DNA of 58,746 nt, the filler included, from Circinaria calcarea (lineage: Eukaryota), in assembly GCA_051942165.1 (NCBI GenBank). It is 8 parts of 8 records of this genome, joined end to end, with 100 filler letters (N's around TTAATTAATTAA, not from the genome) between each part and the next. Parts side by side here need not be neighbours in the genome. Positions count along the whole stretch, not along the records: positions 1 to 7,271 come from JAVECS010001371.1; 7 more parts are not named here. One strand, written 5' to 3'. Made by a program: the position numbers and the translations under genes. Positions 1-58,746 of this stretch are shown in pieces. Numbering within the stretch: position 1 is the stretch's first letter; each line of letters starts with the position of its first letter. The notes under the pieces are model-generated. The model did no database searches. It was not told where the DNA came from and saw nothing but the letters and a program-made list of their open reading frames with translations.

Positions 1-91
1 ATCCCGGATCATTACTACGAAGTTTTTCATAAAAACTCATCCTTATAAATAATTAAGGCAGGCGTTAAAGGAAAAAAAGATTTCGCCGTTG

Positions 92-550
92 TGTTAAGAC
101 TCAGGTTTACGAGGGGGTCACGCTAAATAAGAAGGGGAATGGTATGAAGGAAGCACGGGCTAAGGGAGTGGCCGTGCCAAGCCTTGCCAAGACCACGTGA
201 CTTCTCAAAAGGGCAATACCGCTCAGGCGTTGGAACTTCCCAAAAGGGCAATACCGCTCAGGCGTTGGAACTTCCCAAAAGGGCAATACCGCTCAAGCAG
301 CGACAGAGCCGGATAACTGCCTAGTTGGGACTAGGGGGGAATTTCCTAGGTCTATATAACCCACGCTCTTTCCATAGTTGGGAGATCCTTCTTGATCTTC
401 CGTAGTCAACTTCGTTTAGGAATACGCTCTTTGAAAAACTCTATACGATATTCCCTGCGATCTTTAAGTCTCCCGTGGCATTGACATACTTGTCCCCCTC
501 TAAGACCCAACTCACCTTGGGCCGATCCTTTAGTGGAGCGGTTCATAACA
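92..550 (+). repeat. 5' LTR
   Basis: Starts TGTTAAGAC, ends TTCATAACA; roughly 95% identical to 6541-7001 by manual alignment; TATATAA at 353-359. Confidence 0.95.
201..298 (+). repeat. 35-bp tandem repeat (~2.8 copies) in LTR U3
   Basis: CTTCYCAAAAGGGCAATACCGCTCAGGCGTTGGAA at 201-235 and 236-270, partial copy from 271; also present in the 3' LTR. Confidence 0.9.
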
Positions 551-552
551 CT

Positions 553-560
553 TTGACTAC
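553..560 (+). promoter_or_regulatory. Putative self-priming primer-binding site
   Basis: TTGACTAC just inside the 5' LTR end is the reverse complement of GTAGTCAA at 402-409, about 43 nt downstream of the TATA box. No TGG-type tRNA PBS is present. Confidence 0.65.
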
Positions 561-583
561 CCTTACTTGGTCAAGTATCAATC

Positions 584-2548
584 ATGTCAGGAGCTCGTTC
601 AACATCTCCAGCTGCATCCGTGGCAGGATCGATGCACGGTGGAACCCAACGTCGAGAAGAGGAAAAGGACCAAGGACCTAAGGTGGAAACCTATTACGGA
701 GATCGTTCAAAGCTACGCTTTTTCCTAGCGCAGTTGAAGGTGTTCTTCGTTCTCAATCGGCGGAAGTACAACAGTGCCACACCTCAGGTATATTACGCAG
801 CAATGTGTCTAAGGGGGGCCGCGTTCGCGTGGTTCGAGCCCTACCTCAACGACAGACTAGGAGGGGAACCGTGTGATCAAGACACCATGAATATCTTCGA
901 CAGTTTTGAGAACTTCGAGGTGGCCATAAAGCAGGTCTTTGGGGTCGCTGACGAAGCCAGGACTGCTGAAAGAATCATACACCAGTTACGACAAAAGGGG
1001 TCAGCAGCCTCATACTGGTCACAGTTTCAGCAGGTCGCATCAAAACTCAGGTGGGAAGACAAGGTGCTTGAAGCAGTGTTCTATACAGGCCTAAAGGACG
1101 AGGTTAAGGAAAAGATGATCAATAACCGACCCACGGAATACCACAGTCTGGTGGAAACCGCAATCAGGATCGATAACGAAATCTACGAACTCAGAAGAGA
1201 AAAAGGAGGACGTGGAGGAGCGTATCGAGGGTACGGAGGATACACCTCGGCAACCAAAGGCAACTTCGGAGATCCAATGGACCTGGATGTCATGCAACAT
1301 GGTCGGGCCTCACGCCCACGGAGACCAAACCGCTTTCAGAAAGGTGCCAAGAACAACGACGAACGAGAGAAACGCAGAAGAGAGAACCTGTGCTATAATT
1401 GTGGAAAATCCGGACATCAGGCCAGAGAGTGCGAGACACGGGCCCAGGGACTGCATATGATGAATGATGATACAGCCGGTATAGTAGCAAAAAAGGCCGA
1501 CACTACTATAGAGAACCTGAAAGAGCAGGAAATCTCAGCACAGAAGGCACTCGCCGCAGCCCAAGGGCAGCTCGACGCACGCGAGGAGGAGTCAGACTGG
1601 ATACAGGTATACCATGAAGACCGACAAAAAGAACTCGACGAGGTGCGAAAGGAGTACGACGAGGAGCAAAGGCAGCTAGACAGGATACAGAACCTGCTAG
1701 TGCGCAAGGAACCAGCCAAAGAAAAGCAAAAAGAGATACCGCACGAGTGGTTATCATGGACAGCTTGCTACGACGACAGGTGCCTCACGCACATTTCCGA
1801 CAAAACGGGATCAGGGTGGTTTCCTCGGAAGCCAAGAACCCAACGACGCAGCAACAAAAACAAGGACCAGGAATCCTTATCCATGATGAACGCACCAATA
1901 GAAGTCTTGGATAACCAGCACGAGGTGGAAATAAGCGATACAGACGAAGAAATTGGAGATCCAGTACGAACCGAAGTACTAGAAATCGAGAAAACTCATA
2001 TCCTACTATCCACGCCGTTGTGGAAGGAAGTTCTATGCGAAACACACTGCGATTTGGGGACTCAACACCATCATGTGGTGTACGATAAGAAGACAGAACC
2101 CAAGTGCTACGCTCGAGAACTCAGGTTGGACTTGTGCCAGGAACAGGACTGCCCGGAGGGACCTGACCTGCACGTCCACCAAGGAAAGACGAATCAGACA
2201 ACAAGCAAAGTACATGTCCCGGAGCAGGTACGACAACGTATCTGGGGAGAAGGAGTCTCGGATTCGGAGAGAGATATGAAAGACGATGGGAAGACACTGG
2301 TGGTTCTACAACTAATCGACAATAGAGTTGATGACGAATTCATCAGCGCAATCTTTGAATGTACGGACATTCATTGCGACATATATTATCAAGAACATCA
2401 GCACGTGTACAACGTCGACCCAGCACAACCAAGGATACCCCTGAAGAGAGGAGCGTTTCAGACCTTGGTGATAGGAAGAAACGTCTGTGATCAGCAACAG
2501 TGTGAGTGGAGAGATGAGCTCCATGTCCACTTTCCAAAAAACGACTAG
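584..2548 (+). CDS. gag: Gag polyprotein (capsid, CCHC zinc knuckle, long Cys/His-rich C-terminal extension)
   Basis: 654-aa ORF; retrotransposon capsid-like region (LRGAAFAWFEP...LRQKGSAASY...FYTGLKDEVK); knuckle CYNCGKSGHQAREC. Confidence 0.93.
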   Translation: MSGARSTSPAASVAGSMHGGTQRREEEKDQGPKVETYYGDRSKLRFFLAQLKVFFVLNRRKYNSATPQVYYAAMCLRGAAFAWFEPYLNDRLGGEPCDQDTMNIFDSFENFEVAIKQVFGVADEARTAERIIHQLRQKGSAASYWSQFQQVASKLRWEDKVLEAVFYTGLKDEVKEKMINNRPTEYHSLVETAIRIDNEIYELRREKGGRGGAYRGYGGYTSATKGNFGDPMDLDVMQHGRASRPRRPNRFQKGAKNNDEREKRRRENLCYNCGKSGHQARECETRAQGLHMMNDDTAGIVAKKADTTIENLKEQEISAQKALAAAQGQLDAREEESDWIQVYHEDRQKELDEVRKEYDEEQRQLDRIQNLLVRKEPAKEKQKEIPHEWLSWTACYDDRCLTHISDKTGSGWFPRKPRTQRRSNKNKDQESLSMMNAPIEVLDNQHEVEISDTDEEIGDPVRTEVLEIEKTHILLSTPLWKEVLCETHCDLGTQHHHVVYDKKTEPKCYARELRLDLCQEQDCPEGPDLHVHQGKTNQTTSKVHVPEQVRQRIWGEGVSDSERDMKDDGKTLVVLQLIDNRVDDEFISAIFECTDIHCDIYYQEHQHVYNVDPAQPRIPLKRGAFQTLVIGRNVCDQQQCEWRDELHVHFPKND

Positions 2549-2590
2549 AGGATAGCCTCGCGAGGCAAGGCTATTCCTCCACGAAGCCTC
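2536..2590 (+). promoter_or_regulatory. -1 programmed ribosomal frameshift signal (slippery heptamer plus stem/pseudoknot)
   Basis: A AAA AAC in the gag frame at 2536-2542; pol is in the -1 frame and open from there. Stem GAGGATAGCCT (2548-2558) / AGGCTATTCCTC (2568-2579); loop GAGGC can pair with GCCTC at 2586-2590. Confidence 0.8.
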
Positions 2591-5500
2591 AGAACATCGA
2601 TATGACCTTTCTACCAACGACTTCGCAGCATATGGTCCTCACGGCCGAGCTGGAAGGAGAAAAGGTACAGGTTATGATCGATTGTGGAGCCAATCGGAGT
2701 TATGTATCAACTCGATTAGGGCAGAAACTGGCGCATAAAAAAGAAGACAAACGACAACCCTATCCACTCACGATGGCCGACGGGACCCCGGTCGACTTCG
2801 ATGGAGGATGGATCAGGAAAGAATTACGACAAGTTCGGTTGCGGATCGAGGATCACACGGAAGTGATTTCGCTCGATATAACGAATCTCAAGTACGATGC
2901 AGTACTCGGCATGGCATGGTTAACGACACATAATCCAATGGTGGATTGGAAGGCAAGAGTTCTCAAATTCCCATGCAGTCACGGGACGAAAACGGGAGAC
3001 AGATCACCTCCAAAGGTACCCTTCGCAAAGGCAATATGGGTGCGACCGCAGGGACGAGTGCTAGCTGGTACTAGTGAAGAGCTCCCCTCGGAATATCAAG
3101 ATTTTGAGGAACTATTCCAGGAGAGGGTCGGAGAGGCCGCTCTGCCTGAGCATAAGCCTTGGGACCATGAAATCCCAATAGAAGAAGGAAAGACTCCAAC
3201 GCATTATGGAGGTCTTATACCACTCTCCAAGAAAGAAGAAGACTTTCTCAAGAATTACATTGAGACACATCTTGAAAAGAAGTTCATACGGCAGTCGACT
3301 TCGCCTATATCTCACGGTGTGTTGTTTGCACCGAAGAAGGACGGAAGTCTACGACCTTGTATCGACTATCGCAAGCTCAATGCGCTTACCAAGAAGAACC
3401 GATATCCACTTCCTAGGATCGACGAACTACAAGATCGATTGTTAGGAGCCAAATGGTTCACGGCTATCGATATTAGGGACGCTTACTATCGAATCCGAAT
3501 GAAAGAAGGAGAGGAGTGGAAAACAGCATTCCGAACCCGCTGGGGTTTATACGAGTACCAGGTTATGCCTTTTGGCTTAACGAATGCACCAGCCTCCTTC
3601 CAAGCACTAATTAACAATACGCTACAAGAATATCTGGACGACTTCGCCTCAGGGTACCTGGACGATATCCTGATATTCTCGAAGACCTATAAGGAGCATG
3701 TGCAACATGTTCGAAAGGTGCTTCAGAAGCTGAAAGAAAGAGATCTTCCAGTAAAACTCAGCAAGTGCGAGTTTCACAAACACAGTATACGCTTCCTGGG
3801 CTATATTGTGTCGGATCAAGGACTATCGCCGGATCCAGAAAAAGTCAGGGCAATCGAGGAATGGCCAGAACCAACGACGGTGAAAGAAGTGCAGGCGCTA
3901 TTAGGAATATTGAACTACTATCGAAGGTTCATTGGAAACTTCTCCCATATAGCTGCCCCACTTACCGCGTTAACAAAGAAAGAAGTTAGGTTCAACTTCG
4001 GGGAGGATTGCAGGAAAGCCTTCAAGGAGCTGAAGCGCCGTCTGACGACAGCGCCGATCCATGCGAACTTCGACCCGGAAAAGGAGGCAGTTCTCGAAAC
4101 CGATGCATCGGACTATGCGATCGGAGCCTGCTTAACGCAGAAAGGGGACGATGGAAGAATGAGACCCATCGCTTATTACTCCAGGAAGATGACAGAGCCA
4201 GAGTTAAACTACGATATACACGACAAGGAATTACTAGCTGTTGTGGAAGCATTCAAGACGTGGAGAGTTTACCTTGAAGGCCTAGCAAAGCCGGTACAAG
4301 TGTACACGGATCACAAGAACCTGCTCTACTGGACGACAACGAAAGACCTCAATAGAAGGCAAGTCAGATGGGCTGAGACGCTAGCATCTTATGACTTTCG
4401 GATAAACCATGTCCGAGGAACTGAAAACGGAAGGGCGGACGCGCTGAGTAGAAGAGCAGATTACGCGGAGGGAACGAAACCGACTCCGGCATCAATACTC
4501 AAGAGAAACGGAGACCAGCTCACATACAAAACACCGATAGTGGCCATACAAGCACAGATGGATATTGAGCTATCCGAAGAACAAAGAAAATCTGTTATCA
4601 AGGAACGACACGACTTGAAGAGCGCAGGCCATCCAGGCATCAGCAAAACGATAGAACTGGTAACACGAGACTTTACGTGGCCAGGAATAAGACAAGATGT
4701 AACGAAGTACATCGAGGAGTGCGACACTTGCGCAAAAGCAAAACACTCAAGACATCGACCATATGGAAAATTGCAATCACCAGCAATGCCCGGAGAGGCA
4801 TGGTCATCGATAGCATTGGACTTCATCACAAAATTGCCAAAATCGGAAGAACCTCTCACAGGTATTAAGTACGATAGCATTTTGGTGATCGTCGACAGAT
4901 TGACGAAGTATGCGCACTTGGTGCCATATCTGGAAGCGTCCAACGCGGAAGACCTGGCATACACATTCACGAAGATAATCATAGCCCAACATGGGATGCC
5001 AGAAGAGATAATATCGGATCGAGACAAACTGTTTACGTCGCAGTTTTGGCAATCGTTGACAGATCAGCTTGGAACGAAACACAAACTATCAACTGCATAT
5101 CATCCGCAGACAGACGGACAGACGGAACGAACGAACCAGACAATCGAACAGTACCTCAGATGCTACCTCAATTATCAGCAAGACAATTGGGTTGAGCTCT
5201 TACCAATGGCACAGTTCGCGTTCAACAATAGCACATCAGTTACAGGAGTGTCGCCATTTTATGCCAATTACGGGAAACATCCGAACATATCGAGGGATCC
5301 AAGAGGGATCAAACCCATCGCTGAAAGAGCTCGAGTGTCAGTGGACAAACTCCAAGAATTACACGAAATGCTACAAGAAGAGTTAGAGTGGATAGCAGAA
5401 AGATCAGCGGTGCAGGCAAATAAGAAAAGATCTGCGGGACCAGATCTGAAAGAGGGGGGGATGGTCTACCTACTCCGAAAAAACATCAAGACAAAACGAC

Positions 5501-5952
5501 CAAGCGACAAATTGGATCATACGAAATTAGGGCCATTCAAGATAAAGAAGAAACTCGGACCAGTCACGGTCGAGTTAGAGATGCCCAAAGGAATGAGGAT
5601 CCACCCAGTATTTCACATATCATTACTGGAACCAGCAAAAGCGAATGCATCACCAGGACCAATCGAGATAGACCGAGAGACGCAAGAACCATTTTATGAA
5701 ATAGAACAGATACTCGGCTATCAAATCAAGAACGACAAACCCCATTACTTGATTCACTGGAAAGGATATCAGCATTCGGAGGATACGTGGGAACCAGAGG
5801 AACATCTTACCCCGACTGCGGTAAGGATATACCATCAGCAGAACCAAGTACCACGTCCCAGTCAATCGACTCCATCACCGGGAGTTCACCAGTCCAGACG
5901 AGATCGGGCTCGGCCAACACGACTTCCTGCTCGTTATCGAGAGGATTCATAA
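2542..5952 (+). CDS. pol: Pol polyprotein (aspartic protease, RT, RNase H, integrase, chromodomain), expressed by frameshift
   Basis: IDCGA protease motif; RT MPFGLTNAP/YLDD; RNase H TDASDYAIG...ELLAVV...TDHKNL; integrase H-H-C-C and DFIT/SDRD/TER; chromodomain YEIEQIL...YLIHWKGY...DTWEPEEHL. No stops. Confidence 0.97.
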   Translation, partial: RLEDSLARQGYSSTKPQNIDMTFLPTTSQHMVLTAELEGEKVQVMIDCGANRSYVSTRLGQKLAHKKEDKRQPYPLTMADGTPVDFDGGWIRKELRQVRLRIEDHTEVISLDITNLKYDAVLGMAWLTTHNPMVDWKARVLKFPCSHGTKTGDRSPPKVPFAKAIWVRPQGRVLAGTSEELPSEYQDFEELFQERVGEAALPEHKPWDHEIPIEEGKTPTHYGGLIPLSKKEEDFLKNYIETHLEKKFIRQSTSPISHGVLFAPKKDGSLRPCIDYRKLNALTKKNRYPLPRIDELQDRLLGAKWFTAIDIRDAYYRIRMKEGEEWKTAFRTRWGLYEYQVMPFGLTNAPASFQALINNTLQEYLDDFASGYLDDILIFSKTYKEHVQHVRKVLQKLKERDLPVKLSKCEFHKHSIRFLGYIVSDQGLSPDPEKVRAIEEWPEPTTVKEVQALLGILNYYRRFIGNFSHIAAPLTALTKKEVRFNFGEDCRKAFKELKRRLTTAPIHANFDPEKEAVLETDASDYAIGACLTQKGDDGRMRPIAYYSRKMTEPELNYDIHDKELLAVVEAFKTWRVYLEGLAKPVQVYTDHKNLLYWTTTKDLNRRQVRWAETLASYDFRINHVRGTENGRADALSRRADYAEGTKPTPASILKRNGDQLTYKTPIVAIQAQMDIELSEEQRKSVIKERHDLKSAGHPGISKTIELVTRDFTWPGIRQDVTKYIEECDTCAKAKHSRHRPYGKLQSPAMPGEAWSSIALDFITKLPKSEEPLTGIKYDSILVIVDRLTKYAHLVPYLEASNAEDLAYTFTKIIIAQHGMPEEIISDRDKLFTSQFWQSLTDQLGTKHKLSTAYHPQTDGQTERTNQTIEQYLRCYLNYQQDNWVELLPMAQFAFNNSTSVTGVSPFYANYGKHPNISRDPRGIKPIAERARVSVDKLQELHEMLQEELEWIAERSAVQANKKRSAGPDLKEGGMVYLLRKNIKTKRPSDKLDHTKLGPFKIKKKLGPVTVELEMPKGMRIHPVFHISLLEPAKANASPGPIEIDRETQEPFYEIEQILGYQIKNDKPHYLIHWKGYQHSEDTWEPEEHLTPTAVRIYHQQNQVPRPSQSTPSPGVHQSRRDRARPTRLPARYREDS

Positions 5953-6445
5953 CACCTAGGGCCAGCATCTCTCGTTGCAACATGCGTCTGGATATTTCTT
6001 TTAACCTGGCAATCCTTTCAGCCAGAGCAGCTTCTTCAAGCTCAGCAGCAGCAGTGCGTTCTTCGGCCTCGGCGGTGCGAAGGGCGGCTTCCTGCATTTC
6101 CTTACGAGCCGTTGCTTGTAAACTTCGAAGGCGAGAGGTCTCGCGATGACGCTCTTGGGCCTGTTTCTTTAACAGACGTTTCTGTTCGCCAACTTTCCGG
6201 AATTCTTCGAGAGAGAAGGTTCCATCACAATCGCGCTGACTGCGCAGACATTCCGCACATTTTATCGGTTCAGACCGGTCGTAATAACAAGTCAGGCCAT
6301 GTCTGGCACATTGGGAACATGCGACCATCGCTTCAGCTTTGGACTCCGAAATTGCACAGGCGAGATCAGCCCGACGAACCGTGGTGTTCCGCTTAGGCTG
6401 AGGAATCTTGAAGGTGGGAGGATAGAGGAGGCTAGAGCGAGGCAT
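5807..6445 (-). CDS. Antisense ORF3 of the retrotransposon: Zn(II)2Cys6-like cluster plus coiled coil (212 aa)
   Basis: First ATG at 6445. CSQC-x6-C-x9-CAEC-x6-C at 6227-6319, then an E/R/A/L-rich helical stretch. Lies between pol and the 3' LTR and overlaps the pol 3' end by 146 nt. Confidence 0.8.
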   Translation of the reverse strand: MPRSSLLYPPTFKIPQPKRNTTVRRADLACAISESKAEAMVACSQCARHGLTCYYDRSEPIKCAECLRSQRDCDGTFSLEEFRKVGEQKRLLKKQAQERHRETSRLRSLQATARKEMQEAALRTAEAEERTAAAELEEAALAERIARLKEISRRMLQREMLALGVMNPLDNEQEVVLAEPDLVWTGELPVMESIDWDVVLGSADGISLPQSG

Positions 6446-6527
6446 GGTCAGCCATGAAGAAAAAGAAAGAAAAGGAAGACCTCGAGGGGAACTCGCCAGC
6501 TTATGTATGCGCGGACGCACACAGGCT

Positions 6528-6540
6528 AGGAGGGGGATAA
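6528..6540 (+). promoter_or_regulatory. Polypurine tract
   Basis: AGGAGGGGGATAA immediately before the 3' LTR TG. Confidence 0.85.
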
Positions 6541-7001
6541 TGTTAAGACCCAGGTCTACGAGGGGGTCACGCTAGACAAGAAGGGGAATGGTATGAAGGA
6601 AGCACGGGCTAAGGGAGTGGCCGTGCCAAGCCTTGCCAAGACCACGTGACTTCTCAAAAGGGCAATACCGCTCAAGCGTTGGAACTTCCCAAAAAGGTAA
6701 TACCGCTCAAGCGTTGAAACTTCTCAAAAAGGCAATACCGCTCAAGCAGCAACAGAGCAGGATAACTTCCTAGTTGGGACTAGAGGGGAATTTCCTAGGC
6801 CTATATAACCCACGCTCTTTCCATAGTTGGGAGATCTCTCTTGATCTTCCGTAGTCAACTTCGTTTAGGAATACGCTCATTGAAAAACTCTACACGATAT
6901 TCCCTGCGATCTTCTTAAGTCTCCCGCGACATTGACATATTTGTCCCCCCTCAAGACCCAATTCACCTTGGGCCGATCCTTTAGTGGAGCGGTTCATAAC
7001 A
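6541..7001 (+). repeat. 3' LTR
   Basis: Direct repeat of 92-550 with TG...CA termini. Confidence 0.95.
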
Positions 7002-7271
7002 CGATACAGTAACGACAAACCGAGAAAAACAATTCGCCATATACTGTTATCAATTTCAAAAGAAAGATACGCCTGCATTTGACCCACTTCAACTGCCGGC
7101 AATTGTGTCCTTCGTATACACTACCGATCGAAAACGCCATACTGTAGCCGGTCGGGCCGTCACACGTATGCATGCTTCCATTCGCAAAGACGTCAAGTCT
7201 CACAGAAGACAGTCTATGAAGATGTACAAGTACGCCGTGCTATCCCAGCGTAAAGTCCCAAAGATATATAT

Positions 7272-7371
7272 NNNNNNNNNNNNNNNNNNNNNNNNNNNNN
7301 NNNNNNNNNNNNNNNTTAATTAATTAANNNNNNNNNNNNNNNNNNNNNNNNNNNNNNNNNNNNNNNNNNNN
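7272..7371. other. Artificial contig linker
   Basis: N run - TTAATTAATTAA - N run, 100 bp; stops in all six frames. Confidence 0.98.
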
Positions 7372-7789
7372 GTGATGGGGGAGGGGATTGAGCGGGGTCG
7401 AGGGATAGAGTTGATAGGTCGGATGGAAGGTTTCGGTTTGTTGTGGAGTCCCCCATTGTAACGGCGCACAACGACGGGATGCTCTAGATGTGACGGATGA
7501 AACAACTTCGAATTTTTGCATTTGTTTCGACATGTCAGTGCCCACATGCCGGAGCTAGCACGGACCTTTACCATATGCGGGAAACCTTATTTCGCCAATC
7601 TGCACGTCATGAGAAATCGGAGCAACAATGTCCGGGGTGTTCTTCATTTAATTCCTCACTTTTCTGCCAATTTGCTCCCATTGTCGTTTTGCCTATCAGA
7701 CTTAGAAATTTTTTTAAAAACAATTGTTGCCTATCGCCTTTCATTACCTTTCATTCCGCTCTATTGATTGTTCACTTTACCCTCAAAGG

Positions 7790-8605
7790 ATGAGAGCCTC
7801 TTCCCAGCTTCTCTTCCTGCGACCCTCCGCTCTTTTCGAAAACCCTATAGTTATTAGACCGTGTATACATACCTCTCAAACTCCTCAACGGCGACAACCG
7901 CCTCTCTCGCGCTCCTTCGTCACCAATCCTCTCTCACCCACTCTCCAAACCCTCCACGCAGCCCGCACGCTCCCTTACCCCGCTTCATCTCTCTATACCC
8001 TCATCGCCGACATTGCCTCCTACCCATCCTTCCTCCCTTATTGTACCTCCTCGACTATAACCGCATGGTCGAACGCCTCCTTCTCCGGCAGAAAATACCC
8101 CGCAGAAGCCGAACTCCGCGTCGGCTGGTCCGGCTACGATGAAGCCTTCAAGAGCAAAGTCTTCTGCGTACCCGAGACGGTAGTCGAAGCGGTCGCCGGC
8201 CAAGCGCGAACCACGATCCCGGACTCGGATCTCCACCATTACAGAAAGGGCGCCCGGGAGGAGACGGTCCCAGGGAATGAGCTGTTCGAGAGCCTGCTGA
8301 CGCGCTGGACGTTGCGGGAATTCCCGTTCAAGCCCCTTCCGCCGGATGGCAAGATCCCACAGGTGGGGAATGCGAGTCTGCCGAGCAGGGCGCGCACGGA
8401 GGTGAATCTGACCATCGAGGTCAAGTTTGCGAGCGCGGTGTATGCGGCGCTCAGTCAGGCTGCCGCGCCGAAAGTGGCGGGGGTGTTGATCGAAGCGTTT
8501 GAGAAGAGGGTGAAGGAGGTGCTGGGAGAAGGGGAGGTAGGCCCGGGAGAAAGGATGGGGGCCGAAGAGCATAGCGCGTTAGAGGGAAGCATCAGGCAGG
8601 ATTGA
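7790..8605 (+). CDS. COQ10: Coenzyme Q-binding protein COQ10-like (START/cyclase fold)
   Basis: R/S/L-rich presequence, then RTLPYPASSLYTLIADIASYPSFLPYC...AELRVGW...LFESLLTRW...IEAFEKR; single exon. Confidence 0.85.
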   Translation: MRASSQLLFLRPSALFENPIVIRPCIHTSQTPQRRQPPLSRSFVTNPLSPTLQTLHAARTLPYPASSLYTLIADIASYPSFLPYCTSSTITAWSNASFSGRKYPAEAELRVGWSGYDEAFKSKVFCVPETVVEAVAGQARTTIPDSDLHHYRKGAREETVPGNELFESLLTRWTLREFPFKPLPPDGKIPQVGNASLPSRARTEVNLTIEVKFASAVYAALSQAAAPKVAGVLIEAFEKRVKEVLGEGEVGPGERMGAEEHSALEGSIRQD

Positions 8606-9256
8606 GGGCGCCTTGAAGGGGAGCTGAAAGTTGGTGAATGCATGTTTTGCCCGGGAATTAGATACTGTATATAACGTTTGTTTGCATGGCGAGGTATTGG
8701 AGTTAGAACACTTCTTACAAAGACAGGTGTGATAGATAATGGAAAGACCCCCTTCAATCATTCAATCACCTTAATCCTTTCCATGACAAGTTTTTTTCAT
8801 AAACGAGGACGATAACTTCGTTAATCATATACCAAGGATTCGTAACCAAAACAGGTATATCTATCTATCTATCGAATGAGCTTTTTTCATCCTTTTATGA
8901 AAAAGGATACGAGTTGGAATGACGGGATGAAAATACAGTAGGTACAGTAAGAAATCATTCCTGATAGGGCAACCTCCTGAATCCGTGTTGAAGAATTAGG
9001 AAAGACTCCCAACTAGCTAGCTAGCTAGTCAGACCATCTAATCTTGAATCTTATACATCGTCCTATGCATAAAATGCGGTAAAGCCGCAGGACCTTGGTC
9101 TAATGATATTCCCGGCTCAAAAGCGTCCATTGCACGCTTTCAAAGTACGCCAATCGCAATCTCTTGCCCCGGGCTGTTAAATACAGCTAGCTATTCGAAG
9201 CTGGAGGCTTCCCTGCTGCGCATTCCTGCCTTCTTGGAACGTTCCACTCCAACCAC

Positions 9257-11310
9257 TCACAGCTTGACATTCCCTGCTTGCAGGTTCTCCCAGTCCTCTC
9301 TCTGAAACTCAACGTACGATCCGCCTTTCAGCCAATAGAGCTTGTCACCTGAAGTCATCTTTTCCAGGTCCACACCTTGACTCCGGAGAATGTGCTTCTG
9401 TTGCTTATTAGTACCTGTGGCCTGCATGTTCTTTGTAACCCGGAGAAATATGGGCACGGCATATTTCGGTAACGTTTGGCCCACGTGTTCTGCCACACTA
9501 CTCAGGAGGTTCGCATCCACATCCCGATCGAATATGATGGCAACGCAGCCTGCTCTCCCATCGTGATTGGGAAGTCCGACGCCATACACGTTGGCCTCGA
9601 TGACAGCTGAATGGCGCCCAACTGCTTCGGCGACCTCAAAAGTCGATACGTTTTCCGACTTCCACCGAAAGGTGTCGCCGATCCTATCAACAAACCACAT
9701 TCTTCCCTCCTTGTCCCATCTCATCACGTCTCCGGTTCTGTAGTACGCGTCGCCCTCGACCAGAACATCTCTCATGATCTTACTATTGGTAGCCGTCTCG
9801 TTACCGAAATATCCCTGGAAGAGTGCTTTAATATCTGCGGGATCAAGCTTCCATAGCACCTCCCCAGGTTGACCCCTTTCAACCGGTTTACAGAAGTTGT
9901 GCCGCTCGGGATCTCTGAAAGGGGTCTCAGCTTCCCAGTCCACCTCCACGAGGACCTGTTTCTTCTTAAGCAATGCAGTTAGAACGGTACCTGCTCTTCC
10001 AACGGCTCCACTTGCGAAGCCGTTGCTGCTTAGGTTCAAGCTCGCACTCGTGGCTTCCGAAGCACTGTACATCTCCGCAATGGTTTCAATGCCAAATCTA
10101 GTTTTGAACCTATCCCAAATGTCCGGTCGCAGACCATTGCCGTAAGCCAGCCTGACATGGTGATCTTTATCTAGATTCTTACCGGTGATGGGATCGAGGA
10201 GAGGTGGGGCAGCAAGTAGGTATCTGCAGGTCTCTCCTACATACTGAATAATTGTAGCTTTAGACTCGCGGACTTCTGGCCAGAATGTCCGATGACTGAA
10301 CTTGCGGCCGATGATGATAGTCGAACCCAGACAAAGAACAGGGCAGAGTCCAAGTATAGTAGCAGTGGAGTGATAAAGGGGCATGCACTAAGTTCGCCCA
10401 AAGTGAGCATTAGATTAACTCCAGAGGGGGTCTGAAGACATGATGGGCTTACAGTATAAAATCTCTCTGTTTTCCGCTTCCAGCCCATCCAGCTCTCGTA
10501 GAAGCTACTACCACTGAGAAATTTGCTCCAGCTTATTATAGCGGGCTTCGGGTGGCCTGTCGTACCGCTCGTGAAGATGAGCAGGGACATATCTCTAGGG
10601 CGGACATTTGACCGAGATGTATCCGGTTCTCTGACACCCCTCGTTTCGAGGATCTGGCTTTTCAGAGCTGCGTGGAAATACACAACCTCAACAGGTCCCT
10701 TGCCATTTCTTATGCCGGGGGATGCCAGAGCCTTGGTAACCTCGGTGGTAAACTGTGGAGTGAGCTCCTCATCAACGAGCACGATCCGTGACGTGGATGT
10801 GTTGATACAGTGTATCAACGGTTTACCGCTCAAATTGTAGTTGATGAGCGCTGGAACAGCCCCTAAGCTCAAGATGGCCAGTAATATGAAGACGAACAGG
10901 TCCGAATTCATAAAATCCATGGCGACGATCTCCTTGGGCGCAACCGCGTACCTGGTCTTCAACCATGTTGCGTACTTGAGCACTATTTCGTACACCTCGC
11001 TATATGTCCGCGATTTGTTGCGGTAGACGATGAAGGGATGATTCGCAGTCTTTCTGGATCGGGCATGGTCTTCGAGAACGTAGAACAGGTTGAGTCGATC
11101 CCGTTTCTCGAGCGAGGAGACATTGACGGCATTCCTGAAATGGCCATACAGAAAGCCATAGTCGTGGCTGAATTGTGTTCGGGCATTGAGGTAAGCAAGA
11201 GAAGCAACAGCTGCTGGGGCAGCGATGGCTAGTGGAACTTGGATTTACAGTCAGCCTCGTCGGCCAATGGGAAGGGTGGCAGTGAAGATCTTGTCACACC
11301 TACTTGGCAT
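9257..11310 (-). CDS. FAT1: Very-long-chain acyl-CoA synthetase / fatty-acid transport protein (FATP family), 3 exons
   Basis: AMP-binding IFTSGTTGHPK and FATP motif YRTGDVMRWD...FVDRIGDTFRWKSENVST. ATG at 11310 with a short first exon and intron; second intron near 10387-10452. Confidence 0.9.
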
Positions 11311-13166
11311 GGTCACGTTTGATACCGTCTCGACCTTCTTCAGAATCAGTCAAGTCCTACGGCTTCTTCTCAGCGTGTCCCTATTCTCTGGTGATCTCGC
11401 TCGACTTCCACCACCATCAGCGAGCTAAGCCCTCGGGACTATTTCTCAGTCGAATAGACATGTCCAGCCATGGCAACCAAATCGGGCTAGGACTGGTTTG
11501 AAAATCGAGAACCGAACCTCGGCCCAAACTTCTATGGTACCATACGGAGTCACGAGCAGCAGATACCCGAGCGTGATATGATCCCGGCGAGGATTTCCTA
11601 CAACATCCTAGCGTTCTGCACAAAGCAGAACATTCATCAGAAGAAAGCCTGGCGACGCTGGACACACCAAAGCAAGCGATAGGATCTCTTAATTCATAAG
11701 CTTAGGAAGGCAAGGCAATAAAGGTACGGAGTACGTTATTCGATTTGCTGTTCTTTGGGCATTCCCGTATCCAATGAGAGGCACATTCTACCAGCGCAAC
11801 GCCTTTTTCGCCTCGCAAGACGGTCGAATCTAGCCGAGAGAAGATGGGCGGATATCTTCATTGGCCTACGTTTCCCTGTTTCGGGTTACTTTTTATATCC
11901 GATCCACATCTCAATCTCAGCCTCCGATTTGACCGCGCAATCACAAAGGCCTAGAAAAGAGGGCAACTATCTTTGTGGTTTTCTCATGGGAAAAATCTAC
12001 CGGCTAGAATTGGTAGCAAGAGATTGGGAATAGGCGAATTTGAGCTCCGTGGCAGCTGAGTGGAAACTCCAAAGACCACTGGATGCGTCTGGCCATGGTT
12101 GATCACTAAGACATCCCCGGTATTCAGGGGCAACCAGTGAGGCAGATGCACAGAGTGAAATCCGGGGTAGTTTGCTGTGTTCCGTACGTGGAACCCCAAT
12201 TGGAACGCGGGGTACGGAGTAGCCTTCTTAGATTCGGAGTAACGACTGGAAAGGTACCGGAGCACCATGGACGCGTTCGCTTCGACCCGACCTCTGGAGC
12301 TGGCTGTAACCTGTCGTTCAACGAAATGCACGGTATATCACAAAGGTTGGATAGACGCTCCGTGATGGTTGCGCTCTCTCCTTACCGTTGATTCGTGAAA
12401 GGTAGTGCCTCTGCCGCGCTCCGTCTCACCTCGGGGTATGGCGAAAGGGAGTTCTCCTCCCTTTCGATGGTAACTGAGGCTCTGCTATATTGGGCTGATT
12501 ACATGATTTCGGTGTATGGGTCGGTGTAATGCTGGCACAACGCTGGCATTGTTTGTTCCAACTACAATGGAGCCAGAACGGAAGCAAGCTTACTCAGGAG
12601 ATTGCTACAAGCCTAAGGATAAGCTTAACGGTCTTGACGAGTAGATCTACACCGGGTATGATCACAACGGGTACATGCGCTTGGGTGCAGAACGTCGCTA
12701 AACACACGGCAATCTTGTCTGGAATAAGAGGTAGGTAGGGTTTGCCCACTATCATCCTTGAAAGCTCAAGTCACCGTACTAGTCATGGTCGAAGGGGACT
12801 GGGATTCAAACCGCAGCGTGGCTATCATAGGATACCGCTATTCGCGCTGCCAATTCACCACCAACAAGAAGATTTACAGACTTACGGGGACACTGAGGCC
12901 TCTTCGAATGATGTTTCAGTGACAGCCTGATCCTGAGTTCGCCCAGGACGGCTTTACATTCCAGAAGGAGAAGCGGGGCACGCTTCGTACTACCAATGTC
13001 ACGCCCAGACGGCGTTTGCAGAAAAGTACATAAAGACACTCCCAATGTCCACAAGGCTCCTCGAACCAGTGCAGCAAGGTCAGACCTCCAAGCCAAACAA
13101 AATCTCATTGCCTGGATCTTACCTCGAAGTTCCCTACACTACGGGGCTTGACCACCTACTGGCATC

Positions 13167-14043
13167 ATGAAGTCTGCCTTCCTGGCCATTACCTTGAGTG
13201 GCTTCCTGGCTTTGGCCCTCCCTACTGAAAAAAGGGTTGCCCTTCCTGCCGACTCGAGCTTGGCCTTGCATGTCGGTGCGCTATATGGCACTTCGTCCAA
13301 CGAGTTAGGTCTGTGTAGGGCCGTAACTGTCATTTTCGCTAGAGGGACTATTGAGCCTGGGTACACTTTAGAGGTCCCGCCGTCTCTATTTGGCTAATGC
13401 TGCAAACCAGCAACGTTGGGTATCTGGCTGGTCCTCCCTTCTTCAATGCGCTGTCGGCCATAATTGGCGCCTCAAATCTCGGAGTCCAAGGTGTTCCATA
13501 TCCAGCCGACATTCCAGGATACCTGAATGGAGGAGATGCCGCCGGGTCTACAACTCTTGCTCAATTGACAGCACAAGCGGCGACTCAGTGCCCGAAGACC
13601 CAAATAGTCCTTGCCGGGTATAGGTGAGTTTCTCACGTTCTTTATGTAAAGATTGAAACTGATGTTCCCCAAGCCAAGGCGCACAGCTCGTACACAATGG
13701 CGCGGCGCAAATCTCGGCCGCAGTGGCTTCGAGAGTCAAGGCAGTGGTATGTTCTCAAAATCCCAAAAGACTTGACTTCTCTCAAGCTGAAAGCCTGCAG
13801 GTTCTCTTCGGCGACCCATACCAAGGCCAAGCTATGCCTAATATCTCGCCAAAGATTGTGAATACGTTCTGTTTCAGTACCGACTTGATCTGCGAAGACA
13901 CAATCTTCGTTGGTGCATCTCACTTAAGGTTCGTTTCTCTTCCTTCCACCTAGCAACTATCTGCTGACATCTGCTGCTCTTACAGTTATAGTCTGAATGC
14001 CATCCCCGCTGCGCGTTTCGTTGCCGCCCATGTTGTCATCTGA
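13167..14043 (+). CDS. Cutinase (CE5), multi-exon, secreted
   Basis: Signal peptide; IFARGT.EPGNVG; GYSQG nucleophile motif split by an intron; VLFGDP; FC...DLIC; catalytic His in SHLSY; several short GT-AG introns. Confidence 0.92.
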
Positions 14044-14640
14044 GGCAGTCAACCCGAATGCATGTTCTTGGATTTGTTTTTAATGAGATCTAAACGAAGT
14101 ACATGTATCTCTGTTACCATTCTCATTCAAGCTAGGAGAATAAATTTCTATGGTTTTACCGGCACGCAAAAATCCCCTCATATCCTTACGCTTGTCCGCA
14201 CTTGTATTCTGTTGACAAAAGCGAGATACTGTACATAATCTATTCTCGAAACCACTCCAGTTGTCTATGACGGATCCGCTCGAAGTGACATTGACTCTCC
14301 TCTCCGCAGAGACTATCTATCTATCCAAGGTGCTCTCTTGGGAAGCGTTGCAAAAAGCTGGAAGATGAATTTGGAAAGGCCAGAGGGTAAAGTAGCCCTG
14401 TCTAGTTTTATCCCCGGGGGGGGGGGGAAGGAAACCCCCCTCAAGCCCCCGTTCCCCAAAAACCCAGGTACAATCGGGCGCGCCGGAAGGAGGAAAAAGG
14501 GAAAAGGGAAAAACATACATGAGATGAGCGTTCATCTTTCCAAGACTCTCAGAGATTGAGGCGGTTATTGAACCGAACTTTTTTTGCCCCATTGTTCTTG
14601 TTTCTTGTTCTTCTTCCCTCCCCCCCCCACCGTATATGAT

Positions 14641-14740
14641 NNNNNNNNNNNNNNNNNNNNNNNNNNNNNNNNNNNNNNNNNNNNTTAATTAATTAANNNN
14701 NNNNNNNNNNNNNNNNNNNNNNNNNNNNNNNNNNNNNNNN
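14641..14740. other. Artificial contig linker
   Basis: N run - TTAATTAATTAA - N run. Confidence 0.98.
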
Positions 14741-15346
14741 ATATTATCTACGTGCTCCGAAATCTATTTATTAATTTAATAAAAAAATTTATCACGATAT
14801 TTATCTAACACATTTAAGCAGTAGGTAAATAAAAATAACGATATTTTTTCAATCCTAGATAATATTAATTAAAAGACTTTAATTATTAGAGTAGTAATGC
14901 TCATTCGGAATTCTTAATCCGATATTCATTATCTGTAAGGATTAAAGCGAGTATACCATTATGAAACCTTTACTGCATCAACCACTAATTTCGGCTAGTG
15001 TTAAGTCTGTTTTTCAAAGCTTTTCGCTGGTAGACTGTTGAGGTGTTTCCGATGTGAGCTTGCTCGCTTTCTTTGATGAAGGCTCCGGCCTGCATCTTCA
15101 GTCTCTAGATTAGCAGGATTGCTACAGAGTGGATCGGAAAGCGGGTATCACGTGATAGTAGTAGTCAGATAGCGCCTTGGCGGTTCTTTTTGTATCTCCA
15201 CCGTCTTTCCAGCCTACAAATCACTCCTTATAACTTCCACCTACTTCCTCCCTCCGACGCCATCGCTACCTGTGTGCCGCTTTTGTTTTTTCTGCCTTTG
15301 CTTATATGGCGTTACAGCACGCGGAGAAGCAAACTTCAGCAAACCA

Positions 15347-15815
15347 TCACGAATCGATCAATCGCCAAACGAAAATGCGTCCAACAGGTGACAGCAGGAG
15401 GAGACGAGCACGTAGGTTAGAGAAACGCCAACAGAGATGGAACGAGTCGTGCGCTGCAACCAACGCGGAGAACCGAGGATATCCGGCGTGGTAATCTTCA
15501 ACTGAGAAGAGTGAGCGACACAATCTTGTAGGTGGGCTCGGACTCGAAAAGTATCGTACTATGCACTGCCTGCACCTCGCAAGCTTTGCCGCTACTGGCA
15601 TATTTTGAGATTCTTTTCTTCCAGGATAAAAGCACACTTTTGAGTCTATTCGCGTATCTCGTAATCTGAGCCTGCATCATTCTTATCAATGACAGAAGAT
15701 CTTCGTTTTCTGGGGGAACGAAAGGCTTGTTAAGGTACTGACCGAGCTCGATCCCTATTTCTAATGATAACGTAAGCATACGCAGCAATATCAGCAGCGG
15801 CGAGGCCAGCGCCAA
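15347..15815 (-). pseudogene. DUF6594-like protein fragment
   Basis: VEDYHAGYPRFSALVAAHDSFHLCWRFSNLRARLLLL resembles the DUF6594 N-terminal motif (GYP..A.......F...RRF..L.AR.LL). The frame collapses soon after. Confidence 0.6.
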
Positions 15816-16299
15816 ACACGACGTAGCTCGAAAACCGCGGAGATTGTGGGGCTTGAGGTGGGTGAAGCCTTATTGTTTAGTCTTGCTGCGATGTTGAATA
15901 CGACAGTGACCGTCGAGGAGGTTGATATGAATCGACAGGGTGAGGGAGGTAATGCCGGAGAAAGGAGTTGTGCCTAAGAAACTGGGTACAGAGTGGGTGA
16001 AGATGATGGTCAAGGAAAGGTTGACGGGAGATTGAGTATCACTGATGCATATATGCTGGAACTTGAGCCTGGGGTGACAATTGGGACAGGAGTAGCACTA
16101 ATTGTACAAGCCTGCGGAGTAGAGCGAATATGAAAAATTCTTGTGTCCGCACAAATGTCTTTATTTGGACCAGATGTGCCATAGCAATACTTTAGCAGAA
16201 GATTCAATGAACTGGCTGCGAGAGCCAGCACTCACATCGCTAATCTGCAACATTAAATGATGCTAACATAGAATACCTCAAACCTGACGAATGCTTTCC

Positions 16300-16730
16300 G
16301 GCCTGAATCTTAATCTTAACGATAACGATTTGAAGCTCCGCTTGGTTGTGATGCCGAAATACTACGAGCTCGTACACATAAGTACTTCCCGAGCTTCTTA
16401 TGTACCTCCAGAAGCTGAAGGAAATAATTGTAGTCTAGTAGCATCGTAAGCCGCGAAGCTGCATACCAGAAAATCTATGCTCTCAGCGGGTCCTCCTTGA
16501 CTCTTTCTGGAAGTTCTGCACAAGCTATATCAAGGAGGTCGCAAACGCCTTGATCTGCTATGGTAGTTTAACTGGTAAATGATGCTGTGAATTTACGTAG
16601 AGTGGCGCATTGGAAGCCCTTTGCCTGGAGTTTTTCACCGAGAGCATAGAGCCGAGCAAGGACGATGTAGTCTATATCGCGACTAATCATTTCCTCTCCG
16701 AGCCATCCGTCTCTATATAGGTATTATACG
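16300..16730 (-). pseudogene. Fungal BTB/POZ-type protein, C-terminal relic
   Basis: Translates as LYRDG...YIVLARLYALGEKLQAKGFQCATLRKF...S*...CAELPERVKEDPLRA*IFWYAA with TAA/TAG stops; upstream part is AT-rich and decayed. Confidence 0.55.
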
Positions 16731-17534
16731 AAATAGCTAAAGAATCCTAAGTCTTTTTAATTAAATATAATCTTTTTTTTAAAAATTATTCTTGATATTT
16801 TTTACCAGTCGATCCGATTTACAAATTAATAAAATAGCGTAAAATAAAAAAGTTTTCGGGGTATTAATATCAATTATTATAGAAAATACCGGCGATATAA
16901 GGAAGTTTCTAAGGAATCAGCGGTATTAAGAATAAACTAGTTCGAGGATCGAGCTCTGAGAATTTCTGAGAATTATTAATTATTTTTATTAAATCTGAAA
17001 TAGTGGGTGATCGGGCCTGCTTAACCGCTTATTTAATTTCAGTATTACTTATTTTCTGGAAAATCTAATTTTATTAAATTATATTTAATAGGGAAGCGCA
17101 CAGCAAGCCGGTAGAGATTAAAATTAAATATAAAAACGATAGTGGATTCACTGTTCTTATATATATCGATGCGTGAAGAAAGATATATTTCTTCGAATAT
17201 AGTTTTATTAATTCGGAACTCCCCGCACCACTTTTGGGGTCCGGGGTTTATATCGAAACCATTATACCCTTTTTATACGGCCGGACGAAAATTTAACTTC
17301 CTTCGCCTCATAACTCATACAATATTTGCTCATCGCTATGAAGAGTTTTAAATAATAGGATCGAAATCAGTCAAGAAGAATATAGGAATAAATTTAGAAA
17401 TTATAATAATAATCTATATCGAGCTTAAGAATATTAACGAGAAAATAACGCGGACTCCGCCCAGGACTCGAGTTTCGGGATGTATTATAAACGACGATGC
17501 GTTAGATGCGCAAGAGTAAGAAGGGTCTATAATG

Positions 17535-17937
17535 ATGGCTCTACCGATGAAGTCTGATACCGCGATTTTAGACATATCTTAGAACCAGAACATTCTGAAT
17601 ATCCTCTACTCTAAATTGACAGCAATCACAGACGTGATCGCTGCAGGGCGAAACGTTGCTATGGCCACAAACTATTCAGCTGCTGCAAATCAAGAGCAGC
17701 GCGCATTAAAGAAAGCAGTCGATCAAATATATCCTTCGGAGCTCGAAGTATGGACATGGTTCTAAACGGGTTCTTATGCTCTCCCAGACATAGACTAGAG
17801 AAATAATATCGATTCAACTCCATTATCACCGAAACCACTAAAAACTGCACGCTGTCGTGCAGAAGCTCTAAATCGACTCTACAAGACAGATCAGGCACAG
17901 CCATACCATTCGGTTTGGTTTTCTCTCAGAATAATAA
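17535..17937 (+). pseudogene. Decayed ORF of unknown family
   Basis: Protein-like frame (MALPMKSDTAILDIS*NQN...EVWTWF*TG...RCRAEALNRLY) broken by TAG/TAA, next to AT-rich DNA. Confidence 0.3.
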
Positions 17938-18289
17938 CCACAACTTCCTGTAGCACATGTCCAAAATCCTATCCCCATCCCAGTTCCATAGCGTTCTTAA
18001 AATAATAACACTCTCCCATCATCACCATCATCATCATCAGAGCCTTCATCGGATTTATCGGCAATCTTTGCGGTTTTCTAATTCATGGCGTCGTGGCTCC
18101 AGTCGTCCATATCTTCGTTAAGTACAGTTGTTTGTTCAAAACAGGACTTTTTTTTCCTTTGCATGAGGTAGATTTGACGTAATGGGATACAAATCTATGA
18201 AATTCTATATTAGGCTCCGAAGATAGCTGGTTGATATCACAATTTACCGCTGTGAATGTCTGTTGGTTCTCCGTCATCCGCGTATACTG

Positions 18290-19176
18290 AAGTCCCCAAT
18301 CCTATTGTCGAATCAGGGTGAGATCTGACCCTCGATAATCTAACACGATCTTGTTCAGTACAAAGAGCCTGATTCCTTTAATCATCATGTTCAGGATATC
18401 CTCTTATTCTTTAACCAACACTAGCGAGTCGTCCTGGATGTATAAAGACTGCCATTATATAGATAAGTTGTTACTGCACCCCGAAATGTGGACTTGTAGA
18501 GGATGAGCTTGAAAATAACGATAACACAAGAAACAATCTGGTCTACTGGCGCCAATATATCGAATTCCATCGAAGAACCGGAGATCCTTGCGGTAAAACA
18601 GATCTAAGAGGACAATCTCGGCATAAGTTCTTAGCTTGAACTTGGGGTTATTATATTCGTTTCGAATGCGCTTTTCCAGCTCAAGACGGAACTTTCCATT
18701 CTGAGAGTGAAGCTCTTTTTGGTAGTAATTGCAGGCTTTAGGATTTGTCACTACTCTACTAATGATGCCATTAATTGAGGACTTCGATCCGTAAGAGGGT
18801 AGTATGAAGTTCAGACGATTCGTTCCAATTTCAATTGAATAATCCATGAACAGCTTAGGACAATGCCTTCCCGCTTCCTCTAAAACCGACGAGGCTTTAG
18901 TATGTGACTCTAAACGACCAATGAAATGTCGAACGCGGGGATAATAAGCTCCAGACGAGGTGTCCTTTTCTCTTATACTGCTTCCTTTGGCCTTCTGTTT
19001 GACTGCTTCCAAGAATTTCGAGTCTCTGGCTTTGTAGCATAATCGGCAAAAGCTGAGTGGGTCTAACTCTGAATCATTTAGTGAAACGAGCCATTCCTTG
19101 AGAGGATCTGCATCTGGTTGATCTAACTGTGAGCCAAGAACTGGAAACTTATAAACGCCTTTTTTGTGTCGGGCAT
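18290..19176 (-). pseudogene. OTT_1508-like nucleic acid deaminase, inactivated
   Basis: RHFIGRL...TYAEIVLL...YIGASRPDCFLC...NNL matches the HAE / YIG.SK..C..C layout of this family; HAE reads YAE and two in-frame TAA follow. Confidence 0.75.
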
Positions 19177-19443
19177 CTACGGCGACGAAAAAGTTTCAGT
19201 GCGGGTAGGGTAGGGCTTTCTCGCTCGGCTTAGGCCCACTAAGAAAGAAGTCACTTTCTCATCCGGTAGGTCTAAACTTTGGTGGGCCGAGCGGCAAAGT
19301 GACTTCTTCGTGAGTAGGCTTAAGCCGAGCGGGAAAGCCGGCCCGTTGACCAACGGGCCTGAGCCACTTGGCAAAGTGATTAATGGTCCCGAACAGATCT
19401 TATCCATCTATCAACAATTTTTCTCAGACAAAATCCTGGCGAT

Positions 19444-20298
19444 ATGAATATTGCATCCGAAGTGCTGCAGCTCCAGAAAGAAGTGTCTCGTTTGCAACAT
19501 CGAGTAGAGTATCTTGAGACAAGGCCTAATATCACTAGCCGGGTGCTTGAGTTTGTGGGCCGCAATATCGACAAGCCAACATTTCCTTTCCTTCAACTTC
19601 CGCGGGAGATCCGAGACCAAATTTATCTCTACGCACTCATATGCACCCCCTACGCCAATCTATCCCCTCAGTATATGGATAGTTACAGACCACCTACACC
19701 TGCGATATGTCTGGTGAATAGGCAGCTCAGCGTCGAAGCGAACAAGATCCTCTACTCGAGAAATACAGTTCATTTTGAGGTCCCGGATGATATACACGAT
19801 TGCCTTGAGGCAATCGGAAGCGTCAATAAGGCTTATGTTCGATCTATATCCATATGGTTCGACTATCGTACAATCGAGCAACGTCAACGTGATGGAGTGT
19901 CAACCTCAGGCACTGCTTCCCACTGGGCGAGGGCCTTGTTCGGAAGTGGACTGACGAACCTCATGAAGATAGATCTCTCAACTGAGTATGTCGGCGCATC
20001 ATCCTATTCATTGTATTACCCGTCTATGGATCCCGCCATGGAACATGTGATTAAATACCTTTTTCAAAAAGATCAAGAAGAAACAACGCGACATCTAATG
20101 CTTACTGGATTCAACTACGACGATCGGAAGAAATTTCCGGGCAATTGGCGGGTTACAATGACGCAGTTCGATCCGGATTGGATTGATGACCCGGACTATG
20201 CTGGCCTGATGCCGATTCCACCACGAGAATATCTTGACGATGGTGACGATAGACGAATGCCGTCCAGCAACGTCGGTAGGGTAAAGACCGATAACTGA
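19444..20298 (+). CDS. Hypothetical protein with F-box-like motif
   Basis: 284-aa intact ORF; FPFLQLPREIRDQIYLYAL...AICLVNRQLSVEANKILYSRN is typical of fungal F-box-like accessory proteins. Confidence 0.75.
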   Translation: MNIASEVLQLQKEVSRLQHRVEYLETRPNITSRVLEFVGRNIDKPTFPFLQLPREIRDQIYLYALICTPYANLSPQYMDSYRPPTPAICLVNRQLSVEANKILYSRNTVHFEVPDDIHDCLEAIGSVNKAYVRSISIWFDYRTIEQRQRDGVSTSGTASHWARALFGSGLTNLMKIDLSTEYVGASSYSLYYPSMDPAMEHVIKYLFQKDQEETTRHLMLTGFNYDDRKKFPGNWRVTMTQFDPDWIDDPDYAGLMPIPPREYLDDGDDRRMPSSNVGRVKTDN

Positions 20299-21195
20299 GC
20301 TGTGTGCCCTGTCCTAAATTATGGGCACGCACCGCGGGATATGAGAATGTAGAGAACGGGAATAGATAGGCTTTGGAAAGGAAAATGAGGAATGCCATAT
20401 AGTGTGTAAAAAGTACAGGATACTCTTGGGGTAGAAGCCTTATTTTGCGGTGGCTTGATCTTGCAGTGGACTACCACCAGGGTTTCGCTTCTCGTATCTA
20501 TTCCACAGGCAGCATGTTCAGTCAGTGAATCTGCGTAAATTTAAAATAAAATACGGGTTTAAAAGGAGAGCTCACTCGTCCCAAAGGTCCAATATTCGTT
20601 TGTAGTTTACCTCTGTACCATCCTTAAGCGTTTTAGAATCTTTGTCACCATCAGAATCTATTTTCTTCCTCATACTGATTTGAGGAGCTGCAAAAGTGGA
20701 AGAAGAACAAGAGATTAACTAGGAAAACCTATACAGTAATGTAAATGAAGCGCACGACAAAAAAGGAGAGAGCTTATAATGGCTCCCTTTGCAACATGAG
20801 TCTCATAATGGCTCCACCTAAAGAATAAAGCGGAACTTAGTGGATAAAGGAGCATCGAGGGGCTAAGGACGAGCAGAGGGGCAGCAGGTAGGGGGAGAGG
20901 GGAGCAGAGGGAAAGCATGAGCAGTGTTCTCGATACCCCACCCCACACTTACACCGGGGTGGGGTGGGTTGGGTGTCACATACTGACTGCGCTTTCGATT
21001 CCAGCTGACATATGGGAATTTGTCTGCACATATCCAGCCGGGGCGCCTGGTGGATCGTAGGTCTTGCTTCGTACCTACCAGGCAGGTTCAGCGTCATCAA
21101 ATGTAGCATTCAGGAAGTTGCACGAGCTACATCGGCTGCATCGACCATCTTTCCTCCAATCAAATTCAACAATCATACTAGCGGCAAGTTCATTG

Positions 21196-21990
21196 ATGCC
21201 GAAAAATGGTGGTAAGGATCAGGAAGCCCAAGACACTGACAAGAACATGGACTGGGGGGACGATCGAGCCACGCTTGTCAACTCGGACTGTGACCTTGAT
21301 ACTGACAATGCCAGCACGTACTCTGATAGTGACAGTGACAGCGGAACCGACGATGACGTCGATGCAGGCCTAGATGAGACCGGGTGTTTACTTTAGAGAC
21401 ACATCACTTTAATCATTGCGCCTCACTGCATCCCCGAGGAGCCTAATATCCTATTCGCCAAGGTGACACTCACTCATACAAAAGGAGAAGATAATCGGCC
21501 CCGGGAGTAAGTTATCCCCTAATCCTTATACATTTCCGATATCATTACTAAACTATTCTCGAATAGAAAGATATTTATTATCGAGCGAGAAGATAATCCT
21601 CTTCTTTATCTCCTCGATCATCTATTCTTTATAGCCCTTTACGATAACGTTTTCGCCGTCGAGTCGTTAAATAATATCAGTAATATTTTTCGCGCTAAAA
21701 TCCCTATTAGAAAGAAATGACTTTAATTAAAAATAAAACGAAAAATCCTTAATACCCCGGTTTTCCGTGAGCCCGGACCCGCTGTAGATAAATATCATAT
21801 ATCGCCGACAGAGCCTTTATAATCGGGTATATAACTTCATTACCTCAGACGACTGGATTATAACTCTGGGTTAAAGCTTTTTTTTATTTAATATTATGCA
21901 CGACGTGGCCTAGTTAATATTATTAATAATAAATCGGCTCTTCTGCTATAGCCTTCTTCTCCTACACAATATCGGTGCTAACACTTGCAG
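21196..21990 (+). pseudogene. DUF3435 tyrosine-recombinase (Starship captain-like) relic
   Basis: Acidic tract, then CLL*RHITLII...PNILFAKVTLTHTKGEDNRP, intron, FIIEREDNPLLYLLDHLFFIALYDNVFA...PVFRE...YLRRL...YYARRGLVN. Many stops; AT content rises toward the 3' end. Confidence 0.7.
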
Positions 21991-22006
21991 TGTTCTCAAT
22001 ACCCCA

Positions 22007-22106
22007 NNNNNNNNNNNNNNNNNNNNNNNNNNNNNNNNNNNNNNNNNNNNTTAATTAATTAANNNNNNNNNNNNNNNNNNNNNNNNNNNNNNNNNNNNNN
22101 NNNNNN
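22007..22106. other. Artificial contig linker
   Basis: N run - TTAATTAATTAA - N run. Confidence 0.98.
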
Positions 22107-22245
22107 ACCATGATCCAGTAGAACGCGAAGCAACCAAAAGTCGCAAACACCATGGCCATGCAATTCTCGCGCTCGAATGCTCAAAGTTTCACCATGTCTC
22201 CATGCAGCAAACTCCAGTGCACCCTGATGGCCAGTGCAGAACAGG

Positions 22246-24662
22246 TCAGTTCATCTCCATGCCTTCGCCGTCATCTCCATCCGTGTCATCCATGTCTTCA
22301 CCATGCTGAGCCCCGGGGAGCGCTGCACGACCTTTAGAAATATGGCGCCCTGACCCTCCAACCCCAAACTTGCCACCCCCTAAGCCACCTACAACCTCTA
22401 GCTCTTCTCCTCCAACGACTCGTCCCTCCACGTCAATAACCTCACACAACTCCATCATACTTTGCCGACTGAGCCTTCGGAAACCTTCTGTTCTGACCAA
22501 TCGACCCCAATGAGTGAGGCAGAAGCTCGCTGCACGCCTCCTTAACCACTCCTCCCCTGCAACACCGGCACGTTCCCATACCGTTGCTGCATGCTCGACG
22601 TCAAGTTCTCGGCTTAGCCGATGAATGCAAAGTAGACGTAAACGGGGCATATCGTACACATTCGCCATCACCAGCAGACCTGCAATGTCGCTGAGGCTAG
22701 GGCAGTACTCGGGATGCTTGGCAATGCTGTCAGTGTAGAGATAGTAGAGAAAAGCGCGGACTACAGTGTATGGCTCTGGAATGTGCATCTTCTTGGTATG
22801 GAATTCTGCCATCTGCGCTGCGTAAACGCGACCGAAATGTGGCCATCGTGCTTGCAAGATGAGCTTATGTACGTGGATAGGTCGAGAGGTTGGAGCATCT
22901 GGAGCTAGAAAGTGTTGGGACTCTGCGGTAGCATCGGAAGGACCTGCCGACATAAGTTCATCATCGACCTGTTCGTCGTTATCGCCGGTGATTATGAAGT
23001 CGCTGCCGCTGCCAGTCTCCGGGGCTTGATCAAACATTATAGCCAGATCCGCACCTAAACCATGCAACCCAGAAACGGCATGCCGATCGGATGCAGGCAT
23101 CTTCCCTCTGTCGGAATTTGGTTCTGGCGTAAGATCGTTGCCAAGTAAGCCGAATTTCCTCAGGTCGATTGGTAAGATGTCGCTCAGGTACTCTTCAAAT
23201 GCCCCGGTACCATTGTCGGGCAAATCGGTGGCACAGCCCAAGAGCCAAACCTTTGTTCCATCTTCGTTGATTGCGCAATAATGCCATCGATAGCCGGGGT
23301 CGAATATCTCCGGTCCCTCTGCTAGTTTCTGCCATTGCAGTGCATCGAGTTCCAGGGCGGACAGATTGCACTCCGATGGACGAATGGTTCCCCCTGGTGT
23401 CACAAAGTCAAGCAGTGCTCCTGATGAGTACACGTGAAAGTGCGTCCCTAATGCCTGCGATGGCACGTTTGGACCCGAGACGAATCGCATGGACGCAATG
23501 GCACCTGGCGCGATTGGTTTCGGAATCATGGACGTCGCTCGTATTTGGACGCTGCTGGAATTAGCAGTGTATCCACTAGTTCCGGTGGTGATTGGCTGTG
23601 GTTGATTGAATTGCGCAAATGGCAACCTTGGGCTTGGGCCTGGCCTGCCGCTTGTTTGAGGAGATTCCAGAGTACCCTGTTCGGGAGCTGTCTTGAATGC
23701 AGGACTACTCTTGAGATCTAACCACCAGAGCTCTCCTGTCCTCTCCATGTCTGGACCTAAACCGCCAAAAACCCAGATCCGCCCTCCCCAAACCCATGCA
23801 GAATGATCAAATCGCCCAACGAAACTCCATGACCGCGACCAAGTCCAGGTCTTTAGGTCCAGGTAACAAATCTCGTCCAATGTGTACGTGTCAGAGCCCG
23901 TCAGACCGCCAATGATGAAGAGCTTCTCGTCATATACTGCAGCCGCATGACGGGCTCTCCCTTTGGGCACAGAGCCACGGATATCTGGCTGAGTCCAATG
24001 TGCGGTCTTTAAATCGAAGATGATTACATCTGACAGGTAATCTCTATGCTCATTTTCTCCGCCGTAGATCAGTAACTTGTCGCCTTGCCATAGAGATGCC
24101 GTGTGGCCTGCACATCAGATTAGCATTTCAAATTGTAAGTATAGCAGGATTTTATCCTACCCATCCGCACCCCTGGAATATCTCCATAGTTATCAACTAG
24201 ACTCCACTGCAGTGATCCCAAATCGAGCTTCAGTACGTGGTTGTAGACTGTTATTTGATGTTAGTCCCTAATTCGAATGCGAAGAAGTTTGATACTAGGC
24301 AGATAGCTAGCCAATAACCAATAGGATGTGATCATACCTTCATCGGTATATTGGTCAAATCCGCCGAACGCATATATCTGATTGTTGCCGCAATACGTTA
24401 CTGACGCATTGACCAAGCATGCCGGCCTCTGTCCGCAAGTCCGGAGGATCTTGGGTTTGTAACTTTCACCACCAAATCGGCGTCCTTTCATGGGGCTTGT
24501 GGGTAATAGGTAAGTATTGTTGGAGGAGGACGAGGACGAAGAGGACGTAGATGATGAAGATACTGGAGCCCTAGTGGGATTTCCGTAGGCGGTGAAGCCA
24601 CCAGTAAAATAATGGCCCGAACCAGAGCCTCCAGTAACCGGCGTATGAGGTGGTTGTGCCAT
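22246..24662 (-). CDS. ral2: Kelch-repeat plus BTB protein, Ral2/Mds3-like, 3 exons
   Basis: Kelch repeats (IYAFGGFDQYTDE, LFIIGG, IWVFGG) and C-terminal BTB (IHVHKLILQARWPHF...AFLYYLYTD); introns near 24110-24160 and 24260-24337. Confidence 0.85.
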
Positions 24663-25439
24663 TAATTCTTTCACATGTTTGATTACGAAAGGATGACTGG
24701 TGAAGCGATTGAACCACGCAACGAGGGTTTAAAGGCTTTCATCCTACTCCGTAATCCCGGCGAATAACAAGCGATGAGATCTGAATCAGATCATCGCTGA
24801 AGCTTCATGAGCTCCAGAAGGATTCCTTTGCTGTTACAGAGTACAAGATTAAAGTTACAGGGATGTTCGCTCGTGCTTCCACCAGATCGCGCTAGCGGAT
24901 GCCCCCTTCTGTTTGTGACTAGTATGAGCTCGGGCCTTTATCAGTTAATATCACTGTGCCAACAACGGGTGTTTAGGAAAAGTTCAAGAAGACGGAGAAG
25001 AGTGCTTGCTCGACTTCTTTCTTACACACTTCCCACCTCTTCATTCCGCCTACCCTCCACCCCTCCTTGCATCCTTTGCATCAATTACCTTACCTTCTGT
25101 ACGAACGTCTTTACAGTCCATTAGATCATATCAACTAGACATACTCAGTATCACAAGTTCATATCGATCGATCCACCGATTGTTAGAGCATCTCTGCGAA
25201 GGGAACTCGATTAACTCAGCTATCTCCGGACAACAACAGCAACTACTAACCAATACCCAGGATTCATTCAGTTGAGACTCTTGGGATCTCAGTCGTCTCC
25301 GGAATACATACCAAGCTACACTCATCAAGCTTGTTGATTAATCGACAACTACTAACCTGAGGACTACCCTGTCTTCTACCACAGACACATTGATCGATAC
25401 ATTAAATTGTCCGTTCGATCATACAGTTGATATCACAAG

Positions 25440-27344
25440 ATGGCAACTGCTTCGATATCGACCCCCCTCAAAAGCCATCATGGCATTTTCTCTACACGCA
25501 CAGCTGGCGGCCGAATGCCCCTTACCCCTTCTCCACTCCAGCGGACAGCTAGCTTAGCCAATGCCTCCAACCACTCCTCACCATTCACACCACCAAGACA
25601 ACCATCAGAGAGTATCCGCGTAGCTTCACAATCAACTTATGGTGGGAACTTATCCTCATACTTTGCTCGCTCCACATCAAAAACCTACCGCGAGTCTCCC
25701 AAATCCAACATAGCAAAGGCGAAGAAATCACCAAGGCACCTCGAGCTTGGTGTATCAGATTGGACGCTCACGGGAACTGGGACAACCGTCGGACAAACAC
25801 CGTCAAAGAATCGCAGCCGCAAAGAGGGACCCATACGTGCAAGATCGGGCAAGACTACCATTCGCCTTGATGCTGGTGACCGCTTTATACCCAACCGTAC
25901 TGCGAGCGAAGGGCTAGCTACTGCTGGTTCAGGGAAACTCGACGCCGACAGCCAAAGACCAAAAGCAGCCAATGGTGAAGGCTCTTCCGTGCTTGCAAAT
26001 GCCGCCAGTGCCTTTGATATTGGCGGACATGACGCAGATGACGATGCAACAGCTGCTCTTGAGGCCCTTAGCTTAAGTGATGACGCCGAGAAGACCACAT
26101 ACACTAAACCTACTCCTTCCTCGCTAGCTTACGAATCATCACTCGCTTCAGCCTGCGGTGTTTCCCTTAATACCAGAATCCTTGCCTTCAAGCCAGCGCC
26201 ACCAGAGTCATCTAAGCCGATTGACCTCAGATCACAATACAACCGACCTCTCAAGCCTGCCAATTCATCATCCGCCCAATTCCGTCGCAAGGTCTTGACA
26301 GCCCCTGAAAGGGTCCTGGATGCTCCGGGCTTAGTCGATGATTACTACCTGAATCTTCTCGATTGGAGTTCCGGCAACCAGGTCGCAATCGGTCTAGAGC
26401 GCAACGTATACGTCTGGTCAGCGGAGACTGGCACAGTAAGCAGTCTCCTCGAAACATCTCCCGACACATATGTTAGCAGTGTAAAATGGAGCGGTGACGG
26501 TGCGTATGTCGGAGTTGGACTGGGTACCGGCGAGGTTCAGATCTGGGACGTCGAAGAGGGCACTAAGCTTCGGAGCATGCATGGACATGAAACTCGTGTT
26601 GGTGTCATGGGCTGGAACAAACATATCCTTTCTACCGGTGCCCGAAGCGGACTTGTCTATAATCACGATGTCCGAGTTGCTGAACACAAGGTCGCTGAGC
26701 TTGTTTCCCACACTGCCGAGGTTTGCGGAATGGAGTGGAGATCAGACGGAGCTCAGCTAGCAACTGGTGGAAATGACAACCTTGTGACTATCTGGGACGC
26801 GCGGTCGTTGAATGCTCCCAAGTTCCAGAAGACCAATCACCGTGCTGCCGTCAAAGCATTGAGCTGGTGCCCATGGCAACTAAATCTACTGGCAACCGGA
26901 GGAGGCTCATACGATCGTCATATTCACTTCTGGAATACCACTACTGGAGCCCGAACCAACAGCATCGACACCGGTTCTCAGGTGACTAGTCTACGATGGA
27001 GCAACCATTACCGCGAGATTGTCAGCTCGAGTGGTTTCCCAGACAACTCCCTAAGCATCTGGAGCTATCCTACACTCGTACGGAACGTCGAGATTCCGGC
27101 ACATGAGACAAGAGTACTACACAGCTGCCTGAGTCCCGATGGCCAGATGCTGGCTACTGCCGGTAAGGGCCCTAAAACCTGTTTATTCAATATAAGCGTA
27201 GCTAATTTTTATCTAGCTGCGGACGAGAGTCTAAAGTTCTGGAAGCTCTTTGAGAGGAAGCCGGGATCTGTATCTGCGACTTCAAGGGTAGGAGGTGTGA
27301 CAGGCAAAGGAGGTGACATGGCTAAGCAAATCACCATACGATGA
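25440..27344 (+). CDS. CDC20: APC/C activator Cdc20/Slp1 (WD40)
   Basis: C-box DRFIPNR, RILAF motif, VLDAPGLVDDYYLNLLDWS, WD40 repeats, C-terminal IR tail; 54-nt intron at 27163-27216. Confidence 0.95.
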   Translation: MATASISTPLKSHHGIFSTRTAGGRMPLTPSPLQRTASLANASNHSSPFTPPRQPSESIRVASQSTYGGNLSSYFARSTSKTYRESPKSNIAKAKKSPRHLELGVSDWTLTGTGTTVGQTPSKNRSRKEGPIRARSGKTTIRLDAGDRFIPNRTASEGLATAGSGKLDADSQRPKAANGEGSSVLANAASAFDIGGHDADDDATAALEALSLSDDAEKTTYTKPTPSSLAYESSLASACGVSLNTRILAFKPAPPESSKPIDLRSQYNRPLKPANSSSAQFRRKVLTAPERVLDAPGLVDDYYLNLLDWSSGNQVAIGLERNVYVWSAETGTVSSLLETSPDTYVSSVKWSGDGAYVGVGLGTGEVQIWDVEEGTKLRSMHGHETRVGVMGWNKHILSTGARSGLVYNHDVRVAEHKVAELVSHTAEVCGMEWRSDGAQLATGGNDNLVTIWDARSLNAPKFQKTNHRAAVKALSWCPWQLNLLATGGGSYDRHIHFWNTTTGARTNSIDTGSQVTSLRWSNHYREIVSSSGFPDNSLSIWSYPTLVRNVEIPAHETRVLHSCLSPDGQMLATAGKGPKTCLFNISVANFYLAADESLKFWKLFERKPGSVSATSRVGGVTGKGGDMAKQITIR

Positions 27345-27962
27345 GCTCCAAAGAATCGGCATGTTGTCTTTGCCATGGTGTTCAGGCTGGCTTAGCATAG
27401 CATGGGGTGTTTAATGTTGAGGTTTTTGGGCACGTGATTTGACGGCGTGTCAGGCGTATTCTTTGCATGTAATTACATGATGCTGTGCGAAACAGGTTGC
27501 CCTGACTGCCTTGTGAAATAGAGACTGTCTTTACATTCAAAAAATCCAAGTTGAAAATTGTTACAAAAGCGTTCAATGCGCAAGTACCTAAGGTGAAAGA
27601 CAGTTAAGCGAGGCATGAAGTCTCAAGCATCTTCCGCTAAAACTGAACTTCACCTTTGTAACATCACCGAGAGGTCCAAGGTGATAATTGCCACAACGCA
27701 TTTCGAGGTCCAGAGCAAGCATGCACGGGGGCCCAGTACCTCTTGACTGCTGAGTTGTCTTGAACAGAGCACTGAGGAATCCTTTGGTGTCGCATGCGAG
27801 AGCCGAGAGCGTGGAGCAAGAAGTGTCGTCGGTCGAAATCACAATCATCAATCTTCCACCTTCACTACCTCCTGTTGTTCGCCATACCTCTCTCAACCAG
27901 ACTCATCTCAAATACCCCTTCGCAAACGAGTCCACATATTCCTCTGATCTTTTAATTACAAG

Positions 27963-29366
27963 ATGTCGAACCCACTGGTCGTAAGTCAGCCTTCACAAGC
28001 TCTTTGCCATCTAGCAACAGCACGAAGGCTGATGAGTATTCGTCGCACAGGGTGGGATATATCATCGCATTATCGAAGATGTGATTGAGAACTGCCATGT
28101 CACGTTCGAGGAAGAAGGTGTTGATCAGGCGACATTGGATGATCTGAGAACGGTTGGTGGCCCATACTGCCTCCTCTTCATATATTCATCTGTTCCCTAT
28201 GCAACTGTTGTCCTCACGAGCAAAGTTTATCGGAGAAGTATCATTTCATCATACGACGGTGAGGGCTGTTGTGGCCGTCGTGGCCGTCGCGATCGTCTCT
28301 CGGGCGCATTATTTTGCATTTTCCCAAAATTCCATGGGCGAAAGCGGGGGGCTTGAGGGGGATTTTGGGGGCAGGCAACCTCTTTGACCCGTCTTTATAT
28401 GCCGACCCTTGCACTCTGCGCAACACTTTTAATTTCTGACCTTGGCGCTTCCGCCTTCCGCCTCACTGGTTACTGCAAGCGAAACCAATCACATTGCCTG
28501 ACTGATGACTGATTGGGCTGGCTATGTTATTCCCACTCCTGTTCATATCACCCAACAGTACACACATTATGACTTTTTAAGCTTGTCTTTGCTATATTTG
28601 TTGTTTACTATAGTTTTTGGACGACGTGCTAATTGTTGTTATAGACATGGCAAAAGAAGCTTTCTTCTCTCCACGTTGCCGCATTCCCGTGGGAACCGGC
28701 CCCCATACCTCAACCTATGATTAACCCAAGTCCGCTTCCCTCGAATATGACCCGTTCGCAACCCATGCCTTCATCGAGTGCTCCCATAGCCCCGAATGCT
28801 CCAATATCAAGCAGTGCGAGTAGTAATGTCCACATCAAGGCCGAGCCTGGCACCAGCCACGATCTCCATAGCCTTCCCCCGACAAACGGCATTTACGGGA
28901 ATCAAGCTGCCCTACAACGTGCTGGACAGCATTTACAGGAGAAATTCGGTGACTCCGCCAGTACACAAGTCAACCAGCTTCAGCAGCGTGCGGCACTAGC
29001 AAGTCAGAGCGGTCCACAACCGAGGTCCCAACCTGGCCAAGCTGGTCCTCCGCTTTCCGAGGAACAGAGAAGGGCACTTCACGAGCAGCAGAGGCGAATG
29101 TTTATGCAGCAACAGGCACAGCAGCAACGTCAGCGGCAGCAATATCAAGGCCTGCAACAACCTCAGCAAAGAGCAGCGGTCAATAATAATCAAACGGATG
29201 GGTCCGCTGACTGGGATGCGATGGTCGCGCAAAGACGTGCCGATGCTCTAAACGGAGAAGCAGGACGCGCCGATGCCGACATGACTATCCGTCAGCAAGT
29301 TGAGCAGATGAGCCATGACATGGAAGGTGGAGGCCTTATGATGACTCTATCTGAGCGAGCCAAGCA
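27963..29366 (+). CDS. TOA1: Transcription factor IIA alpha/beta subunit (3'-truncated by contig end)
   Basis: Exons MSNPLV / GGIYHRIIEDVIENCHVTFEEEGVDQATLDDLRT / TWQKKLSSLHVAAFPW..., Q-rich middle and QTDG motif. Confidence 0.85.
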
Positions 29367-29466
29367 NNNNNNNNNNNNNNNNNNNNNNNNNNNNNNNNNN
29401 NNNNNNNNNNTTAATTAATTAANNNNNNNNNNNNNNNNNNNNNNNNNNNNNNNNNNNNNNNNNNNN
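29367..29466. other. Artificial contig linker
   Basis: N run - TTAATTAATTAA - N run. Confidence 0.98.
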
Positions 29467-29479
29467 CCTACAAGCAATC

Positions 29480-30886
29480 ATGGCAGAGGCTGAGCCTTCC
29501 TACATCGACTATGAAACTTTCCTCGACCCAAACTTCTCCCCTACATCATTCGCTAATAGCCTAGTGACAACAACAAACGATGCCTCAGACACCCAATTGG
29601 ACCTTTCTACACCGCTATCTAAAGTGCTGTTCGATGTTCAAGAAATTGATACCCATATTCATACTTTGGCCAGCAAGTCCGCAATCCCACTCCTAAATTA
29701 TACAAAAGAGCAATCAGATGCCAGCCAGAGAATCGTGGAGGAGGTGGAAGCGCAAGTTGCAAGTTTGACAGATGGATATCGACGCCTGGAAGAGGAGGTT
29801 ATACAGCGATTTGACGCCGCCGAAGAAGTAAGAATTGCCGTCGAGAGGCTATGGCATACTGTGAAAATCGGGCGAGCGGTGGGAAGATGTCTACTGTTGG
29901 GCCGACAGCTAGAGGCGCAAACAGCAGAAATAGGCCTCAATGCCGACACCATCAACAAGCAAGGGAACCATAAAGCTATGGTCCGCGCTTCAAATACCAT
30001 CCTCACTCTTCGCCAGCTTCTCGCGGCCGCTGGTCCCGGAGAAGAAGGCGAACACCTTTCCCGCATCCAGATCGTCACCGCTCTCCAATCTTCCCTCCTC
30101 GCACCCTTGGAACAGAAACTCCGTACAAAAGCCCAGCAGATTATCCACGAATTCTCTATGTCCTCCCTCGGCTCCCCCGCCGACAGAAGTATTGCACCTT
30201 CGAATCTCCCCTCGGCACCGATCACCTACGCCCAAAGCGAAGAAACCAAAGCTCGCACCACCTCCGCCTGTTTGACGCTCTACCTGCTCTCCCCTGTCTC
30301 GGCGGCCAAAAACCCGCCGGATTTCCAACCTGTCCTGCTCCTGGCCGCGCTGCAATCCTACCTTCAAACATCCCTCACCTCCTCTCTCGCGTCGACAGCC
30401 CGCGCCCTCGGCACACTTCCTACCCTCCACCGTACGCTGCTAGAAGTATCCGCTCGATGTCAGAATATCGTCGCGTTGGAAACACTCCTTGAAAGCATCC
30501 GGCCACCCCCGCACCCTCTCCTATCCACCACTTCCTCCCCGCGACAGGTTCTCAAATCTGCCGATTCTCAATCTTCCCAGCCTTCTTCCGCCGCACCGGT
30601 AAACCTTCTGCAGTCCCTTCTCCTCGCCCTTGACACCTCCTCCCTCCCTTCGTTCTTTTGGCGTAGTCTCGCCTCCGGCCTTTCCGTCCGTGTACAAGAA
30701 CTCCTCAATAAAGGGGGGGGCAGTGCAAGGACGCTGAAGAGTCAGCGAGAGACAGTCAGAGAGCGGATCCGGGAATGCGTAGTCAGAGGATGTGCTGGGG
30801 CCAAGGTGAAGGGCGAAGTGCAGGGGGGTTGGGAGAGGGAAGTGGGAGTGATGGTTGGGAGTGTGGTTGGAGTTTTGGGGAGGTGA
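29480..30886 (+). CDS. COG5: Conserved oligomeric Golgi complex subunit 5
   Basis: SYIDYETFLDPNFSPTSFANSLV...DLSTPLSKVLFDVQEIDTHI...LPSFFWRSLAS, the fungal Cog5 pattern. Confidence 0.88.
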   Translation: MAEAEPSYIDYETFLDPNFSPTSFANSLVTTTNDASDTQLDLSTPLSKVLFDVQEIDTHIHTLASKSAIPLLNYTKEQSDASQRIVEEVEAQVASLTDGYRRLEEEVIQRFDAAEEVRIAVERLWHTVKIGRAVGRCLLLGRQLEAQTAEIGLNADTINKQGNHKAMVRASNTILTLRQLLAAAGPGEEGEHLSRIQIVTALQSSLLAPLEQKLRTKAQQIIHEFSMSSLGSPADRSIAPSNLPSAPITYAQSEETKARTTSACLTLYLLSPVSAAKNPPDFQPVLLLAALQSYLQTSLTSSLASTARALGTLPTLHRTLLEVSARCQNIVALETLLESIRPPPHPLLSTTSSPRQVLKSADSQSSQPSSAAPVNLLQSLLLALDTSSLPSFFWRSLASGLSVRVQELLNKGGGSARTLKSQRETVRERIRECVVRGCAGAKVKGEVQGGWEREVGVMVGSVVGVLGR

Positions 30887-33726
30887 GGTGAGGCACGGTA
30901 GAGAAGCGATCCAGTGAGAGGAGAGGTGCTCTTTTACAACAGAATGAACATGTTTGTTTTGACTTTTGTATACCCCATTTTCTGACTCTAACTGAGTCTT
31001 GATTTCTCCTCAAAAGCAAAACAATATCCAAGGCTTCCGGCTGGCCCTCTTGTTCTACTCCCTCGAACACTGATGTCTCCAACCTCAATTGCCGCATCCA
31101 GGGAAGAACTTTCCACTTGCCCACCAGATCCAACTGCATACCAACCACCCAACGTATAACCATACTGGCCGTCCTTGATGTACCATTATGAATGATAGAC
31201 AAGAAACAAGATCCAACAAGAACTAACGCAGAAGACAGGAGGAAACCCTTTGTTGTCCATCTGATGCAAATTTAAACTGATGGAGGCTGCTCGACCGCTT
31301 AGTTTCCTGTTGGGGCACAGAATTTGTCCTTGGAAGCTTCACAGAACAGCAGGCAGAGGTTTATCTGACCGATTCACGATCCTCTGTAATGTCACCGTAT
31401 GACTCTGGCTGAGCTTTCAAAGCGGTTGCTCGTGAAATACACAATCTCATAGGAGTGGTTGGCTCCCTACCGTAAAAGGGATGTGGTGTGATAATCGTTC
31501 CGGACTGGAATTTCGACCAATCAGGCTAGCTCACTGAATAGGAAATCCTAAAGATGGTAGCCAATCACAAAACGCCTATGGAAAAAGATCATGGGCGTCA
31601 TTCGGGGTTTTAGAGTTTCAATGTCCTCGTCAGCAACCAACTTCGACTAAACCGGCAGCTGGTCAGATTAGTGACAATGACGAGCTGGCAGGCACGAGTA
31701 TGATTGCAGCCATGTGTCATGTACCCAATTCCAACGGCTCCAATTCGTAGAAATCGTGGTTCAAATTACGTGCTAGGGTGGAAGACATTGGGAAGCGGTC
31801 AATCAAATGCAGGTACGACGAGGGAAATGAAAAGGCAAACTTGGCATGGCCCCCCCCCCGGCGGCCCTTGTCTAGCTTTCCGCGTGATCTGGTGGCTTGA
31901 TGAGTGATTTTATTAGTGAGCCGCAGATCGAGTCTGTAGGTATGCTATTGACTCCCATTCGTCCGCTCCCATCTTTCCAGAGCGAGAGAAGCGCGATGGG
32001 TTCAAGTGGTGTGATAGGTGATGGCTTATCGAGTACCATGTTTTACTTATCGATTGTGGTGGGCTGAGCAAGCGGGGTAAAATGGTTATCAGTTGACTTG
32101 GGGGCTACAAGGGAGGCTAGTACCCCCCATTGGACAGAGGATAAATGGCACGACGGCGGCAATGACTCCAGAGAGGGATAGAGATACCAAGGAAACAAGT
32201 AACAATGAGGGAGTCATTCATCTATCGTGAAAAGTCGGGATGGATAGGAGTCCAAAAATGGACCTGAAATCGTACCTGGCAGTAGTAGTACCTTGCATTG
32301 CAGCTTCTGCTGTTGGGGCCGCCCTTTCGCGCATCGTATCATCTTAATCAGCGCTTCCAACCCGGTCAGACTTCCGGCTGGTATTGATATTTTTCGCCTG
32401 ATCCTATCCTCCCCCCCCCTAAGGTCAGGAAACATCTTTGGCACGGACACATTTCGATACATCCTTCGGGGATAAAAGAGTTTCGAACGTTACTAAGAAT
32501 GAGGACGGAGAGAGGACCCCTTGCAGATCCAACCGTCTCGGAATTAGGACTGCCTATTAGACCCGTCGGCCGCAGTTCCATATGCTCGCTTAACGCCTTG
32601 TCGGCCTTTGGGTGTCACCGTTTGCCGGAGAATGAGGGGATGTCATGGTGTGTCGCAGTATGAAGTAGAAGCCCTCCTATAGTTTCCGGAGGGACTCGTC
32701 TCTTGGAAACCCCCGCATGTCAATTATGCTTGCGCCCACGCCCGACTCAGGTATCCTATCAGCCGCGGGGAGTGCCCAGGGAAGCATGTGATCGATCGGT
32801 TCGGGTTAAAGGCCAGTAGGATGTGGTTATCCATGAACAGCTGCCCAGGAATACGGGTACCAGTCAGCATCATGTCGAGTAGAGGGCCCAACTGCAACGG
32901 CAGGTTCGTCAGGTCCCTCTTGCTGTGCGGGGTCCGAAAGAGCCGCGGATACGTGCGTCTCCCTGCTCCCAGGCAGAGGCAGAGCAGCAGCGAGGCCGAC
33001 CAGCCCAAACCAATTCCATCCCACTACCGTTGACAGTGTTTTGCTGACTAGACGCCCAAAATGGAAACCGGAGCGGTGCCCCCTGTCTGAATCACTAGCT
33101 TCCCACACTTCCAGGTCGACCGTACTCCGTACCGTATGCACCTCATTAGTCCGAAGTCAACCAGGTCAGCCCAGCCCAGCCTTCATCTTGTCGCCCTCCG
33201 CCGTCCTCCAGATACTTCGTCATTCTCCTTCGTCAGGCCCCGATGATCTTCGCTCTTCTTCTGATTTGCGACCCTCCCGTTTCCCTCCAGCCGTGGTATG
33301 CTCCTGACTCCCTTCACTCCGACCTGGCCGCGAAACCTTATCGCTGATACTCCGTCCCCAGAATCCTCAATCAGCAGCCTCCTGCGACCGATCTGCCGCC
33401 AGCCTTTAGCGTTCTGCCATGTGCTACAGACCTCGTTGCCTCGACGAGACAGCGTATGCTTGCAGCACCACCGGCTCATGCGCCCATACTCGTCTGATCC
33501 AAACAGGCATCTAGTACGGCAGGGCCTGGATGAGCGCCGACACGAAAGGCGGATAATCCCAACACCGACATCGATCGCCGGGGCCACGCATTCAAGGCTC
33601 TGAACAAATATAATCCCCGGTAATTGACAAACTGAAGCTGAGGAGGTCGTGGCTTCATATTGTCGACCAGCAGTCGAGCGCCCACCCAATGCAATACATG
33701 CATCGGTGAGCCGAATCAGCACTGCA

Positions 33727-35965
33727 ATGACCACCTTTCAGTCGATCAACATAGGCCTAGCTTCGAGAGGTCATATAAGCGAAGTGACCACGCCGACAAC
33801 TCCCCGTGCGCTGCCGATAAAGTCACCCCAGCCACAGCAGACCCACCGGATGGAAGATTCTGCGCCGGCAACACCGACAAGACTCAGCTTTGGGGGAACA
33901 CTCGACCAAGGACCCTTAGTCCCACCAACTCAAAACCATCCATGTCTGCCCTCCCAGGAGGTTTCAAGCCAATCATGCCATGCTACCCTCACACGAGAGA
34001 ATTCGCATCGCTCTGTGCAGTCGAGTGGATCTCTGGACGTCGATATGGATGATTCGGACGAGGATGAGGACGGTTCCGACGGCGAAAGTATCGATGGCGA
34101 GACCGGCAGACCATCAAAAAAGAAAAAGGGGCAAAAGTTCTTTTGCACCGAGTTTCCTCCTTGTAAACTGAGCTTTACAAGGAGTGAACATCTCGCGAGA
34201 CACATCAGGTATGCTTTAGATAGCTACCATAAATTTTCCGTCATCTGGGCTAATCACGAGTAAAGGAAACATACCGGAGAACGGCCATTCCAGTGCCACT
34301 GCACCCGCAGGTTTTCCCGGCTGGATAATCTTCGCCAGCATGCGCAGACTGTTCATGTCAATGAGGAGATACCAGGAGACTCCTTGGCTGCTACTGGCAC
34401 TCGATTTCAACGGCAGATCAGAACAGACCGGGTGCGACCACCTGGACCACGGTCCAGAGGGTCGACTGCAAGCAGCCAGGGGAGTCACGGGAGAGGGCAC
34501 AGCAGGAACCTATCGTCCTCGAGTATCGGTTCTAACGCGTCGACCATCAGCCGGGATGATGGTCGTCGTCGTCCGCCACCCCTAATGATGGCTCAGGACA
34601 CTTCTCCTCGCTCCAGGCTGACTATAGACACGATGAGAAATCAGCTTTCAACCCCGTCCGGCTCTTTGGTATACGCGAGTCAATCCCCTGGGGGACCAAA
34701 TACCCCGACATCGACAACGTATTCGACTGGACCTGGTAGCCCGTTCGGGTCAGCACTTGGTTCGCCAATGTCTGCAACCCGGCACTTGTGGGGCTCCCAG
34801 ACTCCAGGTCGTCGACTCTCGGTTCCATCTGGCGCAAACCCTTTTCAGTCTCCCCATGGAAGCGTGTATCCTCCGCCATACCTTAGCCCCCTGATATCCT
34901 CCAACGCATCGATTAATTCCAGTAATAACAGCCTTTTCGCTAGTCCAACTAGCTCCACTTATTCCCTCTCCAGGCAGGAATCACAAGCAGCCGCAGAAGC
35001 CGAATGGAGACGACGGACCTGGCATCCGAGTACATATTCAAATTACCCGCGTCCTGCGACGAGTGGATTGAGTTATTATCAGACGCCTGACGCTCCTTAT
35101 CCCGCTTTTGCAACCCAAGCTGTCACGGCCGTGAATCACCAACAACGATTACCTGGCATAGAAACATTCGACCAGATGACCAATCGTCCCAATACTCCGC
35201 CGAGGCCGGGGCCCAATCCGACAGAGGCAGCTTCACCAAGCAGACCCTCATATTCATCCGGCCACTCAGACCAGCCAATACCCGGACCTAATGATCGGCG
35301 AGGTCATGCTTCGTGGGATATGTCACTACACCAGAACCTGACCAAACTGGATATTGCCAATGGTACCCCACCCAAAGATGCTGGTTTCTGGAGTAGGGAA
35401 ACTATCAACGAGATAACTACCGCGGCATCCTGTTTAGGTTCTGTGCCTTCATCACGACCGCCATCGATCCCCTTTACCACTCTGACTCGCCAAGAGTCTC
35501 AGAAGCGCCCGTCCGAGTCGCGTCACTACGCGCAGCCCACCACTCCACGCAAAGCGAAAAGAAACGGTTGGTATAACGGACCGCTGCCCGCTAGCCAACA
35601 GAGATTGCTGCACCAGCGTACTTCTCCTGAAGATTCAAGTAGCAGTGATGGTGTTCCAACGCCTTCATCGACTGCTGTTGAATACCATCCTTCAATTGTC
35701 CATAGTAATGGATACATCGAACCGAACAATCCCGGAGGGCCTCATACATCTTTTCATGTTAGTTCGGTACGATTTCCACTACTTCGACTTGTGGACTGAC
35801 TTTGTGATTTAGGGCCTCACGACCGGTGCTAATAATACGCCTACATACGCTACCGAGCCTAGTCGGACCATGAACATATCCAAGGACACCGACATGACTG
35901 GTCTTGAGGCCCTTGTCGCCGCGGCCACAAGTGAAGGAAAGGTATCCGCCGCGACACACAGTTAG
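33727..35965 (+). CDS. nsdC: C2H2 zinc-finger transcription factor, NsdC/Usv1-like
   Basis: [54 protein letters not shown] (intron in the linker); RRRTWHP; terminal [10 protein letters not shown]. Start codon uncertain. Confidence 0.85.
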
Positions 35966-36634
35966 ACAAGTCGAACTTTGACTCGACAGCTTACACGACC
36001 TTGAAGATTGAATTCAAAATCGACCTATGCATTTTCCCGTGGCAGACGGGATTTTTCTTTTCCGAAATCTGATGACAATGACGATTTTACGAAATTCACG
36101 GTATGCATATGAGATACCCGCGACAGAGCAAGTGCGTTGGGCATGGGAATATCTAGCTTTGTTATTATGAGGGCTTTTTAGCGATTGGGGGGGGGGGGGG
36201 TTTCCTTGGTGGATGCGGAGTACGGTGCTAGGACTATGATTTCTCTGCTATTTTGCCGGTATTGACTGAAGCAAAGTGTCTGTTTTTCTGGTTTGGCAAT
36301 TGTCAGCGTGTTCTGTTTCCGGGCTCTTTTTTTTTTTTTTTGGTGGCTCAATCTTTCGGGCGTCCGCGCATCGATCGATATACCAGTATTGGGCGATGGT
36401 GTGATTACACTTGTGAGCTTTGCCAGAAGCTTCATCTACCAGGTCTATGTTTTGCTCTCCGCTTTTCGCCTACAATCGGATTCATATAATCCCGAATGAG
36501 GTATTCCACTTATTGATTCTTGTTGACCTTGTATCGATGCCGCCCCCTAATACCTATTTTTCGGTTCGATCAAGGAATCTCATTATATTAAAACTTGGGC
36601 TCCTTGCACTCCTTTGGTTTTTTCCTCAGCTTAC

Positions 36635-36719
36635 CTACATGGCTTACCTCATGCACACGCAAACCCATCAGAGTCAGAATCTCTGATGGGTTTGCGTGTG
36701 CATGAGGTAAGCCATGTAG
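36635..36719. repeat. Perfect 39-bp inverted repeat with 7-nt loop at contig end
   Basis: 36635-36673 is the exact reverse complement of 36681-36719. Confidence 0.95.
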
Positions 36720-36819
36720 NNNNNNNNNNNNNNNNNNNNNNNNNNNNNNNNNNNNNNNNNNNNTTAATTAATTAANNNNNNNNNNNNNNNNNNNNNNNNN
36801 NNNNNNNNNNNNNNNNNNN
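36720..36819. other. Artificial contig linker
   Basis: N run - TTAATTAATTAA - N run. Confidence 0.98.
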
Positions 36820-37250
36820 GGCCGGAATAATTTAATGGGGGGGATCGGGAGGAGATGTAGATTCGATTCCTTTGTGTGTATACTCTGTAGGCGAGAAGAG
36901 CCTCTGGGATGTGGATGTGAATGCCCCAAGTTTCAGGCTCGTTGATTGAGAACCAATCAATCTGACAACGGAGCTGCGGGATAATGATCCGCGGTATCCG
37001 GCCCGCCGGCCTTGGCTCCTCCCACGCTGCGGCTAACCACGTGTGCCACCAACCACGCTGCTTTCCTCCCAGAAATACTCCATACAGGAGCAGGGAACCA
37101 CCACCATGACCGCCAAGTATAGCACTATCAAAATTTGAACCTAGAAGTAATTCTAGGGATATTTCCTTTTGCTTTTGATATATGATACACACATCTGACC
37201 TTCCTATCGAGAATCTCTTGTATACTCCGTATCGTTTACTTTTTCCCATC

Positions 37251-37359
37251 CCTTCGACTGTCGCTCAAGCAGACCGATCCGTGCCAGCCTAGGCTAATCA
37301 ATGCTAACCTTGTATCCAAAGCAGCGCACGGTTCGGTCTGCTTGAGCAAAAGTCGAAGG
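37251..37359. repeat. Imperfect 34-bp inverted repeat (31/34) with 41-nt loop
   Basis: CCTTCGACTgtcGCTCAAGCAGACCGAtCCGTGC ... GCACGGtTCGGTCTGCTTGAGCaaaAGTCGAAGG. Confidence 0.85.
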
Positions 37360-37824
37360 AATATTTTTCAACAAAGTCAGGTTATTTAGCTTTAGGAGGC
37401 TGAAACCCTAAACCTTAATGGTGTACCTGCATTAGCGAACAGCGTATAGGAGCGGTCTGTAGCCGAAATTAATTGTAGGTTTCGGCGGCTCCATGCGTGT
37501 GAACGGCGTATCTGGGGGTACTGTTCCTCTTCTGGCTCTGTTGTGTAACTCACGATGGGTACCTGCTGGCAACTTTTGACGGGATGGAGCTGCTCCTCCC
37601 AGTACCATTGGTGTAATCTTTCTCCGTAGACAGCTTCTGCAGCTCTGTTTTTCCATCTCCGACTCGAAGCATTTTTTTTCGAGTGGGGCGAGCATTTAAA
37701 GAGAGAGGGCTATGTCGGGTTGACTGCTCAATGCAGCAGAGATATTCACAAATTCCTTCACTGCTTTGGGAACTACAGTCAAACGTTTAACCTGTCCTCG
37801 CCAGTAGCTTACTTTTTACTCATC

Positions 37825-38676
37825 ATGCCCTTGTTTCTAGAGGCTGTTTGTTTTCTGCTTGCGTTGCATTCAGTTACTGCGCAGTCCAATTTCAGTGATT
37901 CAACAACCTTCGACTTTGGTTTCACTGCTTCAACAACATCCGACATTGGTTTCATTGATTCAACAACCTCCGACATTGGTATCTTACAGCTGGTAACCCC
38001 AACCACACATGCATCCCAAGTGCCTGTAACAGCGGTATGAATCTACCAACTCTCAATATCCGTCTTCCCTTACGTTTGACCCGTCCACTAAACAATCCTT
38101 CAGCTGTTCCAACTCTCAGCGGATGCCGCGAGTTTTTACACCTCGTATACGCAGGTTGATTCCTTCATATTCGAATCTGCTCTAGTCCTTGTTCAACAAT
38201 CTCTGCCGCCAAGCGCGCAAGTCACACTCATTGCTGGCCAGGGCAGACTTATCGAGATTTATTTCGATGGCCAGACGTCGCTTCTTGACAATCCAAGTTC
38301 CTACCTGAGCCGGCTACATGCTGTAGTCACGCTGTACCCAGTTCCGTTCTCATCATCCGTCGTGTCGCAGGCTACGGGGCTCTTGCGCGGCTACCAGTCA
38401 CTAGTCAGTCAGGACATCCTGGCCGTGAGGCCGACGCAAGGTCCGATTACTCCGGGTATGAGCATAGATGTTGGACCTGCTGCCATAAGTGGTTCTGCCT
38501 CTCCTTCGGGGACTGCTGGAGTAGCCCAGGCGTCGCAGAGTACGGGATCTACATTGCCGGCGGGGAGCACATCCCCTTCCAATGGGGCGGGCATGGCGGC
38601 AGCGGGTGCCAATGCACAGATGGTAGGCACTGCCGCGGCTGCTGCTATGATTTTGCTGGGGGCCGTTGCATTGTAA
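37825..38676 (+). CDS. Secreted S/T-rich, probably GPI-anchored cell-surface protein (2 exons)
   Basis: Signal peptide; three 30-bp tandem repeats (37891-37980); intron near 38035-38103; S/T/G-rich stalk; SNGA plus hydrophobic C-terminus. Confidence 0.7.
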
Positions 38677-39219
38677 CAAGGACCTCGATTGAGCGAAGAG
38701 TGAGCTGGAGAGTATTAAGGAAGACTGAAGAGCAAGCGATGCGATATTCAAGGCGTTCACATTCTGTTAATAACGACTACTATTTCTTAGATTATCAAAC
38801 TACAAGCTTCCTACGTGCTATTTATTACCTACGTGAAAGCACGGGGACTCTCACCTAACCATAATATATTCCGAGTATGGTATCGTTCTAATTGGAAGCA
38901 CAAAATTGCCCCGAAATTCAACAATCCAATTACGCAAGACTCGGATAATTATGCGTAGTTGAATTAAGAGGGCCTTAAACCGGGGAAATCCGAAGGTCCG
39001 AGCTTTCAATGTGGGATTGCGATGAGGGCTGAGCCTTTTCTTGTCTAAAAGGCCGCAGTCAGCAGAGTTTCACTACTTTACATATACCACCCTCCTATTG
39101 AACAGGATTACAACATAGCCACAATGAACTCTTAGACAAGGCAGAATCTTCTGACCGCTCTTTCGCGCCCTCCTTATCGGAAAGCTTGATTTCTCCGCTA
39201 GTATTTCGCCTGCTTCACC

Positions 39220-39678
39220 ATGGACAGCATAAGCATGGACAAGATTACACACCAGATCTACACCTACGCCGACGGCTTCCAGCGCACCTTGACCGACAAA
39301 GCGAGCAGGCTCACCATCCAACAGTACATCCACCTCATCATCGTTGTGGGTGCCTACGCCCTCTTACGACCGTACCTTGTCAAACTCGGCGGACGATTCC
39401 AAGCCAAAGACCATGAGCGTGAACTCGATCCCAACGAGATGAGTTCTGCGGCTGCAGTGTCTCCCAACAGCCTTCGAGGACAAGTCCAAGTACCCGAAGA
39501 TAGCGAGAGTGACGACGAGTCTGGGGCTGGGACGGGAGTATCCAAGACGTGGGGGAAGAAGGCACGGAGGAGACAGCGGAAAATGATTCGAGAGCTGATA
39601 GAAGCCGAGGAGAAGCGGAAGAGGGAGGAGGAGGAAGCGGATTCGGATAAGGAGATTGAGGAGTTTTTGGTTCAATGA
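39220..39678 (+). CDS. PGA2: PGA2-like trafficking protein
   Basis: YIHLIIVVGAYALLRPYL TM segment, WGKKARRRQRK, acidic C-terminus DKEIEEFL. Confidence 0.8.
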   Translation: MDSISMDKITHQIYTYADGFQRTLTDKASRLTIQQYIHLIIVVGAYALLRPYLVKLGGRFQAKDHERELDPNEMSSAAAVSPNSLRGQVQVPEDSESDDESGAGTGVSKTWGKKARRRQRKMIRELIEAEEKRKREEEEADSDKEIEEFLVQ

Positions 39679-40535
39679 GGTGCATTATGTCTTGTTATCA
39701 GTTCAATGGGAGTATCTCCATATATATATTTTGGCGACTACCAGGGCTAGGATCATGTGGAAATCTTCCTCAATTGCTATACTGCATGTTTATTTTGGTA
39801 TGGACAGCCTAGTCGCGTAACACAGCATGGTTTTCCACGTGCGCGCTGTATCCTATAAGATAATAAATCTCGGGCTGAGATGGCCAAGTAGCCAATTGAT
39901 TCACAAGGCTGACGGTGATGAGATCTCAAATATCAACCTTCCCGCACCTCCATCCCAAAGCCCCAATGAGCGGATATAAAAGAAGTAGGGTTTGCCGATC
40001 GGTTCACGCGACTTCTACAGGGTTCCCCAGCATTATACCAATTCTGCCCTATTCTAGGGCTTAGCGAGGATGTTGAATCTCCACCGCCTTTTCCTACTAT
40101 GTATTGCTTCGATTATGGGTCATCTATTACGAGAACCATTGGGAAGCACGGCTGACCGGCTGTCAGACCGCGTTAGAGGCAGATGGATTAAGGGCAGCCT
40201 GACCGTAAGATTCTTACGCCAAGATGGCCACCCACTAAATTAAAATTATGCACCTCTGAGTCGCTTCGCATTAGGGCAACTAGGGTGGGTAGTATCATAC
40301 CTTGACGACCAAAAGATACACCAACTTCAATTCTCCTCGTGTCTTCCGCTTCCCTTTGTCGGCAGATGTGGCTGGGAGCTCTGCCTGCTTGGTAGGTTTC
40401 TTGCTCTTCGTCTCCCTTAAATACCTCTGCCGTCGCTCTTATTATCGTAGCTGTCTGGCGGTCTCCTTGTGCTTGCTGGTGTCTTTATTTCCATTCCCGT
40501 AGGTCGAACAAGAAAATACGAGGCTCAGTCCAGTT

Positions 40536-43476
40536 ATGCCAGCATCTCATCCATCCCGTCAAACCACCAACGCTCACGACAGATCGGGCCATGTGTAAGT
40601 CTCGCTCCTCCCATACGGTTAGTCGGAGCTCGCTGCTAACAGACAAGAATAGCATCGGTGAAGGTCACTACACAACAGCCAAACCCAACAATGATTACTA
40701 CCATGGCATCCCGAGGGTGAACTACTCAAATGTCCTTCCCATCCCTGGCGAACCCCTAAAAGGTTACCCAAAGCAACCATGGCCACCGTCTCCATGTGTT
40801 GAAGATGAAAAGACATCACTCGCACGCGAACATCTATCAACGTCCAGTCTTGTCACAAGTGACGATGAGGCACAGTCGCGGGGATCTGTGGATCAACTGC
40901 CCATCATCCAGGACGCAGAGCAATCGGGGCCAAAACCGGTGTCTGAAATTCGAAATAAGCCAGTGGTCGGCGAGAAGACAAGCCTGCAGTCAAGAACCTC
41001 AATTGACAGCCTGGGGCCTCCGACTCCACGGGATCCATCGATTGACAACCCTGATCGCCGATATGTGTACATACCTCAAGAAGGCATCGAAATACCATTG
41101 ACGTATGATGAACCAAGAACTCGACCAATCCAAAAGCAGCAAAAAGCAACGAATGATATAGGGCTCGACAAGTCTCACCGAAAGGAACCGCCCACCTTGG
41201 GCACAAATGCAGCAAGAAAGCCAACTTCGAATCAGAACTCGGCTCCGCTAAAATCAGCTCGAGAACCATCTCCCTATGCATATATTGCCAACTCCGGCCG
41301 GAGCACCTTTTCCGGAGACTATCTACTTTCGCCAGACGTAATGACCCCAAGCTTAAAATCTTCTAGCGTTCCAAGAAGCAACCTTGACCGCTATTACGAT
41401 GTTGATCACAGACAGAGACCGGTAGGAGATCATGATAGGGCAAGGTCAAGCTCTTCTGGTTATTGGGGAGAACGCCCTAATATGGGCAGAACTGCATCTA
41501 CAATGGCTTACCCAGGCGATTCTCAACCGAAGAATGTTCCGCCAAATTCGCGCCGGCGGGTTGAGTATCCTTCAGATGAGTCAGATTCCGACTTGGAGGA
41601 CCATGCAAGTTTCCATCATAGAAGTCGCGGCAGAGGTCATTCGTTTGTACGTACGGATCGGCTGGGGCAAACGTCGGCAGCTCGACAAGATATACCACCC
41701 CGACGTGATAGCGGGACCTCTGCCTCTACCGCACCACGACCCACTTCGCCGATATCACATCTGCCATCTACTTTTGAAAGAAGTTTTCCACCTCAACCTC
41801 CTGGACATCACGGATCTAGTCTGCCTATCAGAAGCTCCACCGCGATGGGCGCATCATCAAACAAATCACTATCGCAGACACGCCAAATGCCTTCATACTT
41901 ATCACCACCGCCAAGTCCACGCCCAGACAGTCCAAGGGACGGCGTAGAGTATATCGTACCCGATAGAAGACCACATCCAAACTCGAGACCTGCCTCGCCT
42001 CTCTCGTTTGCCACTCAATCCAGTTCGCGATCACGGCCGACGCTGCCTAGCAAGTCGTCCTTTGGAAGCGATCGTGCCTCTACCACACCACGATCTCGAG
42101 ATAATTCTCCCCTTCCTTCACCCGTTTATGAGCGTCCTTCGAGTTCGCCTCGTCTGAAAGAAAAGGCGGTACCTACCAAAGTCGGCAAGTTACCCCCAAT
42201 GCAACCGGATTTATCCCCGCGTCCGAGAAGCAGGGATTCATCTGTACCAGTTATTCCGGCTCAGAGTGCGCAAAACCTCTCGTCGAGACCTGCAACTGAT
42301 CATTCATGGAGGACTCATTCAACAGCTGATGCCCGGTTACAGTTGCCCTTGGATTCGCAATCTTCGCGCAGGTCTCTAGAGCAGCCACTATCACCAAAAC
42401 TCAAGTCACCAGCTTCAAACCCGCCTAATTCAATAATACCACCGTCTTCTTCCAGGAAGGCTTATGTGCTTCCCCCATGTTCAAGGCCCGATTATGTATC
42501 CGGTTATAATGATTGGTACGCCCTCAAGAGATCTCCTATGTTTGACATATGTCCCAGTTGTCTCGAAGCGGTTACCGATGCCGGTTATCGTGATTTCTTT
42601 ACCCCGAGCCCTCCTAGACTGCCGGGCTCTCAAACTAAATGCGACTTCAGCATCCCATGGGTCAGAATTGCTTGGCTCCTCATAGTGAAACAAGGTATGC
42701 CGCATGTTAATCTTCTACATGCACTGACCAATATCAATGTAAACGAGCTGGAATGCCCTGGTAAAACTGGCGCACCACGAAATTGGTACTATCTCTACGA
42801 TGCCGACACGGGCCGAGCAGTCTCCAACTTTGATGTCTGTCCTTATTGCGTCCGTAGCCTTGAAACCATCTTTCCTGCTGTACGGGGTATCTTCTTCCCT
42901 GCGGAGATCATTAACCCTAACCAGAGGCGAACATGTGACTTGCGATCGGATAGCAGACGCTTCGCTGGATATATCGATCTTATCGAGCTCATTGTGGAAC
43001 AACAAGCAAAGTACAAAATCCCACCGAACATGTACCCATTTGTGCAAATGGCCAAGAAAATGTCCCTGGTCAGGGAGTGTCCGAGAGATGACATGATGCA
43101 GAACTGGCCGTGGCAGTTTCATCCCCACCTACCGGATTTTACCATTTGCCGGGAGTGCTTTGAAGAAGTGGTGCGACCGTTGGATAATGCTGGCTCAACG
43201 CTCGCCGGGCAAATCAATAAGAGGATGGAATCTCTACCGCCTCCACCGGACGGGAACGGCCGAAGTTGCTACTTGTACTCGGAACGAATGAGGGATGTTT
43301 TCCGGGAAGCGTGCAAGAGGGACGACTTTCAGATGTTGCGGTCTGCGGCTATGCAAAGGTTTATAGCGGAGAGGGATCTGAAAGGGAAATTGCGATATCT
43401 GAAAACGCTGGGTGATGGTAATGGTGTCAGGGAGGAGATTGCCAGATTGACGGAGGAGTGGAAGAAATGGGAATGA
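40536..43476 (+). CDS. Hypothetical protein: long S/P/R-rich disordered region plus C-terminal Cys-rich repeats
   Basis: Short first exon, intron near 40595-40651, ~960-codon exon. C-terminal repeats W...F(D/T)(I/V)C..C (FDICPSC, FDVCPYC, FTICREC). Confidence 0.8.
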
Positions 43477-44071
43477 GGGGAGGGAGGTGTTTTGTGGGGT
43501 ACGCTTAGGGAATGAACGAATATGGGGATATGAAGATAAGACGAGTCATTGTGAATGGAAACTGTATTATGACGACGACTGATGACCAATTTACGAACAT
43601 TTCAGACAATGGGGTGTATGAGAGAAAGCCAAGTCGGGAAAGGCATCCATACATAGCATACGCCTACGTACCTCGATAGCGAGAAAAAATCGGAAAGAGA
43701 ATGACCACCATTTTTTCTTTTTTTTCCGTACAAGAACTACCTTACCTGGGGCAAAAATCGAAGGCGCGTTTGTGCAGGAGAGGAGAAGTTGGAACTAAAG
43801 GTAGGGAGCGAAAATCAATCAATTAATTAATTAATAAATGAAAAAAAAAAAAAAAAAAATAAGAGAAAAAAATAAGAGAAAAAAAAATTTCAACTTCCAC
43901 GGTGAATTGGTAGAAAATTGCTGGCGTTTTTTCGACTTTGACTTTTGCTTTGCCATTCTATACCGTTTGCCCCAATTCCATACACCCATACACCCATATC
44001 CCCCACATTTCCCCTCTTCCTTTTTCCTTTGCTTTTTCCAAATGCCCAAATCCTCCTCCTCCCTTTAACCA

Positions 44072-44171
44072 NNNNNNNNNNNNNNNNNNNNNNNNNNNNN
44101 NNNNNNNNNNNNNNNTTAATTAATTAANNNNNNNNNNNNNNNNNNNNNNNNNNNNNNNNNNNNNNNNNNNN
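44072..44171. other. Artificial contig linker
   Basis: N run - TTAATTAATTAA - N run. Confidence 0.98.
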
Positions 44172-44855
44172 ACGCCATTAAGCATATTATCTGAAGTTTT
44201 CTTAACCCTATTAGAATCAATATCTGACGACAAGGGCTGAAAAAACTTTAGCAAAATGGTAAAAATAATGATAAAACTTTATAAACCGTGTAGGATATCT
44301 CTATTTAATTTAGATTCGTTTTAAACTTCTTGGTGAATAGCAGGTATATACCTGCTAAGATGTATTATTATAATAGACCTCTTTTTAGTTTGAATATGAT
44401 CTTACTGATCTATCTGTGAAGATTGGTAACTTTTGTGGATTAAAAGATCTGCTTATTATTTAAAGAAAAGGTTGAAAGGTTCTTTCTCTTCCCGCGAAGA
44501 AGTTTTCTTAACGAAAAAGGTTTCGAGAGATGACGCACTACTAGAGAACCAACCTTAATGGAGAATATACTACGGCGAATCGCCTACTATATTTTATATA
44601 TTTAAGAGGCATTTTATGCCTTTTCACCTCATTTTTGGTTAACTTTACCTTTTTAGATTAAACTTATTTAATCTAATCAAATCTAAAATATTCACAATTT
44701 AGATTTATTAAATGGATATTTAGTACTATTAATATATTTTATTTTTTGCATTGGTTTGTTTTGTTTGTTTTGTTTTTAGACTGTAAACACTATACTAGTT
44801 TAAACTATTTATAAGAGACTAGATAAACCTCTTTTTATTGGCATTATTAATTCTT

Positions 44856-45548
44856 TTATCTTTTACGATTAATATGATATAAAAATCAAACTACTTTACG
44901 TGTTAGACGGAATAAGTTAGGTAAATCTTTCTCTAGATCCTTTTTAATCTCAGATCAGATGCGAATATTAGTACCACATGAGTTTTTAAATTCTTGGTAA
45001 GAACCAAATTCGTCTGAATTATGTTGCTTTCAGATAATTCAGAAAAATCTGCGTTTAGCCTTAGATTTAAAATCTTTTAAAGCAGGATTGTCACTTGTAA
45101 TAGTATGATCCACTCTTTCAGACTGACTAGTTTGAAAGGGAGGATGATTAGAATGTGAACGTCTAGGTCTTTCATTAGACCTATCAGCAGTTAAACGAGA
45201 TGGATCTGGAAGTTCCCAGATATCATGTAAAGATACCTCTAACTTAGGGTAAAACACATCAAATATATCTATAATTAAGGGGCTATTTCATTTTAAACTA
45301 AAAGACCAATAAGAAAAAAGTCCTATAACTGAGATAAGTCCTAGTTAAACGACGGTATTTAACGATATATAAACGAACGGCGAAAGAAAAAAAAAGAAAG
45401 AAAGAACCAAAGTAATAAACAGGATAAGGAAACTCCGAAGAGTGAATAAATTCCGAAGATTAGAAAACCTAATGTGATTGTTTGAATCGTTATTACTATT
45501 GCTATTGTTATTGTTATTGTTATTGTTATTAATGTTATTATTTGTCAT
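44856..45548 (-). pseudogene. Frameshifted mitochondrial ORF (poly-Asn, TM segment, C-terminal KRRFFWIIW...SYQEFK...IWSEIKKDL domain)
   Basis: With TGA=Trp the 45039-45257 ORF extends to TAA at 44856. The N-terminal part (45345-45548) is separated from it by stops or frameshifts. Confidence 0.5.
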
Positions 45549-45710
45549 TATATATTTTATGTTAATTCTATATTTACTGTAAACACAATACTAGTTTAGA
45601 AGTTAAAAGACACGACCCAGTCGAGAAGCTTTTTTTTTATAGAAGTAAAATGAGTGTAGATTTGAAAACAAGTCTAGTGAGTTATATAAAATATTGTCTA
45701 GTTCATTATG

Positions 45711-45783
45711 GGAGGATACCCTGACTTGAACAGGGAACTTACTGTGCCACATACAGTTGTTCTACCTATTGAACTATATCCAC
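45711..45783 (-). tRNA. trnH: mt tRNA-His (GUG)
   Basis: Cloverleaf; anticodon arm ACTGT-ATGTGGC-ACAGT; T-loop GTTCAAGTC. Confidence 0.9.
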
Positions 45784-45889
45784 CTTTATTATCTCAATTA
45801 GTCTCGAGTATTTATTAGACTTTTGTCTAATAAAAATAAAGCCCTTTAGTATTAAGATAAAATATTTTACTCTCTCTCCAAGAGTCATG

Positions 45890-45962
45890 TTATGTTGGAG
45901 TGATTCGAACACCCATAGATAAATACCAAAAATTTAGGACTTACCGATTAGTCAACAACATA
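45890..45962 (-). tRNA. trnQ: mt tRNA-Gln (UUG)
   Basis: Acceptor TATGTTG/CAACATA; anticodon arm TAAAT-TTTTGGT-ATTTA; GTTCGAATC. Confidence 0.92.
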
Positions 45963-46130
45963 TTTATTTATTATTTTTAGCATCTATTAGATTTCTTCTA
46001 AAAAAAATAAGCATTGAAGAAATTACATATTAATAATTTATTATCCCACGATAATTATCATAACATTTATAACACGTTTGAAACAAACAAAAAAAAAATG
46101 TTATATATAAGATGATTAATACTTAATACA

Positions 46131-46814
46131 TTATTTAAATTTAAAATAATATTTATTATTTCATATCGTACCTTTGTTTATATATTTACTAACGTTACTA
46201 GGCGACAATCCCACAAAGACTCCAGTTTCTTTTATAGTTTTAGATGATTTTACTAAATTTAGATTTTTATCGTAAACTAAAACAGGAGCACCTCTTGATC
46301 TTAATCTTAATTTATTTTTAGTTTCGTCACTGACTAAACATTTTATATTTGTTTTGTATAGTCTTTTATAGGATTTACCCCTGTGCATGTCACCAAATTT
46401 TAATTTAATGATGTCTGAGTGTTTATAGCCTGCCATAGATCCCGCCTTTTTATTAATATTTAAAGAAGGAGAATATTTATCCAGATACCATTGTTCTTTT
46501 TCCATTAAAATATTTTTTTCTATTTTAGCATTGCTTATGCTTTTTAATATTTCTAGTATGGTATATTCAATATTATTCCAGCCATATTTATTTATCATGT
46601 TGTAAAATTTGCTGTTGTTTCCTTTGTATATAGAGTATCTATATCTATGCTGTCTAAAGCGCTGCGAAAGATTTTGAGCTGAACCTATGTAAATTTTAGT
46701 CTTATCAGAAATTAACCTATATGCATATATACCTGCATCATTACTTAATATACTTTTATAATTGTCGGGTATGAAGCCCTGTTTGTTTAATTTAATCCAT
46801 TTTAAGTTTTCCAT
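46131..46814 (-). CDS. Free-standing GIY-YIG homing endonuclease with NUMOD-like C-terminal motifs (227 aa, code 4)
   Basis: AGIYAY...KIYIGSAQNLSQRFRQH...EKEQWYL...LNI; GYKHS NUMOD3-like motif. TGA=Trp extends it to ...WNNKYYFKFK*. ATG lies just after the trnL 3' end. Confidence 0.9.
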
Positions 46815-46815
46815 G

Positions 46816-46897
46816 TATAGATAACAAGACTCGAACTTGTACGGCTGAAGCCATTCCATCCTAAGTGGAAATTGTCTACCAATTCCAACATATCTAC
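46816..46897 (-). tRNA. trnL: mt tRNA-Leu (UAG)
   Basis: Anticodon arm TTCCA-CTTAGGA-TGGAA; long variable arm GGCTTCAGCC; GTTCGAGTC. Confidence 0.92.
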
Positions 46898-46926
46898 TTT
46901 TGGAAAAAAAAAATGTAGCACTAATT

Positions 46927-47799
46927 CTAAGGTAAATTTCTTAATTGATCACGTATAGGTTTAGTGTTAGCCATGTCTCAGAGACGGGCTGCGTCGTTAG
47001 CCATACCTGCAAAAACTTTATCATGAAACGTACGATTATGAGCAAAAGATCAATCACGCAATCAATCTTCCATATACTCAGAAAAATATGTTTTACTAGG
47101 AGTTAAATTATTAGAACGTAAAAATAGAAGGTGATCAGCAATCATTCTACCAACAACCTTATTAGATTGCCCGTCAGTACGAAAACCGAGTCAAAGAGGA
47201 TGTTTAAATCCTGCTACTGTTCCCATGTGTACTGGTCTATGCACATAGCTTGCATCAGCGGGAGGTAAAGGATTAGTATTAGGATACAGATTAGGAACAC
47301 TTCCAGGTAATGGGGCGGCAGGAGCAGCGGCAGGAGCAGGTGCATTATTTGTACCAGACCCGCTAGCTGTTGCAGATGTATTACTTCCACCTTGACCCAC
47401 ACCACCAGAAGTATCATCCATAGTCATAACTATTTGACTATAAAGTAAATTACTTATAATATTGAGATGTGGCCTCGGTAATTTGAAAGTAGTTGAAAAT
47501 CAGCCAAGTAATAAGGTAACACTTGTTACAATATCTAAACTGTAATGCACGACTAAGATATGTAAGATTGCTGTTATAATTGCAGGGGTAATTCCTACAC
47601 ATACAAGAATTATAGTGTTTGGTATCCTGTTTCCTTTAATAAAAGTAACAGATATAACGTGTAACACTCCTACAACGCCACATACTATAGGAAAATAATT
47701 AAGCAGACCTAAGTGAGATAATAATTGATACATAGGCAATTTTAAACTTAGATAGAATAAAATTGAGAATAGTAAAGGATATCGTTTGAAATTTAACAT
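46927..47799 (-). CDS. Unknown mitochondrial ORF 'C' (290 aa, code 4): TM helices, G/A/P linker, conserved C-terminal domain
   Basis: ORFs 47500-47799 and 47191-47427 are in the same frame and fuse through TGA=Trp, continuing to TAG at 46927; ends LWDMANTKPIRDQLRNLP. Confidence 0.8.
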
Positions 47800-48125
47800 T
47801 TTTAAAAATTATATTATAAGGGGGTAATTATTTAAAAATAACAGAGAAAAAAATACCACTAAATGATACATAAGTAAGCCAAGCAATAATCACTTAATCA
47901 TAAAAAAAACCGAAAGTGTATAAAAGAAATGGTAACCTAGCGCACAGAAATGAAGTAAGTAACCAGAAAAAAAATCCCAAAATGGCAAAACCATATTATC
48001 TACTTCATAGAAAGGGTGAAATGTATTATCTAACAGGCCCCTATCCCCCCCCCAAAGGGGCAATGTTATAAATAATATAAGAAAATAAAAATGTAATGCG
48101 ATAAATAATATAAGGTATAAACCTA

Positions 48126-48199
48126 TGCTCGAGATAAGATTTGAACTTATAGCCTAAACATCTTCAGAGTTCCGCTCTACCAGATTGAGCTTCTCGAGC
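48126..48199 (-). tRNA. trnF: mt tRNA-Phe (GAA)
   Basis: Acceptor GCTCGAG/CTCGAGC; anticodon loop CTGAAGA; GTTCAAATC. Confidence 0.92.
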
Positions 48200-48230
48200 T
48201 TTTTGCATTAAATCATATATCTCAATACAA

Positions 48231-48302
48231 TGGAGATACCAGGGCTCGATCCTGGGATAACGATATGCAAAATCGTAGTTTTACCAATTAAACTATATCC
48301 CC
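48231..48302 (-). tRNA. trnA: mt tRNA-Ala (UGC)
   Basis: Acceptor GGGGATA/TATCTCC; anticodon arm ACGAT-TTTGCAT-ATCGT. Confidence 0.92.
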
Positions 48303-48305
48303 TTT

Positions 48306-48341
48306 ACTGTACTTAGCAGGTATTTACCTGCTAAGTACAGT
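48306..48341. repeat. Mitochondrial palindromic element
   Basis: 17-bp perfect arms ACTGTACTTAGCAGGTA/TACCTGCTAAGTACAGT; the core recurs as TAGCAGGTATATACCTGCTA at 44338-44357. Confidence 0.85.
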
Positions 48342-48529
48342 TATTTTTAAAATACATACAAATATATATATAATATATAACTAGATTAAAAAAAAAAATA
48401 GTTTTATATGGGAGACTCTCGATTCCTTATTTAAATTATTATATTTTTAGATGAGTCTTAACCTTACTTATATATTAACGTAAATTAAAAAAAAAAATCC
48501 ATCCATCCATCCATCCATCCATCCATCCC

Positions 48530-49339
48530 TTATTGATGCGAATACTATCCAAGCCTTTCTTCAAGGATTAGCCCTGAGGCACGCAAATATCCTTTGAATT
48601 CATTATGGGGTCATATAAGGCATATAATGCGAAAGCTTTCAAATTAGGATTGTTTTCAAACATACAAGGATTAAAAGTACCTTGCCCACTAGATTTTAAT
48701 TTAGCTAACACATTAGCAAAATGAGCCGCGAAAGGTTGGTTTGTATTCAACCCATTAAACCGTTAATAACCCCTGCTAAGTTGATTTGCATCATCGCTAA
48801 TTGTGACATCTACTACTTTATACTTTGGACCAATATTAGTAAAGCTACCGCTTTGGCCTACTTGTAGAGTGACTGGTGTATCTACAATAGGTTGAAGTTT
48901 AGATTGACCATAACCCGGTTGAGCACCACCAGCTTGACCACCAACAGTATGAGCACCACCGACTTGACCTACACCACTAATAGTTAAACTAACCATGTGT
49001 GATATAGATGTCTTGCCATCAACTAATTTAAATCCAGATGTATTATGCATATATGAATATTATGCAGTTATTTCTAGTAATGCTTGTATCATTTTAAATG
49101 CTACTGAATATACTGAACCAATTAAGTAAAAAAAAATTACTTAATATATTTAAATCTAATTATAGTGTAATAAAAAGTAAACTTCGGACACATCATACTA
49201 CAAATATAGTAGTAATTAATATTAATGTTCCAAGAAGAGTAAATTTATTAAGAAATTTACTCTTAAACATTGAAAAGAAAGTCTTTAAGAGTGGCAGACT
49301 TACAAAGTCTGCTGGAGGTTTAGAGGGACTCTTTAAACA
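48530..49339 (-). pseudogene. Degraded paralog 'B' of ORFs A/C, headed by a cox1 3'-tail copy
   Basis: CLKSPSKPPADFVSLPL, then a hydrophobic segment with TAA stops, a G/Q linker, and DDANQLSRGY*RFNGLNTNQPFAAHFANVL. Confidence 0.7.
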
Positions 49340-49341
49340 TC

Positions 49342-50715
49342 TTAAGGAGCATTACGTAGGGAATCTCTTAATGCCTTAGTATTACTAAGATTGTATCATT
49401 TCGGATTTCCGTATTCACCGGAAGGATTCTCAATTAACTTGTATAAATCTCGCTCCTTGGTATATATATGATCCAACACAAAATGTTCATGATTAGGTAA
49501 AAAAAGAAATTTTCCCATTTGTCTGCCACCTAGCTTATAATGGTGATCTAGAGCAGAAGCGATATTACCAGCAAGTGGTTGATTAGTACCATTCGGGTTA
49601 TAACCAGCTTGCGCTTGATTTAAAGGATCATTTATCTGTAAAGGTCCGGTTCTTAAACCAGCTCGTCCTTGATTAGGATCACCTCAGGTGTTACCGGCTA
49701 TATTACCAACATTTGCTGGATGAGGATTATTGGAAGTCCCGGCTAGATTACCAGCATTTGCTGGATTAGCATTATTTGGATAACCGGCTATATTCCCAGC
49801 ATTTGCTGGATTATGATTGTTCATACTACTTGTATATGGTAACATAAAATTACTGCTCTTTTTGGGAGCTAGTTGTGTTGTTTCTAGAGAGCTAGAATCA
49901 TTAATAGTAATTTTGTTATAATCTTTTAATCTATTATAAACAGCTTCTATAAAAACTTTAATATTCGAGAAAAACTTCTTATCTATTTTTCTAAAATGGC
50001 TAGGTATATTAGATATAATATCCCAAAAGAGTTTAATGTCATCTATAAAACTTAGATCTAAAAAAGGTATAATTAAACAATTAAGGATACTTTTTATATA
50101 AGTAACACTTAAGATAGAAAGAGCACTACTTATACCAAATATAACATCATTCTCGATATATATTATGTCAAAATGTGTTTTGAAATATATTCTAATACCA
50201 ACACTAACAAGAAAAGCTAAAACCATACCAATTACAGACTTTCTAGTGCAAATTTTATTTAAAGCCGTTTTAAATACTGTATAGACTCTTTTTATATCTA
50301 TTACAGGAAAAATTTTACTTTGTAGAGGCAAGCTTACAAAGGCATGAGGGTTAGGTGGACTATTTAAACATCACTCTAATGAATTATACGCTCTATTTAA
50401 GATAGTTTGTAGAGAATCACTATAATATTGTGGTGTTAATCTAGGATATCCCCCAAGAGCTCTCCCTTCCGCTAATTGTACATATATTATGTATAAGAAT
50501 GGTGAAATAAACAAAACTATCTTAGCCATTGTTTTTCTTTCTGCTACGGTTACAAAAGCTACAATTAATAGAACAGGGACAGTAACTAACAAGACTTCTA
50601 GGATGGAAATATAAATTGGTAAAACGTATTTTGAAAACACGTATATTATTATTATAAGTAATATAAAAGCAAAAGTTACTTGATTTATAAAATAAAAAGG
50701 TACTAGTTGCGGCAT
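49342..50715 (-). CDS. Chimeric mitochondrial ORF 'A' (457 aa, code 4): atp8 N-term + nad1 N-term + cox1 C-term + unknown TM/repeat/NQP domain
   Basis: MPQLVPFYFINQ...SKYVLP (atp8); ISILEVLLV.VP.LL.VAFVTVAERKTMA (nad1); FLYIIYVQL...[28 protein letters not shown] (cox1 tail). Open through TGA codons to TAA at 49342. Confidence 0.82.
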
Positions 50716-51409
50716 GTTTAGTTTAAAGATTCGAAATGTTAATGCGATCTTTTATGCATTTATATCTTATATAAGATAAGAGTTTTAGAGGAGAAAAAAA
50801 GAGGGGAAGCTTATAAACTTTTCATCATTTATATAATTTGTTTCTAGAAATATATTCGAGAGATAAATAGGATTATATAGTTATATAATCCTGTTTTTAA
50901 GCTAGTTTACATATTATTGTTTAAATAACTGTCTTGTGATTCGAAGAGATAATTTTATATCTTATTCTGCAATTCAACATTAACTTCGTTCGTATCTAAC
51001 ATTACAGATAAGTCCCAAAACACTCAGCTAAAAATTGTGAAGGGTTCTTAAGAACTTTAGTATGTACAACTACTAATCAGAAATCATAGCACCTTTAATA
51101 AGTACAATAAATGTTAAAAACTGCGTACTCTTCATTGGATAAAAATATAAATACAAATACCAAAATAAAGGAAAGAACTCGGGAGTATATCCTCCCTCGA
51201 ATGTACCGTATTAAAATGTGAAATTCTTCCTATACCCCGTGCAATTTTCTTTAAGTTAAAAAACAAAGAAGAAGATAACCTTAGCTTTAAACAAAAACGT
51301 CTTTTGTTCTTCTCTACTAAACCTTAATTTTTATTAAGGTGGCCATCATTTTCGCTATATAAGCGGATTAGTCCAAAACTAGTTATCAACTGGTTGGCAG
51401 TCAGCCAGC

Positions 51410-51509
51410 NNNNNNNNNNNNNNNNNNNNNNNNNNNNNNNNNNNNNNNNNNNNTTAATTAATTAANNNNNNNNNNNNNNNNNNNNNNNNNNNNNNNNNNN
51501 NNNNNNNNN
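51410..51509. other. Artificial contig linker
   Basis: N run - TTAATTAATTAA - N run. Confidence 0.98.
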
Positions 51510-52045
51510 CCCCATTTCTCCCCCATTTCTTCCCCATCTCCCTCCACCTCTCTTTTTTATAAGGCCTCCCAACAGTGCAGTCAGCACAAACATACACTCG
51601 CATTACCCGGTGCATGCGCGCACTCCCAAGCTTGCATTACCAGTAGAAGTTTAAGGTGGTTGTAATGGTGCTTTAAGGGTCGAAAGTACTGCACCACCAG
51701 TGCTGGAAAGCATTAAGGCTTACCGAGTTACCCCTCACACAACATGTAAACTTTCTCACTTTAATGGTAATTTAGTTTAATTACATACACAGCAATACAT
51801 GCAAATGCCATCACAAATATTAATCAATAAGCATCAGCAGCTTGAGCAGTTCATCCATTGCAACCATGTTTCTATCTTCCGAGTTTCGACAATTAGGCTA
51901 TCAAGAAACTTCGGTCCTGAGCAGCTAAATACGGAGTCTATAAGAGCATATAGCTATTTATGTTTTACCTCCAACCTTAGTATTCTCGTCGTACCGCTGT
52001 CTTACAACGTGGGATTTTGAAAGGCTTGGTCTCGGTCGCGGTGCA

Positions 52046-55000
52046 TCAAGATGGTAGCTCTTTGAGACTTCTCGAGATGAGCTGGATTCTATTCACGATG
52101 ATGGCATCAAGGCCTTCATCGGCTTGAATCTATAAAAGTCTGTGTCAGCACTTTTTGCAAAAATGTTTTGACCCCTCTTTCTCATAACCCGGGCAAACCG
52201 AGTTTGTCAACGACCAAAAGAGCGCATCTCAATCTTACCTTTGCGTTCGCTGGATCGTCGTTCCATGACCCATGAGACACACACATCAGTCCAAAACTCT
52301 TGACATACTGGATGAGTCGAGGACAGAGCACCAACGGATCTGCCATGACAGCAACGCCAGCCAAACTCCATGCTTTGGCAAAGTGAACCGCCTCTTGAAG
52401 ACTGCTGACTCGGTTGTCTCCGACAGGAAATTTCCCACCGTCGGTGACAAATAAGACGGAGTACTTCTGCCGTTTGACGGAAAGAAGAATGCAGATTTCC
52501 GGGCTGAACGAAGATAGTATGACGGATCGACCTCCTCCATACATGTAAAGAACATGGAGTATCTCATCCACAAATACATTCACTTCCACGGCATATGGAT
52601 CCAGTTCCCAATCGTCAGCCTCGAACAACATTGGGTATTCTATTGGTATGCACATTTAGTCATATTTTAAAGAAGGCCATGAAAGGCAGGAACTTACTTA
52701 ACTCGACATTAAGTCCAATGGATTCTGGTAGGTTTTGTAAGACCTCCTTCAAAGTCACTAATGGATTATGGATGTAATTGCCTCGAGTGTTAGCCTTGAA
52801 GCCTTTGAGCTTGAAGTCGAAGGTATTTTTCATCCGCTCCATCAATTCTGTCGTTCTATTATCTCCATACTCATTCAGCGAACGGGATCGAGACCTGCCT
52901 CGAGACAGCATGCCATTTTGGGGATCCTTGAAGTACTTGGCCTCGGTGGTCGAGAGAAGATCGCTGCCAGAAGCTTGCGCTTTGTAGATACTTAAAAACT
53001 GCACACGTGAGTCAGAGATAAACATATTGATGACCCACGGTTCAAGCAGACCTGTTCGAGTTTGAGGGTATGAAGGGGAGTATCAGTTCCATTTTCGTTG
53101 ACTGAAAAGTCATGATAGACTACGGGAATATGATCTCTAGTCAGTTGAACATCTGGTAAAAGCTTAGCAGTTTCGACTTTATCAATTTAGAAAGTTTGTA
53201 AATACCGAACTAATACAAATTAGCTTAGAATAATAACGCGGAAAGATATATTCTAACCTCGACATACGAAGCTCCCAAGTTTACGGCTGATTGAAAAGAC
53301 TAGATTTCGTTCTGTATTAGTTAAGTCATTGTGCCTATTCAAATACATACTTCTATTGTGTTTTCTCCTATCTGTAAGCGTTCACGGCTAGAATCGTTCT
53401 GGCCACTTCCTGTAGAAATTCTCAGTAGGTAAAAGCTACAGATATTATTAAGATTTTTACCTCGATGTCCAATAATAATAGGACTTTGGTCCATCCACTG
53501 ACGATGCTCCGTAACGCTGGAAGAGCCGCCGCATCGCGAAGGAGCAACTACCAAGATACTGAAGGTTATATTACCAATGGATTTGAGAGTAGCTGTCTCC
53601 AATATAGGTATGGTGTAGTCTCTAACGAGACTTTCACGCTTGACTCCCAGATTTGGCCTAAGGTTCGGAAGAATTGCGATCCCGCTACCAAGTAGTTGAT
53701 ATCGTTTGTAGCAGTAATTTGTCTTGGAGAAGATATCGAATACGAGTTTCAACGTTCCTACATCTTTGGTCCAGAAAAGCCATGGCTCATTGCTTCTATC
53801 CTCTAAGAGTGGCAAAGAGGCCATACCACTTGCTTGGGATCCATCGGCGGTGCGTAGCTTAATATAAAGATTGGATTCTGGCGGGGAGTCCTGGGTTATT
53901 AGACCGCTCAAGTCAATGGCTATCACACTCTTTTTTGTACTCAAGGAACCTAGGTTGATGAAGACATAGAAGGGTTTATCGTGATCCTCAAAACTCGACG
54001 ATGGTGTAGTACTGAAAGAGATGTCTGGGTTATTTGTATAACTTTGCTTTCGTGCCGAGTGATTGGAATTAGGGCTTAGCAATAGTTCTCCGGGACAGTT
54101 GACTTCTAGAAGCTCTGCGACCTTCAAAAATCCCCGATAAGCAGCGTACTCTTTCGCCGTCCATCCTCGATTATCACGTATTTCTTGATTCGCTCCAGCA
54201 TCAACCAAAAGCCGTACAATTAGTAGATTTCCAGATCTAGCAGCCATAGTCAAAGGCGTCCAGCCACCACCTAGCTCTGGTGTGTTTAAAATCGTGTTGT
54301 GCTTGGATGATGCATTAAGCAGAAGTTTGACACAGTCTTCCTGGCCGAATCTTACAGCCATATGTAGCAATGTCTGTCCGCTTTCGTCCTGAAATTCCAA
54401 GTCTGTGTTAGATTTCAATAGCAATGCCACACCGTCCACGAAGCCAGATCTGATCGCGGCAAGCAAGGTAGAGCCTGGGATTTTAGCTTTACGATTACCA
54501 TTGTGCTCATCCCTAGAAACATTGCCGCTATAAAATTGGAGAAGAGCCTTGATCACATGAACATGACCACCAATAACGGCAGGACTCAATACTGTCTGTC
54601 CTTCAATGTCCTCCGCCAAGGCAGCTTTCCAGACCAAGACTGATGTACGTGTTGCCATAAACTGGAGAAGAAGCTGAGTTGCTTCTAAATCACCAGATTC
54701 GGCTGCGTAGTGAAGCGGTAACCGCCCAAATACGTCTGGTTCGAGAATGGAGCAAGACTGCTGGACGCTAAGGTGCTCTACGATGTATTTCAGTAGTGAT
54801 ATGGTAGTGCGACTGGATGATGACGATGTATTTTGTGCTGGCCAGTCTGAAGTCTTACGCCTTAATTTGATGGCCAGATAATGAAGACAAGTTTGGCCAT
54901 CGATAAGAGCGGGTCCATGCAGGGAATCGATGTGGGATAGGAGTAGGTTGATGCAATGTCGAGAGCCACAGAGTATCCCATACCGTAAAAATCTCAACAA

Positions 55001-55769
55001 CAGATATTGGTGATGCACAAGTGGCTGGCCGTCTATTAATTCGTGATGACGGATAATCGTATCCAGGGTGCTTGAGTCATCCTCACGGATTGACTTAGTG
55101 GTGATGAAAGACGAACTCGTGAATGATGAATATCGTTTATAGTGAGTGTTCACCAGTAGTGAGTCTTTCTCTGTGGGAAGATGATCTTGAAATCTTACTC
55201 GATTGACGTCGTTCATCAGCGTGTCCACATATTCCAATGTCTCGAGGCATTTTTGCTGACTCGTAAACTCCGAAACACGAAGTCTGGACTCCATCTCTAA
55301 ACCCTGATCATATAACAGCGATTGCGCTTTCTTGGCTTTTTTCAAAACAATCGAGAAGCCATCATGGTTCACCTTGCCAAACCATTGAAGCTTTTTCAAT
55401 AACGTGCGCAGTTCATGCGCTGTTGCAAGAATGTCGTCTAACTCATAGCTATCACCTATCTCGGTCCAGTCACCGGCGCTACAATCATCTTGATGAATTC
55501 CGTAGCAATCTTTCAGCGCGTTCAGTTTGAGGGAAACCACAGCATGTATACGATTGTAGAATCTATCAGTAGCATCTATATTGTTGTTTATAGCAGCAAA
55601 TAGCTCTGATTATCATTAGAAACGTGAATGGCCAGAAGGTTTTGCAATACTTGCCATCTGAATTTGTAGTCGCAGTAGAACTCGCAATCCTCGCCAACTT
55701 GTCATACTTAAGATACGCCGGCGCCCACTCTGGAATCTGATGGAACGGAAGATTCCGACTGAATCTCAT
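52046..55769 (-). CDS. GDE1: Glycerophosphocholine phosphodiesterase, SPX-ankyrin-GDPD, multi-exon
   Basis: SPX start MRFSRNLPFHQIPEWAPAYLKYDKL; ankyrin repeats (GRLPLHYAA, GWTPLTMAA); GDPD IIGHRG, GENT, DVQLTRD, FKANTRG, LSSFSPEIC. Confidence 0.88.
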
Positions 55770-56034
55770 AGTGGTATAACAGCTTCAAGAGCATGTGAAG
55801 AAGAAACGATAAAGCAATGTTCTCGCAGTTCTGAGAAGACAACATGCAACGCTAAAAGTGGTGTGTGGGCATAGCCTCGCGGTGAGCAAAAAGGCTAGTG
55901 GACGATAGTATTGGGCGGGCCCCACTATCATTGGGTTGTGGACGGCATGCGGCTTTATAAGGGACGAATGGTGGTGCATCTCGAAGACAAAGGTCTCGGG
56001 GGCACGGTTCCCCCGAGGGGGGTGAAGAAAGGAC

Positions 56035-58160
56035 AAAGTTTGCCTGGACGTTTGCATGCTCTTAACAATGAAGCAGCTGACTTCGAAATCGTTCTGTACC
56101 AAGTCGCATCGGTCGTTAAGGAGCGTGATCGCCTGCCAAATCTCGAGAGTAAGACCACATATCTCCTGTAGCTTTTAGAGTAGGCCGAGCGCAAACTAAA
56201 AGAGCTTAACCGTATTATCCTTCACCTCAACCGAGCTTGCGATCGTTCTACAAACAAGCCTGCTGTCCTCCGAGCTGGAGCCTGGAAGAAAGAACAAGGA
56301 AAATTACAAGCGTTGCAAGAGGATATCAGAATAATCAAGTGCAACCTCAATATCGAACTTGGTGCATCCAACTCGTATATTACTTTCCAACCAAATCATC
56401 CGGTTGGCCCACAGTTCAGAACTAACCCGTCGTTAGATACGACATGACCCATATCCGGTTGGAATTAGAGACCTTATCAGCCGTCACCTCCCACTATGCA
56501 GAGAAGCAAAGCCATCTTAGCAAGCAATTTCTCATCGACTTAGACGGATATCAAGAACACATTGAAAAGTCTATTACGCAATCTCATCACCAAGTGGATC
56601 AACGAATTGACAGAATTGAAGAGATGCTCAAATCACAATCCGAACAGCTCTAGGCAAGCCAACAGAATCAGCTTGGCCCTTTCTATCAGGTGCCGGCACG
56701 TTATCGACGAGGACGGTCATCACCAAAACCACTAGGTGACTCATCGAAACCTATGTACGCAGACACACTGGGTGTTCGCGTCACCTAGTATAGTGCCACA
56801 TGTCGGCCTGGCTGTAAGTGTGCTTGTCATCTGCAGAATAGGTCTGCGACACCTGCAATTGTGGATCGCGTTCTAGGCAAACTTTTCCTCGGTTATACAG
56901 GTCTGCCCTTTCTCAGTACAAAGTGCGACTCGACCACATGTATCAAATCTCAATCTCCGCGCATCAGCGTGGAGTATTGGTTCCTATTAGGTTTTGTGTG
57001 GTCTCAGATCATCAGACTTTAAATGGGATACAAACCCAACGTCGGACCACAAGTATCATTGAGCACCCTTAGAAGAGTACCGGATTCTGCACAGTGTATC
57101 AGCTTTGCATTGGAAGGCAATATCAATGGCCTCAAGGACTTGTTTATCCGTGGCTTAGCTTCTCCACGGGATGTAAGCAATACTCGTGGCTATTCTTTAC
57201 TCCGAGTAAGAAACATATTCTGTTCATACAAGAATATATTACAGCTAAAAACTCCATAGTGGGCTCTCTATGGTAAGCAATGGAAGGCCTATCAGTCTCT
57301 TGTACATGCAGGCGCAGATCCAGATTACAGGTAGATCTTTTTCATTCTAGACAAATGAGATGGCTGACACCTTCCTTAGACCCATTACAACACACGATAA
57401 CAATCCGAGAAACAAAGCAAGTGATATCATTCTTTAATGTGGGCTTTCTAGAGAGACAGTCGACTTACTCAACTGTTTTACACAACTAAACGACTTTATC
57501 GAAACCTAGAACTTTACTCTGATACACAAGATTGTCTTGGGCTTGTTAGGGCGCAGTCTGGAAGAAGAGATTCTCCTTCAGCCAGATAACGTCAATGCAA
57601 TCGATACATTGGCACGTGCGCCCTTACATTGGGCCGCTGCAACAGGAAACGAACATGCAGTAGGCACTCTCCTGAGCTCTGGTACCGATCCAAATGCATT
57701 AGATGTATAGTAAATCGGTCCGGTATCTTATGCTGCTGAACGGGACCACGTCGTCTGCGTTCGTATGCTCTTAGAAGCCGGTGCCGATCCTAATCCCGTC
57801 ATCCCTGGCGGTATCAAAATAGGCAGTCCTCTTAATTGTGCCTCTCGTAATGCCACTAATCCATTAGTCCTTAAAACTCTACTCGATTTCGGGGCTGACA
57901 TTGAAAGCGAGTGGAGTTGATAACAAGACCCCACTTATCCATGCTTCGCGACTGGACAACGTTAGCTTTGCAATATTATTGCTAGAGTATGGCGCAGATA
58001 TTAATGCAGTGTCTATAGCTGAGCAGGACCCCTTAATCACCGCTATTACCCACAATAGTCACAACGTTCTCCAACTGCTTCTGGATCGCTGGTCTGATTA
58101 CAGCATATGTCCCCGCTTGAAAGGTCCGCATCTTCTTTAAATTATTGCGCTATATGCCGA
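56035..58160 (+). pseudogene. N-terminal helical domain + Cys-rich + ankyrin-repeat gene with multiple premature stops
   Basis: LHALNNE...; CRPGCKCACH; ankyrin repeats (RAPLHWAA, KTPLIHAS, DPLITAI). In-frame TAG/TAA near 56168, 56180, 56650, 56787, 57019, 57708 and 58138. Confidence 0.8.
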
Positions 58161-58161
58161 C

Positions 58162-58746
58162 CAGCGCCGCCAGTAGTCCAAACAGCAGTCCAGAGGCTGG
58201 ATTGTGACTGGCTTGGTAGTCTGAAGGGTGGACTGAGACTGATAGTCTGGACTACAGTCTGGACTACCAAGATTTAATTTATATGATATAATATTGTAAG
58301 AAGCCTAATAAAGATTAGCTTAAAATTAACGTCAGCCCGGAGAATTAAATACAGTGGCATGAATGAACGTTAATGCAACATCGAAATTTTTTCGAAATTT
58401 TTTTTTGGAATTTTTTTTTTTGGAAAATCAAAATCTCTTTTCGATTTTGCGCACGCCAGCTTTTATTATTTCTATTATAATAATTATTATAGCAGCAGCG
58501 ACAGCGTATGTAATTAAATAAATAATTTAAAATAATATTATTATAAAAATAAACTTCTCCTATTTATATTATAATTATTCACTCGTAGATTCATAATAAA
58601 TTACGAAGCCCTCGATATAAGGGGTTGAGATTTTCTATATTAATAATTAAATAAACTCCGCAAGCAAAATTTATAATATTAAATATCTACGTACGAATTT
58701 AGCGTTTTTAATATTATTTTAATATTTATTTTAATTCCTTATTAAT
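58162..58746. mobile_element. Probable DNA-transposon end followed by AT-rich RIP-like relic
   Basis: Ankyrin frame ends abruptly at CAGCGCCGCC, followed by short AGTCC/GGACT subterminal-type repeats in both orientations and then TpA-rich DNA. Confidence 0.45.

Follow-up and report, generated by a model that had tools for sequence, protein, structure and literature searches.

An LTR retrotransposon of the fungus Circinaria calcarea carries, on the strand opposite to gag and pol, an open reading frame that encodes a cysteine cluster. This raises the question of whether the frame is a gene of the element and, if so, what its protein might do there. The element lies in a stretch of 58,746 nucleotides, joined from eight parts of the genome assembly and referred to here as the window. 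All coordinates are positions along the whole window (Table 1), and P0001 is the window copy of the accessory protein.

Table 1. Features of the element and of the antisense accessory gene in the window.
Feature	Position	Strand	Basis
5′ LTR (TG...CA)	92..550	+	direct repeat with 6541-7001; boundaries read from sequence
gag, 654 aa, intact	584..2548	+	Pfam Retrotrans_gag 4.6e-12, Ty3_capsid 4.7e-08, zf-CCHC 9.9e-06
pol, 1116 aa, intact: protease, RT, RNase H, integrase, chromodomain	2602..5952	+	Pfam RVT_1 3.3e-39, RT_RNaseH 2.6e-39, Integrase_H2C2 6.5e-20, rve 8.8e-08, Chromo 2.8e-13
Chromodomain of pol	about 5695-5835	+	Pfam Chromo 2.8e-13
Antisense accessory gene, 212 aa (P0001), intact	5807..6445	-	ORF read; homologues, synteny, pN/pS
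Acidic/hydrophobic tail, residues 165-201	5843..5953	-	alignment A1; AF2; pN/pS
Long helix / coiled coil, residues 79-162	5960..6211	-	AF2 helix, pLDDT 92-99
Six-Cys Zn2Cys6-like cluster, residues 43-73	6227..6319	-	spacing read; Cys conserved; predicted fold
Internal Met40 codon, possible alternative start	6326..6328	-	A1 conservation
Candidate 65-nt intron (hypothesis)	6432..6496	-	GC donor here, branch-point-like GCTGAC, first AG after
Conserved leader, ORF ATG to 3′ LTR, ~95 nt	6446..6540	-	alignments A3, A4 (5, 12 copies); raw leaders
Upstream out-of-frame ATG within ATGGCTGAC	6447-6455	-	leader reading
CT-rich tract of leader	6456-6483	-	leader reading
Donor-like GCGAGT	6491-6496	-	leader reading
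TACATAA	6501-6507	-	leader reading
GC-rich palindrome of leader	6505-6522	-	pairing across aligned copies
Polypurine tract	6528-6540	+	leader reading
3′ LTR	6541..7001	+	direct repeat with 5′ LTR

The two LTRs are 94% identical over 300 nt and 92% identical over 88 nt, and no clear target-site duplication flanks them (CGTTG before the 5′ LTR, CGATA after the 3′ LTR). The accessory frame runs from an ATG at 6445..6443 to a TAA stop at 5809..5807. An intact minus-strand frame of 212 residues inside an LTR element, as claimed in the preliminary description, is borne out by the reading of the frame, the LTR pair, gag and pol. Its placement between pol and the 3′ LTR holds for the most part but not wholly, as the gene stands tail-to-tail with pol and its last 146 nt (5807-5952) overlap the pol 3′ end on the opposite strand. 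Three tandem repeats of ~34 nt (about 6651-6750) lie in the U3 region of the 3′ LTR, together with a CACGTGAC motif and a TATA-like CTATATAAC. When this LTR was compared with that of the related copy L001, a CACGTGACTTC motif and the TATA region proved common to both, but the three repeats had no counterpart in the L001 LTR, and no common LTR target site therefore emerged.

The frame is conserved in sister elements. A protein search returned 18 homologues with 40-57% identity, and representative homologues number 114 at E ≤ 1e-3 and 37 at E ≤ 1e-10. Ascomycota clusters of 122, 62 and 90 members contain homologues and carry no Pfam family; the named hosts are Exophiala mesophila, E. oligosperma, Knufia peltigerae and Peziza echinospora. 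A profile search with alignment A2 against a word-indexed database added five new proteins only (P0136-P0140). Synteny was assessed in 12 related copies from 11 metagenome loci. In 11 of these copies, from 10 of the loci, the homologue lies antisense immediately beyond the 3′ end of a Ty3/Gypsy pol, and in three of the metagenome copies it overlaps pol; the locus of the twelfth copy spans 2 kb and is too short to tell. The pol proteins of these syntenic elements are 37-67% identical to that of the window, and L002a, a member with 27% identity, occupies the same place in a different element. Within the core family, synonymous sites are saturated (pS 0.73-0.88) and pN is far lower (0.22-0.45). 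Over the core residues 40-164, pN/pS is 0.17-0.43, and dN/dS is about 0.09 for L001 versus L002b. Conservation in sister elements, a position antisense beyond pol and constraint across copies were among the points by which the preliminary description had proposed to judge its reading, and each came out in its favour. On this comparative evidence the frame is a real gene, conserved, syntenic and under purifying selection, and it is a third gene in a lineage of Ascomycota Ty3/Gypsy chromoviruses, across deep branches.

Residues 43-73 of the encoded protein follow exactly the spacing C-x2-C-x6-C-x9-C-x2-C-x6-C that had been claimed for them, which fits the Zn2Cys6 pattern C-x2-C-x6-C-x5-12-C-x2-C-x6-8-C. 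Of the 18 A1 members covering the cluster, 16 retain all six cysteines, whose loss among homologues would have counted against the proposal (a nineteenth member, P0019, is without that region). Among 130 family proteins, 75 show the six-cysteine pattern, and the others are mostly fragments or copies with C-to-Y mutations. The search against Pfam Zn_clus (PF00172), suggested as a check in the preliminary description, stays below the gathering cut-off of 21 bits for P0001 (12.9 bits, E = 0.12), and none of 56 family members reaches that cut-off (best E = 0.0021). At E ≤ 1, no other Pfam family matches nearly as often as Zn_clus, with 33 of the 56 members against 8 for the next family; in a smaller set it matches 8 of 19 members (best E = 0.0083). 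One homologue, P0016, bears the automatic UniRef name 'Zn(2)-C6 fungal-type domain-containing protein'. A PDB sequence profile of A1 returned only coiled-coil noise, at E values of at least 0.36, and no Zn2Cys6 chain.

The AF2 model of P0001 has a mean pLDDT of 82 and gives the cluster two short helices (44-48 and 64-69, pLDDT 85-93). A Foldseek search ranked Zn2Cys6 DNA-binding domains in all of places 1 to 22 with weak statistics, the best being Pho7 (E = 0.16, probability 0.96, r.m.s.d. = 2.6 Å over 36 columns). The VIA structure comparison likewise yielded weak Z-scores (2.1-2.5), namely 2.4 for 1cld, with an r.m.s.d. of 1.4 Å over 32 of 33 residues, 2.1 for Pho7 and 2.5 for Hap1. A zinc-cluster fold is predicted by these models, although AF2 may simply reproduce the known Zn2Cys6 fold from the cysteine spacing. 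In Gal4, the stretch between Cys2 and Cys3 bears the Lys and Arg residues that contact DNA. These basic residues are mostly missing in the close family (A1), where neutral or hydrophobic residues prevail in the stretch (consensus C-S-E-C-V-x4-V-C, no more than one K or R) and the window copy reads ARHGLT; some distant members carry R or K there. Two arginines between Cys5 and Cys6, R68 and R71, are nearly invariant. From its sequence, the cluster is only Zn2Cys6-like.

A helix of 84 residues follows, with conserved ends (EEFRKVGEQK and MLQREMLALG) and a variable centre. The spacing between the two conserved anchors in this helix is 57, 64, 71, 78 or 85 in 23 of 25 proteins, always congruent to 1 modulo 7, and 96 in the other two. 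Read across the family, the length of the helix is quantised in heptads, with indels that comprise exact heptads. The protein is predicted to pair as a homodimer through this coiled coil: a homodimer model of residues 36-170 scored 0.51, compared with 0.12 for the best of three controls. In calibration, the score mark was reached by 21 of 30 solved one-chain pairs and by 0 of 23 solved single chains. The corresponding values for eukaryotes were 17 of 29 pairs and 0 of 30 single chains, with only 1 of 7 among those without an older solved relative. The model was built from a single sequence with no alignment and, unlike the calibration, included zinc. At least 88% of contacts are shared between its runs, the partner pLDDT is at least 78, and the two chains are antiparallel, with contacts at i + j of about 240. 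Such an arrangement would separate the two heads by about 84 helical residues, unlike the way in which Gal4 reads a short palindrome.

The remaining C-terminal part, which contains ELPVMESIDWDVVL in P0001, keeps P180 and a SIDW motif in A1 and has low pLDDT except for a helix at 196-201. It is weakly constrained (pN/pS 0.53-0.87), and its coding sequence lies over the low-complexity C-terminal tail of pol. The layout set out in the preliminary description, a cluster followed by a long coiled coil and an acidic/hydrophobic tail, is real according to the AF2 model and the heptad spacing. Its assignment to the Gal4 type, however, stands for the cysteine spacing and the predicted fold and fails on the Zn_clus cut-off, the basic residues between Cys2 and Cys3 and the antiparallel dimer model.

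The leader of the gene was aligned across the window copy and 11 others and is conserved in each of the 12, despite the saturation of synonymous sites. Across these copies, 93% of cells in its palindrome are paired, a value that none of 500 shuffles attained. We rejected this covariation as proof of an RNA hairpin because the paired changes fall on CpA/TpG sites, at which both arms are hit by repeat-induced point mutation; symmetric changes can arise in this way without selection. Donor-like, branch-like and YAG signals occur in 12 of 12 leaders and read, as a hypothesis, like a short fungal intron on the strand of the accessory gene. The candidate intron would measure about 48-61 nt with a GTRAGT donor and 65 nt with the GC donor of the window (a scripted donor pick instead gave 48-77 nt), with 7-16 nt from the branch A to the AG. 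An N-terminal extension encoded by the leader exon was rejected, since in L004 and L001 the donor-like site is immediately preceded by in-frame stops. Met40 is kept in 18 of 18 A1 members covering the position and has G at -3 and G at +4 in all four intact copies compared.

Taken together, a weakly conserved basic N-terminus, a zinc-cluster-like head, a heptad-phased coiled coil pairing two chains and an acidic/hydrophobic tail would make up a small nuclear-type protein that the element produces for itself. The gene would be driven by an antisense promoter, either within the 3′ LTR or adjacent to it. The product would be a dimeric, zinc-dependent, nucleic-acid-binding regulator acting on the element's own control regions, with the GC-rich leader palindrome and the LTR as candidate targets. 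Through these it would control how strongly the element is transcribed in sense, or how strongly its own gene is, by analogy with the antisense-encoded HBZ of HTLV-1. HBZ is a dimerising protein of transcription-factor type whose antisense gene adjoins the 3′ LTR; it has spliced and unspliced forms with different N-termini. To the statement that the frame is a genuine third gene encoding a dimeric, zinc-dependent self-regulator of the element we give about an even chance. The accessory protein probably regulates the element; its DNA binding, its target and the direction of regulation are what we infer. A bolder version, which we consider unlikely, makes it the fungal counterpart of HBZ, the element's own antisense transcription factor with a short intron present only in the antisense transcript. 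Unspliced mRNA would then encode the full protein, and spliced mRNA, having lost both upstream AUGs, would start at Met40; the dimer, bound to the leader palindrome or to LTR sites, would switch the element between sense expression and quiescence.

A real element protein need not be a DNA-binding regulator, and a possible, if somewhat doubtful, alternative is that it forms a long antiparallel rod whose two ends each bear a zinc module for binding protein or RNA. It could then be an adaptor or scaffold in the life cycle of the element, helping for instance to assemble particles, enter the nucleus, bridge cDNA ends or tether to chromatin, or it could act against silencing through a host factor sequestered by the conserved tail. 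The dimer model, which puts the heads at opposite ends, is consistent with such a rod, as are the two conserved helix ends with their variable centre, the scarcity of basic residues between Cys2 and Cys3 and the sub-threshold Zn_clus score; moreover, P180 and SIDW are typical of a docking peptide. The antiparallel orientation, however, comes from a single-sequence model, and DNA-binding domains are the only recognisable fold relatives. The near-invariance of R68 and R71 and the conserved palindrome in the gene's own leader also argue for the regulator rather than the adaptor.

It is improbable that the gene is a passenger, captured once from the host by an ancestral element and either of no use to the element or by now in the service of the host. 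This account draws on a relative of 512-523 aa, extended by a long low-complexity stretch, which the annotations of Knufia peltigerae and Exophiala oligosperma place on large contigs. Across the two genera its cluster is 90% identical, so that it could be a host or a domesticated copy. The two relatives of this size, P0059 and P0132, have no Pfam match, and among proteins of 372-2000 aa no longer relative was found at E ≤ 0.01, which is weak evidence. Against a passenger, position, orientation and leader have been kept across elements whose pol proteins have diverged to 37-67% identity and whose synonymous sites are saturated, and no copy away from pol was found among the 11 loci (one too short to judge). 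A useless passenger would, furthermore, be expected to decay in active elements. The frame is intact in the window and in 4 of the 12 locus copies, and the 8 broken ones, with their C-to-Y changes and stops, all lie in elements that are mutated as a whole. A chance antisense frame with a coincidental cysteine pattern, to which the 146-nt overlap with pol and the weakly constrained tail might point, is hardly credible, being ruled out, as far as sequence evidence goes, by the 114 homologues with their conserved cysteines, by pN far below pS outside the overlap and by indels in heptads.

The transcription of LTR retrotransposons is generally held to depend on host factors. A conserved zinc-cluster/coiled-coil gene would mean that these chromoviruses bring their own regulator or adaptor, as complex retroviruses do. 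Many small zinc-cluster proteins annotated as 'hypothetical' in fungi are also shown to be transposon genes. The intact copies provide concrete reagents, namely the 212-aa protein, the ~95-nt leader with its palindrome and the LTR, with which one can ask whether a transposon tunes its own activity or evades fungal genome defence.

Among host proteins, the Gal4-type factors (Pho7, Gal4, Leu3, Put3, Hap1, Ppr1, AlcR) share the six-cysteine spacing with the accessory protein. Further features in common are an acidic tail, restriction to fungi, a coiled coil that directly follows the cluster and, in the model, two short helices that begin at the C-x2-C pairs. Unlike them, the accessory protein scores below the Pfam cut-off, has few basic residues between Cys2 and Cys3 and lacks a conserved Pro after Cys3. 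Family members are only 184-240 aa long and have no middle homology region (no Fungal_trans match), the 84-residue helix is modelled as an antiparallel pair, and the gene belongs to a retrotransposon.

Among retrotransposons, the frame is a member of a known but little-studied kind, the antisense accessory ORF between pol and the 3′ LTR (aORF-3R, defined in PMC7264820). It lies on the strand opposite to gag-pol (5807-6445, minus), with the pol end at 5952 and the 3′ LTR start at 6541. The protein is also conserved much like the element's other proteins, with 49% identity between the window and L001 compared with 37% for gag and 67% for pol. In the literature searched, no retrotransposon with an antisense ORF for a zinc-cluster protein came up. 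The preliminary description gives brtn of the Botrytis element Boty as an example of an antisense gene, and passages of PMC8365987 and PMC7264820 likewise describe it as such. Its source is a 2011 paper by Zhao et al. (Virology 417:248), as cited in PMC8365987, PMC7264820, PMC4227169 and PMC5987419. One of the citing passages tells of a Monilinia transcript with matches to BRTN as well as to a truncated Pol, in keeping with a tail-to-tail arrangement. The citing passages mention neither a zinc cluster nor a coiled coil for brtn, and the name 'BRTN' is absent among the named homologue matches.

In plants, antisense ORFs between pol and the 3′ LTR are described for Grande1, RIRE2, Retand (with a TRP28 domain) and PvRetro13 in passages of PMC7264820 and PMC11963269, where a DNA-binding regulatory role of the Retand frame is proposed by comparison with retroviruses. 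Position and orientation are the same as here, and these frames, too, are conserved about as well as the other proteins of their elements. They differ in residing in plant elements, with Retand a non-chromovirus and TRP28 unrelated, and those passages describe no cysteine cluster or long coiled coil. The remaining counterpart, HBZ, belongs to an animal retrovirus, is a bZIP protein rather than a cysteine-cluster protein and has no sequence relation to the accessory protein, which is known from sequence and models. Its isoforms, however, would match the candidate leader intron of the accessory gene, if that intron is real.

The element around the accessory ORF is complete, with two LTRs, intact gag and pol genes and a polypurine tract (see table), and repeat-induced point mutation has left no trace in its TpA/ApT ratio of 0.75. 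At 5807-6445, on the minus strand, the ORF runs for 212 codons from ATG to TAA, starting 95 nt away from the 3' LTR. The preliminary description had placed it between pol and the 3' LTR; it is indeed antisense and inside the element, but it shares its final 146 nt with the 3' end of pol in a tail-to-tail overlap. Residues 43-73 show exactly the cysteine spacing C-x2-C-x6-C-x9-C-x2-C-x6-C, and the protein has the claimed tail ELPVMESIDWDVVL. What had been observed is thereby confirmed, and its interpretation is partly supported.

Coordinates of features in the window and of regions of the 212-aa accessory protein (pN/pS values are uncorrected; L001-L011 are metagenome loci with related copies)
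Feature	Position	Strand	Remarks
5' LTR	92-550		repeat pair with 6541-7001
gag	584-2548		intact, 654 aa
pol	2602-5952		intact; protease, RT, RNase H, integrase, chromodomain
Candidate intron	6432-6496	-	GC donor in window; same place in L001-L011
Polypurine tract	6528-6540		
3' LTR	6541-7001		repeat pair with 92-550
Linkers	7272-7371, 14641-14740, 22007-22106, 29367-29466, 36720-36819, 44072-44171, 51410-51509		
Protein N-terminus	residues 1-39		pN/pS 0.40-0.91
Protein cluster and coil	residues 40-164		pN/pS 0.17-0.43
Protein tail	residues 165-end		pN/pS 0.53-0.87; overlaps pol in window copy

The two LTRs are only 92-94% identical (94% over 300 nt, 92% over 88 nt) despite the intact gag, pol and accessory gene, and no clear 5-bp target-site duplication was found at their flanks; perhaps copies have recombined or the assembly is chimeric. 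Three U3 tandem repeats of ~34 nt, each containing CCGCTCA(A/G)GCG, lie at 203-300 and 6651-6750. They are absent from the L001 LTR, which has only CACGTGACTTC and the TATA region in common with the window LTR. The C-terminal half of gag (about 1800-2548, plus strand) forms a long extension beyond the CCHC knuckle with several Cys/His-rich repeats (for example W-x-A-C-Y-D-D-x-C-x2-H), for which no Pfam family was matched. As the window consists of eight ~7.3-kb pieces joined by linkers (44 N, ttaattaattaa, 44 N) and the element contig spans 1-7271, genes past 7271 are not neighbours of the element. An AT-rich piece at 43500-52000 (GC 0.31, TpA/ApT 1.07) looks affected by repeat-induced point mutation, and no similarity to the element's proteins was detectable there.

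A word-indexed search returned 18 homologues of 137-240 aa with 40-57% identity, and an exhaustive search of representatives returned 114 at E≤1e-3, of which 37 reach ≤1e-10 and 10 reach ≤1e-30. The cysteine pattern occurs in 75 of 130 family proteins, the remainder being mostly fragments or mutated copies. In an alignment of 19 members (A1) the six cysteines are retained except for C-to-Y changes in two members, and segment DGTFSLEEFRKVGEQKK, segment MLQREMLALGV, P180 and a SIDW motif are also conserved. Named hosts are few: Exophiala mesophila, E. oligosperma, Knufia peltigerae and Peziza echinospora. In a protein atlas the query groups with three Ascomycota clusters annotated 'hypothetical protein' (122, 62 and 90 members), none of which has a Pfam family. 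Two homologues, P0059 and P0132 (Knufia peltigerae, Exophiala oligosperma; 512-523 aa), combine cluster and coil with a long low-complexity extension, lie on 0.3- and 2.3-Mb contigs, are 90% identical between the two genera and have no Pfam match; domestication by the host could explain them, as could read-through of the gene model.

Metagenome contigs were scanned with A1, giving 11 loci with 12 copies, and were then compared by tblastn with the window gag, pol and accessory protein. To the question raised earlier, whether homologues always lie antisense downstream of integrase, the answer is that they lie antisense just past the 3' end of a Ty3/Gypsy pol at 10 of 11 loci (11 of 12 copies); L004, at 2 kb, is too short for judging position relative to pol. 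The pol of these loci is 37-67% identical to that of the window, and is overlapped by the accessory gene in three copies (L001, L002a and L002b). Of these, L002a is just 27% identical to the query, yet occupies the same place in a different element. L002 (1-8172) carries two different elements of the lineage head to tail, with ~465 nt from the gag of one to the next accessory gene; its 158-nt repeat (1-158 and 6491-6648, 99% identical) represents an LTR that is shared or nested, or else an artefact of assembly. Intact ORFs (175-195 aa) are found in L001, L002a, L002b and L004; stops and C-to-Y changes disrupt the ORF in the remaining eight copies, which look mutated throughout. Comparison of intact copies shows saturation at synonymous sites (pS 0.73-0.88), with pN of 0.22-0.45 in the core family and a dN/dS of about 0.09 between L001 and L002b; the window N-terminus is only 21-23% identical to other copies. 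The accessory gene is conserved, under selection and syntenic, and encodes a phased helix.

The head had been read as a Gal4-type Zn(II)2Cys6 domain. We found no significant Pfam family for the protein (Zn_clus, 12.9 bits against a cut-off of 21), and a PDB sequence profile returned coiled-coil noise only. Zn_clus is nevertheless the commonest weak match, in 8 of 19 and 33 of 56 members (best E 0.0021), the next family being a coiled-coil one (8 of 56). An AF2 model from a 56-sequence alignment, its members picked for having the cysteine pattern, has a mean pLDDT of 82.3, with helices at 21-34, 44-48, 64-69 and 196-201 and a single helix at 79-162. Foldseek gave no match at E≤0.001, but ranks 1-22 are without exception solved Zn2Cys6 DNA-binding domains, led by Pho7 (E 0.16, probability 0.96, r.m.s.d. 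2.6 Å over 36 columns). VIA-align superposed 1cld with an r.m.s.d. of 1.4 Å over 32 of 33 residues, but with a Z of just 2.4; Hap1 and Pho7 gave 2.1-2.5. Gal4-type clusters carry basic residues between Cys2 and Cys3 and a proline after Cys3; against that type, the stretch here is mostly neutral and no proline is conserved after Cys3. The spacing agrees with the earlier reading and the predicted zinc-cluster fold may do so, but because the Pfam score is below cut-off and the fold statistics are weak, the head is Zn2Cys6-like and is not assigned as a family member.

The coiled-coil layout proposed after the cluster holds, with the AF2 helix in place. Of 25 proteins, 23 have their two conserved helix anchors 57, 64, 71, 78 or 85 residues apart and the other two, close relatives, have them 96 apart, so that length changes in whole heptads, as expected for a phased coiled coil. 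A homodimer is also predicted: residues 36-170, modelled from the single sequence with zinc, which the calibration did not include, gave a score of 0.51, whereas the best of three controls gave 0.12. In the calibration, 21 of 30 proteins solved as one-chain pairs attained the dimer-score mark, as against 0 of 23 solved as single chains; for eukaryotes the figures were 17 of 29 and 0 of 30, with only 1 of 7 where no older solved relative existed. Contact agreement between runs was at least 88% and partner pLDDT at least 78. Since the positions of listed contacts sum to about 240 (120 with 120, 92 with 148, 106 with 131), the modelled pair is antiparallel, which would set the conserved N-terminal helix end against the partner's conserved C-terminal end. 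Such packing would fit the conserved helix ends and variable centre.

The ~95-nt leader between the accessory ATG and the 3' LTR is conserved in 12 of 12 aligned copies (alignment A4, comprising the window copy and 11 more) despite saturated synonymous sites. On the gene strand it reads LTR end and polypurine complement, palindrome, TACATAA, GTRAGT (GCGAGT in the window), pyrimidine-rich tract and ATGGCTRAC, followed by one base, the ORF ATG and a YAG within 3-14 nt. From GTRAGT (or GCGAGT) to YAG, these four signals (GTRAGT, pyrimidine-rich tract, ATGGCTRAC and YAG) occur in all 12 copies and resemble a fungal intron with donor, CTRAC branch point and acceptor. The candidate intron would measure about 48-61 nt with a GTRAGT donor and 65 nt in the window (48-77 nt by automated donor pick), with 7-16 nt from branch A to AG. 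An upstream ATG at 6447-6455 (minus strand), out of frame and 10 nt before the ORF ATG, starts an overlapping uORF of 7 codons in the window; its ATGGCT is invariant in five intact copies. Splicing would remove both this ATG and the first ATG, making Met40 the first AUG. Met40 is kept in 18 of 18 A1 members covering the position, and each of 4 intact copies has G at its -3 and +4. Equally, a core promoter could account for TACATAA and the pyrimidine tract, its start site lying within the leader. The GC-rich palindrome (6505-6522, consensus CTTGCG-TCCR-CGCAAG, 6-bp arms, 4-nt centre), between polypurine tract and TACATAA, may form a hairpin or serve as a binding site for a dimer. In A4 93% of its cells are paired and four of six pairs vary in both arms; none of 500 shuffles reached this score. 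The paired changes sit at CpA/TpG, so that repeat-induced point mutation alone can produce them, and we rejected them as proof of an RNA hairpin.

We infer, at roughly even odds, that the accessory protein is a dimeric, zinc-dependent nucleic-acid-binding regulator encoded by the element, whose control regions it would act on. The main rival reading is an adaptor or scaffold that does not bind DNA, favoured by the antiparallel dimer model and by the basic residues missing from the first half of the cluster; we consider it possible, though clearly less probable. A passenger or host gene fits the data poorly and is improbable. A chance ORF, likewise a poor fit, can be set aside as very improbable.

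The class of antisense ORFs located between pol and the 3' LTR is already known; in full texts largely from outside subscription journals, we found no retrotransposon reported to carry such a gene with a zinc cluster or coiled coil. The known fungal case is brtn of Boty, as described in passages of citing papers (PMC8365987, PMC7264820, PMC4227169, PMC5987419). Passages in two papers describe the class and its plant cases Grande1, RIRE2, Retand and PvRetro13, and there a DNA-binding regulatory role is proposed for the TRP28 proteins of Retand (PMC7264820, PMC11963269).

Follow-up and report, generated by a model that had tools for sequence, protein, structure and literature searches.

The mitochondrial DNA of Circinaria calcarea contains an open reading frame (ORF A, protein P0001) in which pieces of atp8, nad1 and cox1 lead into a long extension, hereafter the cargo, that is by homology a member of an unannotated and formerly unnamed family of mitochondrion-encoded accessory proteins. 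The frame lies in a window of 58,746 nucleotides, filler included, made of eight contigs of ~7.3 kb each that are joined by artificial spacers (N44-TTAATTAATTAA-N44). The initial annotation missed these joins; the only mitochondrial part of the window is the contig heading Table 1. A second, AT-richer contig (14741-22006) was considered as further mitochondrial DNA and rejected as not mitochondrial. A neighboring contig of nuclear DNA most resembles Lecanoromycetes. An Rfam scan of the mitochondrial contig gave five tRNAs and nothing else, and no intron was found at the ORF A locus. The contig is also rich in fragments and pseudogenes, comprising ORF B, gene pieces and repeats.

Table 1. Features of the mitochondrial contig, in coordinates of the window.
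Feature	Position	Strand	Description
Mitochondrial contig	44172-51409	- (features)	7,238 bp, GC ~0.3; carries all features described
GIY-YIG homing endonuclease gene	46131-46814	-	Free-standing; Pfam PF01541; TIGR01453, E 2.3e-26; directly downstream of trnL
tRNA-Leu	46815-46897		Adjoins GIY-YIG gene
P0002	46927-47808	-	Third, intact paralogue; TM helices, G/S/A/P linker, same C-terminal domain, end ...LRNLP; free-standing, downstream of trnF
ORF B	48568-49285	-	Decayed cargo; N-module, G-rich repeat linker, shortened C-terminal domain; in-frame stops and frameshift
Tail 2	49286-49341	-	More diverged cox1 tail CLKSPSKPPADFVSLPLL; begins at GA left of Trp codon; frame +2 relative to ORF A
ORF A (P0001)	49342-50715	-	457 codons + TAA, three TGA = Trp (table 4); atp8 + nad1 + cox1 + cargo A
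C-terminal domain of cargo A	49345-49695	-	117 aa, conserved, family-defining
Tandem repeats in cargo A	49694-49828	-	3 x 45 nt, in disordered linker; code for NPANAGN(I/L)AG-type units
N-module of cargo A	50068-50253	-	Basic amphipathic helix + two predicted TM helices
cox1 3′ fragment	50317-50499	-	Last 61 codons, including tail 1 (18 codons, 50317-50370); P0001 residues 73-133
nad1 5′ fragment	50521-50622	-	P0001 residues 32-65 = nad1 residues 4-37; 91% identity to P0078
atp8 piece	50619-50715	-	Start codon + ~33 codons; Pfam PF05933 (Fun_ATP-synt_8), residues 1-38, E 4.9e-14

The initial annotation had described a cox1 C-terminus that runs on for ~325 amino acids without a stop, and indeed 324 further codons lie between the end of tail 1 and the TAA at 49342-49344 (minus strand, table 4). 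Its reading of the locus as the cox1 gene did not hold, because the frame begins with atp8 and nad1 pieces and keeps the last 61 cox1 codons only; ORF A is thus identified as a chimeric frame and not as cox1. No Pfam match to the COX1 domain (PF00115, ~436 profile positions) was obtained in P0001, its cox1 homology being confined to the fragment in Table 1; many of its similarity-search matches have COX1 and COX2 domains. The atp8 A6L profile (48 positions) is matched at positions 1-38 only, after which the frame enters nad1 sequence with no stop, and the piece would not make a complete functional atp8. The 84 nt upstream of it, up to 50799, are also fitted by contigs of relatives (fit 50618-50799 only). 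The atp8 and nad1 pieces overlap by about two codons of microhomology, and all four components share one frame across the three junctions. In an alignment of 66 cox1 C-termini, 36 columns reach at least 90% conservation; the cox1 piece departs from the consensus at 4 of these, a departure equalled by only 3 of the 66 other C-termini, which gives signs of relaxed constraint. Among the 21 differences from relatives listed for ORF A as a whole, 8 are silent where chance alone would give 22%, a weak excess drawn from 21 of 481 differences; ORF A and its homologue P0005 are both open over ~460 codons. Parts of ORF A are covered by RNA-library contigs of a relative (run X6), although such libraries can hold DNA.

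The atp8/nad1 and nad1/cox1 junctions correspond to loose ends in relatives' contigs, at 50618/50623 and 50523/50525, and neither is bridged by any listed contig of four related sequencing runs, which cover the contig partially (the best run holds at most 16% of the words). Contigs of runs X2 and X6 that extend over cargo A were considered as proof of a different 5′ partner and rejected, since their fit ends at 50378 and just 28 letters remain. These loose ends, at which relatives' atp8 and nad1 contigs cease to fit, raise the question of whether the assembly joined the 5′ part of ORF A wrongly, the true locus being, as the initial annotation assumed, an ordinary cox1 3′ end with cargo A, followed by a displaced tail with cargo B. 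Genuine atp8, nad1 and cox1 genes of the organism did not appear in the sequence covered. The short (~7.3 kb) contigs of the window, as in a draft or metagenome-like assembly, would agree with such an error, as would an empty form of the locus in run X3 (see below), which extends 90 nt into the cox1 piece. We nevertheless consider it unlikely: the junctions have just ~6 nt in common, too little for a k-mer mis-join, and a single frame is kept over all three of them; the four changes at conserved positions are those expected of a non-functional cox1 copy; and similar chimeras with atp6, cob and cox3 leaders occur in independent assemblies.

Directly after the TAA of ORF A the DNA reads GA-TGT-TTA-AAG-AGT-CCC-TCT-AAA-CCT, and the second, more diverged cox1 tail claimed at this point was recovered as tail 2, at a spacing of 1,031 bp. 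As had been noticed, the homology starts inside the same Trp codon (TGA), from its GA onward. The repeat proper comprises 27 nt at 85% identity, and its alignment reaches ~50 columns with one 3-nt indel. Both tails contain the 16-mer GGACTNTTTAAACATC (+ strand; 49326-49341 and 50357-50372), for which two matches in the window compare with 0.01 expected, a number reached in 0 of 100 shuffles. The decayed paralog to which tail 2 had been said to be fused is ORF B: residues 155-221 of P0012 match 49339-49136 with 65% identity (E 4e-20) across an in-frame stop, and further pieces follow at 49059-48763 in another frame and at 48762-48568 behind a TAA. P0010 and P0012 have cox1 extensions that match the N-module of ORF B. 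As a pseudogene, ORF B carries lesions that differ between relatives, and the two cargos are distinct family members, not copies of each other.

Empty and filled sites, a comparison proposed in the initial annotation, both occur. A metagenome contig from a close relative (run X3) joins 49325 to 50357 and thereby lacks exactly the 1,031-bp unit of tail and cargo A, while a related metagenome contig (run X2) shows the filled form independently, running over 48738-49692 and so through both tail 2 and the stop codon of ORF A. The empty form may represent the ancestral state or a deletion caused by recombination between the tails. Two successive insertions, the order of events first put forward, are plausible, and a tail-tail deletion would give the same empty form; no recombination intermediate was seen among these contigs.

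The full-cargo AF2 model consists of helices, a disordered linker and a terminal domain. The hydropathy segments of the predicted membrane helices (P0001 residues 155-173 and 198-216) have AF2 counterparts at H25-48 and H57-80 of the cargo; cargo residues 134-203 have pLDDT <50 and form a ~70-residue disordered linker, and the C-terminal domain is confidently modeled (pLDDT 92.9, pTM 0.87). From this topology, the C-terminal domain is probably located in the matrix. A full-length domain at the protein end is found in ORF A and in P0002, a third paralogue that the initial annotation had missed, and in truncated form in ORF B. A profile of the domain retrieves 115 cluster representatives at E≤1e-3 and 32 at E≤1e-10. 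Of 119 sequences, 107 have the domain at their C-terminus, with at most five residues after it; among the 51 that extend upstream of it by more than 100 residues, 47 contain a hydrophobic 19-mer in that part, and the linker has many G, N, P, S and A residues. The median net charge is +3. The family keeps N245, Q246, P247 and N312 nearly unchanged, and none of its conserved positions is acidic or His.

The initial annotation had seen no LAGLIDADG, GIY-YIG or HNH motif in the cargo and suspected an unrecognised family, and database scans agree on both counts. The cargo has no Pfam or NCBIfam match; no nuclease family was reported by Pfam in P0001, P0002, the ORF B pieces, 55 family members or 12 further relatives, nor by NCBIfam, and the same scans do pick up the neighboring GIY-YIG gene. 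For the C-terminal domain there was no PDB sequence match, and its model gave 0 Foldseek matches against PDB at E≤1e-3; the best VIA-align score (Z 3.7) is far below that tool's noise guide, a missing match not being proof of a different fold. The top fold rows, all weak, are for the most part DNA-binding domains of the winged-helix type, equally below noise (Z ≤3.7) and thus a lead only. A word-indexed search with the full-cargo profile returned seven matches, one labeled ‘hypothetical protein’; database records held no names for 20 family representatives, whose sources are ENA or Logan only; an ESM Atlas search with the homologue P0131 gave no usable match; and the literature searched, with subscription journals outside its scope, held no account of the family or of cargos behind cox1 tails. 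Judged by these profile and fold comparisons, the cargo is not a recognisable nuclease.

This bears on the proposal of a mobile element, of which the unrecognised family, the gene-end context and the empty and filled forms have stood, whereas the cox1 locus and the cargo as mobilising enzyme have not. In elements of the HEG-type 3′-end displacement class, a duplicated host 3′ end flanks the insert, the displaced downstream copy decays, and the arrangement varies among relatives. Here too, copies of the host 3′ end bracket the insert, and the site occurs both filled and empty. However, the inserts of those systems are LAGLIDADG or GIY-YIG genes, while the cargo is a TM-anchored protein without nuclease features, and no intact host gene was found ahead of the replacement tail: a 61-codon cox1 relic stands there behind nad1 and atp8 pieces, with 5′ junctions lacking independent support. 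The same geometry, with homology starting from within a codon, a displaced tail and filled and empty forms, would be produced by an unrecognised homing-type enzyme that cuts cox1 at EW^CL and inserts with a replacement tail; the presence of one family member in an intron and the winged-helix rows lean the same way. We hold such an enzyme to be improbable, given the failure of every nuclease and fold comparison above, nearly invariant residues that include no acidic or His position, a median net charge of merely +3, and two TM helices with a disordered linker, unlike known homing enzymes. The nearly invariant N, Q and P residues, the membrane helices and the linker likewise give no support to a mobilising role. 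Double-strand breaks could be supplied in trans by the free-standing GIY-YIG gene.

The initial annotation had expected homologs to be associated with gene ends, and family members do recurrently adjoin the ends of host genes, some with a relic cox1 tail. In P0034, P0138, P0168, P0178 and P0229 the cargo follows the cox1 C-terminus in frame; it stands behind cob with the relic tail SPAKPFAFLSLPMQS in P0192, behind nad6 in P0195, and behind a cox3 N-terminus and a cob fragment in P0216. In P0005, the nearest homologue (57% identity over 92% of ORF A), atp6 residues 1-77 precede the cox1 tail and cargo; in P0074, cob residues 5-43 precede the cox1 tail and a different cargo; and P0146 is encoded within a cox1 intron, after a LAGLIDADG ORF. 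A recognisable cox1 tail is present in only 8 of 115 family representatives and a host-gene domain in 9 of 55 scanned members, most members, as called, being free-standing or fragments. In other genomes, the same ...LPLQS junction leads into many C-terminal parts of unrelated sequence. This census was made at the protein level, apart from a DNA-level search for related loci that gave three, of which L001 and L002 are near-identical; Rfam found nothing on L001, and L003 was rejected as a bacterial false positive at 27% identity.

The explanation toward which we lean, with slightly better than even confidence, is a family of accessory ORFs that hitch-hikes on the expression of host genes and uses a portable cox1 tail as recombination homology. 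The cargos would have no expression signals of their own and would persist by in-frame attachment to host genes, mostly behind the last cox1 codons but also behind cob or nad6, or alternatively by capture of a host start region (atp6, cob or cox3). At the locus described here, the atp8 start with ~33 atp8 codons, nad1 codons 4-37 and the last 61 cox1 codons would serve as leader for the 324-codon cargo. Because the cargo usually sits behind cox1, it would carry the last ~18 cox1 codons with it. The repeated tails may then provide homology for recombination, presumably the means of movement, and the 1,031-bp unit of tail and cargo A could therefore come and go ahead of a resident tail and cargo B, which subsequently decays.

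The extensions might instead benefit the host, as a lineage-specific Cox1 appendage acting for instance in cytochrome oxidase assembly, with the additional copies as duplication debris. The preferred place directly behind the Cox1 C-terminus and the conserved, confidently folded domain speak for this, as does yeast, in which the last 15 Cox1 residues are required for assembly-feedback control of Cox1 synthesis, according to PMC10132202. We give it little credence, since presence and absence vary among close relatives, the ORF B pseudogene has different lesions in different relatives, unrelated parts occupy the ...LPLQS junction elsewhere, and members also occur on cob, nad6, atp6 and cox3 pieces and once in an intron. 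Neutral debris, that is, an accidental tandem duplication of the cox1-extension region with ORF A open by chance, would suit a contig so full of fragments and pseudogenes but is very improbable, as a frame of this length is not expected by chance at ~30% GC, P0005 holds the same frame open despite its divergence, and the two cargos are different family members.

The hitch-hiking reading has partial precedents. According to PMC5626475, Pleosporales have a cox1/cox2 fusion in which the cox1 frame likewise passes its normal end into further coding sequence, although the partner in that case is an essential gene, whereas the accessory ORF here is variable and differs in presence among close relatives. 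In ‘core creep’ (PMC7902536), where an intron ORF is joined in frame to the exon before it, an ORF that has no expression signals itself is similarly translated as an extension of the host exon, and P0146 occupies a comparable position; differently from that case, the ORF A locus shows no intron or splicing, and fusion is to gene ends or captured starts.

A further-reaching reading, which we regard as doubtful, is that tail and cargo form an enzyme-free selfish mitochondrial cassette, in which the cox1 tail is both recombination site and functional bait, copying the Cox1 segment that acts in yeast in assembly feedback on Cox1 translation, and in which a membrane-anchored matrix protein with a novel, possibly nucleic-acid-binding domain could manipulate mitochondrial expression or mtDNA transmission to its own advantage. 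Chimeric ORFs of the plant cytoplasmic-male-sterility (CMS) type arise from mtDNA recombination and combine 5′ pieces of essential genes (such as atp8, atp6 and cox) with sequence of uncertain origin and TM segments. Compared with such plant ORFs (see PMC11312923 and PMC6204043), ORF A is likewise a mosaic of essential-gene pieces and other sequence in one frame, with predicted TM segments. Unlike those ORFs, its cargo belongs to a conserved folded family of many fungal mitochondria and is not a lineage-specific orphan, and its host is a fungus. If the selfish cassette were true, it would be a fungal counterpart of plant CMS genes.

Accessory DNA of fungal mitochondria is usually ascribed to introns, homing endonucleases and plasmid relics. 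To these the present analysis adds a widespread, unnamed and confidently folded family that is found in the same places, namely the 3′ ends of genes, introns and captured starts, with no nuclease signature. A second addition is that chimeric frames of a CMS-like kind, assembled from pieces of atp8, atp6, cob, cox3 and cox1, recur in fungi. For annotation, what looks like a ‘cox1 3′ end’ may in such genomes be the relic leader of another gene. The filled-versus-empty polymorphism between repeated cox1 tails makes the mode of spread of the family testable.

The window is not a single molecule: it joins eight contigs of about 7.3 kb each, in descending order of length, through identical artificial spacers across which features cannot validly be read. 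Seven contigs have a GC content of about 0.5 and carry nuclear-type genes, including a CDC20 homologue, whose best named relatives are from Lecanoromycetes (Lignoscripta atroalba, 90%; Xylographa pallens, 88%), and what looks like a gypsy-type LTR retroelement at 557-5952 (plus strand), with two overlapping long frames (663 and 1,144 aa) of gag-like and protease-RT-RNaseH-integrase-chromodomain-like sequence. The sole mitochondrial contig (44172-51409) has a GC content of about 0.3 and five tRNA genes, all on the minus strand, and its long frames stay open only under a code with TGA=Trp. The core of its hairpin recurs at 44338-44359 (95% identity); a role as a palindromic element of the mitochondrial genome or as a processing signal is possible. 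P0004 matches no Pfam or NCBIfam family. The hydrophobic frame and P0002 lie in one frame with a single stop between them and, since relatives show several 1-2 nt indels in the former, P0002 may once have been longer. At the contig edge (51190-51409), summed contig depth reaches about 795 in the RNA-library run X6, far above the rest of the contig; as Rfam finds nothing there, this may be an abundant RNA of no Rfam family or a conserved gene end.

Coordinates of spacers and of features of the mitochondrial contig
Feature	Position	Strand	Remarks
Artificial spacers, N44-TTAATTAATTAA-N44	7272-7371, 14641-14740, 22007-22106, 29367-29466, 36720-36819, 44072-44171, 51410-51509		Identical
P0004, 162-codon frame	44856-45344	-	Five TGA=Trp codons
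Free-standing GIY-YIG homing endonuclease gene, intact	46131-46814	-	TIGR01453, E 2.3e-26; starts directly after tRNA-Leu
P0002, intact third ORF of the cargo family	46927-47808		
Hydrophobic 114-codon frame	47809-48153	-	Start overlaps tRNA-Phe
Hairpin, perfect 17-nt arms ACTGTACTTAGCAGGTA / TACCTGCTAAGTACAGT	48306-48341		Just upstream of tRNA-Ala
(ATCC)8 microsatellite	48497-48528		Immediately follows the ORF B remnant

ORF A runs on the minus strand from an ATG at 50715 to a TAA at 49342-49344 (457 codons, three of them TGA). As the initial annotation had described, its cox1 C-terminus (tail 1) has no stop and continues for 324 codons, called here the cargo, and directly after the TAA the DNA resumes with GA-TGT-TTA-AAG-AGT-CCC, a second cox1 tail (tail 2) encoding CLKSPSKPPADFVSLPLL. 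Both tails share a 16-mer present in two copies in the window, against 0.01 expected, and the repeat is spaced by 1,031 bp. Tail 2 is indeed fused to a decayed frame, ORF B, whose first ~68 codons resemble the cox1 extensions of the database proteins P0012 (65% identity, E 4e-20) and P0010 (61%, E 8e-19), the match running across an in-frame stop; beyond it, ORF B goes on in pieces that are out of that frame or preceded by a TAA.

Pfam aligns residues 1-38 of ORF A with positions 1-38 of the 48 of the fungal ATP8 profile (E 4.9e-14), with no COX1 domain among its hits; residues 32-65 are 91% identical to residues 4-37 of nad1 (the two pieces overlapping by about two codons at their joint), and the cox1 part is confined to residues 73-133, the last 61 cox1 codons. 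Read from its sequence in this way, ORF A is not cox1 but a chimera of atp8 (5'), nad1 (5'), cox1 (3') and cargo. Its cox1 piece departs from the consensus at four of 36 columns conserved to at least 90% among 66 cox1 C-termini, a deviation equalled in only three of these, which fits a copy no longer working as cox1. The earlier proposal of insertions at a cox1 site keeps the tandem tails and the filled and empty forms in its favour, but the upstream part is this chimera and not cox1. The chief limitation lies in the 5' chimeric junctions, which are documented by a single draft contig.

No public run contains the stretch itself (best share of words, 0.16), and contigs of four runs with relatives at 88-99% identity were compared over the whole mitochondrial contig. 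Both tail-bounded forms implied by the earlier reading, filled and empty, occur in these related runs. Record 12 of run X2 covers 48738-49374 and 49464-49692, a span that takes in the ORF A stop, tail 2 and ORF B, which means that the tandem junction also exists outside this assembly. Record 22 of X3 starts at 48609, reaches 49325 and resumes at 50357-50446; exactly the 1,031-bp unit of tail and cargo A is missing, and in this empty form ORF B directly follows a cox1-like end. In relatives, GAA stands in place of the ORF B stop at 48763-48765, and TAA at another codon (48684); since its stops differ in this manner, ORF B decays independently in different lineages. The atp8 contigs of relatives fit only 50618-50799, and loose contig ends cluster at 50618/50623 and 50523/50525, so that no contig among those listed for the four runs bridges the atp8/nad1 or nad1/cox1 junction. 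Within ORF A, eight of the 21 listed differences are synonymous, where 22% would be expected, and this points weakly to constraint. In X6, contigs cover parts of cargo A, ORF B, P0002 and the GIY-YIG gene, which does not in itself prove transcription. One related contig of X1 connects 50800 with 49263 through 10 other letters, suggesting that this relative has a cox1-tail region immediately ahead of the atp8 upstream region and hinting at how atp8 and cox1-tail pieces met.

The cargo belongs to a conserved family, predicted to be folded and membrane-anchored. A C-terminal domain of ~117 aa is common to ORF A, decayed ORF B and P0002 and to the database proteins P0005, P0022 and P0034; its profile, searched against 1.84 billion representatives, matches 115 proteins at E<=1e-3, 32 of them at E<=1e-10. 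The domain ends within five residues of the protein end in 107 of 119 sequences, G, N, P, S and A abound in the 60 residues ahead of it (119 sequences), and, of the 51 sequences whose upstream part exceeds 100 residues, 47 have a hydrophobic 19-mer there. The ORF A linker includes three tandem repeats of 45 nt. The whole-cargo model comprises a basic helix, two long hydrophobic helices, a further helix, a disordered linker of ~70 residues and the compact domain, for which AlphaFold2 gives a pLDDT of 92.9 and a pTM of 0.87. This fold check, suggested at the outset, returned no Foldseek match at E<=1e-3, and the best structural Z was 3.7, the matches being mostly winged-helix and scoring well under what the aligner itself gives as noise. 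The family matches no Pfam or NCBIfam entry, the domain no PDB sequence (best E 0.28), and the 20 representatives checked are all unnamed and come from sources other than NCBI/UniRef. The nearly invariant residues are N, Q, P and N, and the domain is mildly basic, its median net charge being only +3. On these results the cargo is regarded as an unannotated family and not as a degenerate homing endonuclease, in agreement with the initial annotation, which had seen no known endonuclease motif. Judged by eye from an alignment, with no statistic, the TM module that follows the tail may also occur in the cox1 extensions P0007, P0009/P0011 and P0041, whose C-terminal parts are quite different.

Members of the family are repeatedly attached in frame to host genes. 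Pfam finds host-gene domains in nine of 55 longer members: five continue a cox1 C-terminus (P0178 having nearly the whole of cox1), two contain cytochrome b parts (P0192 having the cob C-terminus followed by the relic SPAKPFAFLSLPMQS), one nad6 and one the cox3 N-terminus. P0005, closest to ORF A among its relatives (57% identity across 92% of ORF A), starts with residues 1-77 of ATP synthase subunit a (E 1.8e-6), followed by a cox1 tail and the same cargo, and P0074 with cytochrome b residues 5-43 (E 8e-9), then a cox1 tail and a different cargo. In the metagenome locus L001 (5410-6360 and 6361-7221), the free-standing P0146 sits behind a LAGLIDADG ORF between the cox1 blocks ...DIAFHD and TYYVVAHFHY...; cox1 of this locus has another, different Q/S/N-rich extension after ...LPLQS. 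The family consequently occurs in three settings: after gene ends, after captured gene starts, and within an intron. The suggested tie to duplicated gene tails holds insofar as members stand behind host-gene ends, but a cox1 tail is recognisable in only eight of 115 representatives.

In yeast, gene-specific activators act on the 5' UTRs of mitochondrial mRNAs (PMC9943650). If fungal mitochondrial mRNAs generally depend on such activators, an accessory ORF would be translated only by continuing a host frame or capturing a host start, and the observed contexts would be exactly these two solutions; intron ORFs fused to upstream exons offer a parallel (PMC7902536). The cox1 end would be the usual home, and for that reason the last ~18 cox1 codons would travel with the cargo. 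Homologous recombination between repeated tails could then insert or delete a unit of tail and cargo ahead of the resident one, and the displaced ORF B would lose translation and then decay. ORF A would have arisen secondarily, by re-attachment of a cox1-end cassette to an atp8/nad1 leader. More speculatively, such events could begin with a double-strand break introduced in trans, the GIY-YIG gene being one possible source. As two TM helices follow the matrix-side Cox1 C-terminus, the cargo domain should face the matrix.

Plant CMS genes are mosaic mitochondrial frames, and ORF A resembles them in this feature. The geometry is also like that of the partial C-terminal duplications flanked by homing endonuclease genes in Endoconidiophora cob and atp6 (PMC6279837), although the insert here is without a nuclease; the cox1 run-on recalls cox1/cox2 fusions (PMC5626475). 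The literature searched, with most subscription journals outside its scope, held no description of the family or of portable cox1 tails. Overall, what the initial annotation observed is confirmed and its interpretation partly supported. Selfish or accessory ORFs at gene ends are an ordinary class of phenomenon; what is unusual here is a new family without a nuclease, with recurrent chimeric leaders and a portable tail.
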